Positions 1-58,973 of a stretch of DNA of 58,973 nt are shown piece after piece. Position 1 is the first letter of the stretch. The number at the start of each line of letters is the position of its first letter. Below the pieces are notes generated by a model. That model saw only the letters and a list, made by a program, of their open reading frames with translations, ran no database searches and had not been told where the DNA came from. The stretch is from contig JANNTQ010000026.1 of NCBI GenBank assembly GCA_031394435.1, positions 1 to 58,973 on the forward strand, read 5' to 3'. Both the position numbers and the translations under genes were made by a program. Source of the DNA: Betaproteobacteria bacterium. GTDB lineage: Bacteria > Pseudomonadota > Gammaproteobacteria > Burkholderiales > SG8-39.

Positions 1-1005
1 GACGAGCTGCGCGCGGCCGCCGCGAAGTACATGGCCGGGATGCGCGGGGGACTGCCGATCCGCCCCGAGGACGTAGTGGTGGGCGCGGGGGCGAAACCCT
101 TCATCGCCTATGCCATCCTTTCCACCACCGACTACGGCGCCGGGGACGAGGTGATCTACCCCAACCCGGGCTTCCCGATCTACGAGTCGCAGATCGTCGC
201 CCACGGCGCCAGGCCCGTGCCGATCCACCTGCACGAGGCGCGCGACTTTGCCTTCGATCCGGCGGAACTCGAGCGCCTGATCACCTCGAAGACCAGGCTC
301 CTGATCCTCAACTATCCCCACAATCCCACCGGCGGGCTGCTCTCGCGCAGGGACCTCGAGGCGGTCGCCGCGATCCTGCGCAAGCACCCGCAGGTCTGGG
401 TGTATGCCGACGAGATCTACTCGCGGCTGTGCTACACGGGCGAATTTTTCTCCATCGCGCAGCTGCCGGACATGTACGAGCGCACCATCATCTCGGATGG
501 CGCCTCGAAGACCTGGGCCATGACCGGCTGGAGGATCGGCTTCACCTCCAATCCGCTGCTGGCGGCACATTTCACGCGCTGGATCACCAACACCGAGTCC
601 TGCGCTTCGCAGATTTCGCAGTGGGCGGCGCTGGAGGCGATCACCGGCCCGCAGGACGCGGCGGCGATGATGCGCGCGAGCTTCCTCGAGCGGCGAGACC
701 TGATGCTGGGACTGCTCAACAAGGTGCCCGGCGTGGCCTGCCGCAACCCGGGCGGGGCGTTCTACGCCTGGCCCAACGTGACGCAAGCCTGCAAGATGAT
801 CGTCGCCGCGGACTCGGAAGAATTCAGAAAGCGCCTGCTGCACGAGGCCGGCGTGGCGGTGCTCGCCGACATCCACTTCGGCTCGCGCGTGCCGGGCGAG
901 GGCCAGCACCTGCGCTTTTCCTACGCCGCGTCGAAGCAGGCGATCGAGCAGGGTGTGGCGCGCATGGCCGAGTTCATCAGGAAGAACACGCGCAAGGCCG
1001 CATGA
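1..1005 (+). CDS. PLP-dependent aminotransferase, class I/II (AspC-like); 5' end outside window
   Basis: The frame is open from base 1. Motifs: LNYPHNPTG and SDGASKTWAMTGWRIG (Schiff-base Lys region of class I aminotransferases). The stop overlaps the next start (ATGA). Confidence 0.85.
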   Translation, partial: DELRAAAAKYMAGMRGGLPIRPEDVVVGAGAKPFIAYAILSTTDYGAGDEVIYPNPGFPIYESQIVAHGARPVPIHLHEARDFAFDPAELERLITSKTRLLILNYPHNPTGGLLSRRDLEAVAAILRKHPQVWVYADEIYSRLCYTGEFFSIAQLPDMYERTIISDGASKTWAMTGWRIGFTSNPLLAAHFTRWITNTESCASQISQWAALEAITGPQDAAAMMRASFLERRDLMLGLLNKVPGVACRNPGGAFYAWPNVTQACKMIVAADSEEFRKRLLHEAGVAVLADIHFGSRVPGEGQHLRFSYAASKQAIEQGVARMAEFIRKNTRKAA

Positions 1006-1457
1006 GCCAGTGGCGGCCCAGCGTCACCGTCGCGGCGGTGATCGAGCGCGGCGGGAAATTCCTTTTCGTGGAGGAAATGGCGAACGGGCAGCGCGTGCTC
1101 AACCAGCCCGCCGGCCACCTAGACCCGGGCGAGTCGTTGCTGCAGGCAGTGGTTCGGGAGACGCTGGAGGAAACGGCGCACCGCATCACCCCCACGGCGC
1201 TCCTCGGCATCTACCGCTGGCGCTACGACAAGGAGGAAGACGTGACCTACCTGCGTTTCGCCTTTCGCGGGCGCGTGGACGGCGTGGACGGGGGACGGCA
1301 ACTCGACAGGGAGATCGTGGCGGTGGTCTGGCTGACGCCCGCCGAGCTTGCCGCGCGGCGCGCCGAGCACCGCTCGCCGCTGGTGCAGCAGTGCGTGGAC
1401 GACTGCCTCGCGGGACGCAGCTTTCCGCTCGAAGCGCTGTCGAAGGCCTATGCCTGA
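1002..1457 (+). CDS. NUDIX hydrolase
   Basis: Nudix box [22 protein letters not shown] (GX5EX7REUXEEXGU pattern). ATG at 1002 overlaps the upstream stop. Confidence 0.85.
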
Positions 1458-2504
1458 AAAAGTCGTCGTGGGAATGTCCGGCGGGGTGGACTCGTCGGTC
1501 GCCGCGCTGCTCTTGAAGCGCGCGGGCTACGAGGTGGTCGGGCTGTTCATGAAGAACTGGGAGGACGACGACGACGGCGAGTACTGCTCGACGCGCGAGG
1601 ATTTTATGGACGCGGCCACGGCGGCGGACGTCATCGGCGTGGACCTCGAGGCGGCGAACTTCGCCGCCGAGTACCGCGAGCGCGTGTTCGCGAGCTTCCT
1701 CGCCGAATACTCGGCCGGGCGCACGCCGAACCCGGACGTGCTGTGCAATGCCGAGATCAAGTTCAAGGCTTTCCTCGACCACGCGATGAAGCTCGGCGCG
1801 CAGCGCATCGCTACCGGCCACTACGCGCAGCTGCGGGAGAAGGACAGCAAGGTGGAGCTGCTGCGCGGCGCGGACGCGGGCAAGGACCAGAGCTACTTCC
1901 TGCACCGGCTGACGCAGGGACAGTTGTCGCGCGTGATGTTCCCGCTCGGGCACCTGGAAAAGCCCGAGGTGCGCAGGATTGCGGCAGCGGCGGGCCTGCC
2001 GAACCACGCCAAGAAGGATTCGACCGGCATCTGTTTCATCGGCGAGCGGCCGTTCCGCGAATTCCTCAACCGCTACCTGCCGAAGACGCCCGGCCCGATG
2101 GTCACGGCGCAGGGCAAGCGCGTGGGAGAGCACATCGGGCTTGCGTTCTACACCATCGGGCAGAGGAAAGGCATCGGCCTCGGTGGCGCGGGAGAGCCGT
2201 GGTACGTGGCGGAAAAGCGCATGGCGGCGAACGAGCTGGTGGTGGTGCAGGGCCACGACCACCCGTCGCTGTTACGCTCCTCCTTGCAGGGAATGGATGC
2301 GAGCTGGGTGCTGGATGCACCGGCGTCCGGCACGGCGCATTCGGCCAAGACCCGCTACCGCCAGGCCGACTCCGCCTGCACAGTAACGCGCGTCGCAAAC
2401 GGGAGCATCTCGGTGGACTTCCCCCAACCCCAGCGCGCCGTCACGCCTGGCCAGTCCGTCGTGCTCTACGACGGTGAGGTCTGTCTCGGGGGGGCGGTGA
2501 TCGC

Positions 2505-2508
<4 letters not shown>
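1450..2508 (+). CDS. mnmA: tRNA 2-thiouridine(34) synthase MnmA
   Basis: N-terminal PP-loop [15 protein letters not shown]. Also [19 protein letters not shown] and KDQSYFL motifs. I chose the internal ATG at 1450 rather than the longer ORF start at 1348. Confidence 0.93.
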
Positions 2509-4712
<2,204 letters not shown>

Positions 4713-4719
4713 GCGGCTG

Positions 4720-6726
4720 ATGCTGCACGCCGCTGTCATCGCGCTGTCGTCGTTCCTGCTGTTCCTGGTGCAGCCGTTGATCGCGCGCCTGATCCTGCCG
4801 TGGTTCGGCGGCGGCGCGGCGGTGTGGACCACCTGCATGCTGTTTTTCCAGAGCCTGCTGCTCGCCGGCTACGCCTACGCGCACGCCTCGAACGTCAGGC
4901 TCGCGCCGCGCAAGCAAGCGATCCTGCACATCGCTCTGCTTGCGGCTGCGGCGGCAACGCTGCCGATCGCACCCTCGGAACGCTGGAAGCCGCTCGGCGA
5001 GGAGGAGCCGATCAGCGCCATCCTGGTCCTGCTCGGCGCCGCGGTCGGGCTGCCCTACCTCTTGCTGTCGGCTACCAGTCCGCTGGTGCAAGCCTGGTTC
5101 GCGCGCGCGCGCCCGGGCCAGAACCCGTATCGCCTGTTCGCGCTGTCCAACGTCGCTTCGCTCGCCGCGCTGGTCGGCTACCCGCTCGCGGTGGAGCCTT
5201 TCCTTTCCAACGGCGAACAGGTGGCGGGATGGTCGTGGCTGTTCGCCCTGTTCGCGCTGCTGTGCGCGGCGCTCGCCTGGAGGAGCGCCGCGCCTCTCGC
5301 CGCGGATGCTTCGGCAGTGCCCGACGCGCCGCCGTCCAGGCGCTCGGAGGTGCTGCACTGGCTGGCACTGTCCACCACCGGCTCAGTGATGCTGCTCGCG
5401 GTGACCAACCATGTCACGCAGAACGTGGCGGCGATCCCGCTGTTGTGGCTCGCGCCGCTGACACTGTACCTGCTCACATTCATCCTCGCGTTCGAGGGCG
5501 GCTTGTACCGCACGGAAATCTTCTGGAGTTTCTGCCTGGTGTGGCTGATGGGCATGGCTTGGCTGCTGGTGGACGCCGACTACCAGTTCGACCTGGCGAT
5601 GCAGCTGGGCGTGTTCCTGTCGGGGCTGTTCGTCACGTGCCTGTTTTGCCACGGCGAGCTCTATCGGCTGCGGCCGCCGCCACGCCACCTCACCGCGTTC
5701 TACCTGACGGTATCGGCGGGCGGGGCGCTGGGCGGGTTGCTGGTGGCGGTGGTGGCCCCGCTCGCCTTCGATGGCTACTACGAGCTCGGCCTGGCGATGG
5801 TCGCGGTGGCCTTCCTCGCCGCGCTGCGCTGCGCGACGCTGCACGAGCTTGCGCGCAACATGAGCCTCGCGGCGCTGATGGGGGTGACTGGCGCGGCGAT
5901 TTACGACGGCCTGCGTTTTTCGCAGGACGTGCGCCTGGCGGCGCGCAATTTCTACGGCGTGCTGCGCGTGAAGGAATACGGCACGCCGGGCGAACCCAGC
6001 CACCTGCGCCGCCTGCTGCACGGCGTGATCATGCACGGCGAGCAGTACCTGCATCCGGAGCACCGCGGCATGCTCACCACCTACTACCAGCACAGCTCGG
6101 GCATCGGCGCGGCGCTGCTCGCACGCCGCGACCAGCCCGGGGCGATGCGCGTCGGGGTGATCGGCCTGGGCACCGGCACGCTCGCCGCTTACGGCCGCAA
6201 GGGCGACACCTACCGCTTCTACGACATCAACCCGCGGGTGGTGGAGGTCGCCGGGCGCGAATTCACCTACCTGGCGGACAGCGAGGCGACGATCGAGCTG
6301 GAAATCGGCGATGCGCGCCTCTCGCTGGAGCACGAGCCGCCGCAGCATTTCGATGTCCTGGCGGTGGACGCATTTTCCAGCGACGCGATCCCGGTGCACC
6401 TGATCACGCGGGAGGCGCTGGCGCTGTACCTGCGCCACGTGAAGCACGGCGGCATCGTCGCCTTCCACGTCTCCAACCGCTTCCTCGCGCTGGTGCCGGT
6501 GGTGGCGCGCCTCGCGCGAGAGAACGGCGCGCACGCGGTGGCGGTGTTCGAAGGCTCGGACGAAGACGAGTCGCGCACGCAGAGCGACTGGGTGCTGGTG
6601 TCGCGCGACCCCAAGGCGCTGCAGGGCAAGGAATTCGAGGCCGTGGGCGCGGAGGCGGCCGCGGACCGCGAAGGCCTGCGCACCTGGACCGACGACTACT
6701 CCAACCTTGTCAAAATTCTAAAGTAG
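4720..6726 (+). CDS. Polytopic membrane domain fused to a spermidine-synthase-like (class I SAM/dcSAM-binding) domain
   Basis: The N-terminal ~430 aa are strongly hydrophobic, suggesting many TM helices. The C-terminal part has VIGLGTGTLAAYG ... DVLAVDAFSSDAIPVHLIT, typical of the aminopropyltransferase fold. Confidence 0.75.
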   Translation: MLHAAVIALSSFLLFLVQPLIARLILPWFGGGAAVWTTCMLFFQSLLLAGYAYAHASNVRLAPRKQAILHIALLAAAAATLPIAPSERWKPLGEEEPISAILVLLGAAVGLPYLLLSATSPLVQAWFARARPGQNPYRLFALSNVASLAALVGYPLAVEPFLSNGEQVAGWSWLFALFALLCAALAWRSAAPLAADASAVPDAPPSRRSEVLHWLALSTTGSVMLLAVTNHVTQNVAAIPLLWLAPLTLYLLTFILAFEGGLYRTEIFWSFCLVWLMGMAWLLVDADYQFDLAMQLGVFLSGLFVTCLFCHGELYRLRPPPRHLTAFYLTVSAGGALGGLLVAVVAPLAFDGYYELGLAMVAVAFLAALRCATLHELARNMSLAALMGVTGAAIYDGLRFSQDVRLAARNFYGVLRVKEYGTPGEPSHLRRLLHGVIMHGEQYLHPEHRGMLTTYYQHSSGIGAALLARRDQPGAMRVGVIGLGTGTLAAYGRKGDTYRFYDINPRVVEVAGREFTYLADSEATIELEIGDARLSLEHEPPQHFDVLAVDAFSSDAIPVHLITREALALYLRHVKHGGIVAFHVSNRFLALVPVVARLARENGAHAVAVFEGSDEDESRTQSDWVLVSRDPKALQGKEFEAVGAEAAADREGLRTWTDDYSNLVKILK

Positions 6727-6729
6727 GGA

Positions 6730-6766
6730 CAGACCCAATTTTTCGCATAGTGGAAAAAGGGGTCTG
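6730..6766 (+). terminator. Stem-loop downstream of the 4720-6726 gene (no clear T-run)
   Basis: CAGACCC/GGGTCTG outer stem and TTTTTC/GAAAAA inner stem around an 8-nt loop, with a small internal loop. Confidence 0.3.
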
Positions 6767-6830
6767 ACGCCGGTTTTCGGCAACGGGAGTAAGCTCGTTC
6801 GCTAGTGCGGTTTCAAGGCGGGGGTGGGGA

Positions 6831-9800
6831 GTGAACGAGAGGGTCGCCGGTGTGGCGGGGCCGGAGGCGCGGGCCGCCGGGCTTGAGGCCGAGATGCGCG
6901 TGCTGGAGATGATCGCGCTAGGCAGGCCGGTGCCCGAGGTGCTCGAAGCCCTGGTGCGCGCGGTCGAGCGGCAGTCCGCCGACGGCATGATCGGCTCGGT
7001 GCTGCTGCTGGACGCCGAAGGCAAGCGCCTGCGCCATGGCGCTGCGCCGGGGCTCCCCGCAGTGTACTGCGCCGCGATCGACGGGCTCGAAATAGGGCCG
7101 CAGGTCGGGTCCTGCGGCACGGCGGCGCACACCGGCCGGCGCGTGATCGTGAGCGACATCCGCAGCGACCCGTTGTGGGCCGCTTTCCGCGAGCTTGCTG
7201 CCGCCCACGACCTGCGCGCTTGCTGGTCCACACCGATCAAGTCGCGCACCGGGAAAGTGCTCGGCACCTTCGCCATGTATTACCGGGAGCCGCGCGCCCC
7301 GTCGGCGGCGGACCTGGAGCTGATCGAGCGCACCGAGCATCTCGCCGGCATCGTCCTCGAGCGCGACCGGGCCGACGTGGCGCTGCGCGACGCCGAGTCC
7401 CACCTGCGCATGATCTTCGACACGCTGCCGCTCGCGATGGGTCACATCGATCGCGAAGAGCGCTACGTGACCGTCAACCTCGGCATGGAGGCGCTGCTCG
7501 AACGCTCGCGCGACGAGGTGGAGGGGCGTACGGTGCGCGAGGTGCTGGGCGAGGCGGCGTACGAGGTGATCCGGCCGCACATCGCGACCGTGCTGCAGGG
7601 CCGAGAGGTCTCCTTCGAGCGCTCACGCAATCGCCCGGACGGCTCGACCATCTGGCTGCGCGTGCAGTACGTCCCGCGAAGCGCTGCGGAGGGCGTCAAA
7701 GGCTATTTCGTGCTGCTCACCGACATCACGGAGCAGAAGCGCGCCGAGATTGCCGCGCGCGAGGGCGAAGCGCGCTTTCGGGCGCTCACCAACCTATCCT
7801 CCGACTGGTACTGGGAGCAGGACGCGGCGTTCCGCTTCACGGTGCTGTCGGGACCCGGCGCCGCCGCGCTCGCCGACGGCGAGGTGTCGAAGTATCTCGG
7901 TACGACGCGCTGGGGCAGCGGGGACCTCGAGCCGCTCGAGGGCGACTGGGCGGCGCACCGCGCGATGCTCGAGCAGCATCAGCCGTTCCACGAGGTGGTG
8001 CTGCGGCGCAGGTTCGCCGACGGCAGCGATGGCTACATGGCCGTGAGCGGCGAGCCGCTGTTCGCCGCCGACCGGCGCTTCGCCGGCTACCGCGGCGTGG
8101 CGAAGAACGTGACCGATCGGGTGCGCGCGGCGCAGGCGCTGCGCGAGAGCGAAGAGCGCTTCCGCAGCCTGTCCAAGCTGTCCTCCGACTTTTACTGGGA
8201 GACGGATTCCGAGCACCGTTTCAAGGCACTGGCGGACGAGAGCGCGCTGAAAAGAGGCAACAGCGACCGCGCCGTGGGCAAGACCGCCTGGGAGATCCCC
8301 TCGGTGCATCCGTCGGAGGAGGGCTGGCGGGCGCACAAGGGGCTGATGGACAGGCACCTGCCGTTCCGCGACTTCGAGTTCGCGCGCCAGATCGCCGATG
8401 GCGAGGTGCACTGGTACTCGGTCAGCGGCGAGCCGGTGTTCGACGCTGCGGGCAACTTTACACGCTACCGCGGCGTGGGGCACGAGGTCACCGACCGCAA
8501 GCTCGCCGAGCATAAGCTGGAGCGCCTGGCGCACTACGACGAGCTCACGGGCCTGCCCAACCGCGCGATGTTGCAGGACCGGCTGGCGCAGGGGCTGTTG
8601 CGCGCCAAGCGCAGCGAAACGCTGCTGGCGGTGATGTTCCTCGACCTGGACAGGTTCAAGGAAGTGAACGACAGCCTCGGCCACGCGGTGGGCGACGAGC
8701 TGCTGCAGAGCGTGGCCGGGCGGCTGGCCGGCTGCCTGCGCACCACCGATACCGTGGCGCGCCTGGGCGGCGACGAGTTCACAGTGTTGCTCGAAGGCGT
8801 GCGCAACGTGGAGGAGATCGACAGCGTGGCGCGCAAGATCCTCGCCGCGATGACAAAGCCGCTGCGCGCCGGGGGCCACGAGCTGTTCGTCTCGGCCAGC
8901 GTGGGCGTCACCATCTACCCGCTGGACGACCAGGACCGGGACACGCTGCTGAAGAACGCGGACATGGCGATGTACCACGCCAAACAGGAAGGCCGCAACA
9001 ACGTGCAGTACTTCTCCCCCGAGATGGGCGTGCGTTCCGGGCGCAAATTGGACCTGACGACGCACCTGCGCCATGCCATCGAGCGCGGCGAGTTCGAGCC
9101 CCACTACCAGCCGATCGTGGAAATCGTCACCGGCAGAATCTGCGGCCTGGAAGCCCTGATCCGCTGGCGCAACGCCGACCTGGGCATGGTCAGCCCCGCG
9201 CAATTCATCCCGATCGCGGAGGACACCGGGCTGATCGTGCCGATCGGCGAGTGGATGCTGCGCGCGGTGTGCAAGCAGATGGCCGTCTGGCGGCGTGCCG
9301 GTTGCGCGCCGGGTTACGTGGCGGTGAACCTGTCGCCGCGGCAGTTCCGGCAGGACGACCTGGTGGACGTGGTGGCGCGGGTGCTGCGCGAATCGCGCGT
9401 GCCGGCGAGATCGCTCGAGCTGGAGGTCACCGAGGGCACGATCATGCATCGCACCGAGGAGGCCATCGTCAGCCTGCGGCGCTTGCGCCGCCTGGGGGTG
9501 CGCATCGCGATCGACGATTTCGGCACCGGCTACTCGTCGCTCGCCTACCTGCAGCGCTTCCCGGTGCATACGCTCAAGGTCGACCAGTCCTTCGTGCGCG
9601 ACATCCGCAGCGACAAAGACCAGGCGGCGATCGTCACCGCCGTCATCGGCCTGGCCAGGAGCCTCAAGCTCACGGCGCTGGCCGAGGGCGTGGAGACTCG
9701 CGAGCAGCTCGCGTTCCTGAAGGCGAACGGCTGCGACCGCTACCAGGGGTATTTCTACAGCCGCCCCGTTGCGGCGCAGGACGTGGAGGTCTTGCTGCGC

Positions 9801-9881
9801 AAGCAGGGCCGGGCGCGCGCCGTCGCTAGACCACGGCGCCTTCGTTCCGGTCCTTCTCGGCGCTCTTCACCGGCACGATGA
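6831..9881 (+). CDS. GAF - 3xPAS - GGDEF - EAL c-di-GMP turnover protein
   Basis: GTG start follows GGGGTGGGGA. N-terminal GAF-like region. Three PAS-like repeats with recurring ...RF(R/K)ALxxxSSD(W/F)YWE(Q/T)D... modules. Intact GGDEF (ARLGGDEFTVLL) and EAL (GLEALIRW, DDFGTGYSSL) motifs. Confidence 0.9.
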   Translation: MNERVAGVAGPEARAAGLEAEMRVLEMIALGRPVPEVLEALVRAVERQSADGMIGSVLLLDAEGKRLRHGAAPGLPAVYCAAIDGLEIGPQVGSCGTAAHTGRRVIVSDIRSDPLWAAFRELAAAHDLRACWSTPIKSRTGKVLGTFAMYYREPRAPSAADLELIERTEHLAGIVLERDRADVALRDAESHLRMIFDTLPLAMGHIDREERYVTVNLGMEALLERSRDEVEGRTVREVLGEAAYEVIRPHIATVLQGREVSFERSRNRPDGSTIWLRVQYVPRSAAEGVKGYFVLLTDITEQKRAEIAAREGEARFRALTNLSSDWYWEQDAAFRFTVLSGPGAAALADGEVSKYLGTTRWGSGDLEPLEGDWAAHRAMLEQHQPFHEVVLRRRFADGSDGYMAVSGEPLFAADRRFAGYRGVAKNVTDRVRAAQALRESEERFRSLSKLSSDFYWETDSEHRFKALADESALKRGNSDRAVGKTAWEIPSVHPSEEGWRAHKGLMDRHLPFRDFEFARQIADGEVHWYSVSGEPVFDAAGNFTRYRGVGHEVTDRKLAEHKLERLAHYDELTGLPNRAMLQDRLAQGLLRAKRSETLLAVMFLDLDRFKEVNDSLGHAVGDELLQSVAGRLAGCLRTTDTVARLGGDEFTVLLEGVRNVEEIDSVARKILAAMTKPLRAGGHELFVSASVGVTIYPLDDQDRDTLLKNADMAMYHAKQEGRNNVQYFSPEMGVRSGRKLDLTTHLRHAIERGEFEPHYQPIVEIVTGRICGLEALIRWRNADLGMVSPAQFIPIAEDTGLIVPIGEWMLRAVCKQMAVWRRAGCAPGYVAVNLSPRQFRQDDLVDVVARVLRESRVPARSLELEVTEGTIMHRTEEAIVSLRRLRRLGVRIAIDDFGTGYSSLAYLQRFPVHTLKVDQSFVRDIRSDKDQAAIVTAVIGLARSLKLTALAEGVETREQLAFLKANGCDRYQGYFYSRPVAAQDVEVLLRKQGRARAVARPRRLRSGPSRRSSPAR

Positions 9882-10767
9882 ACTGCGCGCGGTCCACGCC
9901 GAGCCACATCACCAGCGGGCTGGCGACGAGGACCGAGGAGTAGATGCCGAAGCAGATGCCGATGGTGAGGGCCAGCGCGAAGTAGTGCAGGGCGGGTCCG
10001 CCGAACACCAGCATGGTGGTGACCATCATCTGCGTGCTGCCGTGGGTGATGATGGTGCGCGAGATCACCCCGGTGATGGCGCTGTCGATCACTTCCGGCA
10101 CGCTCGCCTTCCTCATCTTGCGTAAGTTCTCGCGCACCCGGTCGAACACCACCACCGACTCGTTCACCGAATAGCCGAGCACCGCCAGCACCGCCGCCAG
10201 CACCGGCAGCGAGAACTCCCACTGGAAAAAAGCGAAGCAGCCCAGGATGATCACCACGTCGTGCAGGTTGGCGATGATCGCCGACAGGCCGAAGCGCCAC
10301 TCGAAGCGCATCCACAGGTACAGCACGATGCCCACCGCGGTCACCAGCAGCGCGAGCGCGCCGTACTCGGCCAGCTCCTCGCCGACCTGCGGGCCGACGA
10401 ACTCCACGCGCCGCAGCTCGACCGGCTTGCCCTCCGCCTGCAGCAGGCCCAGCACTTTCTGCGACAGGTCGGCGTTTGACTGGTTCTTCTCCAGGTGCAT
10501 GCGGATCAGCACGTCGCGCGAAGAGCCGAAGTTCTGCACCTCGGCCTTGAGGCCGGCCTTCTCCAGCGCCTGGCGGACGCGGTCCACGTCCGCTGACTCC
10601 CGGTAGCTCACTTCGATCAGCGTGCCGCCGGTGAACTCGACCGAGAAATTGAGGCCCTTGCTGGCGAGGAAGAACACGGCCAGCAGGAAGGTGGCCAGCG
10701 AGATGATGTTGAACACCAGCGCGTAGCGCATGAACGGGATGACGCGCCGGATCTTGAAGAATTCCAT
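9826..10767 (-). CDS. secF: Protein translocase subunit SecF
   Basis: FTGGT motif, six-TM layout, and position directly after secD. Confidence 0.93.
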   Translation of the reverse strand: MEFFKIRRVIPFMRYALVFNIISLATFLLAVFFLASKGLNFSVEFTGGTLIEVSYRESADVDRVRQALEKAGLKAEVQNFGSSRDVLIRMHLEKNQSNADLSQKVLGLLQAEGKPVELRRVEFVGPQVGEELAEYGALALLVTAVGIVLYLWMRFEWRFGLSAIIANLHDVVIILGCFAFFQWEFSLPVLAAVLAVLGYSVNESVVVFDRVRENLRKMRKASVPEVIDSAITGVISRTIITHGSTQMMVTTMLVFGGPALHYFALALTIGICFGIYSSVLVASPLVMWLGVDRAQFIVPVKSAEKDRNEGAVV

Positions 10768-10793
10768 GTGGCCCGCCTTCGGCTAGGTCTCTT

Positions 10794-12653
10794 TCATTTC
10801 CACGCGGTGTTGCCGATATGCAGCTTGTCCACCTTGCGGCGGTGGCCGTAGGTCAAATTGACGATGGCGCGCGACACCACCACCGAGGAAAAGATCGAAG
10901 TCAGGATGCCCAGGCAGTGCACCACGGCGAAGCCGCGCACCGGCCCGGAGCCGAAAATCAGCAGCGACAGCCCGGCGATCAGCGTGGTGATGTTCGAATC
11001 CAGGATGGTGCCCCAGGCGCGCTCGTAGCCCGCCGCGATCGCCGCCTGCGGCGTGGCGCCGCCGCGCAGTTCTTCGCGGATGCGCTCGTTGATCAGCACG
11101 TTGGCGTCGATCGCCATGCCGAGCGTGAGCGCGATGGCGGCGATGCCGGGCAGCGTCAGCGTCGCCTGCAGCATGGACAGCAGCGCCACCAGGAACAGCA
11201 GGTTCACGCCCAGCGCCACCGAGGAGATCAGGCCGAACGCCAGGTAGTACACGGACATGAATACGGCGATGGCGATGAAGCCCCACTGGGTGGAGCTGAA
11301 GCCCTTGTCGATGTTGTCGCGGCCGAGGCTCGGGCCGACGGTGCGCTCCTCGATGATCTCCATCGGCGCGGCGAGCGAACCCGCGCGCAGCAGCAGCGCC
11401 ACGTCGGCGGCTTCGCTGGTGCTCATGCGGCCGGAGATCTGCACCCGCCCGCCGCCGATCTCGCTGCGGATCACCGGCGCGGTCACCACCTCGCCCTTGC
11501 CCTTCTCGATCAGCAGGATTGCCATGCGCTTGCCGACGTTTTCGCGCGTCACTTCCTTGAAGATGCGCGCGCCGGCGCCGTCCAGCGTCAGGTGCACCGC
11601 TGGCTCGTTGGTCTGGTTGTCGAAGCCGGGTTGCGCGTCGGTGAGCCGGTCGCCGGTCAGCACAACTTGTTTCTTCACCAGCAATGGCGCGCCGTTGCGC
11701 TCGACGTAGTACTCGGTGCCGAAGGGCACCTCGCCGCGCGCCGCTGCCGCCAGGATGTCCGGCGTCACCTTGTCCTCGTCCACCATGCGGATCTCGAGAG
11801 TGGCGGTGCGGCCAAGTATGTCCTTCGCCTTGGCTGTGTCCTGCACACCGGGCAGCTGCACCACAATGCGGTCGGCCCCCTGCTGCTGGATCACCGGCTC
11901 GGCCACGCCGAGTTCGTTGATGCGGTTGTGCAGCGTGGTGATGTTCTGCTTGAGCGCGAAGTCCTGCGTGCGCTTGGCCGCCTCGGGCTTGAGCGTGGCG
12001 ACCAGCAGCAGCTCGGCGCCTTCCTCGCGTTCGGCGAGCGCCAGGTCGGCGACGCCGGCGGCGATGATTTCGCGCGCCTTGGCGCGCGTCTCGGCTTCGC
12101 GGAAGCGCACGCGCAGGGACTGGCCCTCGCGCGCCACGCCGCCGTGGCGGATGCTCTTGTCGCGCAGCAGGCTCCTGATGTCGCCGGTAAGGCTCTCCAG
12201 GCGCTTGGTCTGCGCCGCCGGCATGTCCACCTGCAGCAGGAAATGCACGCCGCCGCGCAGGTCGAGGCCGAGGTACATCGGCAGCGCGTGGATTGCCGTC
12301 AGCCAGCCGGGCGAGGAGGAGAGCAGGTTCAGCGCCACCACGTAAGTCGCGTTGGCGGGGTCGGGATTGACTGCCCTGTCGATGGCGTCCTTCGCCTTGA
12401 GCTGGATGTCGGTGTCGGCGAAGCGCACGCGCGCACTGTTGGGGTCGAGCACCGCCCCGGTGTAGGGGATGGAGGCCTGCCTGAGCGTGCTCTCGATGCG
12501 CTGCAGCAGCGCGGTGTCGACGCGCACGGTCGCGCGCAGACTGGACACCTGCACCGCGGGCGACTCGCCGAAAAAGTTCGGCAGCGTGTAGAGCGCGGCG
12601 ACGGCCACGCACAGCGCGACCAGCGCATACTTCCAGCTTGGGTAGCGATTCAT
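10794..12653 (-). CDS. secD: Protein translocase subunit SecD
   Basis: MNRYPSWKY N-terminus, LGLDLRGGVHF motif, large periplasmic domain and C-terminal TM bundle. Confidence 0.93.
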   Translation of the reverse strand: MNRYPSWKYALVALCVAVAALYTLPNFFGESPAVQVSSLRATVRVDTALLQRIESTLRQASIPYTGAVLDPNSARVRFADTDIQLKAKDAIDRAVNPDPANATYVVALNLLSSSPGWLTAIHALPMYLGLDLRGGVHFLLQVDMPAAQTKRLESLTGDIRSLLRDKSIRHGGVAREGQSLRVRFREAETRAKAREIIAAGVADLALAEREEGAELLLVATLKPEAAKRTQDFALKQNITTLHNRINELGVAEPVIQQQGADRIVVQLPGVQDTAKAKDILGRTATLEIRMVDEDKVTPDILAAAARGEVPFGTEYYVERNGAPLLVKKQVVLTGDRLTDAQPGFDNQTNEPAVHLTLDGAGARIFKEVTRENVGKRMAILLIEKGKGEVVTAPVIRSEIGGGRVQISGRMSTSEAADVALLLRAGSLAAPMEIIEERTVGPSLGRDNIDKGFSSTQWGFIAIAVFMSVYYLAFGLISSVALGVNLLFLVALLSMLQATLTLPGIAAIALTLGMAIDANVLINERIREELRGGATPQAAIAAGYERAWGTILDSNITTLIAGLSLLIFGSGPVRGFAVVHCLGILTSIFSSVVVSRAIVNLTYGHRRKVDKLHIGNTAWK

Positions 12654-12663
12654 TCCGCCGACG

Positions 12664-12990
12664 CTACTTCAGCGACTTCATCGTGCCCTTGGGCAGCAGG
12701 GTCTGCACCGCGGCGCGCTGCACGCTGATCACGGTGCTGGGTGCGATCTCGACGCTGAGGTAGGCGTCGCCCATCTCGCTGATGCGTCCCACCACGCCGC
12801 CGGAGGTCACCACCTCGTCGCCCTTTTGCAGCGCCTCGATCATCTGCTTTTGCTCCTTGGCGCGCTTCATCTGCGGCCGGATCATGAGGAAATACAGCAG
12901 CACGAACATCAGGACGATGGGCAGCAGGCCCATGTAACCGGAATCGGCGCCGCCGACGGCGGCCTGTGCGTAGGCCTTGGAAATGATCAC
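12664..12990 (-). CDS. yajC: Preprotein translocase subunit YajC
   Basis: Single TM followed by FLMIRPQMKRAKE and GDEVVTSGG motifs. About 108 aa, upstream of secD. Confidence 0.9.
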   Translation of the reverse strand: MIISKAYAQAAVGGADSGYMGLLPIVLMFVLLYFLMIRPQMKRAKEQKQMIEALQKGDEVVTSGGVVGRISEMGDAYLSVEIAPSTVISVQRAAVQTLLPKGTMKSLK

Positions 12991-13017
12991 TGCGGACTCC
13001 CCAGGAAAGGGCGCGAA

Positions 13018-15135
<2,118 letters not shown>

Positions 15136-15154
15136 CTATAATTCCGCTCCCCGC

Positions 15155-15241
15155 GCCGGAATGGCGGAATCGGTAGACGCAGCGGACTCAAAATCCGCCG
15201 GTGGCAACACCATGAGAGTTCGAGTCTCTCTTCCGGCACCA
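15155..15241 (+). tRNA. tRNA-Leu (anticodon CAA), class II with long variable arm, encoded CCA
   Basis: Acceptor stem GCCGGAA/TTCCGGC. Anticodon loop CT-CAA-AA. T-arm GAGAG-TTCGAGT-CTCTC. Discriminator A plus CCA. A TATAAT hexamer lies at 15137-15142, just upstream. Confidence 0.9.
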
Positions 15242-15358
15242 GGGCAGCGCCGCCGCCCGCACAAGCTCACGCTTTCTTGCTTTCGCGTCAGCCGCTTAAC
15301 TGGACATCGGGAACCCCGCGGGGTAGGCTAAGCCGTCCCTTTTTCCCCTGGGAAGTGC

Positions 15359-16450
15359 ATGGCGAAAGCGCAGCTACTCGTGCTGCCGGCGGCGCGCAAC
15401 ACGGCGATGGTGGTCGACGACCAGTCAACCGGCCGCGCCATCCTCGAGCAGGTGGTGCGCTCGCTCGACGGGCGGGTGTCGGTGGAAGGTTTCGGCCGCC
15501 CGGTGGACGCGGTGGTGTGGGCCACGCGCCACATCGCCGACCTGGTGCTCGTCGACTACATGATGCCGGAGATGAACGGCATCGAGCTGGCCAAGCGCCT
15601 GCGCGCGCTGCCCGGCTACGAGCACGTGCCGATCATGATGGTCACCGCGCACGACGACCGCAAGGTGCGCTACGACGCACTGGACGCGGGCGTCACCGAT
15701 TTCCTCATCAAGCCGGTGGATGCGCGCGAATGCATGGCGCGCTGCAGGAACCTGCTTACCCTGCGCCGCCAGCACCTGGCGCTGGAGGACAAGCGGCGCC
15801 TGCTCGAAGGCATGGTGGAGGAGGCGACGCGCGAAGTGCGCGACCGCGAGAAGGAAACGCTGATGCGCCTGGCGCGCGCCGGCGAGTTCCGCGACGAAGA
15901 AACCGGCCACCACCTGGTGCGCATGGCGCGCTACTCGCGACTGATCGCCGACACCATCGGCTTGGAGCGCGAGGAAGCCGAGACCATCGAGCTCGCCGCG
16001 CCGCTGCACGACATCGGCAAGATCGGCATCCCCGACCAGATCCTGCTGAAAAAGGCCAAGCTCGACGGCCCAGAGTGGGACACCATGCGCAGCCACCCGC
16101 TGATCGGCCACGAAATCCTCAAGGGCAGCGCTTCCAAGTACGTGCGCATGGGTTCCTTGATCGCGCTCGGCCACCACGAGAAGTACGACGGTTCGGGCTA
16201 TCCCAACGGCCTGGTGAGCGACCACATCGCGCTGTGCGCGCGCGTGGTGGCGGTGGCCGACGTTTACGACGCGCTCACTTCGGCGCGGCCCTACAAGAAG
16301 GCCTGGACGAGCGAGGAGGCCTTCGAGTTCCTGCGCCAGCAGCGCGGCAAGCACTTCGATCCGCACCTGGTGGACGCTTTCATCGGCGTGCAGGGCGAGG
16401 TCGAGCGCATCCATCGCGAGCTGCGCGACCCCGAGGCGGTGCGCGCATGA
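15359..16450 (+). CDS. rpfG: Two-component response regulator, receiver + HD-GYP c-di-GMP phosphodiesterase (RpfG-like)
   Basis: REC (VVDDQ ... [13 protein letters not shown] ... IKP). HD-GYP ([23 protein letters not shown]). The stop overlaps the start of the downstream RpfC-like kinase. Confidence 0.85.
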
Positions 16451-18975
16451 TGCCGGGTGCGAGCCTGCTGCGATGGATGCGCGCGCGGCTCGCCGCACGG
16501 CCCGACACCGAGCACGAGCAGGCGATCGTGCGCATCGCGGTGGGGGTGGTGCTGTTCGTCTACCTGCTGCCGGGAGCGCTGCGCGAGACCGGCTTCGCGC
16601 CGGGCACCGACCGCCTGTACCTGGCGGTGATGGTCGGCTACCTGGCGTTCGCGCTGGCGGTGTATGCCGGCATCCTGTTCCAGCCCGGCATCTCGACCAT
16701 GCGGCGCCTGGCGAGCGCCTGCGTGGACATCGGCGCAGTGACCTTCTTCATGGCGCAGTCCGGCGTGTACGGCGTGCCGATGTTCATGTTCTACATTTGG
16801 GTGACCCTGGCCAACGGCTTCCGCTTCGGCCAGCGTTACCTGTTGTTCGTCCTTGCGCTATCGGTATGCGGCTTCGGCGTGGTGCTGCTGGTGGACGAGT
16901 TCTGGTCGCTGCACAAGACCGAGGGCCTGGGGCTGATCACCGCCTTCATCGCGCTGAGCTTCTACGTGCGCTCGCTGGTGACGCGCATGTTCGATGCGGT
17001 GGCGCGCGCCGAGGCCGCCAACCAGGCCAAGCGCCGTTTCATCTCGGTGGTGAGCCACGAGATGAGAACGCCGCTGAACGCCATCATCGGCATGTCCGAC
17101 CTGATGCGCGACACCACGCTGTCGCGCGAGCAGGCCGACATGCTGCAGACGCTGCGCGGCTCGAGCAACGTGATGCTGGGCCTGGTCGAGGACGTGCTCG
17201 ACTTCTCCAAGATCGAGGCCGGCAAGCTGGTGCTGGAGCGCACCGATTTCGACCTGCACGCGCTGGTGAACAGCACCAGCCGCATCCTGCAGGCGCAGGC
17301 GCAGGCGAAGAGCGTCGAGTTCGTGGTGTCGATGATGCCGGAGGTGCCGCCGGCGTTGCGCGGCGACGCGCACCACCTGCGACAGGTGCTGATCAACCTT
17401 GCCGGCAACGCGGTCAAGTTCACCGAGCGCGGCAGCGTCACGGTGCACGTGTCGCTGCAGGAGGAGACTGAGGCGGCCGTGCGGCTCAAGTTCTCGGTGC
17501 GCGACACCGGTGTGGGTATCCCGCCGGTAGCGCAGCAGCGCATCTTCGACAGCTTCACCCAGGCCGACCAGTCCACCACGCGGCGCTTCGGCGGCACGGG
17601 GCTGGGCACCACCATCGCCAAGCAGTTGGTCGAGCTGATGGGCGGCAAAATTGGCCTGGAAAGCGCGGTCGGCCTGGGCAGCACTTTCTGGTTCGACATC
17701 CTGCTCGACAAGCAGGCCGAGCGCGCGGGTGCCGGCGCGGGAGAGCTGGCCGGGGCGCGCATCCTGCTGGTGGGCTTCCCGGAGGCGCGCGCACAGCCGA
17801 TCGCCCTTTCACTGGCTGCCTGGGGCGCGCAGTCGGTGCACGCTGCCACGCTTGAAGAAGCAGGCGACCGCATTGTCGCCGACATCGCGCTTGCCAAGCC
17901 CTACCACAGCGCGCTGCTGTACTCGGAGCGCGGCGACCCGCAGCTCGCGCGGCGCTTCCGCCGTGTGGCGCCGGAGCCGGCGCCGCCGGTGGTGCTGGCG
18001 GCGCCGCGCGAAGCCGAGGTGCAGCGCTTCGCCGCGCTCTCGGGCGGCTTCGGCGCGGTGCTCGAGCTGCCCTTCGACAAGCGCCAGTTGTTCCACGTGC
18101 TGCACGCCATCTCGTCCGCCGGCGAGGCGCGCGACGGCGTGGTACGGCTGCAGGATTACGCCAAGCGCGACCAGGGCGCGAAACGACTGTCGGTGCTGGT
18201 GGCCGACGACAACCCCACCAACCGCGAGGTGCTGGGCAAGATCCTGGAGCGCGCCGGCCACGGGGTGACCCTGGCTGCCGACGGCGATCTGGCGCTCGAC
18301 GCGATGGAGGCCGGCCACTTCGACATCGTGCTGCTCGACCGCAACATGCCCGGCCTGAGCGGTGTGGAGACCCTGCAGGCGATTCGCCTGATGACCCGCG
18401 GCCGCGAGCGCCTGCCAGTGGTGATGCTGTCGGCCGACGTGACCCTGGAAGCGAAACGCGAATGCCTGGAGGCGGGCGCCGACAGCTTCATCCCGAAGCC
18501 GGTGGAAGCGCTTCGGCTGCTGGACGAACTACGCACCCTTACCTCGGGCAAGGGCAAGGAGGCCGAGCGCGCCATGCATCCGGCGGCCGCGGCGCCGGTC
18601 GCGCCGAGCGCCGAGGCGGCGAACGCGGAAACGCTTTCGCACCTGGAAGAACTGGGCTCCACGCCCGACTTCCTCGAGCGGCTGGTCGGGGTGTTCATCG
18701 CCGACAGCCAGTCGCTGCTCGCCAGGATGGAAGCCTCGGTCGCAGCGCGCAATTTCGGCGAGTTCCGCGCCCACCTGCATGCCATGAAAGGCTCGGCGGC
18801 GAGCATCGGCACCGAACGTCTGACCCGCCTTTGCTCTGTGCTGGGCAAGACCTCCGACGCCGAGTTGCGCATGCAGGGCGCGGGGCTGTTGCGCTCCCTC
18901 AGCGAGGAGTTCGCGCTCGGCCGCGCAGCGCTGGAGCGTTACGTGCAGGAAAAGCGCAGCCGCTCGGCGAACTAG
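16447..18975 (+). CDS. rpfC: Hybrid sensor histidine kinase, RpfC-like (multi-TM DSF-sensor-type N-terminus, HisKA, HATPase, degenerate receiver, REC, HPt)
   Basis: The N-terminus ([19 protein letters not shown] ... [16 protein letters not shown]) matches my recollection of the Xanthomonas RpfC input region (RLSGRADSEHAQNLIRI ... MWVTIGNGLRYG). H-box [16 protein letters not shown] boxes, REC ([13 protein letters not shown]...LLDRNMPG...KP) and HPt ([11 protein letters not shown]). Confidence 0.85.
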
Positions 18976-19053
18976 CGCCGTAGCGGCGCCCGCCTTGCGC
19001 GGGGGGCGACGAACTTTCCACTACAATCCCGGCTTCTCAATGCGGAGCCTGGG

Positions 19054-19719
19054 ATGTCATTCTTCATCAAACTGGTCGAAGACAGCGACGCGGGGCGCCG
19101 CGCCCTGGAGGACGATCCGCGCGTGCACGCCATGATCCACCATGGCCTGAAGCTGGACGAATACCGGGCCTTCCTGCACGACCTGTATCACATCGTCTGG
19201 CATTTCTGCCCGGTGATGGCGGCCGCGGTGGCGCGCTGCGGGGACGAATTCCGCGACGTGCGCTATGCGCTGTATGAGCGCATCGAGGAAGAGAAGGGGC
19301 ACGAACACTGGGTGCTGGAGGACATCGGGGCTATGGGGGGCGATGTCGCCGCGGCAGGGTCCGTGCTGCCGAGCATCCCGGTGCAGGCGATGATCGCGTT
19401 CAATTACTACGCGGTCGAACGCGTGCATCCGTGCTCGGTGCTGGGCATGCTCTACATGCTCGAGGTGGTCTCCTCGGTGTACGGCGGCCGGGTGTCGGAT
19501 TCGATCGCCCGCGCGCTGGGCAGGGAGGCGGCGGCGGGCGGCTTCAAATTCCTGACCTCGCATGCGGCGATGGACCTCGACCACATGGCGAGCCTCAACC
19601 GGTTGCTGAAGACGGTCGCGGATCCAGCTGCACAGGCGGCGATCATCCGCACGACCAACGCCAACTTCCACCAGTTCGGCCAGATCTTCCGGCCGGGCGG
19701 CTCGCTCGCGCCAGCCTAG
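19054..19719 (+). CDS. Heme-oxygenase-like (iron-containing redox enzyme / HDO-type di-iron) family protein
   Basis: All-helical, 221 aa. It has an E..H carboxylate/His pattern (IEEEKGHEHWVLEDI; HAAMDLDH) typical of the PqqC/TenA/heme-oxygenase-like fold. A GGAG lies 6 nt upstream of the ATG. 78 nt downstream of rpfC on the same strand. Confidence 0.7.
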   Translation: MSFFIKLVEDSDAGRRALEDDPRVHAMIHHGLKLDEYRAFLHDLYHIVWHFCPVMAAAVARCGDEFRDVRYALYERIEEEKGHEHWVLEDIGAMGGDVAAAGSVLPSIPVQAMIAFNYYAVERVHPCSVLGMLYMLEVVSSVYGGRVSDSIARALGREAAAGGFKFLTSHAAMDLDHMASLNRLLKTVADPAAQAAIIRTTNANFHQFGQIFRPGGSLAPA

Positions 19720-19722
19720 GCA

Positions 19723-20856
19723 TCACGCGGCCTTGAGCAGCAAGGCCGGGCGCGGGGCCTGCTGCGCCTGCCGCGGCGCCAGCAGTTCCCTGGCCGTCAC
19801 GCTGAACATGCGCGCCGTCCCGGTGGTCGGCTTGCCGTCGAAATCCAGCCAGCGGTGGTTGTCGAAGTCGTAGAGCTTGCAGCGGCGCAGCGTGTCGAGG
19901 AACGAGCGCAGGGTGAATTTCTGCACCACCGCGTGCTCGCCCAGCAGCAAGTTGAGCTTTGCCTGCGCCGCCTTGAGGCGGTAGCACGGGATGCGCGGAT
20001 GCAGGTGGTGGACCGGGTGGTCCATCACGTCATGGGTCAGCCGGCCGAACCAGCCCGGCATCTTCCAGTGCACCGCCAGGAGCTCGCCGCGGTCGTAGAA
20101 CACCTTGTTGTCCTCGTCCGTGCCGCGCAGCCAGGCGACGTCCGGGTGGGTGTGCTGCAGGTACAGGCCCCATCCGGTCACGGCCATGAATACAACGAAC
20201 GGATAGACGACGCCCAGCGCAATCGCCTGCAGCGAGCCCGCGTTCGCGTAAAGCGGCGCCGAGGCCAGCGCGCCGAGGAACAGCGCGGCGTAGGCGAGCA
20301 GGAACCAGAAGTGCGGCCAGGCTGCCTTGCGGTGCGCTGCGGGCATCTGGCCACGGGGAAACAGCTTCATGTCCCACCAGCGCTCGACGAGGTAGTACAG
20401 TGCCCAGCCGATGACGGTGGGCCCGCGGTAGAGCCGCTCCAGCAACTGGCGCCATTTCGGCATGGCGTCGTATTCGGCCTTGGTGAACGGCGTGTAGGTG
20501 TCCTTGATCGGGCCGTTGGTGTGGGGGTGGTGGCGCACGTGGTGGTCGTATACCCACATCCGGTAGTTGTAGAGGCAGGGCGCATACACGATCACGCCCA
20601 GCAGCCAGTTGAGGCGTTTTCCCCGCACCAGGCAGCCGTGCGCGGCGTCGTGCCCGAGCGTCTTGAGGGCGCTGAGCTTGAAGCCGGCCACCGTGGCCGC
20701 CAGCACCTTCATCCACAGCTCGGGCAGCAACAGCACGCCGGCGATGCCCGCCCAGTACAGGCCGAAGTCGTAAAGGAAGAATGCCAGGCCGACGGCCGTG
20801 CTGGACCTGACGTGGGGCGCGATCTGTCGCAGCGCTTCGCGTTGACTGATAAGCAT
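19723..20856 (-). CDS. Membrane fatty-acid desaturase family protein (Delta12/DesA-like His-box enzyme)
   Basis: Three His boxes (HDAAHG; HHVRHH; HDVMDHPVHHLH), the LQHTHP motif and hydrophobic segments. AAGGAGA RBS. Starts 16 nt after the rpfF-like stop. Confidence 0.85.
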   Translation of the reverse strand: MLISQREALRQIAPHVRSSTAVGLAFFLYDFGLYWAGIAGVLLLPELWMKVLAATVAGFKLSALKTLGHDAAHGCLVRGKRLNWLLGVIVYAPCLYNYRMWVYDHHVRHHPHTNGPIKDTYTPFTKAEYDAMPKWRQLLERLYRGPTVIGWALYYLVERWWDMKLFPRGQMPAAHRKAAWPHFWFLLAYAALFLGALASAPLYANAGSLQAIALGVVYPFVVFMAVTGWGLYLQHTHPDVAWLRGTDEDNKVFYDRGELLAVHWKMPGWFGRLTHDVMDHPVHHLHPRIPCYRLKAAQAKLNLLLGEHAVVQKFTLRSFLDTLRRCKLYDFDNHRWLDFDGKPTTGTARMFSVTARELLAPRQAQQAPRPALLLKAA

Positions 20857-20872
20857 GGGAGTCTCCTTGTGC

Positions 20873-21820
20873 TCAGCCTACGGCCGCCAGCGCGCCGGTG
20901 CTCTCGTTCGCCGCGTCCGCCGTGATGTCGACGACGTCGCCGTGCTCCATGCGCCTCATTTGCGAGCGCACGATGCGGCTCATCATCTTCAGGTCGCGGT
21001 CCTCGATGCGCAGCGCCGCGTCCACCCAGGTCTCGGCGATGGCGTCCAGCTCCTCGCGCGTGATCGGCGACACCTGCTGGCGCGTGCGGTGCAGCGCCTG
21101 CATGCCGTTGCGCCGGCGGTCGTTCTTCATGATCCACTCCGCGACCGCCGCCTCGCCCTGGCCGTCTTTCGCCAGCACGTCGACGATACCCATCTCGTGC
21201 AGCTTCGCCGCCGGCAGCACCTTGCCGGAGAGGATCAGTTCCTCCGCCGCGCGCAGGCCGATGCGGCGCGTGAGCAGGCTCACCGCGCCCATGCCCGGAA
21301 ACAGGTTGAACAGGATCTCCGGCAGTCCGAGCTGCGCCGACTCCTCCGCCACCAGCACGTCGGAGGACATGGCGCATTCGAAGCCGCCGCCCAGCGCGTC
21401 GCCCTGCACCAGGGAAATGGTGGTGAGCGTCGGGCAGAAGTAGTTCTGGATGCGCGGGTGGACGTTGTCGATGCACAGGCGCGCGTAGTGCGCAAGTGCT
21501 TCGCGATCGCGCGCCTTGATCAGCAGCACGAACAGGGCCAGGTCACCGCCCAGGTTGAATACGCGCGGCACGCGCGACGCGCACACGTAGTAGTGCGCTT
21601 TCTGCAGCTCGCCGCCGACTTCCACGCGGCCGCCGTTGGCGGCCAGCGCGCTGTCGTGCTGCCGGATGTCCTTCAGCAGGCCCAGGCTGAAGCAGGGTGT
21701 GCCTTTCGGCTGGAAATAGCCCCAGATCGTGCCCGTCGCCGGTTCGAACTCCGTAAGGTACTGCGAAGTGGCCTTGCCGTAAGGCAACCTCAGGCCAAGT
21801 ACGTCGCGCATGTTGCTCAT
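20873..21820 (-). CDS. rpfF: Crotonase-fold DSF synthase (RpfF family enoyl-CoA hydratase/thioesterase-like)
   Basis: Near-identical blocks to Xanthomonas RpfF as I recall it: VFNLGGDLALF, SLVQGDALGGGFECAM, GLPEILFNLFPGMGA, and ETWVDAAL...MSRIVRSQ. Both catalytic Glu positions are present (GGGFE, LPE). I chose the ATG at 21820, which follows GGAGAAGGAA, over the longer ORF start at 21916. Confidence 0.88.
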   Translation of the reverse strand: MSNMRDVLGLRLPYGKATSQYLTEFEPATGTIWGYFQPKGTPCFSLGLLKDIRQHDSALAANGGRVEVGGELQKAHYYVCASRVPRVFNLGGDLALFVLLIKARDREALAHYARLCIDNVHPRIQNYFCPTLTTISLVQGDALGGGFECAMSSDVLVAEESAQLGLPEILFNLFPGMGAVSLLTRRIGLRAAEELILSGKVLPAAKLHEMGIVDVLAKDGQGEAAVAEWIMKNDRRRNGMQALHRTRQQVSPITREELDAIAETWVDAALRIEDRDLKMMSRIVRSQMRRMEHGDVVDITADAANESTGALAAVG

Positions 21821-21914
21821 TTGATGTTCCTTCTCCGTAAAGAAGGCCCCCCTGGCGGGAGCCGATGCCCAAGGTCCGGACGGTGCGTTACCCGTTTCGA
21901 ACCTCCCAGTAGTC

Positions 21915-21944
21915 ATTTAACGCTGTTTGACAATCAATATGCAA
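21915..21944 (-). promoter_or_regulatory. Candidate sigma70-type promoter for the rpfF-desaturase operon
   Basis: On the minus strand: TTGCAT - 18 nt - TTAAAT. It lies in the AT-richer intergenic region about 95 nt upstream of the rpfF start. Hexamer match only. Confidence 0.25.
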
Positions 21945-21983
21945 ATCATGGTTTTCCCGAGGTTTACCTCCGAGAATTCCTTA

Positions 21984-21999
21984 TGTGCAGTTGTGCACA
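21984..21999. promoter_or_regulatory. Perfect CRP/FNR(Clp)-type palindrome TGTGC-N6-GCACA
   Basis: The sequence TGTGCAGTTGTGCACA was read directly. It has the geometry of CRP-family boxes (TGTGA-N6-TCACA). It sits about 165 nt upstream of the rpfF start. Confidence 0.35.
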
Positions 22000-22037
22000 C
22001 TAGGGCAGAGCTGGGGAATTCGGGCTGGGTTCACTGT

Positions 22038-22055
22038 TTGCGTGAGCTGACGCAA
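22038..22055. promoter_or_regulatory. 18-bp near-perfect palindrome TTGCGTGAGCTGACGCAA (candidate operator)
   Basis: 16 of 18 positions are self-complementary. Located in the divergent intergenic region between rpfF and the 78-aa ORF. Confidence 0.3.
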
Positions 22056-22177
22056 GTAGAGCCATTGTTTTGACAGCGATTGTTGCAATTCCGCCACATT
22101 TGTCGTGCTGGACGCGCCACTGGAGGAATCGGTTATAACGTGGTCGTCGCAGTGCCGCGGAATGCGAAGGGGGCACC

Positions 22178-22414
22178 ATGTACGCGATCGTCTACAAATC
22201 CGACGGTTTTCCGGTCTGCCGGCAGATTGCGGGCGTGATGCCAGACCCGGTGGTGACCTGGAACACCGAAGCCGCGGCGAAGGCGTTCATCTCCTCCAAG
22301 GACGGCGACAAGGATTTCCAGGCGGTGGCGCTGACCGACGAGGCGATGGACAAGATGGCCGCGTCGATGGGCTGCCCGGTCGAGTCGATCACCTTCGACC
22401 CCTACCCAGGTTAG
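22178..22414 (+). CDS. Hypothetical 78-aa protein (no recognisable domain)
   Basis: ATG preceded by GAAGGGGG. Codon usage looks host-like. Located at the island edge, with no motif I recognise. Confidence 0.5.
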   Translation: MYAIVYKSDGFPVCRQIAGVMPDPVVTWNTEAAAKAFISSKDGDKDFQAVALTDEAMDKMAASMGCPVESITFDPYPG

Positions 22415-22422
22415 CCGGCCGC

Positions 22423-23055
22423 TCAGCCGAGGTTGAAGTACTCGCGCCGGCTTTTCATGCCGCGCATGCGCGCCAGCAGCAGGTCGAAGTCGGCGTCGCG
22501 CTCTACAAAATTCAGGTTCTCCGAGTTCACGATCAGCACCGGCGCCGCCGCGTAGTGGTAGAAGAAGCGCGCGTAGCCCTCCGCCAGCAGCGCCAGGTAC
22601 TCCTCGCCGATGCCGCGCTCGAACTGCGCCGCACGGCGCCGCACGCGCTCGATCAGCACCTGCGGCGCGGCCTGCAGGTAGATCACCAGGTCAGGCAGCG
22701 GAGAGCGCAGGCTGAGCGAATCGTAGATTCGCTGGTACAGCGCCAGCTCGTCGCCCGAAAGCGTGATGCGCGCGAACAGCGGGTCCTTGTCGAGCAGGAA
22801 GTCGGCCACCGTGGCGCGGCCGAACATGTCGGGCTGGGCCAGGGGCTCGAGCTGGCGCGCGCGCTGGAACAGGAAAAACAGCTGGGTCGGCAGGGCGTAG
22901 CGAGCCATGTCCTGGTAGAAGCGCGCCAGGAACGGGTTCTCGGCGGGCTGCTCGAGCAGCAGGTCCGCGCCAAGGCGCGCGGCGAGGCGCCGCGCGAGGC
23001 TGGTCTTGCCCGAACCGATCGGGCCTTCCACGGCGATGTAGCGCAGGGGTTGCAT
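22423..23055 (-). CDS. Deoxynucleoside kinase family protein
   Basis: P-loop VEGPIGSGKTSLA, then ENPFL..FY and the ERxxxRGR-like region (RVRRRAAQFERGI). Confidence 0.85.
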   Translation of the reverse strand: MQPLRYIAVEGPIGSGKTSLARRLAARLGADLLLEQPAENPFLARFYQDMARYALPTQLFFLFQRARQLEPLAQPDMFGRATVADFLLDKDPLFARITLSGDELALYQRIYDSLSLRSPLPDLVIYLQAAPQVLIERVRRRAAQFERGIGEEYLALLAEGYARFFYHYAAAPVLIVNSENLNFVERDADFDLLLARMRGMKSRREYFNLG

Positions 23056-23056
23056 C

Positions 23057-23536
23057 TCAATCCATGCGCGCGATGCGCTGTCCCGCGCAGCGCGCGAGCA
23101 ACTCGCGCACCGTGCCGAGGCCCGGCACCTCCAGGCGCGGGTCGAGATCGAGCAGCGGCAGCAGCACGAAAGCGCGCTGATGCATGCGCGGGTGCGGCAG
23201 GGTCAGCATCTCGGATCGGAAGACCGCGTCGCCGTAGAGCAGCAGGTCGAGGTCGAGCGTGCGCGGCGCGTTGCGCCGGGGCCGCTCGCGGCCGTGGCGC
23301 AATTCGAGGTCCTGCAGCGCAGCGAGCAATTGCGCCGCGGACAGTTCCGTGTCCACGCCGGCCGCGGCATTGACGTAATCAGCTTGCCCTGGTGCCTCGA
23401 GCGGAGCGCTGCGATACAGCACCGAGCGGCCCTCGAGCTGCGTTCCGGGCAGGCGCGCCAACTCTTCGAAGGCTTGCAGGACTTGGGCGCGCGGTTCGCT
23501 CTGGTTGGAACCGATGCCGATATAGGCGATGGTCAC
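23057..23536 (-). CDS. folK: 2-amino-4-hydroxy-6-hydroxymethyldihydropteridine diphosphokinase
   Basis: IAYIGIGSN, RTLDLDLLLYG and LTLPHPRMHQRAFVL motifs. GTG start at 23536 overlaps the pcnB stop (GTGA). Confidence 0.9.
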   Translation of the reverse strand: MTIAYIGIGSNQSEPRAQVLQAFEELARLPGTQLEGRSVLYRSAPLEAPGQADYVNAAAGVDTELSAAQLLAALQDLELRHGRERPRRNAPRTLDLDLLLYGDAVFRSEMLTLPHPRMHQRAFVLLPLLDLDPRLEVPGLGTVRELLARCAGQRIARMD

Positions 23537-24855
23537 GCCGGCGCGGGGCCCGGCTCCGCGCCTGCCTTGCGCCGGCGGCGCCGGCGCCGCTTGCGCGGGC
23601 CGGTATCGGGCAGCAGCATTGCGTGGCGCGTCTCGGCGTCGGCGGCCTGGAAGGCGCGCCACCAGGCTTCCAGTTCCGCGCTCACTTCGCCGCTCGCCGC
23701 GCGCAGCGCGAGGAAATCATAAGCCATGCGGAAACGCTCCGACTCGACCAGGCGGTAGGGACGCTGGCCGCCGCGCTGCTCGAACCTGGGCTGCATGGCC
23801 CAGACCTCACGCATCAGGGCAGTGAGCTTGCGCGTCAGTGCCAGCTTCTCGAACTGCTTGTCGAGCACCCGGTCCATCGCCGCCTCGAGCGCCGGCAGCG
23901 GCCGCTCGCCCTTCGCCTGGCGCGCCTGCGATGCTGCCAGCACCTCGTGCCACAGCAGCGCCGCGAACAGGAACGCCGGCGACACCGGGCGCCCCGACTG
24001 CACGCGCTCATCGGTCTGCGCGAGCGCCAGCGTCACGAAGCGCTCGCCCAGCGGCTGTTCGAGGATCACGTCGAGCAGCGGCAGCACGCCCTTGGACAAC
24101 CCTTCTTCGCGCAGCTGGCGCACGCAGGCGCTGGCATGCCCGGACATGAGCAGCTTCAACATTTCGTCGTACAAACGCGCCGGCGGCACGTGCTCGAGCA
24201 GCGGCGCGAGGCGCCGGATCGGCGCCCGCGTGGCAGACTCGATGGTGAGGCCGAGCTTTGCTGCCAGCCGGACAGCGCGCAACATGCGCACCGGGTCTTC
24301 GCGGAAGCGCGTCTCCGGGTTGCCGATCATGCGCAGCAGGCGCTTCTTCAAGTCGGCCATGCCGCCGTGGTAGTCGACGATTTCCTCGGTGGCCGGGTCA
24401 AAGTAAAGCGCGTTGACGGTGAAGTCGCGGCGGCGCGCGTCTTCCTCCTGGGTGCCGAACACGTTATCGCGCAGCACGCGGCCGTGTTCGTCCTTCTCGG
24501 CGGCGGCGGCGTCGGCGGCACGGAAGGTGGAGGTCTCCACCGTGTCGCCGCCGATCATTACGTGCACCAGGCGAAAACGCCGGCCGATGACGATGGCGCG
24601 CCGGAACAGCGGCTTCACCTGCTCGGGGCGCGCCTCGGTGGCGATGTCGAAGTCCTTGGGCGTGATGCCGAGCAGCAGGTCGCGCACCGCGCCGCCCACC
24701 ACGAAGGAGGAGTAGCCGGCCTCGCGCAGCACGTCGCAAACCTTAAGTGCGCCGTTGCTCAGGGCGTTGCGCCGCAAGTGGTGGCGCTCGCTCGGCACAC
24801 GGAGCGGCGCGTCCGTCCGCAGTCCCAGTACGCGGCGGATGAAGCGTTTGATCAT
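23533..24855 (-). CDS. pcnB: Poly(A) polymerase I
   Basis: VVGGAVRDLLLG..KDFDIAT nucleotidyltransferase head. FREDPVRMLRAVR. Basic C-terminal tail. Confidence 0.92.
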   Translation of the reverse strand: MIKRFIRRVLGLRTDAPLRVPSERHHLRRNALSNGALKVCDVLREAGYSSFVVGGAVRDLLLGITPKDFDIATEARPEQVKPLFRRAIVIGRRFRLVHVMIGGDTVETSTFRAADAAAAEKDEHGRVLRDNVFGTQEEDARRRDFTVNALYFDPATEEIVDYHGGMADLKKRLLRMIGNPETRFREDPVRMLRAVRLAAKLGLTIESATRAPIRRLAPLLEHVPPARLYDEMLKLLMSGHASACVRQLREEGLSKGVLPLLDVILEQPLGERFVTLALAQTDERVQSGRPVSPAFLFAALLWHEVLAASQARQAKGERPLPALEAAMDRVLDKQFEKLALTRKLTALMREVWAMQPRFEQRGGQRPYRLVESERFRMAYDFLALRAASGEVSAELEAWWRAFQAADAETRHAMLLPDTGPRKRRRRRRRKAGAEPGPAPA

Positions 24856-24868
24856 CGAGGCGGCGATT

Positions 24869-25531
24869 CTAGCGCAGCGAGATCACCGGCCAGCCGCGGC
24901 GCGCGGCCTCGGCGGCGAGCCCGGGGTCCGGATCCACCGCCACCGGCCGGCGCACCCGCTCGAGCAGCGGCAGGTCGTTGTGCGAGTCGCTGTAAAAGTG
25001 GCTGTCCGAGAAGTCCTCCAGGCGCCGCCCCATGCCGTCAAGCCACCCGTCGACGCAGCGAACCTTGCCCTCGCGAAAGCACGGCGTGCCCGCGACGCGG
25101 CCGGTGAAGCGGCCGTCCTTTGCTTCGGGCTCGGTGGCGATCAGGTGCGGCACGCCGAACTCGCGCGCGATGGGCGCAGTGACGAAGCGGTTGGTGGCGG
25201 TGACGATCGCGCACAGTTCGCCCGCCGCCAGGTGCCGGCGCACCAGCGCCCGCGCGCGCGGCGTGATCATCGGCAGGATGCGGCTGCGCATGAACTCAGC
25301 GTGCCAGCGCGCCAGGTCCTGCGGCGTGTGCGCTGCGAGCGGCCGCAGCGCGAAGCCCAGGTATTCGTGGATGTCGAGCGTGCCGGTCTTGTACTGCTCG
25401 AAAAACGCGGCGTTCTGCGCCTCGTACTCTGCGCGCGCCAGCACGCCGCGGTCGACCAGGAACTGGCCCCACTCGTAGTCGCTGTCGCACGCCAGCAGGG
25501 TGTTGTCCAGGTCGAACAGGCCGAGCTTCAC
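24869..25531 (-). CDS. HAD-IB family hydrolase (phosphoserine-phosphatase-like)
   Basis: DxD motif FDLDNTL, IVTATN, and the SDSHNDLPLL motif. GTG start overlaps the hda stop. Confidence 0.85.
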   Translation of the reverse strand: MKLGLFDLDNTLLACDSDYEWGQFLVDRGVLARAEYEAQNAAFFEQYKTGTLDIHEYLGFALRPLAAHTPQDLARWHAEFMRSRILPMITPRARALVRRHLAAGELCAIVTATNRFVTAPIAREFGVPHLIATEPEAKDGRFTGRVAGTPCFREGKVRCVDGWLDGMGRRLEDFSDSHFYSDSHNDLPLLERVRRPVAVDPDPGLAAEAARRGWPVISLR

Positions 25532-26133
25532 TGTTCCAGGTTCCGGATCAGTTCCCTCACCAGCGGCAGCGTGACCGCACGGCGCTGCTCGAGCGAGGTG
25601 CGGTCGAGCTGGTCGAGCAGCCCGGTGAGCGAGTGCAGGTCGCGGCGCACGTGGGTGAGCAGGTACCACACCACTTCGTCGGACAGCTTCAGGCCGCGGC
25701 GCGCCGCCTCGCCGTGCAGGGTCAGCGCCTTCTCCGCGTCGCTCAGCGGCTTTACCTGGTACACCAGGCCCCAGGCGAGCCGGCTCTTCAGGTCGTCGCG
25801 CAACGCAAGTTGCGCCGGCGGGGCATTGCCCGCGGCGAGCACCGTACCGCCCGAGTCGCGCGCGGCGTTGATGGCGTTGAACAGCTCGATCTGGCGCGGC
25901 TCGTCGAGCCGCTCGACGTCGTCTGCGACGGCGAGGCCGGGGCGAGCGCTTGCCTGCAGCAGGTGGCTGCGCCCGCTGCCCGGCTCGCCCCACAGGTAGA
26001 GCACCGATTCCGCCAGCTGCCCGGCGCGCAGCGCGCGCAGCCGCGCCAGCAGCTCGGCGTTGGCACCCGGAACGAAGTTGTCGAGCGTGGGCTCGGGCAG
26101 CGGCGAGATGGGCAGCGCGAGCTGGCGCGTCAC
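25528..26133 (-). CDS. hda: DnaA regulatory inactivator Hda
   Basis: About 200 aa AAA+ with LYLWGEPGSGRSHLL, the FNxxN region and C-terminal TLPLVRE. Confidence 0.9.
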   Translation of the reverse strand: MTRQLALPISPLPEPTLDNFVPGANAELLARLRALRAGQLAESVLYLWGEPGSGRSHLLQASARPGLAVADDVERLDEPRQIELFNAINAARDSGGTVLAAGNAPPAQLALRDDLKSRLAWGLVYQVKPLSDAEKALTLHGEAARRGLKLSDEVVWYLLTHVRRDLHSLTGLLDQLDRTSLEQRRAVTLPLVRELIRNLEQ

Positions 26134-27200
26134 TTCGCGTTGCCGTACAGCGAGCTCGCGAGGTAGGCGCGTCGCAGGTGGCGCAGTGCGACCAGCAGCG
26201 CCGCGCTCGCCGGCAGGGCAAGCAGCACGCCAAAGAAGCCGAACAGCTGGCCGAAGGCGAGCAGCGCGAAGATTACCGCCACCGGGTGCAGGCCGATGCG
26301 CTCACCGACCAGCAGCGGCGTCACGACCATGCCCTCCAGCGCTTGGCCGATGCCGAAGGCGAGCCACACCCAGGCGAGGCCCCCGATGCCGTCGAACTGC
26401 ATCAGCGCGGCAATGCTGCCCAGCACGAAGCCGAGCAGCGCGCCGACGTAGGGGATGAACACCAGCACGCCGGTGATCAGGCCGATCGGCAGCGCGAACT
26501 CCAGGCCGGCGAGCCACAGCGCGAGCACATAGAACGTGCTCATCACCAGGATCACCAGCAGTTGGCCGCGCAGGAACTCGGCCAGCACGGCGTTCACCTC
26601 GAGCAGGATTTCGCGCACCTTGGCGTGCACTTGGCGCGGGATCAGGTGGTCCAGGCGGCCGCGCAGCGCGTGCCAGTCGCGCAGCAGGTAGAACAGCACC
26701 ACCGGCACCAGCACAAGGTTGACCAGGAACGCGACCACCGCAAGGCCGCCGATCTTGAGCGAGCCGAGCAAGCGTCCCGCCAGGTCCTGGTTGTCGGCCA
26801 CCAGCCCGGAGGCGAGCCGGCGTACCGTGTCCACGTCCAGGCGCAGCTCCATGCCCAGGTGCTGATCGAGCAGCGGCGCGAGGTGCTGGTTGAGCCAGCC
26901 GATGAAGGCGGGCAGCCGCTCGGCGAGCAGGCGCAGCTCCTTGTCGAACAGCGGCAGCAGTACCAGCACGAAGGCCACCAGCAGCGTCAGCAGACCTACC
27001 ATCACCAGCAGCACGGCCAGCGTGCGCGGCAGGTACTTGCCGGCGAGGCGCTCGATGATCGGGTCGAGGATGTAAGCGAGGATTGCCGCGAACAGGAACG
27101 GCGCGAGGATCGGTGACAGGAGATAGAGCAGCCCGCCGATGACCAGCGCCACTGCGATCCAGCCCCAGAACTGCGGATTGGCGGAGAAGAGGGTGGTCAT
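26130..27200 (-). CDS. AI-2E family transporter (PerM-like permease)
   Basis: Polytopic membrane protein with IPY(V/I)G and a [12 protein letters not shown] motif. Divergent from purM. I chose the ATG at 27200, because the longer ORF would overlap the purM start. Confidence 0.85.
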
Positions 27201-27237
27201 CTCAAGTAAAATCGCACGGCAAACGCGAAACTCTAGC

Positions 27238-28245
27238 ATGCGCAACCCGCTTTCCTACCGCGACACCGGCGTCGACATCGACGCCGGCGACGCCCTGGTC
27301 GAGGCCATCAGGCCCTACGCCCGGCGCACCATGCGGCCCGAGGTGCTGGCTGGCATCGGCGGCTTCGGCGCGCTGTGCGAAATCCCGAGGAAGTACCGCC
27401 AGCCGGTGCTGGTGTCGGGCACCGACGGCGTCGGCACCAAGCTCAAGCTTGCCTTCGCGCTCGGCCGCCACGACACCGTGGGCATCGACCTGGTGGCGAT
27501 GAGCGTGAACGACGTGCTGGTGCAGGGCGCGGAACCGCTTTTTTTCCTCGACTACTACGCCTGCGGCAAGCTCGACACCGTGGTGGCCGCGCAAGTGGTG
27601 CAGGGCATCGCACGCGGCTGCGAACTCGCCGGCTGTGCGCTGATCGGCGGCGAGACCGCGGAGATGCCGGGTATGTACCCGGCAGGCGAGTACGACCTGG
27701 CGGGCTTCTGCGTCGGCGTGGTGGAGAAAAAGCGCATCGTCAGCGGACGATCGATCAGGCCCGGCGATGCGCTGCTCGGCCTGGCGTCGAGCGGCGCGCA
27801 TTCCAACGGCTACTCGCTGATCCGCAAGATCGTCGAGCGCGGCAGGCCGGACCAGGCGATGCTCGATGCATTGATGAAACCGACACGGATCTACGTGAAG
27901 TCGATCCTCAAGCTATTGCGCTCGGTTCCGGTCAAAGGCCTGGCGCATATCACCGGCGGCGGACTTACCGGCAACGTTGCCCGCATCCTGCCCAAGGGTA
28001 CGCAAGCGGTGATACGCAAGGCGAGCTGGCCCCGGCCGAAATTGTTCCAGTGGCTGCAGCAGCAGGGCGACGTTGCCGAAGACGAGATGCACCGGGTGTT
28101 CAATTGCGGCATCGGCATGGTCGCCGTGGTCGCAGCCGCCGATGCGAAGCGCGCGGCAGGCAAGCTGCGCGCGGCGGGGGAAACAGTCTACGAAATCGGC
28201 GGTGTGGAAAAAGCCAAAGGCGAACCCATTGCAGTGATCAGCTAG
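27238..28245 (+). CDS. purM: Phosphoribosylformylglycinamidine cyclo-ligase (AIR synthetase)
   Basis: [34 protein letters not shown] and HSNGYSL motifs. Confidence 0.93.
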
Positions 28246-28711
28246 CGGGCAGCCTATAGACGACGTCGTGCTCGCGCGCGTGCTGCACGACCTTGATGCC
28301 GAAATCGTCATTCGGCCCGACCTCGTTGACCGCAAGGTGCTCAACCTGGAGGGATTCCACGCGCTGGCTGAAGTCGCTGGTGTGTCCCAGGATGTGGATG
28401 GTGTCGCCGACGCGCAGGGTTCCGGTTTCCAGCTTCACGATGGCAACCATGGGCTTGGCGTAGTAGTGGCTCACGACGCCGATGCGCTCGCCGGGAGCGG
28501 GCTGCTCGGGCAGGCTCGCCGGCTTCGGCCTGGCCACCGGGCGCGCGGCCTTGTTGCGCGCGGTCGGCGTGGCTGTCTTCGGCGCTGCGCGCCTGACCGG
28601 TGCCTTGCGAGCGGGCTTCCTGGCTGGCTTTGCGATTCTCCTGCTCTTGGCTTTCGCCTTCACCTTCACCTTCGCCTTCACCTTCACCTTCACCTTCCTC
28701 TTGACTGCCAT
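28238..28711 (-). CDS. Lys/Ala/Pro-rich basic N-terminal tail fused to a translation-elongation-factor-domain-2-like beta-barrel
   Basis: N-terminus [22 protein letters not shown]... followed by a [14 protein letters not shown] tract. The C-terminal ~85 aa ([45 protein letters not shown]) resemble small EF-Tu-domain-II-like proteins, from memory. Confidence 0.65.
28650..28699. repeat. Hexanucleotide microsatellite (CACCTT/CGCCTT)x~8, coding for (K-V/K-A)n
   Basis: Read directly: gccttc accttc accttc gccttc accttc accttc accttc. It lies inside the 5' end of the 28238-28711 CDS. Confidence 0.7.
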
Positions 28712-28750
28712 GCGTCTCTCCCCGCGGCGCTCACCGCCTGAACCGACCGG

Positions 28751-29614
28751 CTATTGTGTTCCTTTCGAGCCGCGGCTCGCAAGATAGATTCCCGCCAGCA
28801 CCACCGCGCCGCCGCCCACCTGCAGTGCGACCAGCGGCTCGCCGAGCAGCACCCAGGCGAACGCCGCGGCCATCACCGGCTGGAACAACAGGCCCACCGA
28901 GGAAAACGCCGCCGGCAGGTGAGCGAGCGCATAGGCGATCAGCCCCTGTCCCGCCGCATGCGAGATCCACGCCAGCCCGAGCAGGATCAGCCAGCCGGAC
29001 GCGCCGGCGGGCAACAGCACCTCGCCGGAGGCGAGCGCCGCCGGCAGCAGGATGACGGCGGTCAGCGTGGTGGTCACCGCCATCAACTGCAGCGTGGCCG
29101 CGCCCCGGTCACGCAGCCGTTTCACCGACAACAGGTACCAGGCGTAGAACATCGCGGTGACCACGCCCAGCCCGTCGCCGAGCAAGGCTCGCGGCGAGAA
29201 ATCCAGGCTGGAGCGCACCAGCAGGCCGACACCGGCCAGCGCAAGGGCGAGTCCCACCAGGAACAGCGCGCTTGGCTTGTGACGCCACAGCAACCACGCC
29301 GCGAGCGTCACAAAAATGGAAGCCAGGTTGGCCAGCAGCGTGGAGTTCGCCACCGACGTGAACTGAATCGACCAGTGCCAGAAGGCGAGGTCGCCGGCGA
29401 AGGCAAGGCCCGTCGCCGCGAGCAGCGGCCAGCGGGGCGCCGCTGCAGGCGCGTGCGGCACCAGGAGCAGTGCGCTCCACAGCAGCGGCGCCGCCAGCGC
29501 GACGCGCCAAAACGCGCTTGCCGTCGGCCCGACCTCGGACATGCGCACCCAGATCGGCGACAGCGCGATGCAAGTTGCGCCCGCGAACAGGGCGAGAAGG
29601 GCCGAAGCGCGCAT
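28751..29614 (-). CDS. DMT superfamily (EamA-like) transporter
   Basis: About 10 hydrophobic segments in two EamA-like halves. 287 aa. Confidence 0.85.
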   Translation of the reverse strand: MRASALLALFAGATCIALSPIWVRMSEVGPTASAFWRVALAAPLLWSALLLVPHAPAAAPRWPLLAATGLAFAGDLAFWHWSIQFTSVANSTLLANLASIFVTLAAWLLWRHKPSALFLVGLALALAGVGLLVRSSLDFSPRALLGDGLGVVTAMFYAWYLLSVKRLRDRGAATLQLMAVTTTLTAVILLPAALASGEVLLPAGASGWLILLGLAWISHAAGQGLIAYALAHLPAAFSSVGLLFQPVMAAAFAWVLLGEPLVALQVGGGAVVLAGIYLASRGSKGTQ

Positions 29615-29643
29615 GCGCGGATGGTAAACTTTCGCTGCTTCCC

Positions 29644-32600
29644 ATGCCTGCTCCTCGCTACGTCCACCTCAGGCTGCACAGCGAGTACTCGGTCACGGAC
29701 GGCATCGTCCGGCTCGACGACGCGGTGCGCAGGGCGGCGCAGGACGGTATGCCTGCGCTGGCGCTCACCGACAGCGCAAATCTGTTCGGCATGGTCAAGT
29801 TCTACCGCGCCGCGCGCGCGGCGGGCGTCAAGCCGGTCATCGGCGCTGATTGCTGGGTGCAAAACGAGGCCGAGGCCGACAAGCCCTCGCGCCTGTTGCT
29901 GCTGTGCTCCTCGCGCGCCGGCTACCTCAGGCTGTGCGAGCTGCTGTCGCGCGCCTGGCTGAAGAATCAGCACCGTGCGCGCGCCGAGATCGCCAGGTCA
30001 TGGCTGCGCGAATCCGGCACCGAAGGCCTGGTCGCGCTCTCCGGCGCCGCGGGCGGCGACGCCGGGCAGGCCTTGGCCGCAGGCAACACGGCAGCGGCCG
30101 AAAGAGCAGCAAGCGATTGGGCCGAGCTGTTTCCTGGACGCTACTACCTGGAGATCCAGCGCGCCGGCTTCGCGCACGGCGAAGCGCTGCTCGCGCGCAC
30201 GCTGGAGTTGGCCGCGCGGCTCGGGCTGCCGGTGGTTGCCACGCACCCGGTGCAGTTCCTCGCGCGAGACGATTTCAAGGCGCACGAGGCGCGAGTGTGC
30301 ATCGCGCAGGGCTACGTGCTCGGTGACCAGCGCCGGCCGAGACTGTTCACCGCGGAGCAGTATTTCAAGTCGCAGGAGGAAATGGCTCGGTTGTTCGCCG
30401 ACGTGCCGCAGGCGCTCGACAACGCGATCGAGATTGCGCGGCGCTGCAGCCTGGAGATCGAACTGGGCAGGAGCCGCCTGCCCGCATTCCCGACGCCGCC
30501 GGGCACGACGGTCGACCAGTACCTGCGCCAGCAGGCCGAGCAGGGGCTGGCGGCGCGGCTGGTGAGGTTGTTTTCCGCGGAGGCGGCGCGCACCGCGGCG
30601 GCGCCGCGCTACCGCAAGCGCCTCGATTTCGAGATCCGCACCATCATCCAGATGGGCTTCGCCGGCTACTTTCTCATCGTCGCCGACTTCATCAACTGGG
30701 CCAGGCACAACGGCGTGCCGGTTGGTCCCGGACGCGGCTCCGGTGCCGGCTCGCTGGTGGCGTATTCACTCGGCATCACCGACCTTGACCCGATCACCTA
30801 CGACCTGCTGTTCGAGCGCTTCCTCAACCCGGAGCGCGTGTCGATGCCGGATTTCGACATCGACTTCTGCCAGGACGGGCGCGACAAGGTGATCGATTAC
30901 GTACGGCGCAAGTACGGCGAGGAATGCGTATCGCAGATCGTCACCTTCGGCACCATGGCGGCGCGCGCGGTGGTGCGCGACTGCGGCCGCGTGCTCGACC
31001 TGGGATACAACTTCTGCGACCAGGTGGCGAAGCTGATTCCGGTGCAGCCGGGGCGCACCATCACGCTGGCCGATGCGCGCGAGATGGAGCCGCTGCTGGC
31101 GCAGCGCGAGCGCAACGAGGACGAGGTGAAGGAGTTGTTGGCCTTGGGCGAGAAGCTCGAGGGCCTGACGCGAAACGTCGGCATGCACGCCGGCGGCGTG
31201 CTGATCGCGCCCGGCCGGCTGACGGACTTCTGCCCACTTTACGCCGCCGAGGGCACCAGCAATGTCATCTCCCAGCTCGACAAGGATGACGTGGAAGCGG
31301 TGGGGCTGGTGAAATTCGACTTCCTCGGCCTCACGACGCTCACCATCCTCGACTGGGCGGAGCGCTACGTGCGTGCGCTGGGCGAAGCCGAGTTTTCGCT
31401 GGAGCGCGTGCCATTGGACGACAGGGCGACCTACCAGCTGCTTTCCTCGGGCAACACCACTGCGGTTTTCCAGCTGGAATCGCGTGGCATGCGCGACCTG
31501 ATCAAGCGCGCGCGCCCGGACCGGTTCGAGGACGTGATTGCGCTGGTGGCGTTATACCGGCCCGGCCCGATGGACCTGATCCCGGACTTCATCGCGCGCA
31601 AGCACGGCAGCCAGCGCGTCGAGTACCTCGACAAACGGATCGAGCCGATCCTCAATCCGACCTACGGCATCATGGTCTACCAGGAGCAGGTGATGCAGAT
31701 CGGGCAGGTGATCGGCGGCCTGACGCTGGGCGGCGCGGACCTGCTGCGGCGCGCGATGGGCAAGAAGAACGCCGAGGAGATGGCTCAGCAACGCGACGTG
31801 TTCGTCGCCGGCGCGGAAAAGAACGGCCTGACCAAAGGCAAGGCGACCCAGCTGTTCGACCTGATGGAGAAGTTCGCGGGCTACGGCTTCAACCGCTCGC
31901 ACGCCGCGGCTTACGCGCTGCTCGCCTATCAGACCGCGTATATGAAGGCGCACCATGCCGCGGCATTCATGGCGGCGAACCTTTCGCTGGTGATGGACGA
32001 CACGGACAAAGTGCGCCAGTTCCACGAGGACGCGCTGGCCAATGGCCTGGTCGTGCTGCCGCCGGACATCAACGCCTCGGACTACCGCTTCCGCCCGGTG
32101 GATGCGAAGACCGTCCGCTACGGCTTGGGCGCGGTGCGCGGCACCGGCGAGTCTGCGGTCGGCGCGATCCTGCAAGCGCGCAAAGCCGGGCTGTTCACGG
32201 ACCTGTTCGACTTGTGCCGGCGCGTCGACAAGCGCACCGTGAACCGCCGCGCGGTCGAGGCACTGGTGCGCGCGGGGGCGTTCGACGCGCTGGAGAAGAA
32301 CCGCGCCAGCCTGCTGGCGAGCGTGGGGCGCGCGCTGGAGGCGGCAGAGCAGGCCGAGCGCCAGGCGGCCCAGGTGAGCCTGTTCGGCGACGCTGAGGGC
32401 GCTTGCGGCGCGGCGGTCCCGCTGATCGAGGCGCGGCCCTGGGAATTGAGGCAACAACTGCTGGAGGAGAAGGCGGCGCTTGGCTTTGCGTTGTCGGGTC
32501 ACCTGTTCACCGTGTACGCGCGCGAGCTCGCGGGATTCTCGCGCACGCCGCTGGCCCGGCTCTCACCCTCCGAGCAGCGAGTGTGGCTGGCGGGCGTGGT

Positions 32601-33084
32601 GAACGAGGCGCGCACGCAGATGACGCGCCGCGGGCGCATGATGGCAGTGCTGCTGGACGACGGTACGGCGCAGGTGGAGGTCTCGGTGTTCAACGAGCTG
32701 TTCGAGAAGCACCGCGACAAGCTGAAGGAGGATTCGCTGCTGGTCGTGCAGGGCAAGGTGCAGCGCGACGACTTCGCGGGCGGCATGCGAGTCACTGCGG
32801 ACGAGCTCTATGACCTGCCGGGCTTACGCGCGCGCTACGCTGCGCGTCTGCGCCTGGAGATGAACGGCAAGGCCGACGCGCGGCAGCTGATGGACTTGCT
32901 CGCTCCGTATCGCGCCGATGGCGCGTGCCCGGTGTTCGTGCACTACGAGAGCGGCGTCGCCGCTTGCGACGTCGCCTTGGGTGATGCCTGGCGCGTGCGC
33001 CCGGATGCGCAGTTGATCGAGCGGCTGGGCGCCTGGCTCACGCCGGAAAACGTCCAGGTCGTCTACTCGAACGGCGCCGCCTAG
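29644..33084 (+). CDS. dnaE: DNA polymerase III subunit alpha
   Basis: PHP N-terminus (VHLRLHSEYSVTDG). GSGAGSLVAY, PDFDIDF and the OB fold at the C-terminus. About 1146 aa from the ATG at 29644. Confidence 0.95.
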   Translation: MPAPRYVHLRLHSEYSVTDGIVRLDDAVRRAAQDGMPALALTDSANLFGMVKFYRAARAAGVKPVIGADCWVQNEAEADKPSRLLLLCSSRAGYLRLCELLSRAWLKNQHRARAEIARSWLRESGTEGLVALSGAAGGDAGQALAAGNTAAAERAASDWAELFPGRYYLEIQRAGFAHGEALLARTLELAARLGLPVVATHPVQFLARDDFKAHEARVCIAQGYVLGDQRRPRLFTAEQYFKSQEEMARLFADVPQALDNAIEIARRCSLEIELGRSRLPAFPTPPGTTVDQYLRQQAEQGLAARLVRLFSAEAARTAAAPRYRKRLDFEIRTIIQMGFAGYFLIVADFINWARHNGVPVGPGRGSGAGSLVAYSLGITDLDPITYDLLFERFLNPERVSMPDFDIDFCQDGRDKVIDYVRRKYGEECVSQIVTFGTMAARAVVRDCGRVLDLGYNFCDQVAKLIPVQPGRTITLADAREMEPLLAQRERNEDEVKELLALGEKLEGLTRNVGMHAGGVLIAPGRLTDFCPLYAAEGTSNVISQLDKDDVEAVGLVKFDFLGLTTLTILDWAERYVRALGEAEFSLERVPLDDRATYQLLSSGNTTAVFQLESRGMRDLIKRARPDRFEDVIALVALYRPGPMDLIPDFIARKHGSQRVEYLDKRIEPILNPTYGIMVYQEQVMQIGQVIGGLTLGGADLLRRAMGKKNAEEMAQQRDVFVAGAEKNGLTKGKATQLFDLMEKFAGYGFNRSHAAAYALLAYQTAYMKAHHAAAFMAANLSLVMDDTDKVRQFHEDALANGLVVLPPDINASDYRFRPVDAKTVRYGLGAVRGTGESAVGAILQARKAGLFTDLFDLCRRVDKRTVNRRAVEALVRAGAFDALEKNRASLLASVGRALEAAEQAERQAAQVSLFGDAEGACGAAVPLIEARPWELRQQLLEEKAALGFALSGHLFTVYARELAGFSRTPLARLSPSEQRVWLAGVVNEARTQMTRRGRMMAVLLDDGTAQVEVSVFNELFEKHRDKLKEDSLLVVQGKVQRDDFAGGMRVTADELYDLPGLRARYAARLRLEMNGKADARQLMDLLAPYRADGACPVFVHYESGVAACDVALGDAWRVRPDAQLIERLGAWLTPENVQVVYSNGAA

Positions 33085-34001
33085 TCGCGCCGCCAGAGGC
33101 CGCGCGTGCCGAGGTACCAGGCGTTCGTCACGCGGCCGGCGGGATCGAGGCGCCGCTTTTCCGCGAGGAAAGCACCGAGCATCGGGTAGCTGGCCGCGGC
33201 TTGCGCGCGGCTCGCCACCGGCAGGCTGGCAGGCGCGATGACGCCGCCCGCCGCCAGCGCCAGTTCGACCAACCGCGTGCGCAACTGGGTGGCGCCGACG
33301 CAGCCGCCCAGGGTGGAGCGCGCGCGGTATTCGATGCGCAGCGCGGCGTATTCGCGCCGCGCCCAGCGCAAGAAGGTTTCCTCCTCGGGCAGCGTGCGGC
33401 GCACCTCGAGCCGGGCGAGGGCGTAGCGGTGCTGGTCCAGTTCGGCGCGCGCCTGGGCGATGAACGTTTCGCTCGTTTCGGGCGGCACCAGCAGATCGAT
33501 GCCGCTGCTGGTGCCGGCGGCGGGGGCCTTGGGCAACTCCAGGCGCACCGGCGCTGCCCCGACCGCGGCGGCCTGCGCCAGCGACGCCAGGTCGAGCGTC
33601 ACGCTGTAGAACGGCCCGAACACGCCGAATCCGCCAACTGCCAGCCTGAACAGTTCCGGTGCCTGGTGCCGGCTGGCACGCCGCAGCTCGCCGTCCGCAG
33701 TGACCAGGGTCAGTGAGCGCAGGTGCGCCACCATCGGCCGGCCGTCCGGACCGGGCGCGTTGGCCGCGGCGCTTTCCCCTACCGTGCCAGGCCCGAACGC
33801 GCTGCCGCCATGCGCAGCGAGGGCGTGCCACGGAGTGCCCGACTGCACTTCGAGCACCCCGCGTCGCGGGTCGTGGCACAGGACGCGGTCGAGGCCCGAA
33901 TCGTCGAACGGGCCGGCCAGCATTGCCTTGCACAGGTCGCCTGCGGAATACACGCGCAGGCCGACCGGGGCGGGGAGGGGAAGGCTGTGAGTTGCGAGCA
34001 T
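33081..34001 (-). CDS. FAD-binding-oxidase-like protein (PCMH-type C-terminal half; the N-terminal FAD-binding region looks short or atypical)
   Basis: LTLVTADGELRRASRHQAPELFRLAVGGFGVFGPFYSVTLDL resembles the end of an FAD_binding_4 domain. I chose the ATG at 34001, which follows GGAGAA. Confidence 0.5.
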   Translation of the reverse strand: MLATHSLPLPAPVGLRVYSAGDLCKAMLAGPFDDSGLDRVLCHDPRRGVLEVQSGTPWHALAAHGGSAFGPGTVGESAAANAPGPDGRPMVAHLRSLTLVTADGELRRASRHQAPELFRLAVGGFGVFGPFYSVTLDLASLAQAAAVGAAPVRLELPKAPAAGTSSGIDLLVPPETSETFIAQARAELDQHRYALARLEVRRTLPEEETFLRWARREYAALRIEYRARSTLGGCVGATQLRTRLVELALAAGGVIAPASLPVASRAQAAASYPMLGAFLAEKRRLDPAGRVTNAWYLGTRGLWRRD

Positions 34002-34103
34002 GGCGTTCTCCAGGCGGGTGAAGGGCGGGCCATTGTTCGCGCAGCGCTTGGTGCAATGCAATACCTGGGATGCATAGTCTCGCTTTACGATACCTGCAGT
34101 TCC

Positions 34104-34871
34104 ATGCCCCAATCCCACCGCCTGGTCGAAACGCTGAAGAAATGCCTCAGGGCGCGAGGCATCACCTACGCCATGCTGTCGCGCGAGCTGCGCCTGTCCG
34201 AGGCGAGCGTGAAGCGCCTGTTCTCGCAAGGCCGCTTCACCTTGGCGCGCATCGACGAAATCCTGCGGGTGCTGGAGATGGACCTGGTGGAACTCGCGCG
34301 CATGGCGCGCGGCGCCGACAGCGGCCCGGCCGAGCTCAGCGTCGAGCAGGAGGCCCTGCTCGCGCGCGACGAGCGCCTGCTATCCGTGTTCTGGCTGCTG
34401 CTCAACGGCTGGCGCTTCGCCGATATCGTGGAGGAGTTTGCCATTACGCGCACCGAACTGACGCTGGCGCTGGCGAATTTCGAGCGCGCGCGCCTGATCG
34501 AATGGGACGCGGGCGAGCGCGTGCGGCTGCGCGTGGCGAAGGATTTCGTCTGGCGCGCGGGCGGTCCGGTGAAGAAGGCCTACGGCCTGCGCGTCACCGC
34601 GGAATTCCTGCGCTCGCGCTTTTCCGGGCCGCTCGAGTTGCTGCGCTTCGAGGCGCGCGACCTGTCGCCCGAATCGGCCGCCGTGCTCAAGCGCAGGCTG
34701 GAGCGCCTGCTGGCGGAGTTCGGCGAGCTGGCCGAAGTGGACTCGACCCTGTCGCCGCGCCGGCGCGAAGGCGTCGGCCTGCTGGTCGCCTGCAGGCCCT
34801 GGTCGTTCTCGGTGGTCAATGCGCTGAAGAAGCGCGCTCACGCGCTCGGCCAGCGCTCGAACCGCGCATAG
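34104..34871 (+). CDS. XRE-family helix-turn-helix transcriptional regulator with ~190-aa C-terminal domain
   Basis: N-terminal HTH ([35 protein letters not shown]). Divergent from the oxidase-like gene. Confidence 0.7.
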
Positions 34872-35176
34872 GGCCGGTCGTGCTCGACGGCGAGCGGGCA
34901 GCATTCCACCCGCCCCACCCGCGCGGCCGAGGGCCCGCGGCGCGCCCACTCCAGCAGCGCGGCGACGGCGGCGGGATCGCCCTGTGCCAGCGCCTCGACG
35001 CCGCCGTCGGCGAGGTTGCGTACCCAGCCGGTTACGCCCAGCCGCAGCGCCTCGCCGCGCAACGCGTCGCGGAAGCCGACGCCCTGTACGCATCCAATAA
35101 TGCGCAGTCGGATTGTCTGGTGTTGCAAATCTTCTCCTTGGCGCCGGCTTGGCCCGTGAAAGCGCCGGGACTCCAT
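34838..35176 (-). CDS. acyP: Acylphosphatase
   Basis: Signature GxVQGVGFR ([12 protein letters not shown]) and [12 protein letters not shown]. The true start may be the TTG at 35128, which follows AGGAGAAGA and would give about 96 aa. Confidence 0.8.
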
Positions 35177-35269
35177 GGTAAGCTGCCGTGAAAATTTATC
35201 GCCCCATCCTGCCGCCGATTGTGCGGATGATCGTGCAAGCGCGGGACGGGTCTGTAAGGGGGAACCGCA

Positions 35270-35665
35270 ATGCGCGCCGCTCTGTTGATCATCGCTGCAC
35301 TGGCTCTGGCCGGTTTTCTTGCAGTAGCAGTGGTACTGCCGCAGATGGCGGGCAGCGAGGCCAAGGACGCCGCCCAGGCGCTGGTCTCGGGGGCGGACGC
35401 TGCGAAGCAGCAGGTGGCCGCGGTGGCGGAGAAGGCCGGCAACCTGTCGGGCTCAGGCGAAGCCGTCAAGATCGCGGCGCGCAGCGACGCCAAGCACGGC
35501 GAGCTGAAGTGGATCGTCGAGACGAACGGTTCGGTCCGCGGCTGGAACGAAAAGAATGCCATCGAGGTATCGATGTCGCCCGCGCTGCAGGGCGGCAAGG
35601 TGAGCTGGAACTGCCGCGGCTATCCGATCACCGCGATGCCCGCGAGCTGCGGCGGCAAGTCCTGA
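35270..35665 (+). CDS. Pilin-fold-like membrane-anchored protein lacking a prepilin (G/FTLIE) leader
   Basis: The hydrophobic N-terminus runs into ...[17 protein letters not shown]..., which resembles the pilin alpha1 helix (..IPQYQ.Y..R....AL). The C-terminal Cys pair [17 protein letters not shown] resembles the type IV pilin D-region. GGGGGA RBS. Confidence 0.5.
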
Positions 35666-35772
35666 CCTAGCGCTTCGCTGCCGTCACCGCGGTGACGATG
35701 GCCTGCTCCAGCCGTCGCAGTTGCAGTCGCCTACTGCCACCACCTGCGTCGCGTGCAGCGGGCCAAGCTCCG

Positions 35773-36978
35773 CTATGCCCACACGATGATGGCCGCCACG
35801 ACCAGTCCCGCGATGGCGCCTGCCGCCACGACAGCGGAGTCGCGCCGGTTCCAGCCGCCGCCGGCCATCATCGTCGTCTGCATCGTGAGCGGCATGGTTC
35901 TGGCACTGGGGTCGATGGCCTTGCCCGTGTCGCTGAGCGCCACCAGGCGCTGCGTCGCTTCCAGCGAGTCGAAGGTACGCGACAGTCCCCGCGCTGGCGC
36001 GGTATCCGGTGGCGGCGTTTCCTCCTCTACGCGGCGCGAGCGCTCGACGGTCTGGGCGAGCAGGGCGGCCTTAACTTCCGGTTCCACCACGGCGGGCGTC
36101 GGGCCCGGCGCCAGAGCCGCCAGCGGCAGTGTGATGGTGGCGCTGGGCGCGACGTGCGCCTGGTACTCAATTTCTCGCAAGCCAAGCGCGATCTCGGCGG
36201 CGCTCTGGAAGCGCTCCTCCAGGGCCTTGGCGATCATGCGCCCGACGATCACGTCGAGCGCCGCGGGCGCCGCCGGGTTGATGGCGCTGGGCGCCGGCGG
36301 CGCGAAGTTCACGATCTGGTACATCACCGCGTTAACGCTCTCGCCGGTGAAAGGCGCCGCCCCGGTCAGCATCTCGTAGAGGATCACGCCGAGGGAGAAG
36401 ATGTCGCAACGGTGGTCAGCGCGCTTGCCGATCACCTGTTCAGGCGACATGTACTTCGGCGAGCCCATCATCATGCCGGTCTGCGTCTGCACGTTCGACG
36501 AGCGCATGCGCGCGATGCCGAAGTCGGTGATCTTCACCGGCCCGCTATCGGGCACCATGATGTTCGCCGGCTTGATGTCCCGGTGCACCACGCCGCGTTC
36601 GTGCGCATAGGCCAGGCCTTCCGCCATCTGCGCTGCGATCGACAGCGAGCGCGGCACCGACAGCGGCTTGCCCGGCAGCAGCAGCGTGCGCAGCTCCGGG
36701 CCCTCGATGAACTCCATCGCCATGTAGCAGACACTCTCGGTCTTGCCAATGTCGTAGATGGTGACGATGTTGGGGTGGTTCAGCCCGCCTGCTGCGCGCG
36801 CCTCCTGGTAGAAGCGTTTTTCGTACATCTCGGCGCCGTCCTTGTCCATCCCCATGTTGATGGTCTTGATGGCGACCGTGCGCTCGAGCATCGGGTCCTT
36901 CGCCTTATAGACGATGCCCATCGCCCCGCGACCGATCTCGGCCAGCAGTTCAAAGCGGCCGAGCTTTTGTTCATCCAT
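35773..36978 (-). CDS. Hanks-type Ser/Thr protein kinase, C-terminally tail-anchored
   Basis: GRGAMGIVYKA, AIK, HRDIKPANI, DFGIAR and SPEQ motifs. One hydrophobic helix lies at the extreme C-terminus (AVVAAGAIAGLVVAAIIVWA), with no extracytoplasmic domain after it. Confidence 0.9.
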   Translation of the reverse strand: MDEQKLGRFELLAEIGRGAMGIVYKAKDPMLERTVAIKTINMGMDKDGAEMYEKRFYQEARAAGGLNHPNIVTIYDIGKTESVCYMAMEFIEGPELRTLLLPGKPLSVPRSLSIAAQMAEGLAYAHERGVVHRDIKPANIMVPDSGPVKITDFGIARMRSSNVQTQTGMMMGSPKYMSPEQVIGKRADHRCDIFSLGVILYEMLTGAAPFTGESVNAVMYQIVNFAPPAPSAINPAAPAALDVIVGRMIAKALEERFQSAAEIALGLREIEYQAHVAPSATITLPLAALAPGPTPAVVEPEVKAALLAQTVERSRRVEEETPPPDTAPARGLSRTFDSLEATQRLVALSDTGKAIDPSARTMPLTMQTTMMAGGGWNRRDSAVVAAGAIAGLVVAAIIVWA

Positions 36979-36998
36979 GGAATATGGACCGGCGCCGG

Positions 36999-37397
36999 CT
37001 AGCGGCCGGCCTTGACCGAGCGGAACGCCGGTCCCCAGGTCGGGTGGCCCGCCTCGGCTGGGGAGAGGTCTAGCCCGGGCTCGATCGCCAGCGCCTTGCG
37101 GAATTCCTCTCGGCACGCGGAGGTGCGGCCGGAAACGCAATGAATGAACGCCAGGTGCTTGTGGGCTTTCACGCGGTCGGACCTGCCCAGGCCCTGCTCG
37201 ACCGCCGACTGCAACTTCTTGGACGCCTCGGCGTAATTGCCGTCCTCGTACTGGCGCAGTCCCGCGGCCAGCTCCGGCTCACCTTTTCTGCTGCCGAACA
37301 GGTTCATGAAATCCGTCTGCAGATTGCGCATCGGCTCGGTCTGGCAGCCGACGAGAAGCAGCGCACCGGCCGCTGCGACGATTGCCGCGTACTTCAT
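36999..37397 (-). CDS. TPR-like lipoprotein
   Basis: Lipobox LLLVGC at residues 13-18 from the ATG at 37397 (which follows GGGGAACGAGG). Helical repeat (YEDGNYAEASKKLQSAVE..., AHKHLAFIHC). C-terminal GHPTWGPAF. Confidence 0.75.
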   Translation of the reverse strand: MKYAAIVAAAGALLLVGCQTEPMRNLQTDFMNLFGSRKGEPELAAGLRQYEDGNYAEASKKLQSAVEQGLGRSDRVKAHKHLAFIHCVSGRTSACREEFRKALAIEPGLDLSPAEAGHPTWGPAFRSVKAGR

Positions 37398-37463
37398 GCC
37401 TCGTTCCCCTTGGAACTGCGTTGTCCAGTTCTGTGCGGTGGAAGATACCACCGCGAGGGCAAG

Positions 37464-38687
37464 TCAGCGAAACCGGTGCCGGAAACGCACCTGCTCGCCG
37501 GAGCGCACTTCGAGGCGCTGGGTATAGCTAGGGAAGGACGTGTTGCGCACTTCGACGACGTGCGGGCCGGGCGGCAACTCGATCGAGCGCAGCGGCGGGC
37601 TGACGCCGCGGCTTTTTCCGTCCACGAACACTTCGCCCCAAGGCAGGATGGCGAGCTGAACAACTCCCGCAGCGACCACCGGGACCGGGCTTGCCGCCGG
37701 CGCCGGCGCTGGCGCGGTTTCGGGTTTGGCCGCCGCGACTTGAACGCGCGGCGCCTTGGCGACGGGCTTTTTCTGCGGGGCTGGCGGGAAGTCGACTTTC
37801 CGTGGTTCGGCCAGATGCTCGGTCTTGGGCGCCGGCACCGGCTCGGGTTTGGCCGCGCCGACCAGTGCGGCCTTCGCCGCGGTCGCGGGCTCAATCTTGG
37901 CCACTGTCGCAGGCTTCACGATGGGTTTGGCCGCCGCGCCGGGACCGGGCAATGCCTCGGGCGGCGGCCTCATCTGCGCGCGGACGGCGACCCCGCCGCC
38001 CACCAGCAGCGCAAACGCCAGTGGCGCGCCGAGCAGCGCCATGCGGTGCATGCCGAACGGGCGCGCGTCGGTGAGCTCGCCGATGAAGCGCGGCGCCGCG
38101 CGGCGCGGCGCCACGCGCTGCGAGCCGGTCTCAAGCACGCGGCGGGCAGCGTCGGTACCGATGCCAACCGAGTACACCTCGTGCTCGCGCACGTGCTTGT
38201 CGGTACGCGCCCCGACATAGCTGAACAGGCTGGCGTAGTCCAGCGACAGGCAGGACACGACCTCGTAAAAAGAGCGCGACACCAGCAGCTGGCCCGACTG
38301 CGCGAAGCTCATCACGCGCTGAGCGACGTTGATGCCGTCGCCAATGATGTTCATCTGGCCGTTGATGTCCTTGACCACGCGCACCGGTCCCAGGTTGATG
38401 CCGAAGCGAATGGCGATTGCGCCAGTGGCTTCGGCGCGCGCCGCGGCGCGCAGCGACATGGCGACGAACAGCGCGTCTTCCGGGTCGCCGAGGAAGGTGA
38501 TCGCCGCGCCATCGCCGGTGTCGAGCACCACGCGGTCGCGCGCGTGCACGTTTTCCAGGGCGGCGCTGAGCAGTTTATTGAACGCCTGCTTGAACAGCAT
38601 CTGCTCCGCCACGGGCCTCGCCGAGTAATCGACGATGTCCAGGAACACGATGCTGCAAACCAGCGTGCGACTTGGCTGTTCGATCAT
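37464..38687 (-). CDS. Class III adenylate/guanylate cyclase domain - TM - Pro/Ala/Lys-rich linker - PEGA domain
   Basis: Cyclase homology domain (VFLDIVDYS, DTGDGAAITF, GDGINVAQRV). TM helix (MALLGAPLAFALLVGGGVAV). About 110 aa of low-complexity linker. PEGA-type end (LPWGEVFVDGKSRGVSP...VEVRN). Confidence 0.85.
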   Translation of the reverse strand: MIEQPSRTLVCSIVFLDIVDYSARPVAEQMLFKQAFNKLLSAALENVHARDRVVLDTGDGAAITFLGDPEDALFVAMSLRAAARAEATGAIAIRFGINLGPVRVVKDINGQMNIIGDGINVAQRVMSFAQSGQLLVSRSFYEVVSCLSLDYASLFSYVGARTDKHVREHEVYSVGIGTDAARRVLETGSQRVAPRRAAPRFIGELTDARPFGMHRMALLGAPLAFALLVGGGVAVRAQMRPPPEALPGPGAAAKPIVKPATVAKIEPATAAKAALVGAAKPEPVPAPKTEHLAEPRKVDFPPAPQKKPVAKAPRVQVAAAKPETAPAPAPAASPVPVVAAGVVQLAILPWGEVFVDGKSRGVSPPLRSIELPPGPHVVEVRNTSFPSYTQRLEVRSGEQVRFRHRFR

Positions 38688-38725
38688 GCGTCGCGCAGGG
38701 GGCGGCGCGGCGGCCGCAGGGAGAG

Positions 38726-40822
38726 CTATTTTACGCGCATGCCCGGTTTCGCCCCGGCATCGGGCGAAATGAGGAATATTCCCGCTTCCTCCCCAGAGGC
38801 GGCCAGCACCATGCCTTCGGAAACCCCGAATTTCATCGTGCGCGGAGCCAGATTGGCGACCAACACTGCGAGCTTGCCCTCGAGTGCGGCCGGGTCGTAG
38901 GCGGCTTTGATGCCGGCGAACGCCGTGCGCGTGGCGCCGCCGAGGTCGAGGGTGAGTTTGAGCAGCTTGTCGGCGCCTTCGACCTGCTCCGCCTTGGCAA
39001 TTCTCGCCACGCGCAGGTCGAGCTTGTTGAAGTCGTCGATGGTAATGGTGTCGGGCACGGACATCTCCTTGGCGGCGTGCTGCTGGTGTTCGGCGTGCTG
39101 CTGCGGGGCGGTGGCCTGCGGCACGGACTGTATGTCGAACAGTTGGTCAAGATGCCTGGTCTGTACGCGCTCAATTAGATGCCTGTATTGGTTAATCTGA
39201 TGTCCCGGTGGAAGCAACGCCGAAGACACCGGTCTAGCGCCGAGATCTGGCCAATTAAGTGGGTGGTTTAGCAATTTCTCTGCAAATTCAGCAGTCTGGG
39301 GAAGTATGGGCTTTAAGTAGACAGCGAGCAGATAGAACAGATTGATCCCAAGTGAGCAGGTGCGTTGGAGTTCAGCAGTTCGATCTGGGAACTTCGCGGC
39401 ATCCCAAGGCTTAAGTTCGTCCAACATCTTGTTGGCTTCGTCTGCAAGCTCCATGACGTAACGCACAACCTTTCCAAATTCGCGGTCCTCGTAGTGTTTC
39501 TGGATGGATCCTGGTCTATAGCTGGTTAGCCGGTTGTCGACGAGTTCGGCGAGTGCTTTGTAGTCATCACCGTCAACTAGTCGTCCGTCGAATCGCCTCC
39601 ACAGAAAGCCAGCGCAGCGACTCGCGATATTTATGAATTTCCCTACGAGGTCGCTATTGACCCGAGCCATGAAATCGTCAGGATTGAAATCGATGTCCTC
39701 GACGTTTGCGTTCAGTTTTGCCGCGATGTAATAGCGCAGCCACTCCGGGTTCATGCCCAGTTCAAGGTAGCGCAGCGGGCTGATGCCGGTGCCGCGCGAT
39801 TTGGACATCTTGTCGCCGGACACGGTGATGAAGCCGTGCACGAAGACGTGGTCGGGCACCCTGTAGGGTTTGCCCGCGTACTCCAGCATTGCCGGCCAGA
39901 ACAGGGTGTGGAAATAGATGATGTCCTTGCCGATGAAATGGATCTGCTCGGTGCCCGGGTCCTGCAGGAATTTCTCGAAGTCGATGCCCGCTTTGGCGCA
40001 ATAATTCTTGAAGCTGGCGAGGTAGCCGATCGGCGCGTCGAGCCAGACATACAGGTACTTCTCTTCCTCGATGTCGGGCACGCGGATGCCGAAGTAGGGC
40101 GGGTCGCGCGAAATGTCCCAGTCGCCCAGCGCCCTGTCGCCTTCCCCGTCCAGCCATTCCTTGGCCTTGTTCACCACCTGCGGCTGCAGGCGCCCCGGTT
40201 TCTCCAGCCAGCCTTTCAGGAAGGTTCTGCACTTCGGGTCGGCCAGGCGGAAGAAATGGTGCTCGGAGGTCTTCAGCACCGGCTTGGCGCCCGACAGCGC
40301 AGAGTAGGGATTCCTCAGGTCGGTGGCCGAGTACGCGGCGCTGCAGTTCTCGCAGGCGTCGCCGTACTGGTCCCTGGCGCCGCAGTTCGGGCACTCGCCC
40401 TTGATGTAGCGGTCCGCGAGGAACATGCTTTTCACCGGATCGAAGAACTGCTCGACCGGCTTGGTGTAGACCAGCCCCGCTTTCTTCAGCCGGCGGTATA
40501 TGTCCTGCGACAGCTCGGTGTTCTCCGGCGAATGGGTCGAGTGCCAGTTGTCGAAGGCGATGTGGAAGCCATCGAGGTACTGCTTGCGGCTCTTGGCAAT
40601 CTCGGCGACGAACGCCGCGGGCGCCTTGCCAGCCTTTTCCGCGGCGAGCATGATCGGTGCGCCATGCGCGTCGTCGGCGCCGACGAAATGCACCACGTGG
40701 CCTTGCATGCGCTGGAAGCGCACCCAGATGTCGGCCTGGATGTACTCCATGATGTGGCCGATGTGGAACGGCCCGTTGGCGTAGGGCAGCGCGGTGGTGA
40801 CGAACAGCCTGCGGTGCGGCAT
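38726..40822 (-). CDS. metG: Methionine--tRNA ligase (with C-terminal Trbp111/EMAP-like tRNA-binding domain)
   Basis: HIGH (PFHIGH), Zn knuckle CPNCG...CENC, KMSKS, an anticodon-binding helical domain, and a C-terminal OB domain (DLRVARI...). Confidence 0.95.
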
Positions 40823-40865
40823 TGCTGGCCCGAGGAAAACGCGGATTTTAGCTTACACTTGCATC

Positions 40866-41951
40866 ATGCCCGTGAGTGAATCTGATGTGCGCTCCCTCCT
40901 CTCCAATCTGGTCGATCCGAACACCGGCAAGGACTACGTCAGCACCCGCTCGGTGAAGAGCCTCACGGTGGCCGGGACCGAGGTGCAGCTGGAGATCGAG
41001 TTGGGCTATCCGGGCAAGAGCCAGTTCGAGCCGATCAAGCGCGCAGTCATCGCGGCGCTGAAGCAGGCCGGCGCCGGCAACGTCGCGCTGAGCGTCGTTT
41101 CCAAGGTGGTGTCGCACTCGGTGCAGCGCGGCGTAAAGCTGGTGCCGGGCATCAAGAACATCATCGCGGTGGCCTCCGGCAAGGGCGGCGTGGGCAAGAG
41201 CACCACCGCGGTCAACCTGGCGCTGGCGCTGTCCGCCGAAGGCGCGTCGGTTGGCATCCTCGACGCCGACATCTATGGCCCGTCGCAGCCGATGATGCTC
41301 GGCATCGCGGGCCGGCCCGAATCGAAAGACGGCAAGGGCCTCGAACCGATGATGGGGCACGGTTTGCAGGCGATCTCGATCGGTTTCCTCATCGACGTGG
41401 ATACGCCGATGGTCTGGCGCGGCCCGATGGTGACGCAGGCGCTCGAGCAGCTGCTGAAGGACACGCGCTGGCGCGAACTCGACTACCTGGTGGTGGATCT
41501 CCCGCCCGGCACCGGCGACATCCAGCTGACGCTCGCGCAGAAGGTGCCGGTGACCGGTGCGGTAATCGTGACCACACCGCAGGATATCGCGCTGATCGAC
41601 GCGCGCAAGGGCCTCAAGATGTTTGAAAAGGTCGGCATCCCGATCCTCGGCGTGGTGGAGAACATGTCGATCCACGTCTGCCCGCAGTGCGGCCACCAGA
41701 GCCACATCTTCGGCAGCGGCGGCGCCGAGCGCATGTGCAAGGACTACGGCACCGAGCTCCTCGGCCAGTTGCCGCTCGACGAATCGATCCGCCAGCAGGC
41801 CGATTCGGGCAAGCCGACGGTGGTCGCCGATCCCGACGGCGAGGCGGCGCAGATCTACCGGCGCATCGCGCGCCGCTGTGCGGTCAAGATCGCCGAGTCG
41901 CAGAAGGACATGACCGGCAAATTCCCCAATATCGTCGTGCAGAACACATGA
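40866..41951 (+). CDS. apbC: Iron-sulfur cluster carrier ATPase ApbC/Mrp
   Basis: N-terminal DUF59-like domain. Deviant Walker [13 protein letters not shown]. CxxC (CPQCGH). Confidence 0.92.
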
Positions 41952-42511
41952 GCGTCAAATCCGACAAGTGGATCCGCCGCATGGCGGCGCAGGGCATGAT
42001 CGAGCCGTTCGAGGCCGGGCAGGTGAAGGAGGTCGCCGGCAGGCGCGTGGTGTCCTACGGCACCTCCAGTTACGGCTACGACATCCGCTGTTCGGAGGAA
42101 TTCAAGATCTTCACCAACATCAACTCGACCATCGTCGATCCGAAGGACTTCGACGCCAAGTCTTTCGTCGATTTCAAGGGCGAGGTGTGCATCATCCCGC
42201 CCAATTCCTTTGCGCTCGCGCGCACCGTGGAGTTCTTCCGCATCCCGCGCAGCGTGCTCACCATCTGCCTGGGCAAGTCCACCTACGCGCGCTGCGGCAT
42301 CATCGTCAACGTGACACCGCTCGAGCCCGAGTGGCAGGGCCATGTGACCCTGGAGTTCTCCAACACCACGCCGCTGCCGGCCAAGATCTACGCCGGCGAA
42401 GGCTGCGCGCAGGTGATCTTCCTCGAGTCCGACGAGATCTGTGAGACCTCCTACCGTGACCGCGGCGGCAAGTACCAGGGCCAGCGCGGCGTCACCTTGC
42501 CGCGCATCTGA
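41948..42511 (+). CDS. dcd: dCTP deaminase
   Basis: [14 protein letters not shown] and the [13 protein letters not shown] region. The ATG overlaps the apbC stop (ATGA). Confidence 0.93.
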
Positions 42512-42621
42512 CCTACAAGTATTAGTGGTTCGGCGGGTTAGCGTTCCTACCTATAGTGGTTTCTCAGAGTCGGCGGCCCGCTGCTCCCAGTGTGGCGCCG
42601 CAGGATTCCCTCACAAAGCCC

Positions 42622-42649
42622 TTGACTGCCGGGGGGTCATCCCTATAAT
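42622..42649 (+). promoter_or_regulatory. Near-consensus sigma70 promoter (TTGACT - 16 nt - TATAAT)
   Basis: Hexamers were read directly at 42622-42627 and 42644-42649. About 140 nt upstream of the decarboxylase start. Confidence 0.55.
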
Positions 42650-42682
42650 CGCCCCAGGAATTCGCTGTCGGCTCAACGAACT

Positions 42683-42772
42683 ATGAAGAAAGGGGAGGTC
42701 AGCGTGATGACAAGCCAAAGGAACTCGTGCCCGGTGTACGACGTCGTGGTTCGCGACATCCCTGAGACCTAG
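42683..42772 (+). CDS. Candidate leader peptide (uORF) upstream of the decarboxylase gene
   Basis: MKKGEVSVMTSQRNSCPVYDVVVRDIPET*. A strong SD, GGGGAGG (42692-42698), precedes the in-frame GTG 42704 and ATG 42707, so a 21-22 aa version is more likely. The stop lies 20 nt before the decarboxylase ATG and next to its SD. Confidence 0.3.
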   Translation: MKKGEVSVMTSQRNSCPVYDVVVRDIPET

Positions 42773-42792
42773 AGACACCCGGGAGAACATTG

Positions 42793-43998
42793 ATGGGCGA
42801 TAGCCCCAGTAGCCTCGTACGCAACAGACAGCAGTCCTCGCTTGCGCAAGAACAGCTCTTCGACACCCATCCCGAAGTCAGCCTCGACTTCGAGATCGTC
42901 CGCCAGGCGGCACGGCAGAAATACACGCGGCCGTTCCTGATCATCGATACCGCCATCGTGCGCGAAAAGCTGCGCCGCTTCCGCGCGGCCATGCCACGCG
43001 TGCGGCCGCATTACGCGGTGAAGGCTAATCCCGACCGGCGCGTGGTGAAGGCGCTGGCGCAGGAGGGCGCGGGCTTCGAGATCGCCTCGACCACCGAGCT
43101 CGACCTGCTGCTGTCCCTCGGCGTGCCCGCTGCGGAAGTGTTTTTCTCCAACCCGATGCGCTCGCGCGCGGCGGACGGCTACGCCGCGGCCAAGGGCATG
43201 CGCTGGTTCGTCGTCGACAGCGTGGACGAGCTGCGCCGCATGCACGGCGTGGATCCGACGGCACAGCTTTACCTGCGCATCGCCACCCCGAACATCGGCA
43301 GTGACTGGCCCCTGTCCGGCAAATTCGGCGCCGGCGCCGGCGATACGCGCGAGATCATCGCTACCGCTGCAAAGCTCGGCGCGGACCTCGCGGGGGTCAC
43401 CTTCCACGCCGGCTCACAGTGCCGCAACCCGGCGAATTGGCGCGTCGGCATCGAAAAGGCGCGCACCCTGTTCGACGCCATGGGCAAAGCCGGGCTCAAG
43501 CCGCGCCTGCTGGACATCGGCGGCGGCTTCCCTGTGCGCCACGTCAGGCCAATACCGGCGATCGAAGTGATCGGCGAGGTGGTAAACGAGGCGCTGAAGG
43601 TTTTCCCGGAGGACGTGCAGGTGATCGCCGAACCCGGCCGCTACCTGGTTTCGGACGCGGGATACTTCGTGTGCCGCGTACTCGGCACCGCCACGCGCGC
43701 CGGCAAGCGCTGGATGCACTGGGATGCCGGCCTGTTCGGCGGCGTGATCGAAACCACCGAGGGGCTGAAATACAAGATCCGCTCCGACCGTTCGGGGCCT
43801 GACGTCGCCTGGAACGTCGCCGGCCCGACCTGCGATTCGGTGGACGTGGTGATGCGGGACGAGCCGCTGCCTTCGGACCTGCAAGAGGGCGATTTCATCT
43901 ATCTGCGCAACGCCGGCGCCTACACCACGGCCTACGCCAGCGAGTTCAACGGCTTCCCGCTGCCGGAAGTCCGGGTGTTCGAGTCGAAGCCGAAGTAG
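42793..43998 (+). CDS. Type III (alanine-racemase-fold) PLP-dependent decarboxylase, ornithine/lysine/arginine decarboxylase family (eukaryote-type ODC-like)
   Basis: HYAVKAN (PLP Lys), FEIAS, DIGGGFP and the CDS..D active-site Cys region (GPTCDSVD). GGGAGAA RBS. ATG at 42793. Confidence 0.85.
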   Translation: MGDSPSSLVRNRQQSSLAQEQLFDTHPEVSLDFEIVRQAARQKYTRPFLIIDTAIVREKLRRFRAAMPRVRPHYAVKANPDRRVVKALAQEGAGFEIASTTELDLLLSLGVPAAEVFFSNPMRSRAADGYAAAKGMRWFVVDSVDELRRMHGVDPTAQLYLRIATPNIGSDWPLSGKFGAGAGDTREIIATAAKLGADLAGVTFHAGSQCRNPANWRVGIEKARTLFDAMGKAGLKPRLLDIGGGFPVRHVRPIPAIEVIGEVVNEALKVFPEDVQVIAEPGRYLVSDAGYFVCRVLGTATRAGKRWMHWDAGLFGGVIETTEGLKYKIRSDRSGPDVAWNVAGPTCDSVDVVMRDEPLPSDLQEGDFIYLRNAGAYTTAYASEFNGFPLPEVRVFESKPK

Positions 43999-44019
43999 GG
44001 TGGGCCTTGGCGCACCATC

Positions 44020-44038
44020 GGTGGGCTGCTAGCCCACC
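44020..44038. terminator. Hairpin GGTGGGCT-GCT-AGCCCACC between convergent decarboxylase and folA genes
   Basis: 8-bp perfect stem read directly. An upstream copy of GGGTGGGC (43998-44005) could form an alternative pairing. No T-run. Confidence 0.4.
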
Positions 44039-44548
44039 CTACGCTTTCTCGTACAGCACGAAATCGAACCGCAGGCCGTCGGCACCGGTGTGCGGTTGTC
44101 TTTGCGTCTCGCGCCAGGCCGCGCGGTCGTAAACCGGAAAGCGCGCGTCCCCGGCGTAGTCGCCTTGAATCTCGGTCAGCACCAGTCCGTCGGCAACTGA
44201 CAACGCCTCGGCATAGAGTTCGCTGCCGCCGATGACGAACACCTTCGACTCGCCCGCGCAGAGCGCTAGCGCCCCCTCGAGGGACGAGGCAACACCGGCG
44301 CCAGGCGCCTCATAGCCGGGCGCGCGCGTTACGACGATGTTCTCACGGCCGGGTAGCGCTTTGCCCAGCGACTCCCAGGTCTTGCGTCCCATGACCACGG
44401 GGTGGCCCAGCGTGAGCGACTTGAAATGCTTCAGGTCCTCCGGCAGGTGCCAGGGCAACTTGCCGTTAGAGCCGATGACGCCATTGGCCGCCACGGCCGC
44501 GACTAAATACACACGCGGCCCTGCCGGCTCGTTTGCGGCCTGTGACAT
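44039..44548 (-). CDS. folA: Dihydrofolate reductase
   Basis: LVAAVAANGVIGSNGKLPW, GRKTWESL and a VIGG-type motif (VFVIGGSELY). Confidence 0.92.
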   Translation of the reverse strand: MSQAANEPAGPRVYLVAAVAANGVIGSNGKLPWHLPEDLKHFKSLTLGHPVVMGRKTWESLGKALPGRENIVVTRAPGYEAPGAGVASSLEGALALCAGESKVFVIGGSELYAEALSVADGLVLTEIQGDYAGDARFPVYDRAAWRETQRQPHTGADGLRFDFVLYEKA

Positions 44549-44589
44549 ATGGCTCGTCCTTGCATTGTCTTACGTGAGATTATAGGGAC

Positions 44590-46071
44590 ATGGCACCTCA
44601 GGACACCTCCCCGAGGGCGGCCCTGCGTTTTCCGCGTTCCTTCCTCGGCTTGCTGGTGACGGGATTCCTGCTCGTCGCAGCGCCGCTAGCCGGCGCGTTG
44701 CTCTACTCGGCGTGGAATACGCAGCACCTGGCGGAGCAGAGCCGCAGCGCGGTGTACAACGCGGCGCAGGCTGCCCGCGGCAGCCGCGAACTGGTCAACC
44801 GCGTCGGCTCGATCGAGCGGCTGGCGCAGCAGGTCGCGCTGCTGCCCGACGCCGAGCTGCTGCAGGATTACGAGCGGCTGCACCTCGGATTCAAGCAACT
44901 GGCGCAAGAGCTCGCGCGCCTGCCGCTCGACGCCACGCAGCTCGCCGCACTTCGCCGCACCATGGGCGAGGAGCAGTCCCTCTACGAGGTCCTCGCCCCG
45001 AACGCGGCCTTGCCGCCCGACGCACGCGCCGTGGCGGCTCGGGTGGCCGAGCTTGCCGAGAGCGCGCACGAAGTGCTGGCGATCAGCTATCGCGTGGCCG
45101 ACGGCGAAGTCGAGCGGCTGCGCGCCGCCGCGGAGGGCGTGCAGCGCCGGCTGCTGCAACTGGTGCTTGCCACCATCGCGGTGGCGCTCATCATCGCGCT
45201 GGCGCTGACGCGCGTCATCGCGCGCCCGATCGCCGAGCTCGACGCTTCCATCCGCCAGCTCGGCGGCGCCGACTTCGCTCAGCCGATACGCGTCAGCGGG
45301 CCGCAGGATCTGCGCGACCTCGGCGAACGCCTGGACTGGCTGCGGCGCCGGCTGACCGAACTGGAGGCGCAGAAGAACCGATTTCTGCGCCATCTGTCGC
45401 ATGAACTCAAGACGCCGCTTGCCTCGCTGCGCGAGGGCGCGGAATTGCTCAACGACCAGGTCGCTGGCCCGCTTGCGCCGTCGCAGCGCGCAGTGGTCGG
45501 CATCATTCGCGACAACAGCGTGAAGCTGCAGAAGCTGATCGAGGAACTGCTGGACTACCAGCGCGCGATGCACGCTGCCGCTTCGCTCGAGGTGCAGCCG
45601 GTGCGGCTCGACGCGCTGGTGCGCGAGGTGGCCGAGGCGCACCGGCTGTCCGCGCTCGCCAAGGAGCAGCGCGTGGCGCTGGAGTTGGCACCGCTGGCGG
45701 TGGACGCCGACCCGGAGAAGCTGCGCTCGATCGTCGACAACCTGCTCGGCAACGCTATCAAGTTCACGCCGCGCGGCGGCAGCATCTCGGTGCTGGCGCG
45801 AGAGGCCGACGGCCGCGTCACTATCGAGGTGATCGACTCCGGCCCGGGCGTCCCGCTCGAGGAGCGCGAGGCGGTGTTCGAGTCCTTTTTCCGCGGCCGC
45901 GCCAAGGCCGGCGGGCGCGTGGCAGGCAGCGGGCTGGGCCTGGCCATCGCGCGCGAGTTTGCCGAGGCGCATGGCGGGCGCATTTCTCTGGTGGCGGGTG
46001 GGCCGGGCGGGCATTTTCGCGTCATCCTGCCCAAGCGGCCGGAGCCTCTGATGCTGGCGGAGGCGGCATGA
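44590..46071 (+). CDS. Two-component sensor histidine kinase (2 TM, HAMP, HisKA, HATPase); QseE/GlrK-like by context
   Basis: H-box LSHELKTPLASL. N box NLLGNAIKFT. G boxes DSGPGV and GSGLGLAIA. Confidence 0.88.
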   Translation: MAPQDTSPRAALRFPRSFLGLLVTGFLLVAAPLAGALLYSAWNTQHLAEQSRSAVYNAAQAARGSRELVNRVGSIERLAQQVALLPDAELLQDYERLHLGFKQLAQELARLPLDATQLAALRRTMGEEQSLYEVLAPNAALPPDARAVAARVAELAESAHEVLAISYRVADGEVERLRAAAEGVQRRLLQLVLATIAVALIIALALTRVIARPIAELDASIRQLGGADFAQPIRVSGPQDLRDLGERLDWLRRRLTELEAQKNRFLRHLSHELKTPLASLREGAELLNDQVAGPLAPSQRAVVGIIRDNSVKLQKLIEELLDYQRAMHAAASLEVQPVRLDALVREVAEAHRLSALAKEQRVALELAPLAVDADPEKLRSIVDNLLGNAIKFTPRGGSISVLAREADGRVTIEVIDSGPGVPLEEREAVFESFFRGRAKAGGRVAGSGLGLAIAREFAEAHGGRISLVAGGPGGHFRVILPKRPEPLMLAEAA

Positions 46072-46610
46072 GGCTGCTCGCGCTTCTGATGTTGCTCCTG
46101 CTGGTGGGCTGCACGGGGTTGCGGCCAGGTGCCGGCGAAGCGGTGCAGATGCGCGAGGTTGTCGGCGCGGCGGTGACCGCGTTGCGCGCTGCGACCGAGG
46201 AGCAGCGCCGGCAGCTCAACCACGCCCAACAGCAGTTCGCTGCGGTACAGGATGACCTGAACCGCGTACGCCTCGCGGCGCTGCTGGCGACGCTGCCGGC
46301 GCCATTGCGCGACGACGTGCGCGCCGCGGCATTGCTCGAGCCGCTGGCGGCGCGCCGCCCGGAAACGCCGCTCGTGCAGTTCGCCGGACTGCTTGCGGCC
46401 GGTGCGGCGGAGCGCCAGAAACTCACGCGCGACCTGCGCGCGACGGAGAAGCGCGAAGAGGAACTCACACGCGACCTGCGCGCCGCGGAGCGGCGCGAAG
46501 AGGCGGCGGACGAGCGTGCCAGCACCTTGCGCCAGCAGATGGATGCGCTCAAATCGATCGAGCGCGGCATCCTCGAGCGCGAGGAGCGGCGCCGTGCAAC
46601 GAACAGGTGA
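46068..46610 (+). CDS. Coiled-coil lipoprotein, QseG/YfhG-like by position and C-terminal motif
   Basis: Lipobox LLLVGC. Internal tandem LTRDLRA(T/A)E(K/R)REE repeat. The C-terminal LKSIERGILERE resembles the LTDIERQLS of E. coli QseG, as I recall it. ATGA overlap with the kinase stop. Confidence 0.65.
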   Translation: MRLLALLMLLLLVGCTGLRPGAGEAVQMREVVGAAVTALRAATEEQRRQLNHAQQQFAAVQDDLNRVRLAALLATLPAPLRDDVRAAALLEPLAARRPETPLVQFAGLLAAGAAERQKLTRDLRATEKREEELTRDLRAAERREEAADERASTLRQQMDALKSIERGILEREERRRATNR

Positions 46611-46614
46611 ACCC

Positions 46615-47973
46615 ATGAACCACGAAGCCCCCTCCATCCTGCTGGTCGACGACGATCGCGATCTGCTGCAGTTGATTTCGATGCGACTGAACGCTGCCGG
46701 TTACCGCGTGACCGCGGTCGAGTCGGCCGATGCGGCGCTGGCGAGTCTATCGGTGCAGCGGCCGCAACTGGTGATCACCGACTTGCGCATGCACGGCATG
46801 GACGGCTTGGGCTTGTTCGACGCCATCCATCGCCAGGCGCCCTCCCTGCCGGTGGTGATCCTGACCGCGCACGGCACGATCCCGGACGCGGTGGCAGCGA
46901 CGCGCCGCGGCGTGTTCAGTTTCCTCACCAAGCCCTTCGAGCCAAAGGTACTGCTGGAAACGGTCGCCAGCGCGCTGCGCCTGTCGAGCGAGCCGAGCGG
47001 CTACGACGAGTACTGGCGCGCCGAGATCATCACGCGCTCGGCATCCATGGAGGCACTGCTCGGCCAGGCGCAGCGCGTGGCGGCCTCGGACGCCAGCGTG
47101 TGCATCTTCGGCGCAAGTGGCACCGGCAAGGAGCTGTTGGCGCGCGCCATCCATCGCGCCAGCCGCCGCAGCGGGGCTCCCTTTGTCGCCATCAACTGCG
47201 GAGCAATTCCCGAGGGCCTGCTCGAGTCCGAATTGTTCGGGCACAAGAAGGGCTCATTCACCGGCGCGATCCAGGACCGCCGCGGCCTGTTCCAGGCCGC
47301 AGAAGGCGGCACGCTGTTCCTCGATGAGGTCGGCGACATGCCGCCGGCGCTGCAGGTGAAATTGCTGCGTACACTCGAGCACCACGTGGTGCGCCCAGTG
47401 GGCTCCAACGATGACGTGACAGTGGACGTGCGCATCATCTCCGCCACCCACCGCAAACTCGAGGAGCGCATTGCCAGCGGGGAATTCCGCGAAGACCTTT
47501 ACTACCGCCTTAACGTGGTGAAGCTCGAACTGCCGGCGCTGGCACAACGGCGCGAGGACGTGCCCTTGCTTGCCGGGCATTTTCTCTCGCGCCTCGCGCA
47601 ACGCTACGGCCGGCCGCGCCTTGGTATCTCCCCGGAGGCGATGGAACTGCTGGTGTCGGCGGCCTGGCCGGGCAACGTACGCCAGTTGCTCAACGTCGTG
47701 GAGCGCGCAGTCGCGCTTACCGCGACCGAGGTGATTCCGGCCTCGCTTGTGCGCCAGGCGCTGGATGCAGGTGCCGGCTCCCTCACGCCGCTGGACGAAG
47801 CGCGCCGCGCTTTCGAGCGCGAATACCTGGTGCGCATCCTCAAGATCACCGGCGGCGGCGTCACGCAGGCCGCGCGCCTTGCAGGCCGCAACCGCACGGA
47901 GTTCTACCGTCTGCTGGAGCGCCATGCCCTCGAGCCAGCGATGTTCAAGGCCAAAGTCGCCGCTGAGTCCTGA
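46615..47973 (+). CDS. Sigma54-dependent response regulator (REC - AAA+ - Fis-type HTH), QseF/GlrR-like
   Basis: REC (LLVDDD...VITDLRMHGMDG...KP). Walker A GASGTGKE. GSFTGA loop. ESELFGH. C-terminal HTH (VTQAARLAGRNRTEFYRLL). Confidence 0.92.
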   Translation: MNHEAPSILLVDDDRDLLQLISMRLNAAGYRVTAVESADAALASLSVQRPQLVITDLRMHGMDGLGLFDAIHRQAPSLPVVILTAHGTIPDAVAATRRGVFSFLTKPFEPKVLLETVASALRLSSEPSGYDEYWRAEIITRSASMEALLGQAQRVAASDASVCIFGASGTGKELLARAIHRASRRSGAPFVAINCGAIPEGLLESELFGHKKGSFTGAIQDRRGLFQAAEGGTLFLDEVGDMPPALQVKLLRTLEHHVVRPVGSNDDVTVDVRIISATHRKLEERIASGEFREDLYYRLNVVKLELPALAQRREDVPLLAGHFLSRLAQRYGRPRLGISPEAMELLVSAAWPGNVRQLLNVVERAVALTATEVIPASLVRQALDAGAGSLTPLDEARRAFEREYLVRILKITGGGVTQAARLAGRNRTEFYRLLERHALEPAMFKAKVAAES

Positions 47974-47975
47974 GC

Positions 47976-48025
47976 GTCGCTTCCCGGCGACAGCAAATCC
48001 TGCGCTCGGTCAGTCGCTTGGCGAC
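47976..48025. promoter_or_regulatory. Repeated GTCGC...GCGAC palindromes (candidate enhancer/UAS for the sigma54 activator)
   Basis: GTCGC-TTCCCG-GCGAC (47976-47991) and GTCGC-TTG-GCGAC (48013-48025), read directly. A third, looser copy lies near 48041-48056. Confidence 0.3.
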
Positions 48026-48101
48026 AACGTGCATTCGTTCGTCGCCGCGGGGAGACGATTTTGCCGTTTCCGGCTGCGCCAATTCGGTCACGAAGATCCC
48101 T

Positions 48102-48114
48102 CAAGCCATTGATT
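48102..48114 (-). promoter_or_regulatory. IHF-like site (AATCAATGGCTTG matches WATCAANNNNTTR)
   Basis: Minus-strand reading of caagccattgatt. Positioned between the palindromes and the -24/-12 element. Confidence 0.3.
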
Positions 48115-48133
48115 TCGCTAACACGCTGCTGCA

Positions 48134-48148
48134 TGGCACGGCAGTTGC
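48134..48148 (+). promoter_or_regulatory. Sigma54 (-24/-12) promoter TGGCAC-N5-TTGC
   Basis: TGGCACGGCAGTTGCA was read directly and is a full match to the RpoN consensus core. About 25 nt upstream of the 48173 ATG. Confidence 0.7.
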
Positions 48149-48172
48149 AAGAGAGTAAGAGAGTGTCAACCG

Positions 48173-48499
48173 ATGGAACAGACCAAGACCAAGTTCGAGA
48201 TCCCGGTCCTAGCGCAAGCGCTGGCCGGATTCGCCATCAGCGCCTGTGTGCTGATCGGCATTGGCGGCTCCATCTATAAATTGATCGCGCCGGAAGGCTG
48301 GTTCGTGCAGGCCTTCGGACACAGTTTCGGCCTTGGCGCGGCCCTGCTTGCCGCGCTGCTTGGCGCCGCTGCGGTAGTTTGGGCGCTGCCGGGTTGGGTG
48401 CCTACGCAGCGCGCGCGCATCTCGGATGTGGTGGTCTACGGATTTGCATCGGCCGGAATACTGTATCTCGGCCAGTTTCTGGTGTCCGGGGGTTTCTAG
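48173..48499 (+). CDS. Small (108 aa) integral membrane protein, about 3 TM helices, unknown function
   Basis: Hydrophobic segments (LAGFAISACVLIGIGG; LGAALLAALLGAAAVVWAL; VVVYGFASAGILYLGQFLV). Bracketed by the sigma54 promoter and an intrinsic terminator. Confidence 0.65.
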   Translation: MEQTKTKFEIPVLAQALAGFAISACVLIGIGGSIYKLIAPEGWFVQAFGHSFGLGAALLAALLGAAAVVWALPGWVPTQRARISDVVVYGFASAGILYLGQFLVSGGF

Positions 48500-48536
48500 G
48501 GCTCCCGCCAACGCCAGCACCGCAGCTGCTCCCCCG

Positions 48537-48576
48537 GGCCCGCCGTTTCCCCCCTACAGGCGGGCCTTCTTTTTTT
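48537..48576 (+). terminator. Rho-independent terminator
   Basis: GGCCCGCC (48537-48544) pairs with GGCGGGCC (48559-48566), followed by TTCTTTTTTT. It overlaps the stop codon of the convergent thyA. Confidence 0.7.
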
Positions 48577-49387
48577 ACACCGCGATCGGCGCCTTGATGG
48601 CTGGATGCGGGTCGTAGCCCTCGAGCGCAAAGTCCTCGTAGCTGAAGCCAAATACGTCCTGCACCTTGGCATCGAGCCGCAGGCGTGGGAACGGCCGCGG
48701 CGCGCGCGCGATCTGCTCGCGCGCCTGCTCGAGGTGATTGAGATAAAGGTGCGCGTCGCCAAGCGTGAGCACGAATTCGCCCGGCGCCAGGCCGGTGACC
48801 TGAGCGATGATCAGCGTCAGCAGCGCGTAGGACGCGATGTTGAACGGCACGCCGAGGAACAGGTCCGCGCTCCTTTGGTACATCTGGCAGGATAGCCGCC
48901 CGTCGGCGACGTAGAACTGGAACAGGGCGTGGCAGGGCGGCAGCGCCATCTTGTCCACGTCGGCCGGGTTCCAGGCGGTGACCAGGTGGCGCCGGGAGTC
49001 CGGCCGCGCCCGGATCTGCTCTACCACCTGGCGCAGTTGGTCGATTTCGCGGCCGTCGGGCGTACGCCAGTGGCGCCACTGGTAGCCGTAGACCGGGCCG
49101 AGTTCGCCTTTCGCATCGGCCCACTCATCCCAGATGCTGACGCCGTGCTGCTGCAGCCAGCGCACGTTGGTGTCTCCGCGCAGGAACCACAACAGCTCGT
49201 AGATGATTGACTTGAGGTGCAACTTCTTGGTGGTGAGCAGCGGAAAGCTCTGCGCCAGCGCAAAGCGCATCTGCCGCCCGAACACCGAGCGCGTGCCTGT
49301 TCCGGTGCGATCGGACTTGAGCGCGCCGTCCGCCAGCACTTGCGCCAGCAGATCGAGGTATTGCTGTTCGCCGGAATTGAGGCTCAT
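48575..49387 (-). CDS. thyA: Thymidylate synthase
   Basis: [23 protein letters not shown], and ALPPCH with the catalytic Cys. C-terminal IAV. The ATG at 49387 overlaps the upstream kinase stop (ATGA). Confidence 0.93.
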
Positions 49388-50589
49388 ATCGCGATCATCG
49401 CAAACAGCTCGCGCGCGCTCTGGAAGCGCTCGTCCGGATTCTTTGCCAACAGCCGGTCCATGGTCGACTGGTAGCCGGCGAGCCGCGTCGGCATGCTCGG
49501 CATCGGGCCGTGCACGTGCTGATACACCATTCCGGCCGGACCCTCCGCCTCGTACAGTCTGCGGCCGGTGAGCATCTCGTAGAAGATCACGCCCAGGCTG
49601 TAGAGGTCCGAGCGGTGGTCCGCCGGCTTGCCCAGGCACTGCTCCGGGCTCATGTAGCGCGGCGTGGCGATTACCTCGCCGTGGCGCGTGAGGGTCGTGT
49701 GCGCGCTGACGCTTTTTGCGAGGCCGAAGTCGACCAGCACCGGCCTGTCGCTTTCGCGGAACAGGATGTTCTGCGGCTTGAGGTCGCGGTGGATCACGCC
49801 GCGCGAGTGGATGGCGTCGAGCGCGCGCGCGATCTGCGACGTGATGCGCAGCGCTTCGCGCGACGTCAGCCCCTCGTGGATGCGCGCGGCGAGCGTGCCG
49901 CCCGACAGGTATTCCATGGCGATGTACGGATGCTCGCCGGCGAAGCCATGGTCGTAGATCTGCGCGACGTGCTCGTTGTGCAGGCCCGAGATCAGCCGGA
50001 ACTCCTGGGCGAAGCGCTTGCGGAATGTCTCGTCCTCGCGCAGCTTGGGATCGAGTACTTTGAGAACCAGCAGCAGGCCGTCCCGCACGCGCTCAGCGAG
50101 ATACACCTGCGCCATGCCGCCCTCGCCGATCTTGCGCAGGTTGCGGTAGCCCGGAATCAGCGACTCGCCGCCCTCGCCCTGCGCGCCGGCGCGGCGCGGC
50201 ACGGGCCCGCGCCGCGCATCGCTCTCGCGCACGGCATCCTCGACCGAGCGCACCAGGACTTCACCGACCAGCCCGGCCTTGCGCACGAAATCCGCCGCGC
50301 CCGCTTTCAATCCCATGATCGCCAGGCTTTCGGCGCGGCTATCTGCCAGCAAGAGTACCGGCGCTACGTCCGGCTCGCGCAGCACGTCGGCCATCCAGCT
50401 CAGGGCGCCGGCGTCCGCCGGATCGAGATCGATCAGCACTGCGGTGTAGCGGTCGCGCTGCGGCGCGGGCGGGCGGCCGCGCTCGCGCGGATCCCACTCC
50501 TCGATTTCCGCGACCGGCCAGCGTGCGTGCAGCATGCCGGCGACCGCGCTGCGGAACTCGCGGGATTCGTCCACGATGAGGAATCGCAT
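49384..50589 (-). CDS. Receiver(REC)-like domain fused to a Hanks-type Ser/Thr protein kinase
   Basis: N-terminal ~120 aa: [12 protein letters not shown] ... AVLIDLD ... VLLLADS ... DFVRK, which has REC topology with an acidic pocket and Lys. Kinase: [29 protein letters not shown] and SPEQ. Confidence 0.85.
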
Positions 50590-50614
50590 AGGGCCTGCGT
50601 GGTAGGATTTTCGC

Positions 50615-52138
50615 ATGATTAGGCTGTTCGGCAGCGCCGCTCCGGACCATCCGATGGCGGATGCGAAGGAAGCCAAACGCCTTCTCGACGAGTTGCGGGC
50701 GCAGGACCCGGTCAAGGCGCTGGAGGAGCTCGGCCACTGGCACGAGTCTGTGTCGTTGGCCGAGGGTTTTCGACCGGATCGGCGCATCCGACTGCTGCTG
50801 CAGGTCGACGACGCGGCGCAGGGCCGCGTGACGAAGATCACGCGCGAATACCTGGCGCCTTCGCGCCAGTCCCGTGTGCAGGAAAACAGGCTGTGGACGG
50901 CAGTGCACGGCTATTGGCGCGAGGCCGGGCTTGCCTTCGCGCGCGGCGTGGACCTGTTCGTGCAGGGCGGCAAAGGCGCGGAAAGCGCCAAGCCGTTCCT
51001 GCCGCAGCTGCTGGTCCGCTGCCTGCGCTCGCTCGCTCAACAGATCAAGTGGATGCACTTTCGCTACGGGCCCTGTGACCTGGCGGTGTGGGGCGTATTC
51101 AACAGGGTCTACGGCTATGCCGAGGCGCGCAATCTTGCGCACGCGAGAGTTCCGGCGCAGGCTGGCGCGCAGGGCGACGCCACGCCGCAGCTGGAGTATC
51201 TGCACGGACTCATGTTCAGCGCCAGCTCGCCCGAGGGCCTGTTGCCGGCGCAGATCGAACTTGCGGATCAGTTGATCGCGCAGTTTGCGCCGCACTTCTC
51301 CTTGGCGGCGGCGTGCGCTGCCGAACTCCCTTACTGGATCGACATCAGTCAGCCGATGGCACCGCTGCGCGCCGTGCGGCCGCCCGCGCCGGCAGCCGGT
51401 CTGCGCTGCTTCGGCGCCGGCGCGGCGCTGGGCGAGATACACGCGCTCGCCGATCGGATACGCGCCACCGCAGCCGTGCCCTCAAGCCTGAATCTGGGTG
51501 CCCCGGTTGAAGCGGACGAAGTGCTCGAAGTGCTCGAGCACCTGGCGATGTACTGGTCGATGCAGCCGCCCGAGCGCAAACACCAGCGCCACAGCGTCAA
51601 GTCGCGCCTCAGCGTGGCCAACAGCTTGCGCGGCGTGATCGAGGCGCTGGGCGAGCCGGCTTCGCCCGGCATCGAGAGCCGCGCTACCGAGAGCTGGATC
51701 GTGGAGAACGTGAGCGCCGGCGGATTCGGCACCGTCGTCTCGCAGGTGAAGGGCGACTGGCTGCGCGTCGGGGCACTGGTCGCGATGCAGCCCGAGGGTG
51801 GCAGCAACTGGGTGGTCGGCCTGGTGCGCCGCGTCAACAAGACGGTCGGGCAGGAAGCACGGGTCGGCATCCAGACTTTGTCGCGCGCGCCGGCAGTGTC
51901 GCAATTCTCCATCAGCGGCTCGCGCGCCGCCGCGGGCGAGCAGGGCGTGCTGTTGAAGGGCAACGACCCTGCGTCGGCAGAGGTGCAGATTGCGCTGCGC
52001 CCCGGGATGTTCGCGCCTGGGCAGAACCTCGAAGCGACGCGGGCCGGGCGCCTGCACATCTACATGCCGACCGGTTTCGGCGAGCGCGGCGAGGATTACG
52101 AAATCGGCAGGTTCAGGGAGATGGTGCGAGAAGCCTGA
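50615..52138 (+). CDS. Large (507 aa) protein with C-terminal PilZ (c-di-GMP-binding) domain; N-terminal ~340 aa of unknown fold
   Basis: PilZ signature: RKHQRHSVKSR (RxxxR) followed about 30 aa later by ENVSAGGFG (D/NxSxxG). The start could instead be the ATG at 50654 (MADAKE). Confidence 0.7.
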   Translation: MIRLFGSAAPDHPMADAKEAKRLLDELRAQDPVKALEELGHWHESVSLAEGFRPDRRIRLLLQVDDAAQGRVTKITREYLAPSRQSRVQENRLWTAVHGYWREAGLAFARGVDLFVQGGKGAESAKPFLPQLLVRCLRSLAQQIKWMHFRYGPCDLAVWGVFNRVYGYAEARNLAHARVPAQAGAQGDATPQLEYLHGLMFSASSPEGLLPAQIELADQLIAQFAPHFSLAAACAAELPYWIDISQPMAPLRAVRPPAPAAGLRCFGAGAALGEIHALADRIRATAAVPSSLNLGAPVEADEVLEVLEHLAMYWSMQPPERKHQRHSVKSRLSVANSLRGVIEALGEPASPGIESRATESWIVENVSAGGFGTVVSQVKGDWLRVGALVAMQPEGGSNWVVGLVRRVNKTVGQEARVGIQTLSRAPAVSQFSISGSRAAAGEQGVLLKGNDPASAEVQIALRPGMFAPGQNLEATRAGRLHIYMPTGFGERGEDYEIGRFREMVREA

Positions 52139-52787
52139 GCAGCCAGGCGGCAATATCGGCGACCTCGTCGCCGCACACGGAGTGCGCCATGGGGTACTCC
52201 TGCCATTGCACCGGGTACCCCAGCGATTGCAGCGCCACGCGCGATTCGCGCGCCCGCGCGATGTCGATCATCGGGTCGTGCGTGCCGTGCGCCATGAACA
52301 CAGGAGTGTCGCTGTTGGCAGCGCTGCACTCGGCGGCGAACACGCCCGCCAGCGGCAGGTAGGTGGAGAGCGCCAATACCCCTGCCAGACGTTCAGAGTG
52401 GCGCAGCCCGGTATGCAGCACCACGGCGCCGCCCTGGGAAAAACCGGCCAGCACGATGCGGCGTGGGTTTACGCCGCGGCCTTTTTCCCGCTCGATCAGC
52501 GCTTGGACCAACGCCTGCGAGGCGCGGATGCCGGCCTCGTCCTCCCTGCCGCCTCCCATCTGCAGGATGTCGTACCAGGCCCGCATAGGCATGCCCATGT
52601 TGATCCGCACCGGCCTTATCGGGGCGTGAGGGAACACGAAGCGCAGGCGCAGTCGCGCCGGCAGGCGCAGCTCGGGGACGATCGGTTCAAAGTCGTGGCC
52701 GTCGGCACCCAGGCCGTGCAGCCAGATCACGGCCGCGTCGGGTGCCGGGGCGGACTCGATTTCGATCGTTTCCGGATCTTGAGTCAC
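52113..52787 (-). CDS. Alpha/beta hydrolase, phospholipase/carboxylesterase family
   Basis: IWLHGLGADG, nucleophile elbow GFSQGG and HGTHDP motifs. GTG start at 52787 overlaps the mog stop. Confidence 0.85.
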   Translation of the reverse strand: MTQDPETIEIESAPAPDAAVIWLHGLGADGHDFEPIVPELRLPARLRLRFVFPHAPIRPVRINMGMPMRAWYDILQMGGGREDEAGIRASQALVQALIEREKGRGVNPRRIVLAGFSQGGAVVLHTGLRHSERLAGVLALSTYLPLAGVFAAECSAANSDTPVFMAHGTHDPMIDIARARESRVALQSLGYPVQWQEYPMAHSVCGDEVADIAAWLLRLLAPSP

Positions 52788-53350
52788 GCCGGCCTGGGCC
52801 GAAGCGCGGATTTCGGCCTGAAGACCTTGACCACGGACTCGTCGGTCTCGATGTAAGGGCCGCCGATCAGGTCGATGCAGTAGGGCACGGCGGCGAACAC
52901 GCCGTCCAGCGTCTCCTTGATCGCCTTGGGCTGGCCGGGCAGGTTGATGATCAGCGCCTGCTTCCTCACCACCGCCACCTGCCGCGACAGGATCGCCGTC
53001 GGCACGTATTTCAGGCTCACCGCGCGCATCTGCTCGCCGAATCCCGGCATCACCTTGTCGGCTACCGCCAGCGTGGCTTCGGGCGTCACGTCGCGCGGCG
53101 CCGGGCCGGTGCCGCCGGTGGTGAGCACCAGGTGGCAGCCTTGCAGATCCACCAGTTCGACCAGCGCCGATTCGATCAGCGCCTGCTCGTCGGGAACTAG
53201 GCGCTCCTCGAAGCGCAGCGCCGGTGCCACGATCACCTTCTGCAGCCACTGTTTGAGCGAGGGGATCCCCTCGTCCCGGTAGACGCCGCCCGAGGCGCGG
53301 TCGCTTGCCGACAGCAGCCCGACGATCAGCGTGTCATTCATTGGCGGCAT
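52784..53350 (-). CDS. mog: Molybdopterin adenylyltransferase (Mog/MoaB-type)
   Basis: SDRAS..Y.D, LTTGGTGPAPRDVTPEAT and PGFGEQMR motifs. The start is the ATG at 53350 or 53341. Confidence 0.88.
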   Translation of the reverse strand: MPPMNDTLIVGLLSASDRASGGVYRDEGIPSLKQWLQKVIVAPALRFEERLVPDEQALIESALVELVDLQGCHLVLTTGGTGPAPRDVTPEATLAVADKVMPGFGEQMRAVSLKYVPTAILSRQVAVVRKQALIINLPGQPKAIKETLDGVFAAVPYCIDLIGGPYIETDESVVKVFRPKSALRPRPA

Positions 53351-53816
53351 CGCGGATGGCCCGGAACAGCTCGCGGTAGGCGCGCGGTGGCTTTGCCGCA
53401 TTCTGCTCCTTGCGCGCGTTGCGCAGCAGGGCTCGCAGATTCTGCAGATCGGCGCCGGGGTGCATGGCGGCAAACTCGGTGAGCGCGCCATCGTCCTCCA
53501 TCAGGCGTGCGCGCCAATGCTCCATGCGCTGGTGGCTGGCGCGCGCCTGCGCCGAACCGCCTGCGACGCTGGCGAGCTGCGCGCGGATCGGCTCTGGGTC
53601 GATGCCGCGCATCAGCCGGCCGATGAGCTGCATCTGGCGGCGCTTCGCTTCGTGGCTGCGCATGCGGCGCGCTTCGTGCACTGCCCGCGCCAGCTCCTCG
53701 GGCAGCGCCATGTGCTCGAGGTGCGCGGCGGACAAATCCACCAGCGCGGCGCCGAGCTGCTGCAGTGCGTGCATTTCCTGCTTCTTCTTCGTCTTGCTGG
53801 GAATTTCGCCTTGCAT
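53334..53816 (-). CDS. yjgA: Ribosome-associated protein YjgA (DUF615 / DarP family)
   Basis: SKTKKKQEMHALQQLG.. and the RRQMQLIGRLMR motif. It has the classic divergent arrangement with pmbA. I chose the ATG at 53816, because the longer ORF would overlap the pmbA start. Confidence 0.8.
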   Translation of the reverse strand: MQGEIPSKTKKKQEMHALQQLGAALVDLSAAHLEHMALPEELARAVHEARRMRSHEAKRRQMQLIGRLMRGIDPEPIRAQLASVAGGSAQARASHQRMEHWRARLMEDDGALTEFAAMHPGADLQNLRALLRNARKEQNAAKPPRAYRELFRAIRDAANE

Positions 53817-53838
53817 TGCGCTGCTATGATAGCGCGCC

Positions 53839-55194
53839 ATGAAAAACGGCGGCCGCTTCAGCTACACGCAGGCGCAGTTGCAGCAATTCGCGTCAGATGT
53901 GCTTGCGCATGCAAAGAGGCTGGGTGCCAGCGCCTGCGAATGCGACGTGTCGGAAGGACAAGGCCTGTCGGTGACGGTGCGCAAGGGCGCCGTGGACACC
54001 ATCGAGCACAACCGCGACAAGGGTATCGGGGTGAGCGTGTACCTCGGCGAGCGGCCCGGCGCGCATCGCGGGCACGCCAGCACTTCGGCTTTTTCCGCGG
54101 CGGCGCTGCAACAGACGGTGGCGGCGGCGCTGGCCATTGCGCGCCACACCGCGGTAGACGACTGCGCCGGGCTGCCCGAACCTGAGCTGCTGGCACGCGA
54201 TACGCCCGACCTCGACCTGTACCATCCCTGGGCGCTCGCCACCGAGGAAGCGATCGGCATCGCGCGTCGTTGCGAGGCCGCGGCCTTCGCGTTGTCGCCC
54301 AAGATCCGCAACTCGGAAGGGGCGTCGGTGTCGGCGCAGCATTCGCAGTTCGTGTTCGCCAACAGCCTGGGCTTCATGGGCGGTTTTCCGACCTCGCGCC
54401 ACTCGCTCAACCTGTCGGTGATCGCCGAGGACAAGGGCGGCATGCAGCGCGACGATTGGTACAGCGCAGTGCGCGTACCGGCGCAGCTGGCGCGGGCCGA
54501 GGCGCTGGGCCGCTACGCCGGCGCGCGCGCGCTGGCGCGGCTCGGCGCGCGCAAGATCGGCACGCGCCGGGCGCCGGTGTTGTTCGAGGCGCCGCAGGCA
54601 GCGATGCTGCTGGGCAGTTTCGTCTCCGCGGCGAGCGGCGGCAGCTTGTACCGCAAGGCGAGCTTCCTTGGCGGCAGCCTCGGTCAGCAGGTGTTCGCCC
54701 GCGGGGTGAACATCGAGGAGCGCCCGCACGAGCGTAAGGCGCTCGCCAGCTCGCCGTTCGACGAGGAGGGCGTGGCAACCCGCGCGCGCAGTGTGGTGCG
54801 CGACGGCGTGCTACAAGGCTATTTCCTGGGCTGCTACTCGGCGCGCAAGCTCGGCATGCAGAGCACCGGCAGCGCGGGCGGCAACCACAATCTCAGCCTG
54901 GAGTCCGCCGGGCCGGATTTCCGCGGCATGCTGCGGCAACTGGGCCGCGGACTGCTGGTGACCGAGCTGCTCGGCCACGGCATCAACCTGGTGACCGGCG
55001 ACTACTCGAGGGGCGCCGCAGGCTACTGGGTGCAAGGCGGGGAGATCGCCTATCCCGTGGAGGAAATCACCATCGCCGGCAACCTCAAGCAGATGTTCCG
55101 GGGCATCGCGGCAGTGGGCAGCGACGTGGTGGTGCGCGGCTCGCGCCGCAGCGGCTCGATCCTGGTGGAGAACATGACTATCGCCGGGGCGTGA
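53839..55194 (+). CDS. pmbA: Metalloprotease PmbA (TldE)
   Basis: Length and motifs of the PmbA/TldD family (..GHGINLVTGDYSRGAAGYWV..GEI..PVEEITIAGN). Confidence 0.92.
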   Translation: MKNGGRFSYTQAQLQQFASDVLAHAKRLGASACECDVSEGQGLSVTVRKGAVDTIEHNRDKGIGVSVYLGERPGAHRGHASTSAFSAAALQQTVAAALAIARHTAVDDCAGLPEPELLARDTPDLDLYHPWALATEEAIGIARRCEAAAFALSPKIRNSEGASVSAQHSQFVFANSLGFMGGFPTSRHSLNLSVIAEDKGGMQRDDWYSAVRVPAQLARAEALGRYAGARALARLGARKIGTRRAPVLFEAPQAAMLLGSFVSAASGGSLYRKASFLGGSLGQQVFARGVNIEERPHERKALASSPFDEEGVATRARSVVRDGVLQGYFLGCYSARKLGMQSTGSAGGNHNLSLESAGPDFRGMLRQLGRGLLVTELLGHGINLVTGDYSRGAAGYWVQGGEIAYPVEEITIAGNLKQMFRGIAAVGSDVVVRGSRRSGSILVENMTIAGA

Positions 55195-55250
55195 AAGCGC
55201 CCGCTGCGTGTTGGTGCATAATCGGCGCCCGGCCAATGTCGGAGGGCGCC

Positions 55251-55823
55251 ATGCGCGGACTGGTTTGGATCGTCTCGATGTTGCTTGCTGCCGCACCGGC
55301 GCTCGCCCTGGACGGGGCGACGCGGGCGCAGATCGATCGAGGCGAGCGCAATCCCGACGTCATATACGTGCCCACGCCGCAGGAAGTGGTCGAGGACATG
55401 CTGCGCCTGGCAAACGTCAGGCACGGCGACGTGCTGTACGACCTCGGCTCGGGCGACGGTCGCATCCCGGTGACGGCAGCAAGGCGGTACGGCGTGCGCG
55501 CAGTCGGCATCGACATCGACCCTGAGCGCATCCGCGAAGCGCGGGAAAACGCGCGCAGGAACGGCGTCGACCAGCTGGTGCAGTTCCGCATCGGAGACCT
55601 GTTCAAAGCGGACTTCCGCGATGCCACCGTCATCACGCTGTACCTGCTGCCCGACCTCAACCTGAAACTGCGTCCGAAGCTGCTGCGCGAGCTGAACCCC
55701 GGCACGCGCGTCGTTTCGCACCAATTCGACATGGGCAGCTGGGAGCCCGACAAAAAGCTCGAGTCGAACGGCCGCACGATCTATTTCTGGGTGGTGCCCG
55801 AGGCGAAGAAGCACGCCAGATGA
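55251..55823 (+). CDS. Class I SAM-dependent methyltransferase with an N-terminal signal-peptide-like segment
   Basis: Motif I VLYDLGSGDGRI. Acidic loop GIDID. N-terminus MRGLVWIVSMLLAAAPALALDG. GGAGGG RBS before the ATG at 55251. Confidence 0.8.
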   Translation: MRGLVWIVSMLLAAAPALALDGATRAQIDRGERNPDVIYVPTPQEVVEDMLRLANVRHGDVLYDLGSGDGRIPVTAARRYGVRAVGIDIDPERIREARENARRNGVDQLVQFRIGDLFKADFRDATVITLYLLPDLNLKLRPKLLRELNPGTRVVSHQFDMGSWEPDKKLESNGRTIYFWVVPEAKKHAR

Positions 55824-55933
55824 AGATCGAGGTGGTTTCCGACGTGGTGTGCCCCTGGTGCTACTTCGGCGTGTCCGGCGCGCAGCCACCGCAGGCGCTG
55901 GCCGCGGCGATGCGCGAGGCGGCTACGTCGTAA
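55820..55933 (+). pseudogene. Truncated DsbA/FrnE-family thiol oxidoreductase remnant (first ~17 residues recognisable, 37 codons total)
   Basis: MKIEVVSDVVCPWCYFG is the canonical N-terminus with the CPWC active site of DsbA-like (2-hydroxychromene-2-carboxylate isomerase/FrnE) proteins. The reading frame then degenerates and stops at 55933, overlapping the 3' end of the convergent cyclase gene. Confidence 0.5.
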
Positions 55934-56552
55934 AGTCGAGCCGGTCGTTGCGCAGCACGCCGTAGATGCGGATCGGCGGGCGATTGTGCAGCTCGAGCGG
56001 CGGCAAGGGCTGCGCGTCCAGCTCCAACTCGGCCACCGACACCACGCCCAGCACGGTGTCCGACAGCACAAGTTCGCCGGCGCGCGCGCGGTGCACCAGG
56101 CGCTCGGCAATGCTGACGCAATCGCCGAACACCACGGAGTTACGTTGGCTGGCCGGGCCGGCCTCGCCGAACACCGCGTCGCCGAGGTGTACGCCCAACG
56201 AGATCGCCACGCGCAGGCCGTAGTCACGTTGCCAAGCCTGCACTACCGGGTCGAATTCCGCCGCCATGCGTTGCACTGCGCGCACGGCGCCGCGCGCCTG
56301 GTCCGCCGGCGCGCCGCGCCGGAATGCGGCAATCAGCGAATCGTTGTGGACGGCGATGACTTCGCCGCCGTTCGACGGCGCCGCCGCGGCGGCGCAGTCG
56401 AAAAACTGGTCCGCCAGCGCCAGCACGCGCGCCGCGTCGAGCATTTCCGACATGCTGGTGAAATTGCGCAGTTCGGCGATCATGATCACCGCAGGCGTGC
56501 GCTCTGCCGGATTGTCACGTTGCGTAGCGACGGCCACTACCTGGGCTCCCAT
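55923..56552 (-). CDS. Stand-alone class III nucleotidyl cyclase homology domain protein (possibly catalytically degenerate)
   Basis: Cyclase homology domain blocks: IMIAELRNFTS, VHNDSLIAAF, ISLGVHLGDAVFGE and VVFGDCVSIAERL. Confidence 0.8.
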   Translation of the reverse strand: MGAQVVAVATQRDNPAERTPAVIMIAELRNFTSMSEMLDAARVLALADQFFDCAAAAAPSNGGEVIAVHNDSLIAAFRRGAPADQARGAVRAVQRMAAEFDPVVQAWQRDYGLRVAISLGVHLGDAVFGEAGPASQRNSVVFGDCVSIAERLVHRARAGELVLSDTVLGVVSVAELELDAQPLPPLELHNRPPIRIYGVLRNDRLDFTT

Positions 56553-56674
56553 GGGACGTACTCCGCTCCGGGCGACGCGGACATATTAGGCAGACGGTCG
56601 CGCCCGGGGGAGGAACTAGTTCCGCTCCGGGGACACGGTCGGGACATGCGGCGTGCCATGGTCGATCGGCGGCC

Positions 56675-57265
56675 TCAGCCGTACAGGGCAAACAAGGCCG
56701 CCACGAACACCACCAGCGCACCCGCCGCGAGCAACATCAGCGAGGCGTCGGACACCGTCGGCAGGTCCGGGTCGCGCGGCACCGGCTGCGCTTGGTGCTC
56801 GTCGTGCCCGGCGGTGGCCGGCGCGCCATGCAGCGCGCCCACCTTTTCGTTGAAGGCGCTGAAAAAGTCCTGCGAGATTTTTTTCGCCGCCGCGTCCACC
56901 AGGCGTGAGCCGATCTGCGCCAGTTTTCCGCCGACGTTGGCCTTGACCTGGTAGCTGAGCCGGGTACCGTCGCCGTCGGCAGCGAGCGCCACCTGCGCCG
57001 ATCCCTTGGCGAAGCCGGCGGCGCCTCCCTGGCCCTCGAAAGCGATCGCGTAGGAGTGTGGCGGTTTCAGATCCGACAGGCCGAGCTTGCCCTTGAACTT
57101 GGCGCTTACCGGCCCGATGCGCGCCACCATCAGCACCTGAAATTCGTTGTCCGCGATGCGCTCGATGGATTCGCAGCCCGGCACGCAGGCTTTCAGGATC
57201 TCCGGGTCGTTGAGCGCGGCCCAGGTATCGGCCTGCGACGCCGGGACCAACTGCTCGCCGCTCAT
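56675..57265 (-). CDS. coxG: CoxG-like SRPBCC carbon monoxide dehydrogenase subunit G family protein with C-terminal TM anchor
   Basis: W..LNDPE.L..C.PGCE, VGPV.A.F.G and GG.LAQ.G.RL motifs. ATG 57265 overlaps the coxE stop (ATGA). Hydrophobic C-terminus. Confidence 0.85.
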   Translation of the reverse strand: MSGEQLVPASQADTWAALNDPEILKACVPGCESIERIADNEFQVLMVARIGPVSAKFKGKLGLSDLKPPHSYAIAFEGQGGAAGFAKGSAQVALAADGDGTRLSYQVKANVGGKLAQIGSRLVDAAAKKISQDFFSAFNEKVGALHGAPATAGHDEHQAQPVPRDPDLPTVSDASLMLLAAGALVVFVAALFALYG

Positions 57266-58485
57266 CTCCACGCGCTGTCCTCTGTTTTCCGCGTCAACGG
57301 GCGTCTCAGCGTATGCGCCAAGTCGACCAGGCTTTTCAGATTATGCACCGGCAGGAACAGGTCCACGTGCGGCAGCATGGCGCGCACCCCCGCCGGCTTG
57401 GCCTCGAACTTGTCGTAGCGCAGCAGCGGATTGAGCCAGACGAGGAAGCGGCAGGACTTCGACAGCCGCTCCATTTCCTCGGCCAGGCCTTCGCCCGCCT
57501 CGCGGTCCAGGCCGTCGGACACCAGCAGCACGCAGGCATTCTGGCCGAGCAGGCGCCGCGCCCAGCGCCAGTTGAACTCGCGCAGGCACACGCCGATGCG
57601 CGTGCCGCCCGACCAGTCCTTGATCGCGTCGGCCACGCGCGTCATCGCCACGTCGACGTCGCGGTGGCGCAGCTGGCGGGTCACGTTGGTGAGCCGCGTG
57701 CCGAAAACGAAGGTGTGCACGCGGTCGCGATCGTTGGTGAGCGCGTGCAGGAAGTGCAGGAACATGCGCGCGTAGGGATTCATCGAGCCCGAGATGTCGC
57801 ACAGCACCACCAGCGGCGGGTGGATTTCCACCGGCTTCGAGCGCACCAGCGGGATCACGTCGCCGCCCTCGCGCAGGCTCTCGCGCAGCGTGGCGCGCAG
57901 GTGCACGCGCCGGCCGCGCAGGTCGGGCGCGTGGCGCCGGGTGCGGATCAGCGGCAGCGGCAGGCGCAGCTGGCGGATCATTTTCTTCGCCTCGGCGAGT
58001 TCTGCCGCCGACATGGTGTCGAAATCCATGCGCTGCAGCACCTCGCGCGAGGAGAAGGTGAGGCGCGCGTCGAGCTCCACTTTCTGCTCCTCGCGCTGCT
58101 CCTCGAGTTTGTTCTGTCCGTACAGAGCGTCGGTCAGGCGCTGGCTTTGCTGCTCCTCGGGCTTGGGCGTGCGGCCGTAGGTCTGCGGCAGCAGCATTTG
58201 CATCATCTTCTCGGTCAGCTTGGGGTCGCGCCAGAACAGGCGAAACGCCTGGTCGAAGATCGGGCGCTGCTCCTCGCGTGACAGCAGCACCGCCGACATG
58301 GTCCAGTACCAGTCCTCGCGCCCGTGGGCTGTACTGAGGGCACCCGCCATCTCCAGCGCACGCACGCAATCGACGACGCGGTCGGGGCCGACCCGCAGGC
58401 CCGCGCCGCGCAGCAGGCGCGCGAAGTGCATCACATTTTCTGCCAGCTTGTGGCCGGGTCCGGCCGCGTCGAGCTCGGGGAACAT
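57262..58485 (-). CDS. coxE: VWA domain-containing CoxE-like protein
   Basis: N-terminus FARLLRGAGL.VGP. MIDAS-type DISGSM. Position between the MoxR-type ATPase gene and coxG. Confidence 0.88.
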   Translation of the reverse strand: MFPELDAAGPGHKLAENVMHFARLLRGAGLRVGPDRVVDCVRALEMAGALSTAHGREDWYWTMSAVLLSREEQRPIFDQAFRLFWRDPKLTEKMMQMLLPQTYGRTPKPEEQQSQRLTDALYGQNKLEEQREEQKVELDARLTFSSREVLQRMDFDTMSAAELAEAKKMIRQLRLPLPLIRTRRHAPDLRGRRVHLRATLRESLREGGDVIPLVRSKPVEIHPPLVVLCDISGSMNPYARMFLHFLHALTNDRDRVHTFVFGTRLTNVTRQLRHRDVDVAMTRVADAIKDWSGGTRIGVCLREFNWRWARRLLGQNACVLLVSDGLDREAGEGLAEEMERLSKSCRFLVWLNPLLRYDKFEAKPAGVRAMLPHVDLFLPVHNLKSLVDLAHTLRRPLTRKTEDSAWR

Positions 58486-58973
58486 TCAGGCCGCGGCCGC
58501 CGCCGCCTTCGATTCGCCCACCAGGCGGGTCGCTTCCTCGCCCGCGATGCGCTCGATGTCGTCCTGGTACTTGAGCAGCACGCCGAGCGTGTTGTTCACC
58601 GTCTCGGGGTCGAGCGTGATGCGATCGAGCGCCACCAGGCAGTTGGCCCAGTCGATGGTCTCGGCCACGCCGGGCAGTTTGAACAGATCCACGCCGCGCA
58701 GGCGCTGCACGAAGGCGACGACTTCCTTCGAGAGCGCGCCGGCCGCCTTGGGCGCCTTGCGCCGCAGGATTTCCAGCTCGCGCACCGCATCCGGGTAATC
58801 CACCCAGTGGTAGAAGCAGCGGCGCTTCACCGCATCGTGGATTTCACGTGTGCGGTTCGAGGTAATCACCACCACCGGTGGCTCCACCGCCTTGAGCGTG
58901 CCGATCTCCGGAATCGTGATCTGCCAGTCGGAGAGCACTTCCAGCAGGTAGGCCTCGAAGGGCTCGTCGGTGC
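58486..58973 (-). CDS. coxD: MoxR-family AAA+ ATPase (CoxD-like); 5' end outside window
   Basis: C-terminal part of the AAA+ core (VVITSNRTREIHDAVKRRCFYHWVDYP) and the lid. The frame is open to the window edge. Confidence 0.88.
   Translation of the reverse strand, partial: TDEPFEAYLLEVLSDWQITIPEIGTLKAVEPPVVVITSNRTREIHDAVKRRCFYHWVDYPDAVRELEILRRKAPKAAGALSKEVVAFVQRLRGVDLFKLPGVAETIDWANCLVALDRITLDPETVNNTLGVLLKYQDDIERIAGEEATRLVGESKAAAAAA

Follow-up and report, generated by a model that had tools for sequence, protein, structure and literature searches.

A DSF-type signalling locus whose RpfF-family synthase is probably partnered by a dedicated di-iron oxidase and, in one sublineage, by a membrane desaturase

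Signals of the DSF family govern virulence, biofilm formation and antibiotic tolerance. Enzymes of the RpfF family convert 3-hydroxyacyl-ACP by dehydration into a cis-2-enoyl thioester, from which the product is then released, and to our knowledge all known DSF-family signals are thought to be made by RpfF alone. In Xanthomonas, turnover of DSF depends on RpfB. The locus described here shares with the rpfF/rpfC/rpfG system of Xanthomonas campestris a crotonase with both catalytic Glu residues, an RpfC-type kinase, an RpfG with REC and HD-GYP domains, and the clustering of these genes. It differs in that its synthase falls in the NF006452 sister family rather than in the RpfF equivalog, and in that tblastn with a single query found no rpfB, in whose place a heme-oxygenase-like di-metal oxidase (HDO) and a desaturase stand by the synthase. 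Structures of the type of Burkholderia cenocepacia RpfF_Bc (BCAM0581), the synthase of the RpfF_Bc/RpfR system, also match our RpfF at ~1e-47, but the receptor genes here are RpfC/RpfG, not RpfR. We know of no HDO and no desaturase in the characterised Xanthomonas and Burkholderia rpf systems, and of no oxygenase partner at the characterised RpfF_Bc locus. The original prediction for this DNA likewise knew of no characterised rpf locus with such an enzyme set, and we found no description of an rpf locus with both HDO and desaturase in the searchable literature.

The window, which is the whole 58,973-nt stretch of DNA that was analysed, contains the following features. All of the genes that had been predicted are present where they were placed.

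15359 to 16450, plus strand: rpfG-like response regulator with REC and HD-GYP domains, 363 aa (Pfam Response_reg and HD_5/HD)
16447 to 18975, plus strand: rpfC-like hybrid sensor kinase, 842 aa (Pfam domains)
19054 to 19719, plus strand: HDO, 221 aa (PF14518)
19723 to 20856, minus strand: membrane FAD2/DesA-like fatty-acid desaturase-family protein, 377 aa (PF00487, three His boxes)
20857 to 20872, minus strand: 16-nt spacer between rpfF and the desaturase gene, GCACAAGGAGACTCCC, with an AAGGAGA ribosome-binding site (direct reading)
20873 to 21820, minus strand: RpfF-family DSF synthase-like crotonase, 315 aa (NF006452 and matches to RpfF structures in the PDB)
21821 to 21935, minus strand: rpfF 5' leader with a promoter-like TTGCAT-N18-TTAAAT block and a hairpin

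The rpfC start and the rpfG stop overlap by 4 nt, and the rpfC stop is followed after 78 nt by the HDO start on the same plus strand. HDO may be co-transcribed with rpfGC, although this gap contains a GC-rich hairpin and a TACAAT sequence and, at locus L081, rpfC and HDO are separated by a Coq4-family gene. HDO and the desaturase gene are convergent, with stops 3 nt apart. On the minus strand the rpfF stop codon (TGA, 20873-20875) is followed 16 nt downstream by the desaturase ATG at 20856, exactly as had been proposed for a three-His-box membrane desaturase with its own AAGGAGA site. We take the desaturase gene to be the second gene of an rpfF operon, with its own ribosome-binding site on what would be the same mRNA. 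Just before the rpfF Shine-Dalgarno sequence there is a terminator-like GC-rich hairpin with a U-run (21863-21845). The leader blocks and the hairpin keep their position in L081, L082, L084 and L002, and the overall fold energy of the leader is not significant; the hairpin might act as an attenuator.

The crotonase matched Pfam ECH_1 (1.5e-20) and ECH_2, and its best solved relative is Xanthomonas RpfF (3m6m, E 1.5e-51); with the Burkholderia and Cronobacter structures included, matches to RpfF in the PDB range from 1e-47 to 1e-51. The RpfF-specific blocks and both catalytic Glu residues attributed to it beforehand were found: FNLGGDL lies at residues 88-94, and E148 (GGGFE) and E168 (GLPEILF) align with the catalytic E141 and E161 of the X. 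campestris enzyme. Both Glu residues are kept in 92 of the 93 RpfF-like genes of related loci, across all locus types. The protein passes NCBIfam NF006452 (345 bits, cutoff 177) and stays below the cutoff of the RpfF equivalog NF053515 (210 bits vs 550), and all of the partner-linked RpfF-like proteins that were scored pass NF006452, which is a sister model to NF053515.

The synthase is linked to a DSF receptor pathway by the presence of rpfG and rpfC in the same cluster, as in related loci. RpfG has HDIGK at residues 217-221 and GYP at 280-282, and its homologs of 47-58% identity sit in rpf clusters of other lineages. RpfC has a multi-TM N-terminus, with hydrophobic segments within residues 23-179, followed by HisKA, HATPase, REC and HPt domains. 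Full-length matches to it (33-37%) adjoin RpfF in loci of Gallionella, Thiobacillaceae and a gamma MAG, and L081 has the same 842-aa gene call. Together these are a TM-sensor hybrid kinase with HPt and a REC-HD-GYP regulator, the composition of an RpfC/RpfG pair.

An HDO-type iron enzyme had been proposed downstream of the kinase, and the 221-aa protein bears this out in its predicted properties. It matched the Pfam 'iron-containing redox enzyme' family PF14518 with 68 bits (cutoff 28.9), and its AF2 model is a seven-helix heme-oxygenase-like bundle (pLDDT 89, pTM 0.86). The predicted metal ligands are E80, H83, E137, H170, D174 and H177 (ExxH / E / HxxxDxxH). Among 25 homologs with 26-69% identity, E80, H83 and H177 are invariant and E137, H170 and D174 are conserved in at least 90%; in a profile alignment these motifs align with those of CADD and UndA. 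We conclude that HDO is a predicted metal enzyme with a set of three His and three carboxylate ligands. One homolog, P0184, lacks two of the His ligands. The suggestion that the protein might belong to the TenA/PqqC families without metal ligands came out negative, with no PF03070 match and ligands that are conserved down to 26% identity; the name 'PqqC' in JGI records is an automated one.

The closest solved relative of HDO by both sequence and fold is Sden_3740 of Shewanella denitrificans (PDB 3DDE), which was found at 8e-08 by single-sequence search and at 3.8e-33 by profile search; the latter also recovered CADD (1e-12), MboA and UndA (3e-07). Foldseek matches comprised 3dde, CADD (TM 0.81), UndA (TM 0.76) and PqqC/TenA/HO proteins, with TM values of 0.7-0.8. 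UndA, the 1-undecene synthase of Pseudomonas, has the same heme-oxygenase-like fold and ExxH...E...HxxxDxxH pattern, but HDO matches PF14518 and not PF03070, and the two are only ~16% identical in a structural alignment. We rejected HDO as a close, PF03070-type relative of UndA on this identity and on the profile-only match, single-sequence search having given no match to UndA.

As the best characterised match in both structure and profile, CADD raises the question of whether HDO is a self-sacrificing p-aminobenzoate synthase serving nearby folate genes and unrelated to rpf. folK lies three genes from HDO, and folK and panC are near HDO both in the window and in L081-L084. The sacrificial residue of CADD (CT610) is Tyr27 (PMC9522330), but it aligns to V24 of HDO in a variable column. 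Furthermore, HDO has an ExxH motif where CADD has a longer E...H spacing, and the tandem and fusion loci described below have no folate genes and always have RpfF. We consider this assignment very improbable.

The HDO subfamily is associated with RpfF-like synthases in three independent arrangements: convergent, tandem and fused. The convergent order rpfG>rpfC>HDO> <rpfF is syntenic in close relatives, where it occurs without the desaturase; because the same syntenic locus exists without the desaturase, HDO appears to be the ancestral RpfF partner in the window lineage. The tandem order HDO>rpfF was found in 68 of 80 metagenome loci, which is 68 of 68 informative ones since the contig ends less than 300 nt after HDO in the other 12. 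In tandem loci, whose members include Rubrivivax MAGs, the next conserved neighbour is a TM hybrid kinase. Finally, RpfF-HDO fusion proteins of 575-685 aa form sixteen 90%-identity clusters with both Pfam domains; the N-terminal half shares 45% identity with the window RpfF, and the C-terminal half 49% with the window HDO. The fusion genes have REC-PAS-HK and hybrid-HK genes as neighbours and an MMPL exporter gene directly downstream. In still other HDO relatives the fusion partner is a long-chain-acyl AMP-ligase domain, which suggests fatty-acyl substrates, and in view of these RpfF and AMP-ligase partners a medium-chain fatty-acid substrate for HDO is plausible.

These architectures bear on whether HDO, the desaturase or both serve oxidative signal turnover in the role that RpfB-dependent turnover has in Xanthomonas. 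The window HDO lies behind the sensor genes and not behind the synthase, a search for an rpfB-like AMP-binding ligase gene found none in the 59-kb window (tblastn, single query), and the acyl-activating domains fused to HDO relatives are of the RpfB/FadD type. But the fusions, together with a tandem order in every informative locus, indicate that the two proteins work as one in biosynthesis; it is unlikely that a synthase would be joined for good to an enzyme that destroys what it makes, and an exporter gene directly follows the fusions. We judge turnover to be improbable, and the fusions favour a biosynthetic role over the alternative in the original prediction, in which HDO was expressed with the sensor for signal turnover.

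The desaturase matched Pfam FA_desaturase (PF00487, E 6.5e-23). Its motifs are HDAAH (69-73), HHVRHH (105-110), LQHTHP (233-238) and HPVHH (280-284), with no variation at these His positions among 14 homologs. Hydrophobic segments span residues 26-59 and 182-233, and the AF2 model is helical (pLDDT 89). Among solved structures its fold is closest to the FAD-like subunit of the Chlamydomonas FtsHi motor (TM 0.70), with AlkB next as a weak match. The protein scores far below the NCBIfam DesA and DesB equivalog cutoffs (73 and 41 bits vs 500). The name 'omega-6 desaturase' comes from automated annotation only, and the LQHTHP motif points the same way; 'Delta12' regiospecificity is at most putative. 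UndB, a free-acid decarboxylase, and JamB, an acyl-ACP acetylenase, presumably belong to the same PF00487 superfamily with the same three-His-box di-iron site, and they are precedents for desaturase-like enzymes that act on non-lipid acyl chains, free or ACP-bound, in small-molecule pathways. In contrast to these two, the window protein is FAD2/FAD6/DesA-like in its LQHTHP motif and in its best fold match, a plastid FAD-like protein.

The conserved neighbour found most often beside members of the desaturase family is RpfF, present in 26 of 80 species-level loci by clustering and in 27 of 80 by tblastn, where loci were gathered with HDO or the desaturase as query and not with RpfF. At least six gene orders show this linkage, and the receptors that accompany it are of the RpfC/RpfG type or are RpfR-like PAS-GGDEF-EAL proteins; desaturase>RpfF loci of Undibacterium and Herminiimonas, for example, have a convergent PAS-GGDEF-EAL protein with the RpfR architecture. 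In rough neighbour-joining trees, RpfF-linked desaturases fall in several clades. Methylotenera-type loci have the desaturase gene between a FadL-type fatty-acid porin gene and rpfF.

Roughly two thirds of the desaturase set (~53 of 80 loci) have no rpf genes within 5 kb. The nearest desaturases outside the window sublineage (L003, 77%; L006, 65%; Pseudoxanthomonas, 51-54%) lie beside unrelated genes, from which we conclude that the desaturase gene is a later insertion at the window locus. The original prediction had counted unrelated neighbours in relatives, for a desaturase that is the organism's only housekeeping one, as telling against it; this objection holds in part, through the nearest outside relatives. 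HDO and the desaturase almost never co-occur, and desaturase-RpfF loci are nearly always without HDO, so neither is needed for the other. The trio that had been envisaged is thus replaced by two separate RpfF partnerships, and the recurrent linkage and the HDO fusions make it very likely that RpfF is functionally coupled to both oxygenases.

These data also address whether the three enzymes are functionally unrelated and came together by coincidence, through insertion close to a tRNA gene. A tRNA-Leu gene does lie directly upstream of rpfG, and the desaturase gene is clearly inserted relative to sister genomes; on the other side, its GC3 equals that of its neighbours, and linkage in 27 of 80 and 68 of 68 loci and in 16 fusion clusters is incompatible with chance, given the rarity of rpfF. 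Coincidental adjacency is effectively refuted and is the least credible of the explanations weighed here.

A stronger contender, which we nevertheless think unlikely, is that the desaturase is an ordinary aerobic acyl-lipid desaturase that leaves the signal untouched, so that only HDO tailors it. The dehydratase and thioesterase activities of RpfF would then drain 3-hydroxyacyl-ACP and acyl-ACP, and the desaturase would keep membrane unsaturation constant. Its FAD2/FAD6/DesA-type fold and motifs are consistent with this, as are the ~53 loci without rpf genes, which include the closest relatives of the window desaturase, and the existence of the rpf-HDO locus without a desaturase in close relatives. 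In Xanthomonas oryzae, one report describes an effect of RpfF on membrane integrity (PMC8659556). However, the gene has been recruited independently to a place beside rpfF in at least six arrangements, with two receptor types, which exceeds what would be expected of a housekeeping gene, and in Methylotenera-type loci the position between a FadL-type porin gene and rpfF also speaks against this reading. UndB and JamB are examples of membrane desaturase-family enzymes whose substrates are free acids or ACP-bound acyl chains.

We favour, as somewhat the more probable reading, a DSF-type quorum-sensing circuit in which the synthase has a dedicated di-iron oxidase, joined in this sublineage by the desaturase. 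RpfF would dehydrate 3-hydroxyacyl-ACP to a cis-2-enoyl thioester for release as a fatty-acid-derived signal. The soluble HDO, as its dedicated partner, would carry out an O2-dependent oxidation, either of the RpfF product or of the precursor bound to ACP, with oxidative decarboxylation, hydroxylation/epoxidation or desaturation as candidate reactions. The desaturase would modify this same acyl chain once more, also with O2, or, with lower confidence, would have membrane lipids as its substrate, in parallel with expression of the synthase. The membrane kinase RpfC would sense the signal and relay to the HD-GYP phosphodiesterase RpfG, lowering c-di-GMP. The circuit is drawn from gene content, motifs, folds and recurrent linkage and fusion, with substrates and the order of steps inferred; we predict that the released signal is a lipid tailored by oxidation and not a plain cis-2-enoic acid.

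More tentatively, a widespread branch of DSF-type signalling with two-part or fused RpfF-HDO synthases may produce a new class of lipid signal, with a second, independent route through the desaturase in numerous other rpf loci and both combined in the window lineage. As seen here, the RpfF-HDO branch ranges over soil Burkholderiales, Rubrivivax-like bacteria and Rhodothalassiaceae-like Alphaproteobacteria. Candidate products would be a hydrocarbon or ketone formed by oxidative decarboxylation, or an enoic acid with a hydroxy or epoxy group; the original prediction had named a diene acid or a volatile olefin. If oxygenase partners are obligate in whole lineages, the chemical space of DSF-type signals would be larger than has been supposed, signal production would be linked to O2, and biosensor or MS surveys tuned to cis-2-enoic acids would miss such signals. 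The HDO would then represent a new subfamily that uses a fatty-acyl substrate, next to a member of the desaturase family that acts in signalling. The RpfF-HDO fusions offer a single-polypeptide entry to the biochemistry.

We are confident that the locus, which lies in a chromosomal neighbourhood (GC 68%), constitutes a DSF-type quorum-sensing circuit. Every detail of the gene features listed in the original prediction was verified there, and the operon structure of the rpf locus was predicted from gene spacing. The genes are arranged as follows:

tgt and queA, - strand, preceding tRNA-Leu(CAA) in gene order
15155-15241, + strand, tRNA-Leu(CAA), directly flanked by queA and rpfG, on the border of the rpf cluster
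15359-16450, + strand, rpfG, REC and HD-GYP domains with HDIGK and GYP motifs
16447-18975, + strand, rpfC, a multi-TM N-terminus followed by HisKA, HATPase, REC and HPt
19054-19719, + strand, HDO (heme-oxygenase-like di-metal oxidase, 221 aa, PF14518), starting 78 nt past rpfC
19723-20856, - strand, desaturase (PF00487), convergent on rpfG-rpfC-HDO, its stop 3 nt from the HDO stop
20873-21820, - strand, rpfF, convergent on rpfG-rpfC-HDO
22178-22414, + strand, 78-aa ORF, divergent from rpfF and followed by dNK-folK-pcnB

The desaturase start lies 16 nt downstream of the rpfF stop and has an AAGGAGA RBS. Compared with the closest systems, Xanthomonas rpfF/C/G(+B) and Burkholderia RpfF/RpfR, the locus differs in having oxygenase partners and in the absence of rpfB (single-query tblastn of the 59-kb window). 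The 78-aa ORF, for which Pfam gave no match, is kept at 70-81% identity and without a change of position in every window-type locus on other contigs (L081-L084 and L002), and no other locus type has it. Elsewhere in the window, a second histidine-kinase core was observed at 45373-46044 (+), 31% identical to RpfC residues 195-425.

The rpfF product matched solved RpfF structures at 1e-47 to 1e-51 and retains both catalytic Glu residues (E148 and E168, equivalent to E141 and E161 of Xanthomonas campestris RpfF). Because it passes the NCBIfam model NF006452 (345 bits vs a cutoff of 177) but fails the NCBIfam Xanthomonas RpfF equivalog model (210 bits vs a cutoff of 550), we place it in an RpfF-related sister family rather than among the equivalogs. 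All the RpfF-like proteins tested from HDO-linked loci belong to NF006452 and keep the catalytic Glu residues. The 5' leader of rpfF, 21821-21935 (-), contains a promoter-like TTGCAT-N18-TTAAAT block and, directly upstream of the Shine-Dalgarno, a terminator-like GC-rich hairpin with a U-run at 21863-21845 (-). The position of both elements is conserved in L081, L082, L084 and L002, and the hairpin may act as a transcription attenuator of the synthase. As a structured RNA, the leader was rejected, with a non-significant overall fold energy (z-score -0.3) and conservation confined to the hairpin and the promoter-like block; the sole Rfam match in the window was the tRNA-Leu gene, outside the leader.

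In databases the HDO goes under generic or incorrect names ('PqqC', 'TenA family regulator'). A TenA/PqqC protein without metal ligands, an outcome that would have refuted the original prediction, is not what we found. Among 25 homologs reaching down to 26% identity, no substitution occurs at the ligand positions E80, H83 or H177, and conservation at E137, H170 and D174 is 90% or higher. AlphaFold confidently predicts an HO-like bundle of helices (pLDDT 89). The closest structure to this model is the uncharacterised 3DDE, followed by CADD (TM 0.81) and UndA (TM 0.76); a profile search with the family ranked 3DDE, CADD, MboA and UndA. Given the UndA-like ligand spacing, it is conceivable that the HDO performs an oxidative decarboxylation. 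The nearby folK prompted us to consider a CADD-type pABA synthase. CADD uses a sacrificial Tyr27 (PMC9522330), and because this position in the aligned HDO is a Val in a variable column, we conclude that the HDO is not a pABA synthase; the other HDO-RpfF architectures also lack a folate context. One homolog, P0184 (79% identical), carries Arg instead of His at positions 83 and 170, both predicted metal ligands, and may be a catalytically dead variant.

Soil metagenomes proved very rich in close HDO homologs, with more than 120 clusters at ≥74% identity, and across other genomes the HDO occurred with RpfF in three architectures. In the convergent type, three long contigs with HDOs 74-80% identical share the window synteny (tgt-queA, rpfG>rpfC>HDO> <rpfF, orf78, dNK-folK-pcnB) without the desaturase. 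Because these syntenic relatives carry the HDO and no desaturase, the HDO is the ancestral partner in the window's lineage; the desaturase was inserted between it and rpfF in the sublineage to which the window, L001, L002 and L005 belong. A Coq4-family gene (PF05019) was called between rpfC and the HDO on the opposite strand in L081, at 7193-7999 (-), and thus the HDO is not always directly behind rpfC.

The tandem type came from a metagenome scan seeded with a standalone HDO 48% identical. An RpfF-like gene follows the HDO on the same strand, ~70-150 nt away, in 68 of the 80 loci returned, and the remaining 12 contigs end <300 nt past the HDO. The next conserved neighbour in the tandem loci, whose members include Rubrivivax MAGs, is a TM hybrid kinase.

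The third architecture is a covalent fusion. When 1.8 billion representatives were searched exhaustively, 949 HDO family members were recovered, many of them fusions of 600-750 aa; by Pfam scan, two of the long fusions are ECH (RpfF-like) + HDO and the others AMP-binding (acyl-activating) + HDO. Aligned with the window proteins, the fusion protein P0244 shows 45% identity to RpfF in its N-terminal half, which has both Glu residues, and 49% identity to the HDO in its C-terminal half. The RpfF-HDO fusions form 16 clusters at 90% identity, Rhodothalassiaceae MAGs among them, and their genes adjoin those for REC-PAS-HK and hybrid-HK proteins and are followed by an MMPL exporter gene.

Since the HDO joins the synthase in three independent architectures, one of them covalent, it is very probably a catalytic partner of this enzyme. 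As to its role, fusion to the synthase, the exporter downstream of the fusions and the acyl-activating fusion partners lead us to favour a biosynthetic, fatty-acyl-directed function over turnover.

Two further observations were made on the fusions. A luxI/luxR pair (Autoind_synth / Autoind_bind) and a PhyH-family dioxygenase lie a few kb from the RpfF-HDO fusion in L085 / L086 (12678-15352), so that two quorum-sensing systems stand side by side. The AMP-binding + HDO proteins include a large group of ~700 aa (P0260, P0265, P0268, P0301, P0435) whose HDO is 33-38% identical to the window's; on the single short contig checked, the neighbours were genes for T_hemolysin (PF12261), an SDR and a methyltransferase. 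These fusions look like a separate, uncharacterised lipid pathway.

The His boxes of the desaturase (HDAAH, HHVRHH and HPVHH) are invariant, and LQHTHP is also present. Its predicted structure is a confident model; the best match in a fold search was a plastid FAD-like protein and AlkB matches were weak, neither being informative on substrate or regiospecificity. Against the PDB, a single-sequence search gave noise only, and the sole match of a profile search was the Chlamydomonas FAD-like FtsHi-motor subunit. We rejected a recent horizontal acquisition of the gene, for which composition gave no signal (GC3 0.918 vs 0.915 for rpfF).

A survey of one genome per GTDB species yielded 80 loci with desaturase homologs, and ORFs within 5 kb were clustered unsupervised. 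By far the commonest conserved neighbour was an RpfF-like crotonase (26/80 loci by clustering, 27/80 by tblastn); loci were retrieved via the partner genes, HDO or desaturase, and the counts therefore describe partner-bearing loci rather than RpfF genes at large. RpfC-like kinases (16 loci), RpfG (10) and a FadL porin (8) were also conserved, and PAS-GGDEF-EAL proteins, the RpfR architecture, were near the desaturase in 11 loci. Desaturase (DES) and rpfF were linked in at least six gene orders:

rpfF>DES <rpfC<rpfG, Gallionella and several gamma MAGs
fadL>DES>rpfF <rpfC<REC<rpfG, Methylotenera
DES>rpfG>rpfC <rpfF, Thiobacillaceae
DES>rpfF <rpfR-like, Undibacterium, Herminiimonas and Noviherbaspirillum humi
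rpfF>DES with a convergent GGDEF-EAL gene, L047
divergent arrangement, one alphaproteobacterial MAG

In the Methylotenera loci (L049, L053, L055, L057 and L063), the gene directly 5' of desaturase>rpfF encodes a FadL/TodX outer-membrane fatty-acid porin, and a single-domain REC protein is encoded between rpfC and rpfG.

Repeated selection of the desaturase beside rpfF, whatever the receptor type, argues that it is coupled to the synthase reaction, a reading we consider reasonably probable. A serious rival, to our judgement rather unlikely, is a compensatory membrane-lipid role in which the desaturase would be co-expressed because RpfF drains acyl-ACP pools. In the rough neighbour-joining trees behind our clade statements, RpfF-linked desaturases are spread over several clades. 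The window desaturase's own clade is mostly not linked to rpf, and thus this desaturase looks independently recruited into an existing rpf locus. The L003 desaturase (77% identity) sits between phosphoesterase and arg genes, and no rpf genes were found near the desaturases of L006, Pseudoxanthomonas and Rudaea.

Profile searches limited the co-occurrence of HDO and desaturase to the window's sublineage. The original prediction of an RpfF-desaturase-HDO trio thus held in part: each pairing with RpfF recurs, but all three genes occur together only there. Its further remark, that no characterised rpf locus is known to have such an enzyme set, agrees with our search of open-access papers and bioRxiv, including a 2026 HDO review, which found neither such a locus nor any account of RpfF paired with an HDO or with a desaturase. 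Within the sublineage, the intact HDO and the desaturase are separated by a second HDO copy in L001 (2012-2783, -) and L002 (2459-3233, -). This second copy is N-terminally truncated, carries an identical frameshift in both contigs and, in the region compared by eye, is closer to the window HDO than the intact copy is. This arrangement suggests that a lineage already possessing an HDO received an rpfF-desaturase-HDO cassette by transfer.

Any reaction assigned to either enzyme is putative, and the released signal may differ from a cis-2-enoic acid. What makes the RpfF-oxygenase pairing of real interest is its wide occurrence, a clear-cut Rosetta-stone fusion and the fact that three genes suffice to test it.
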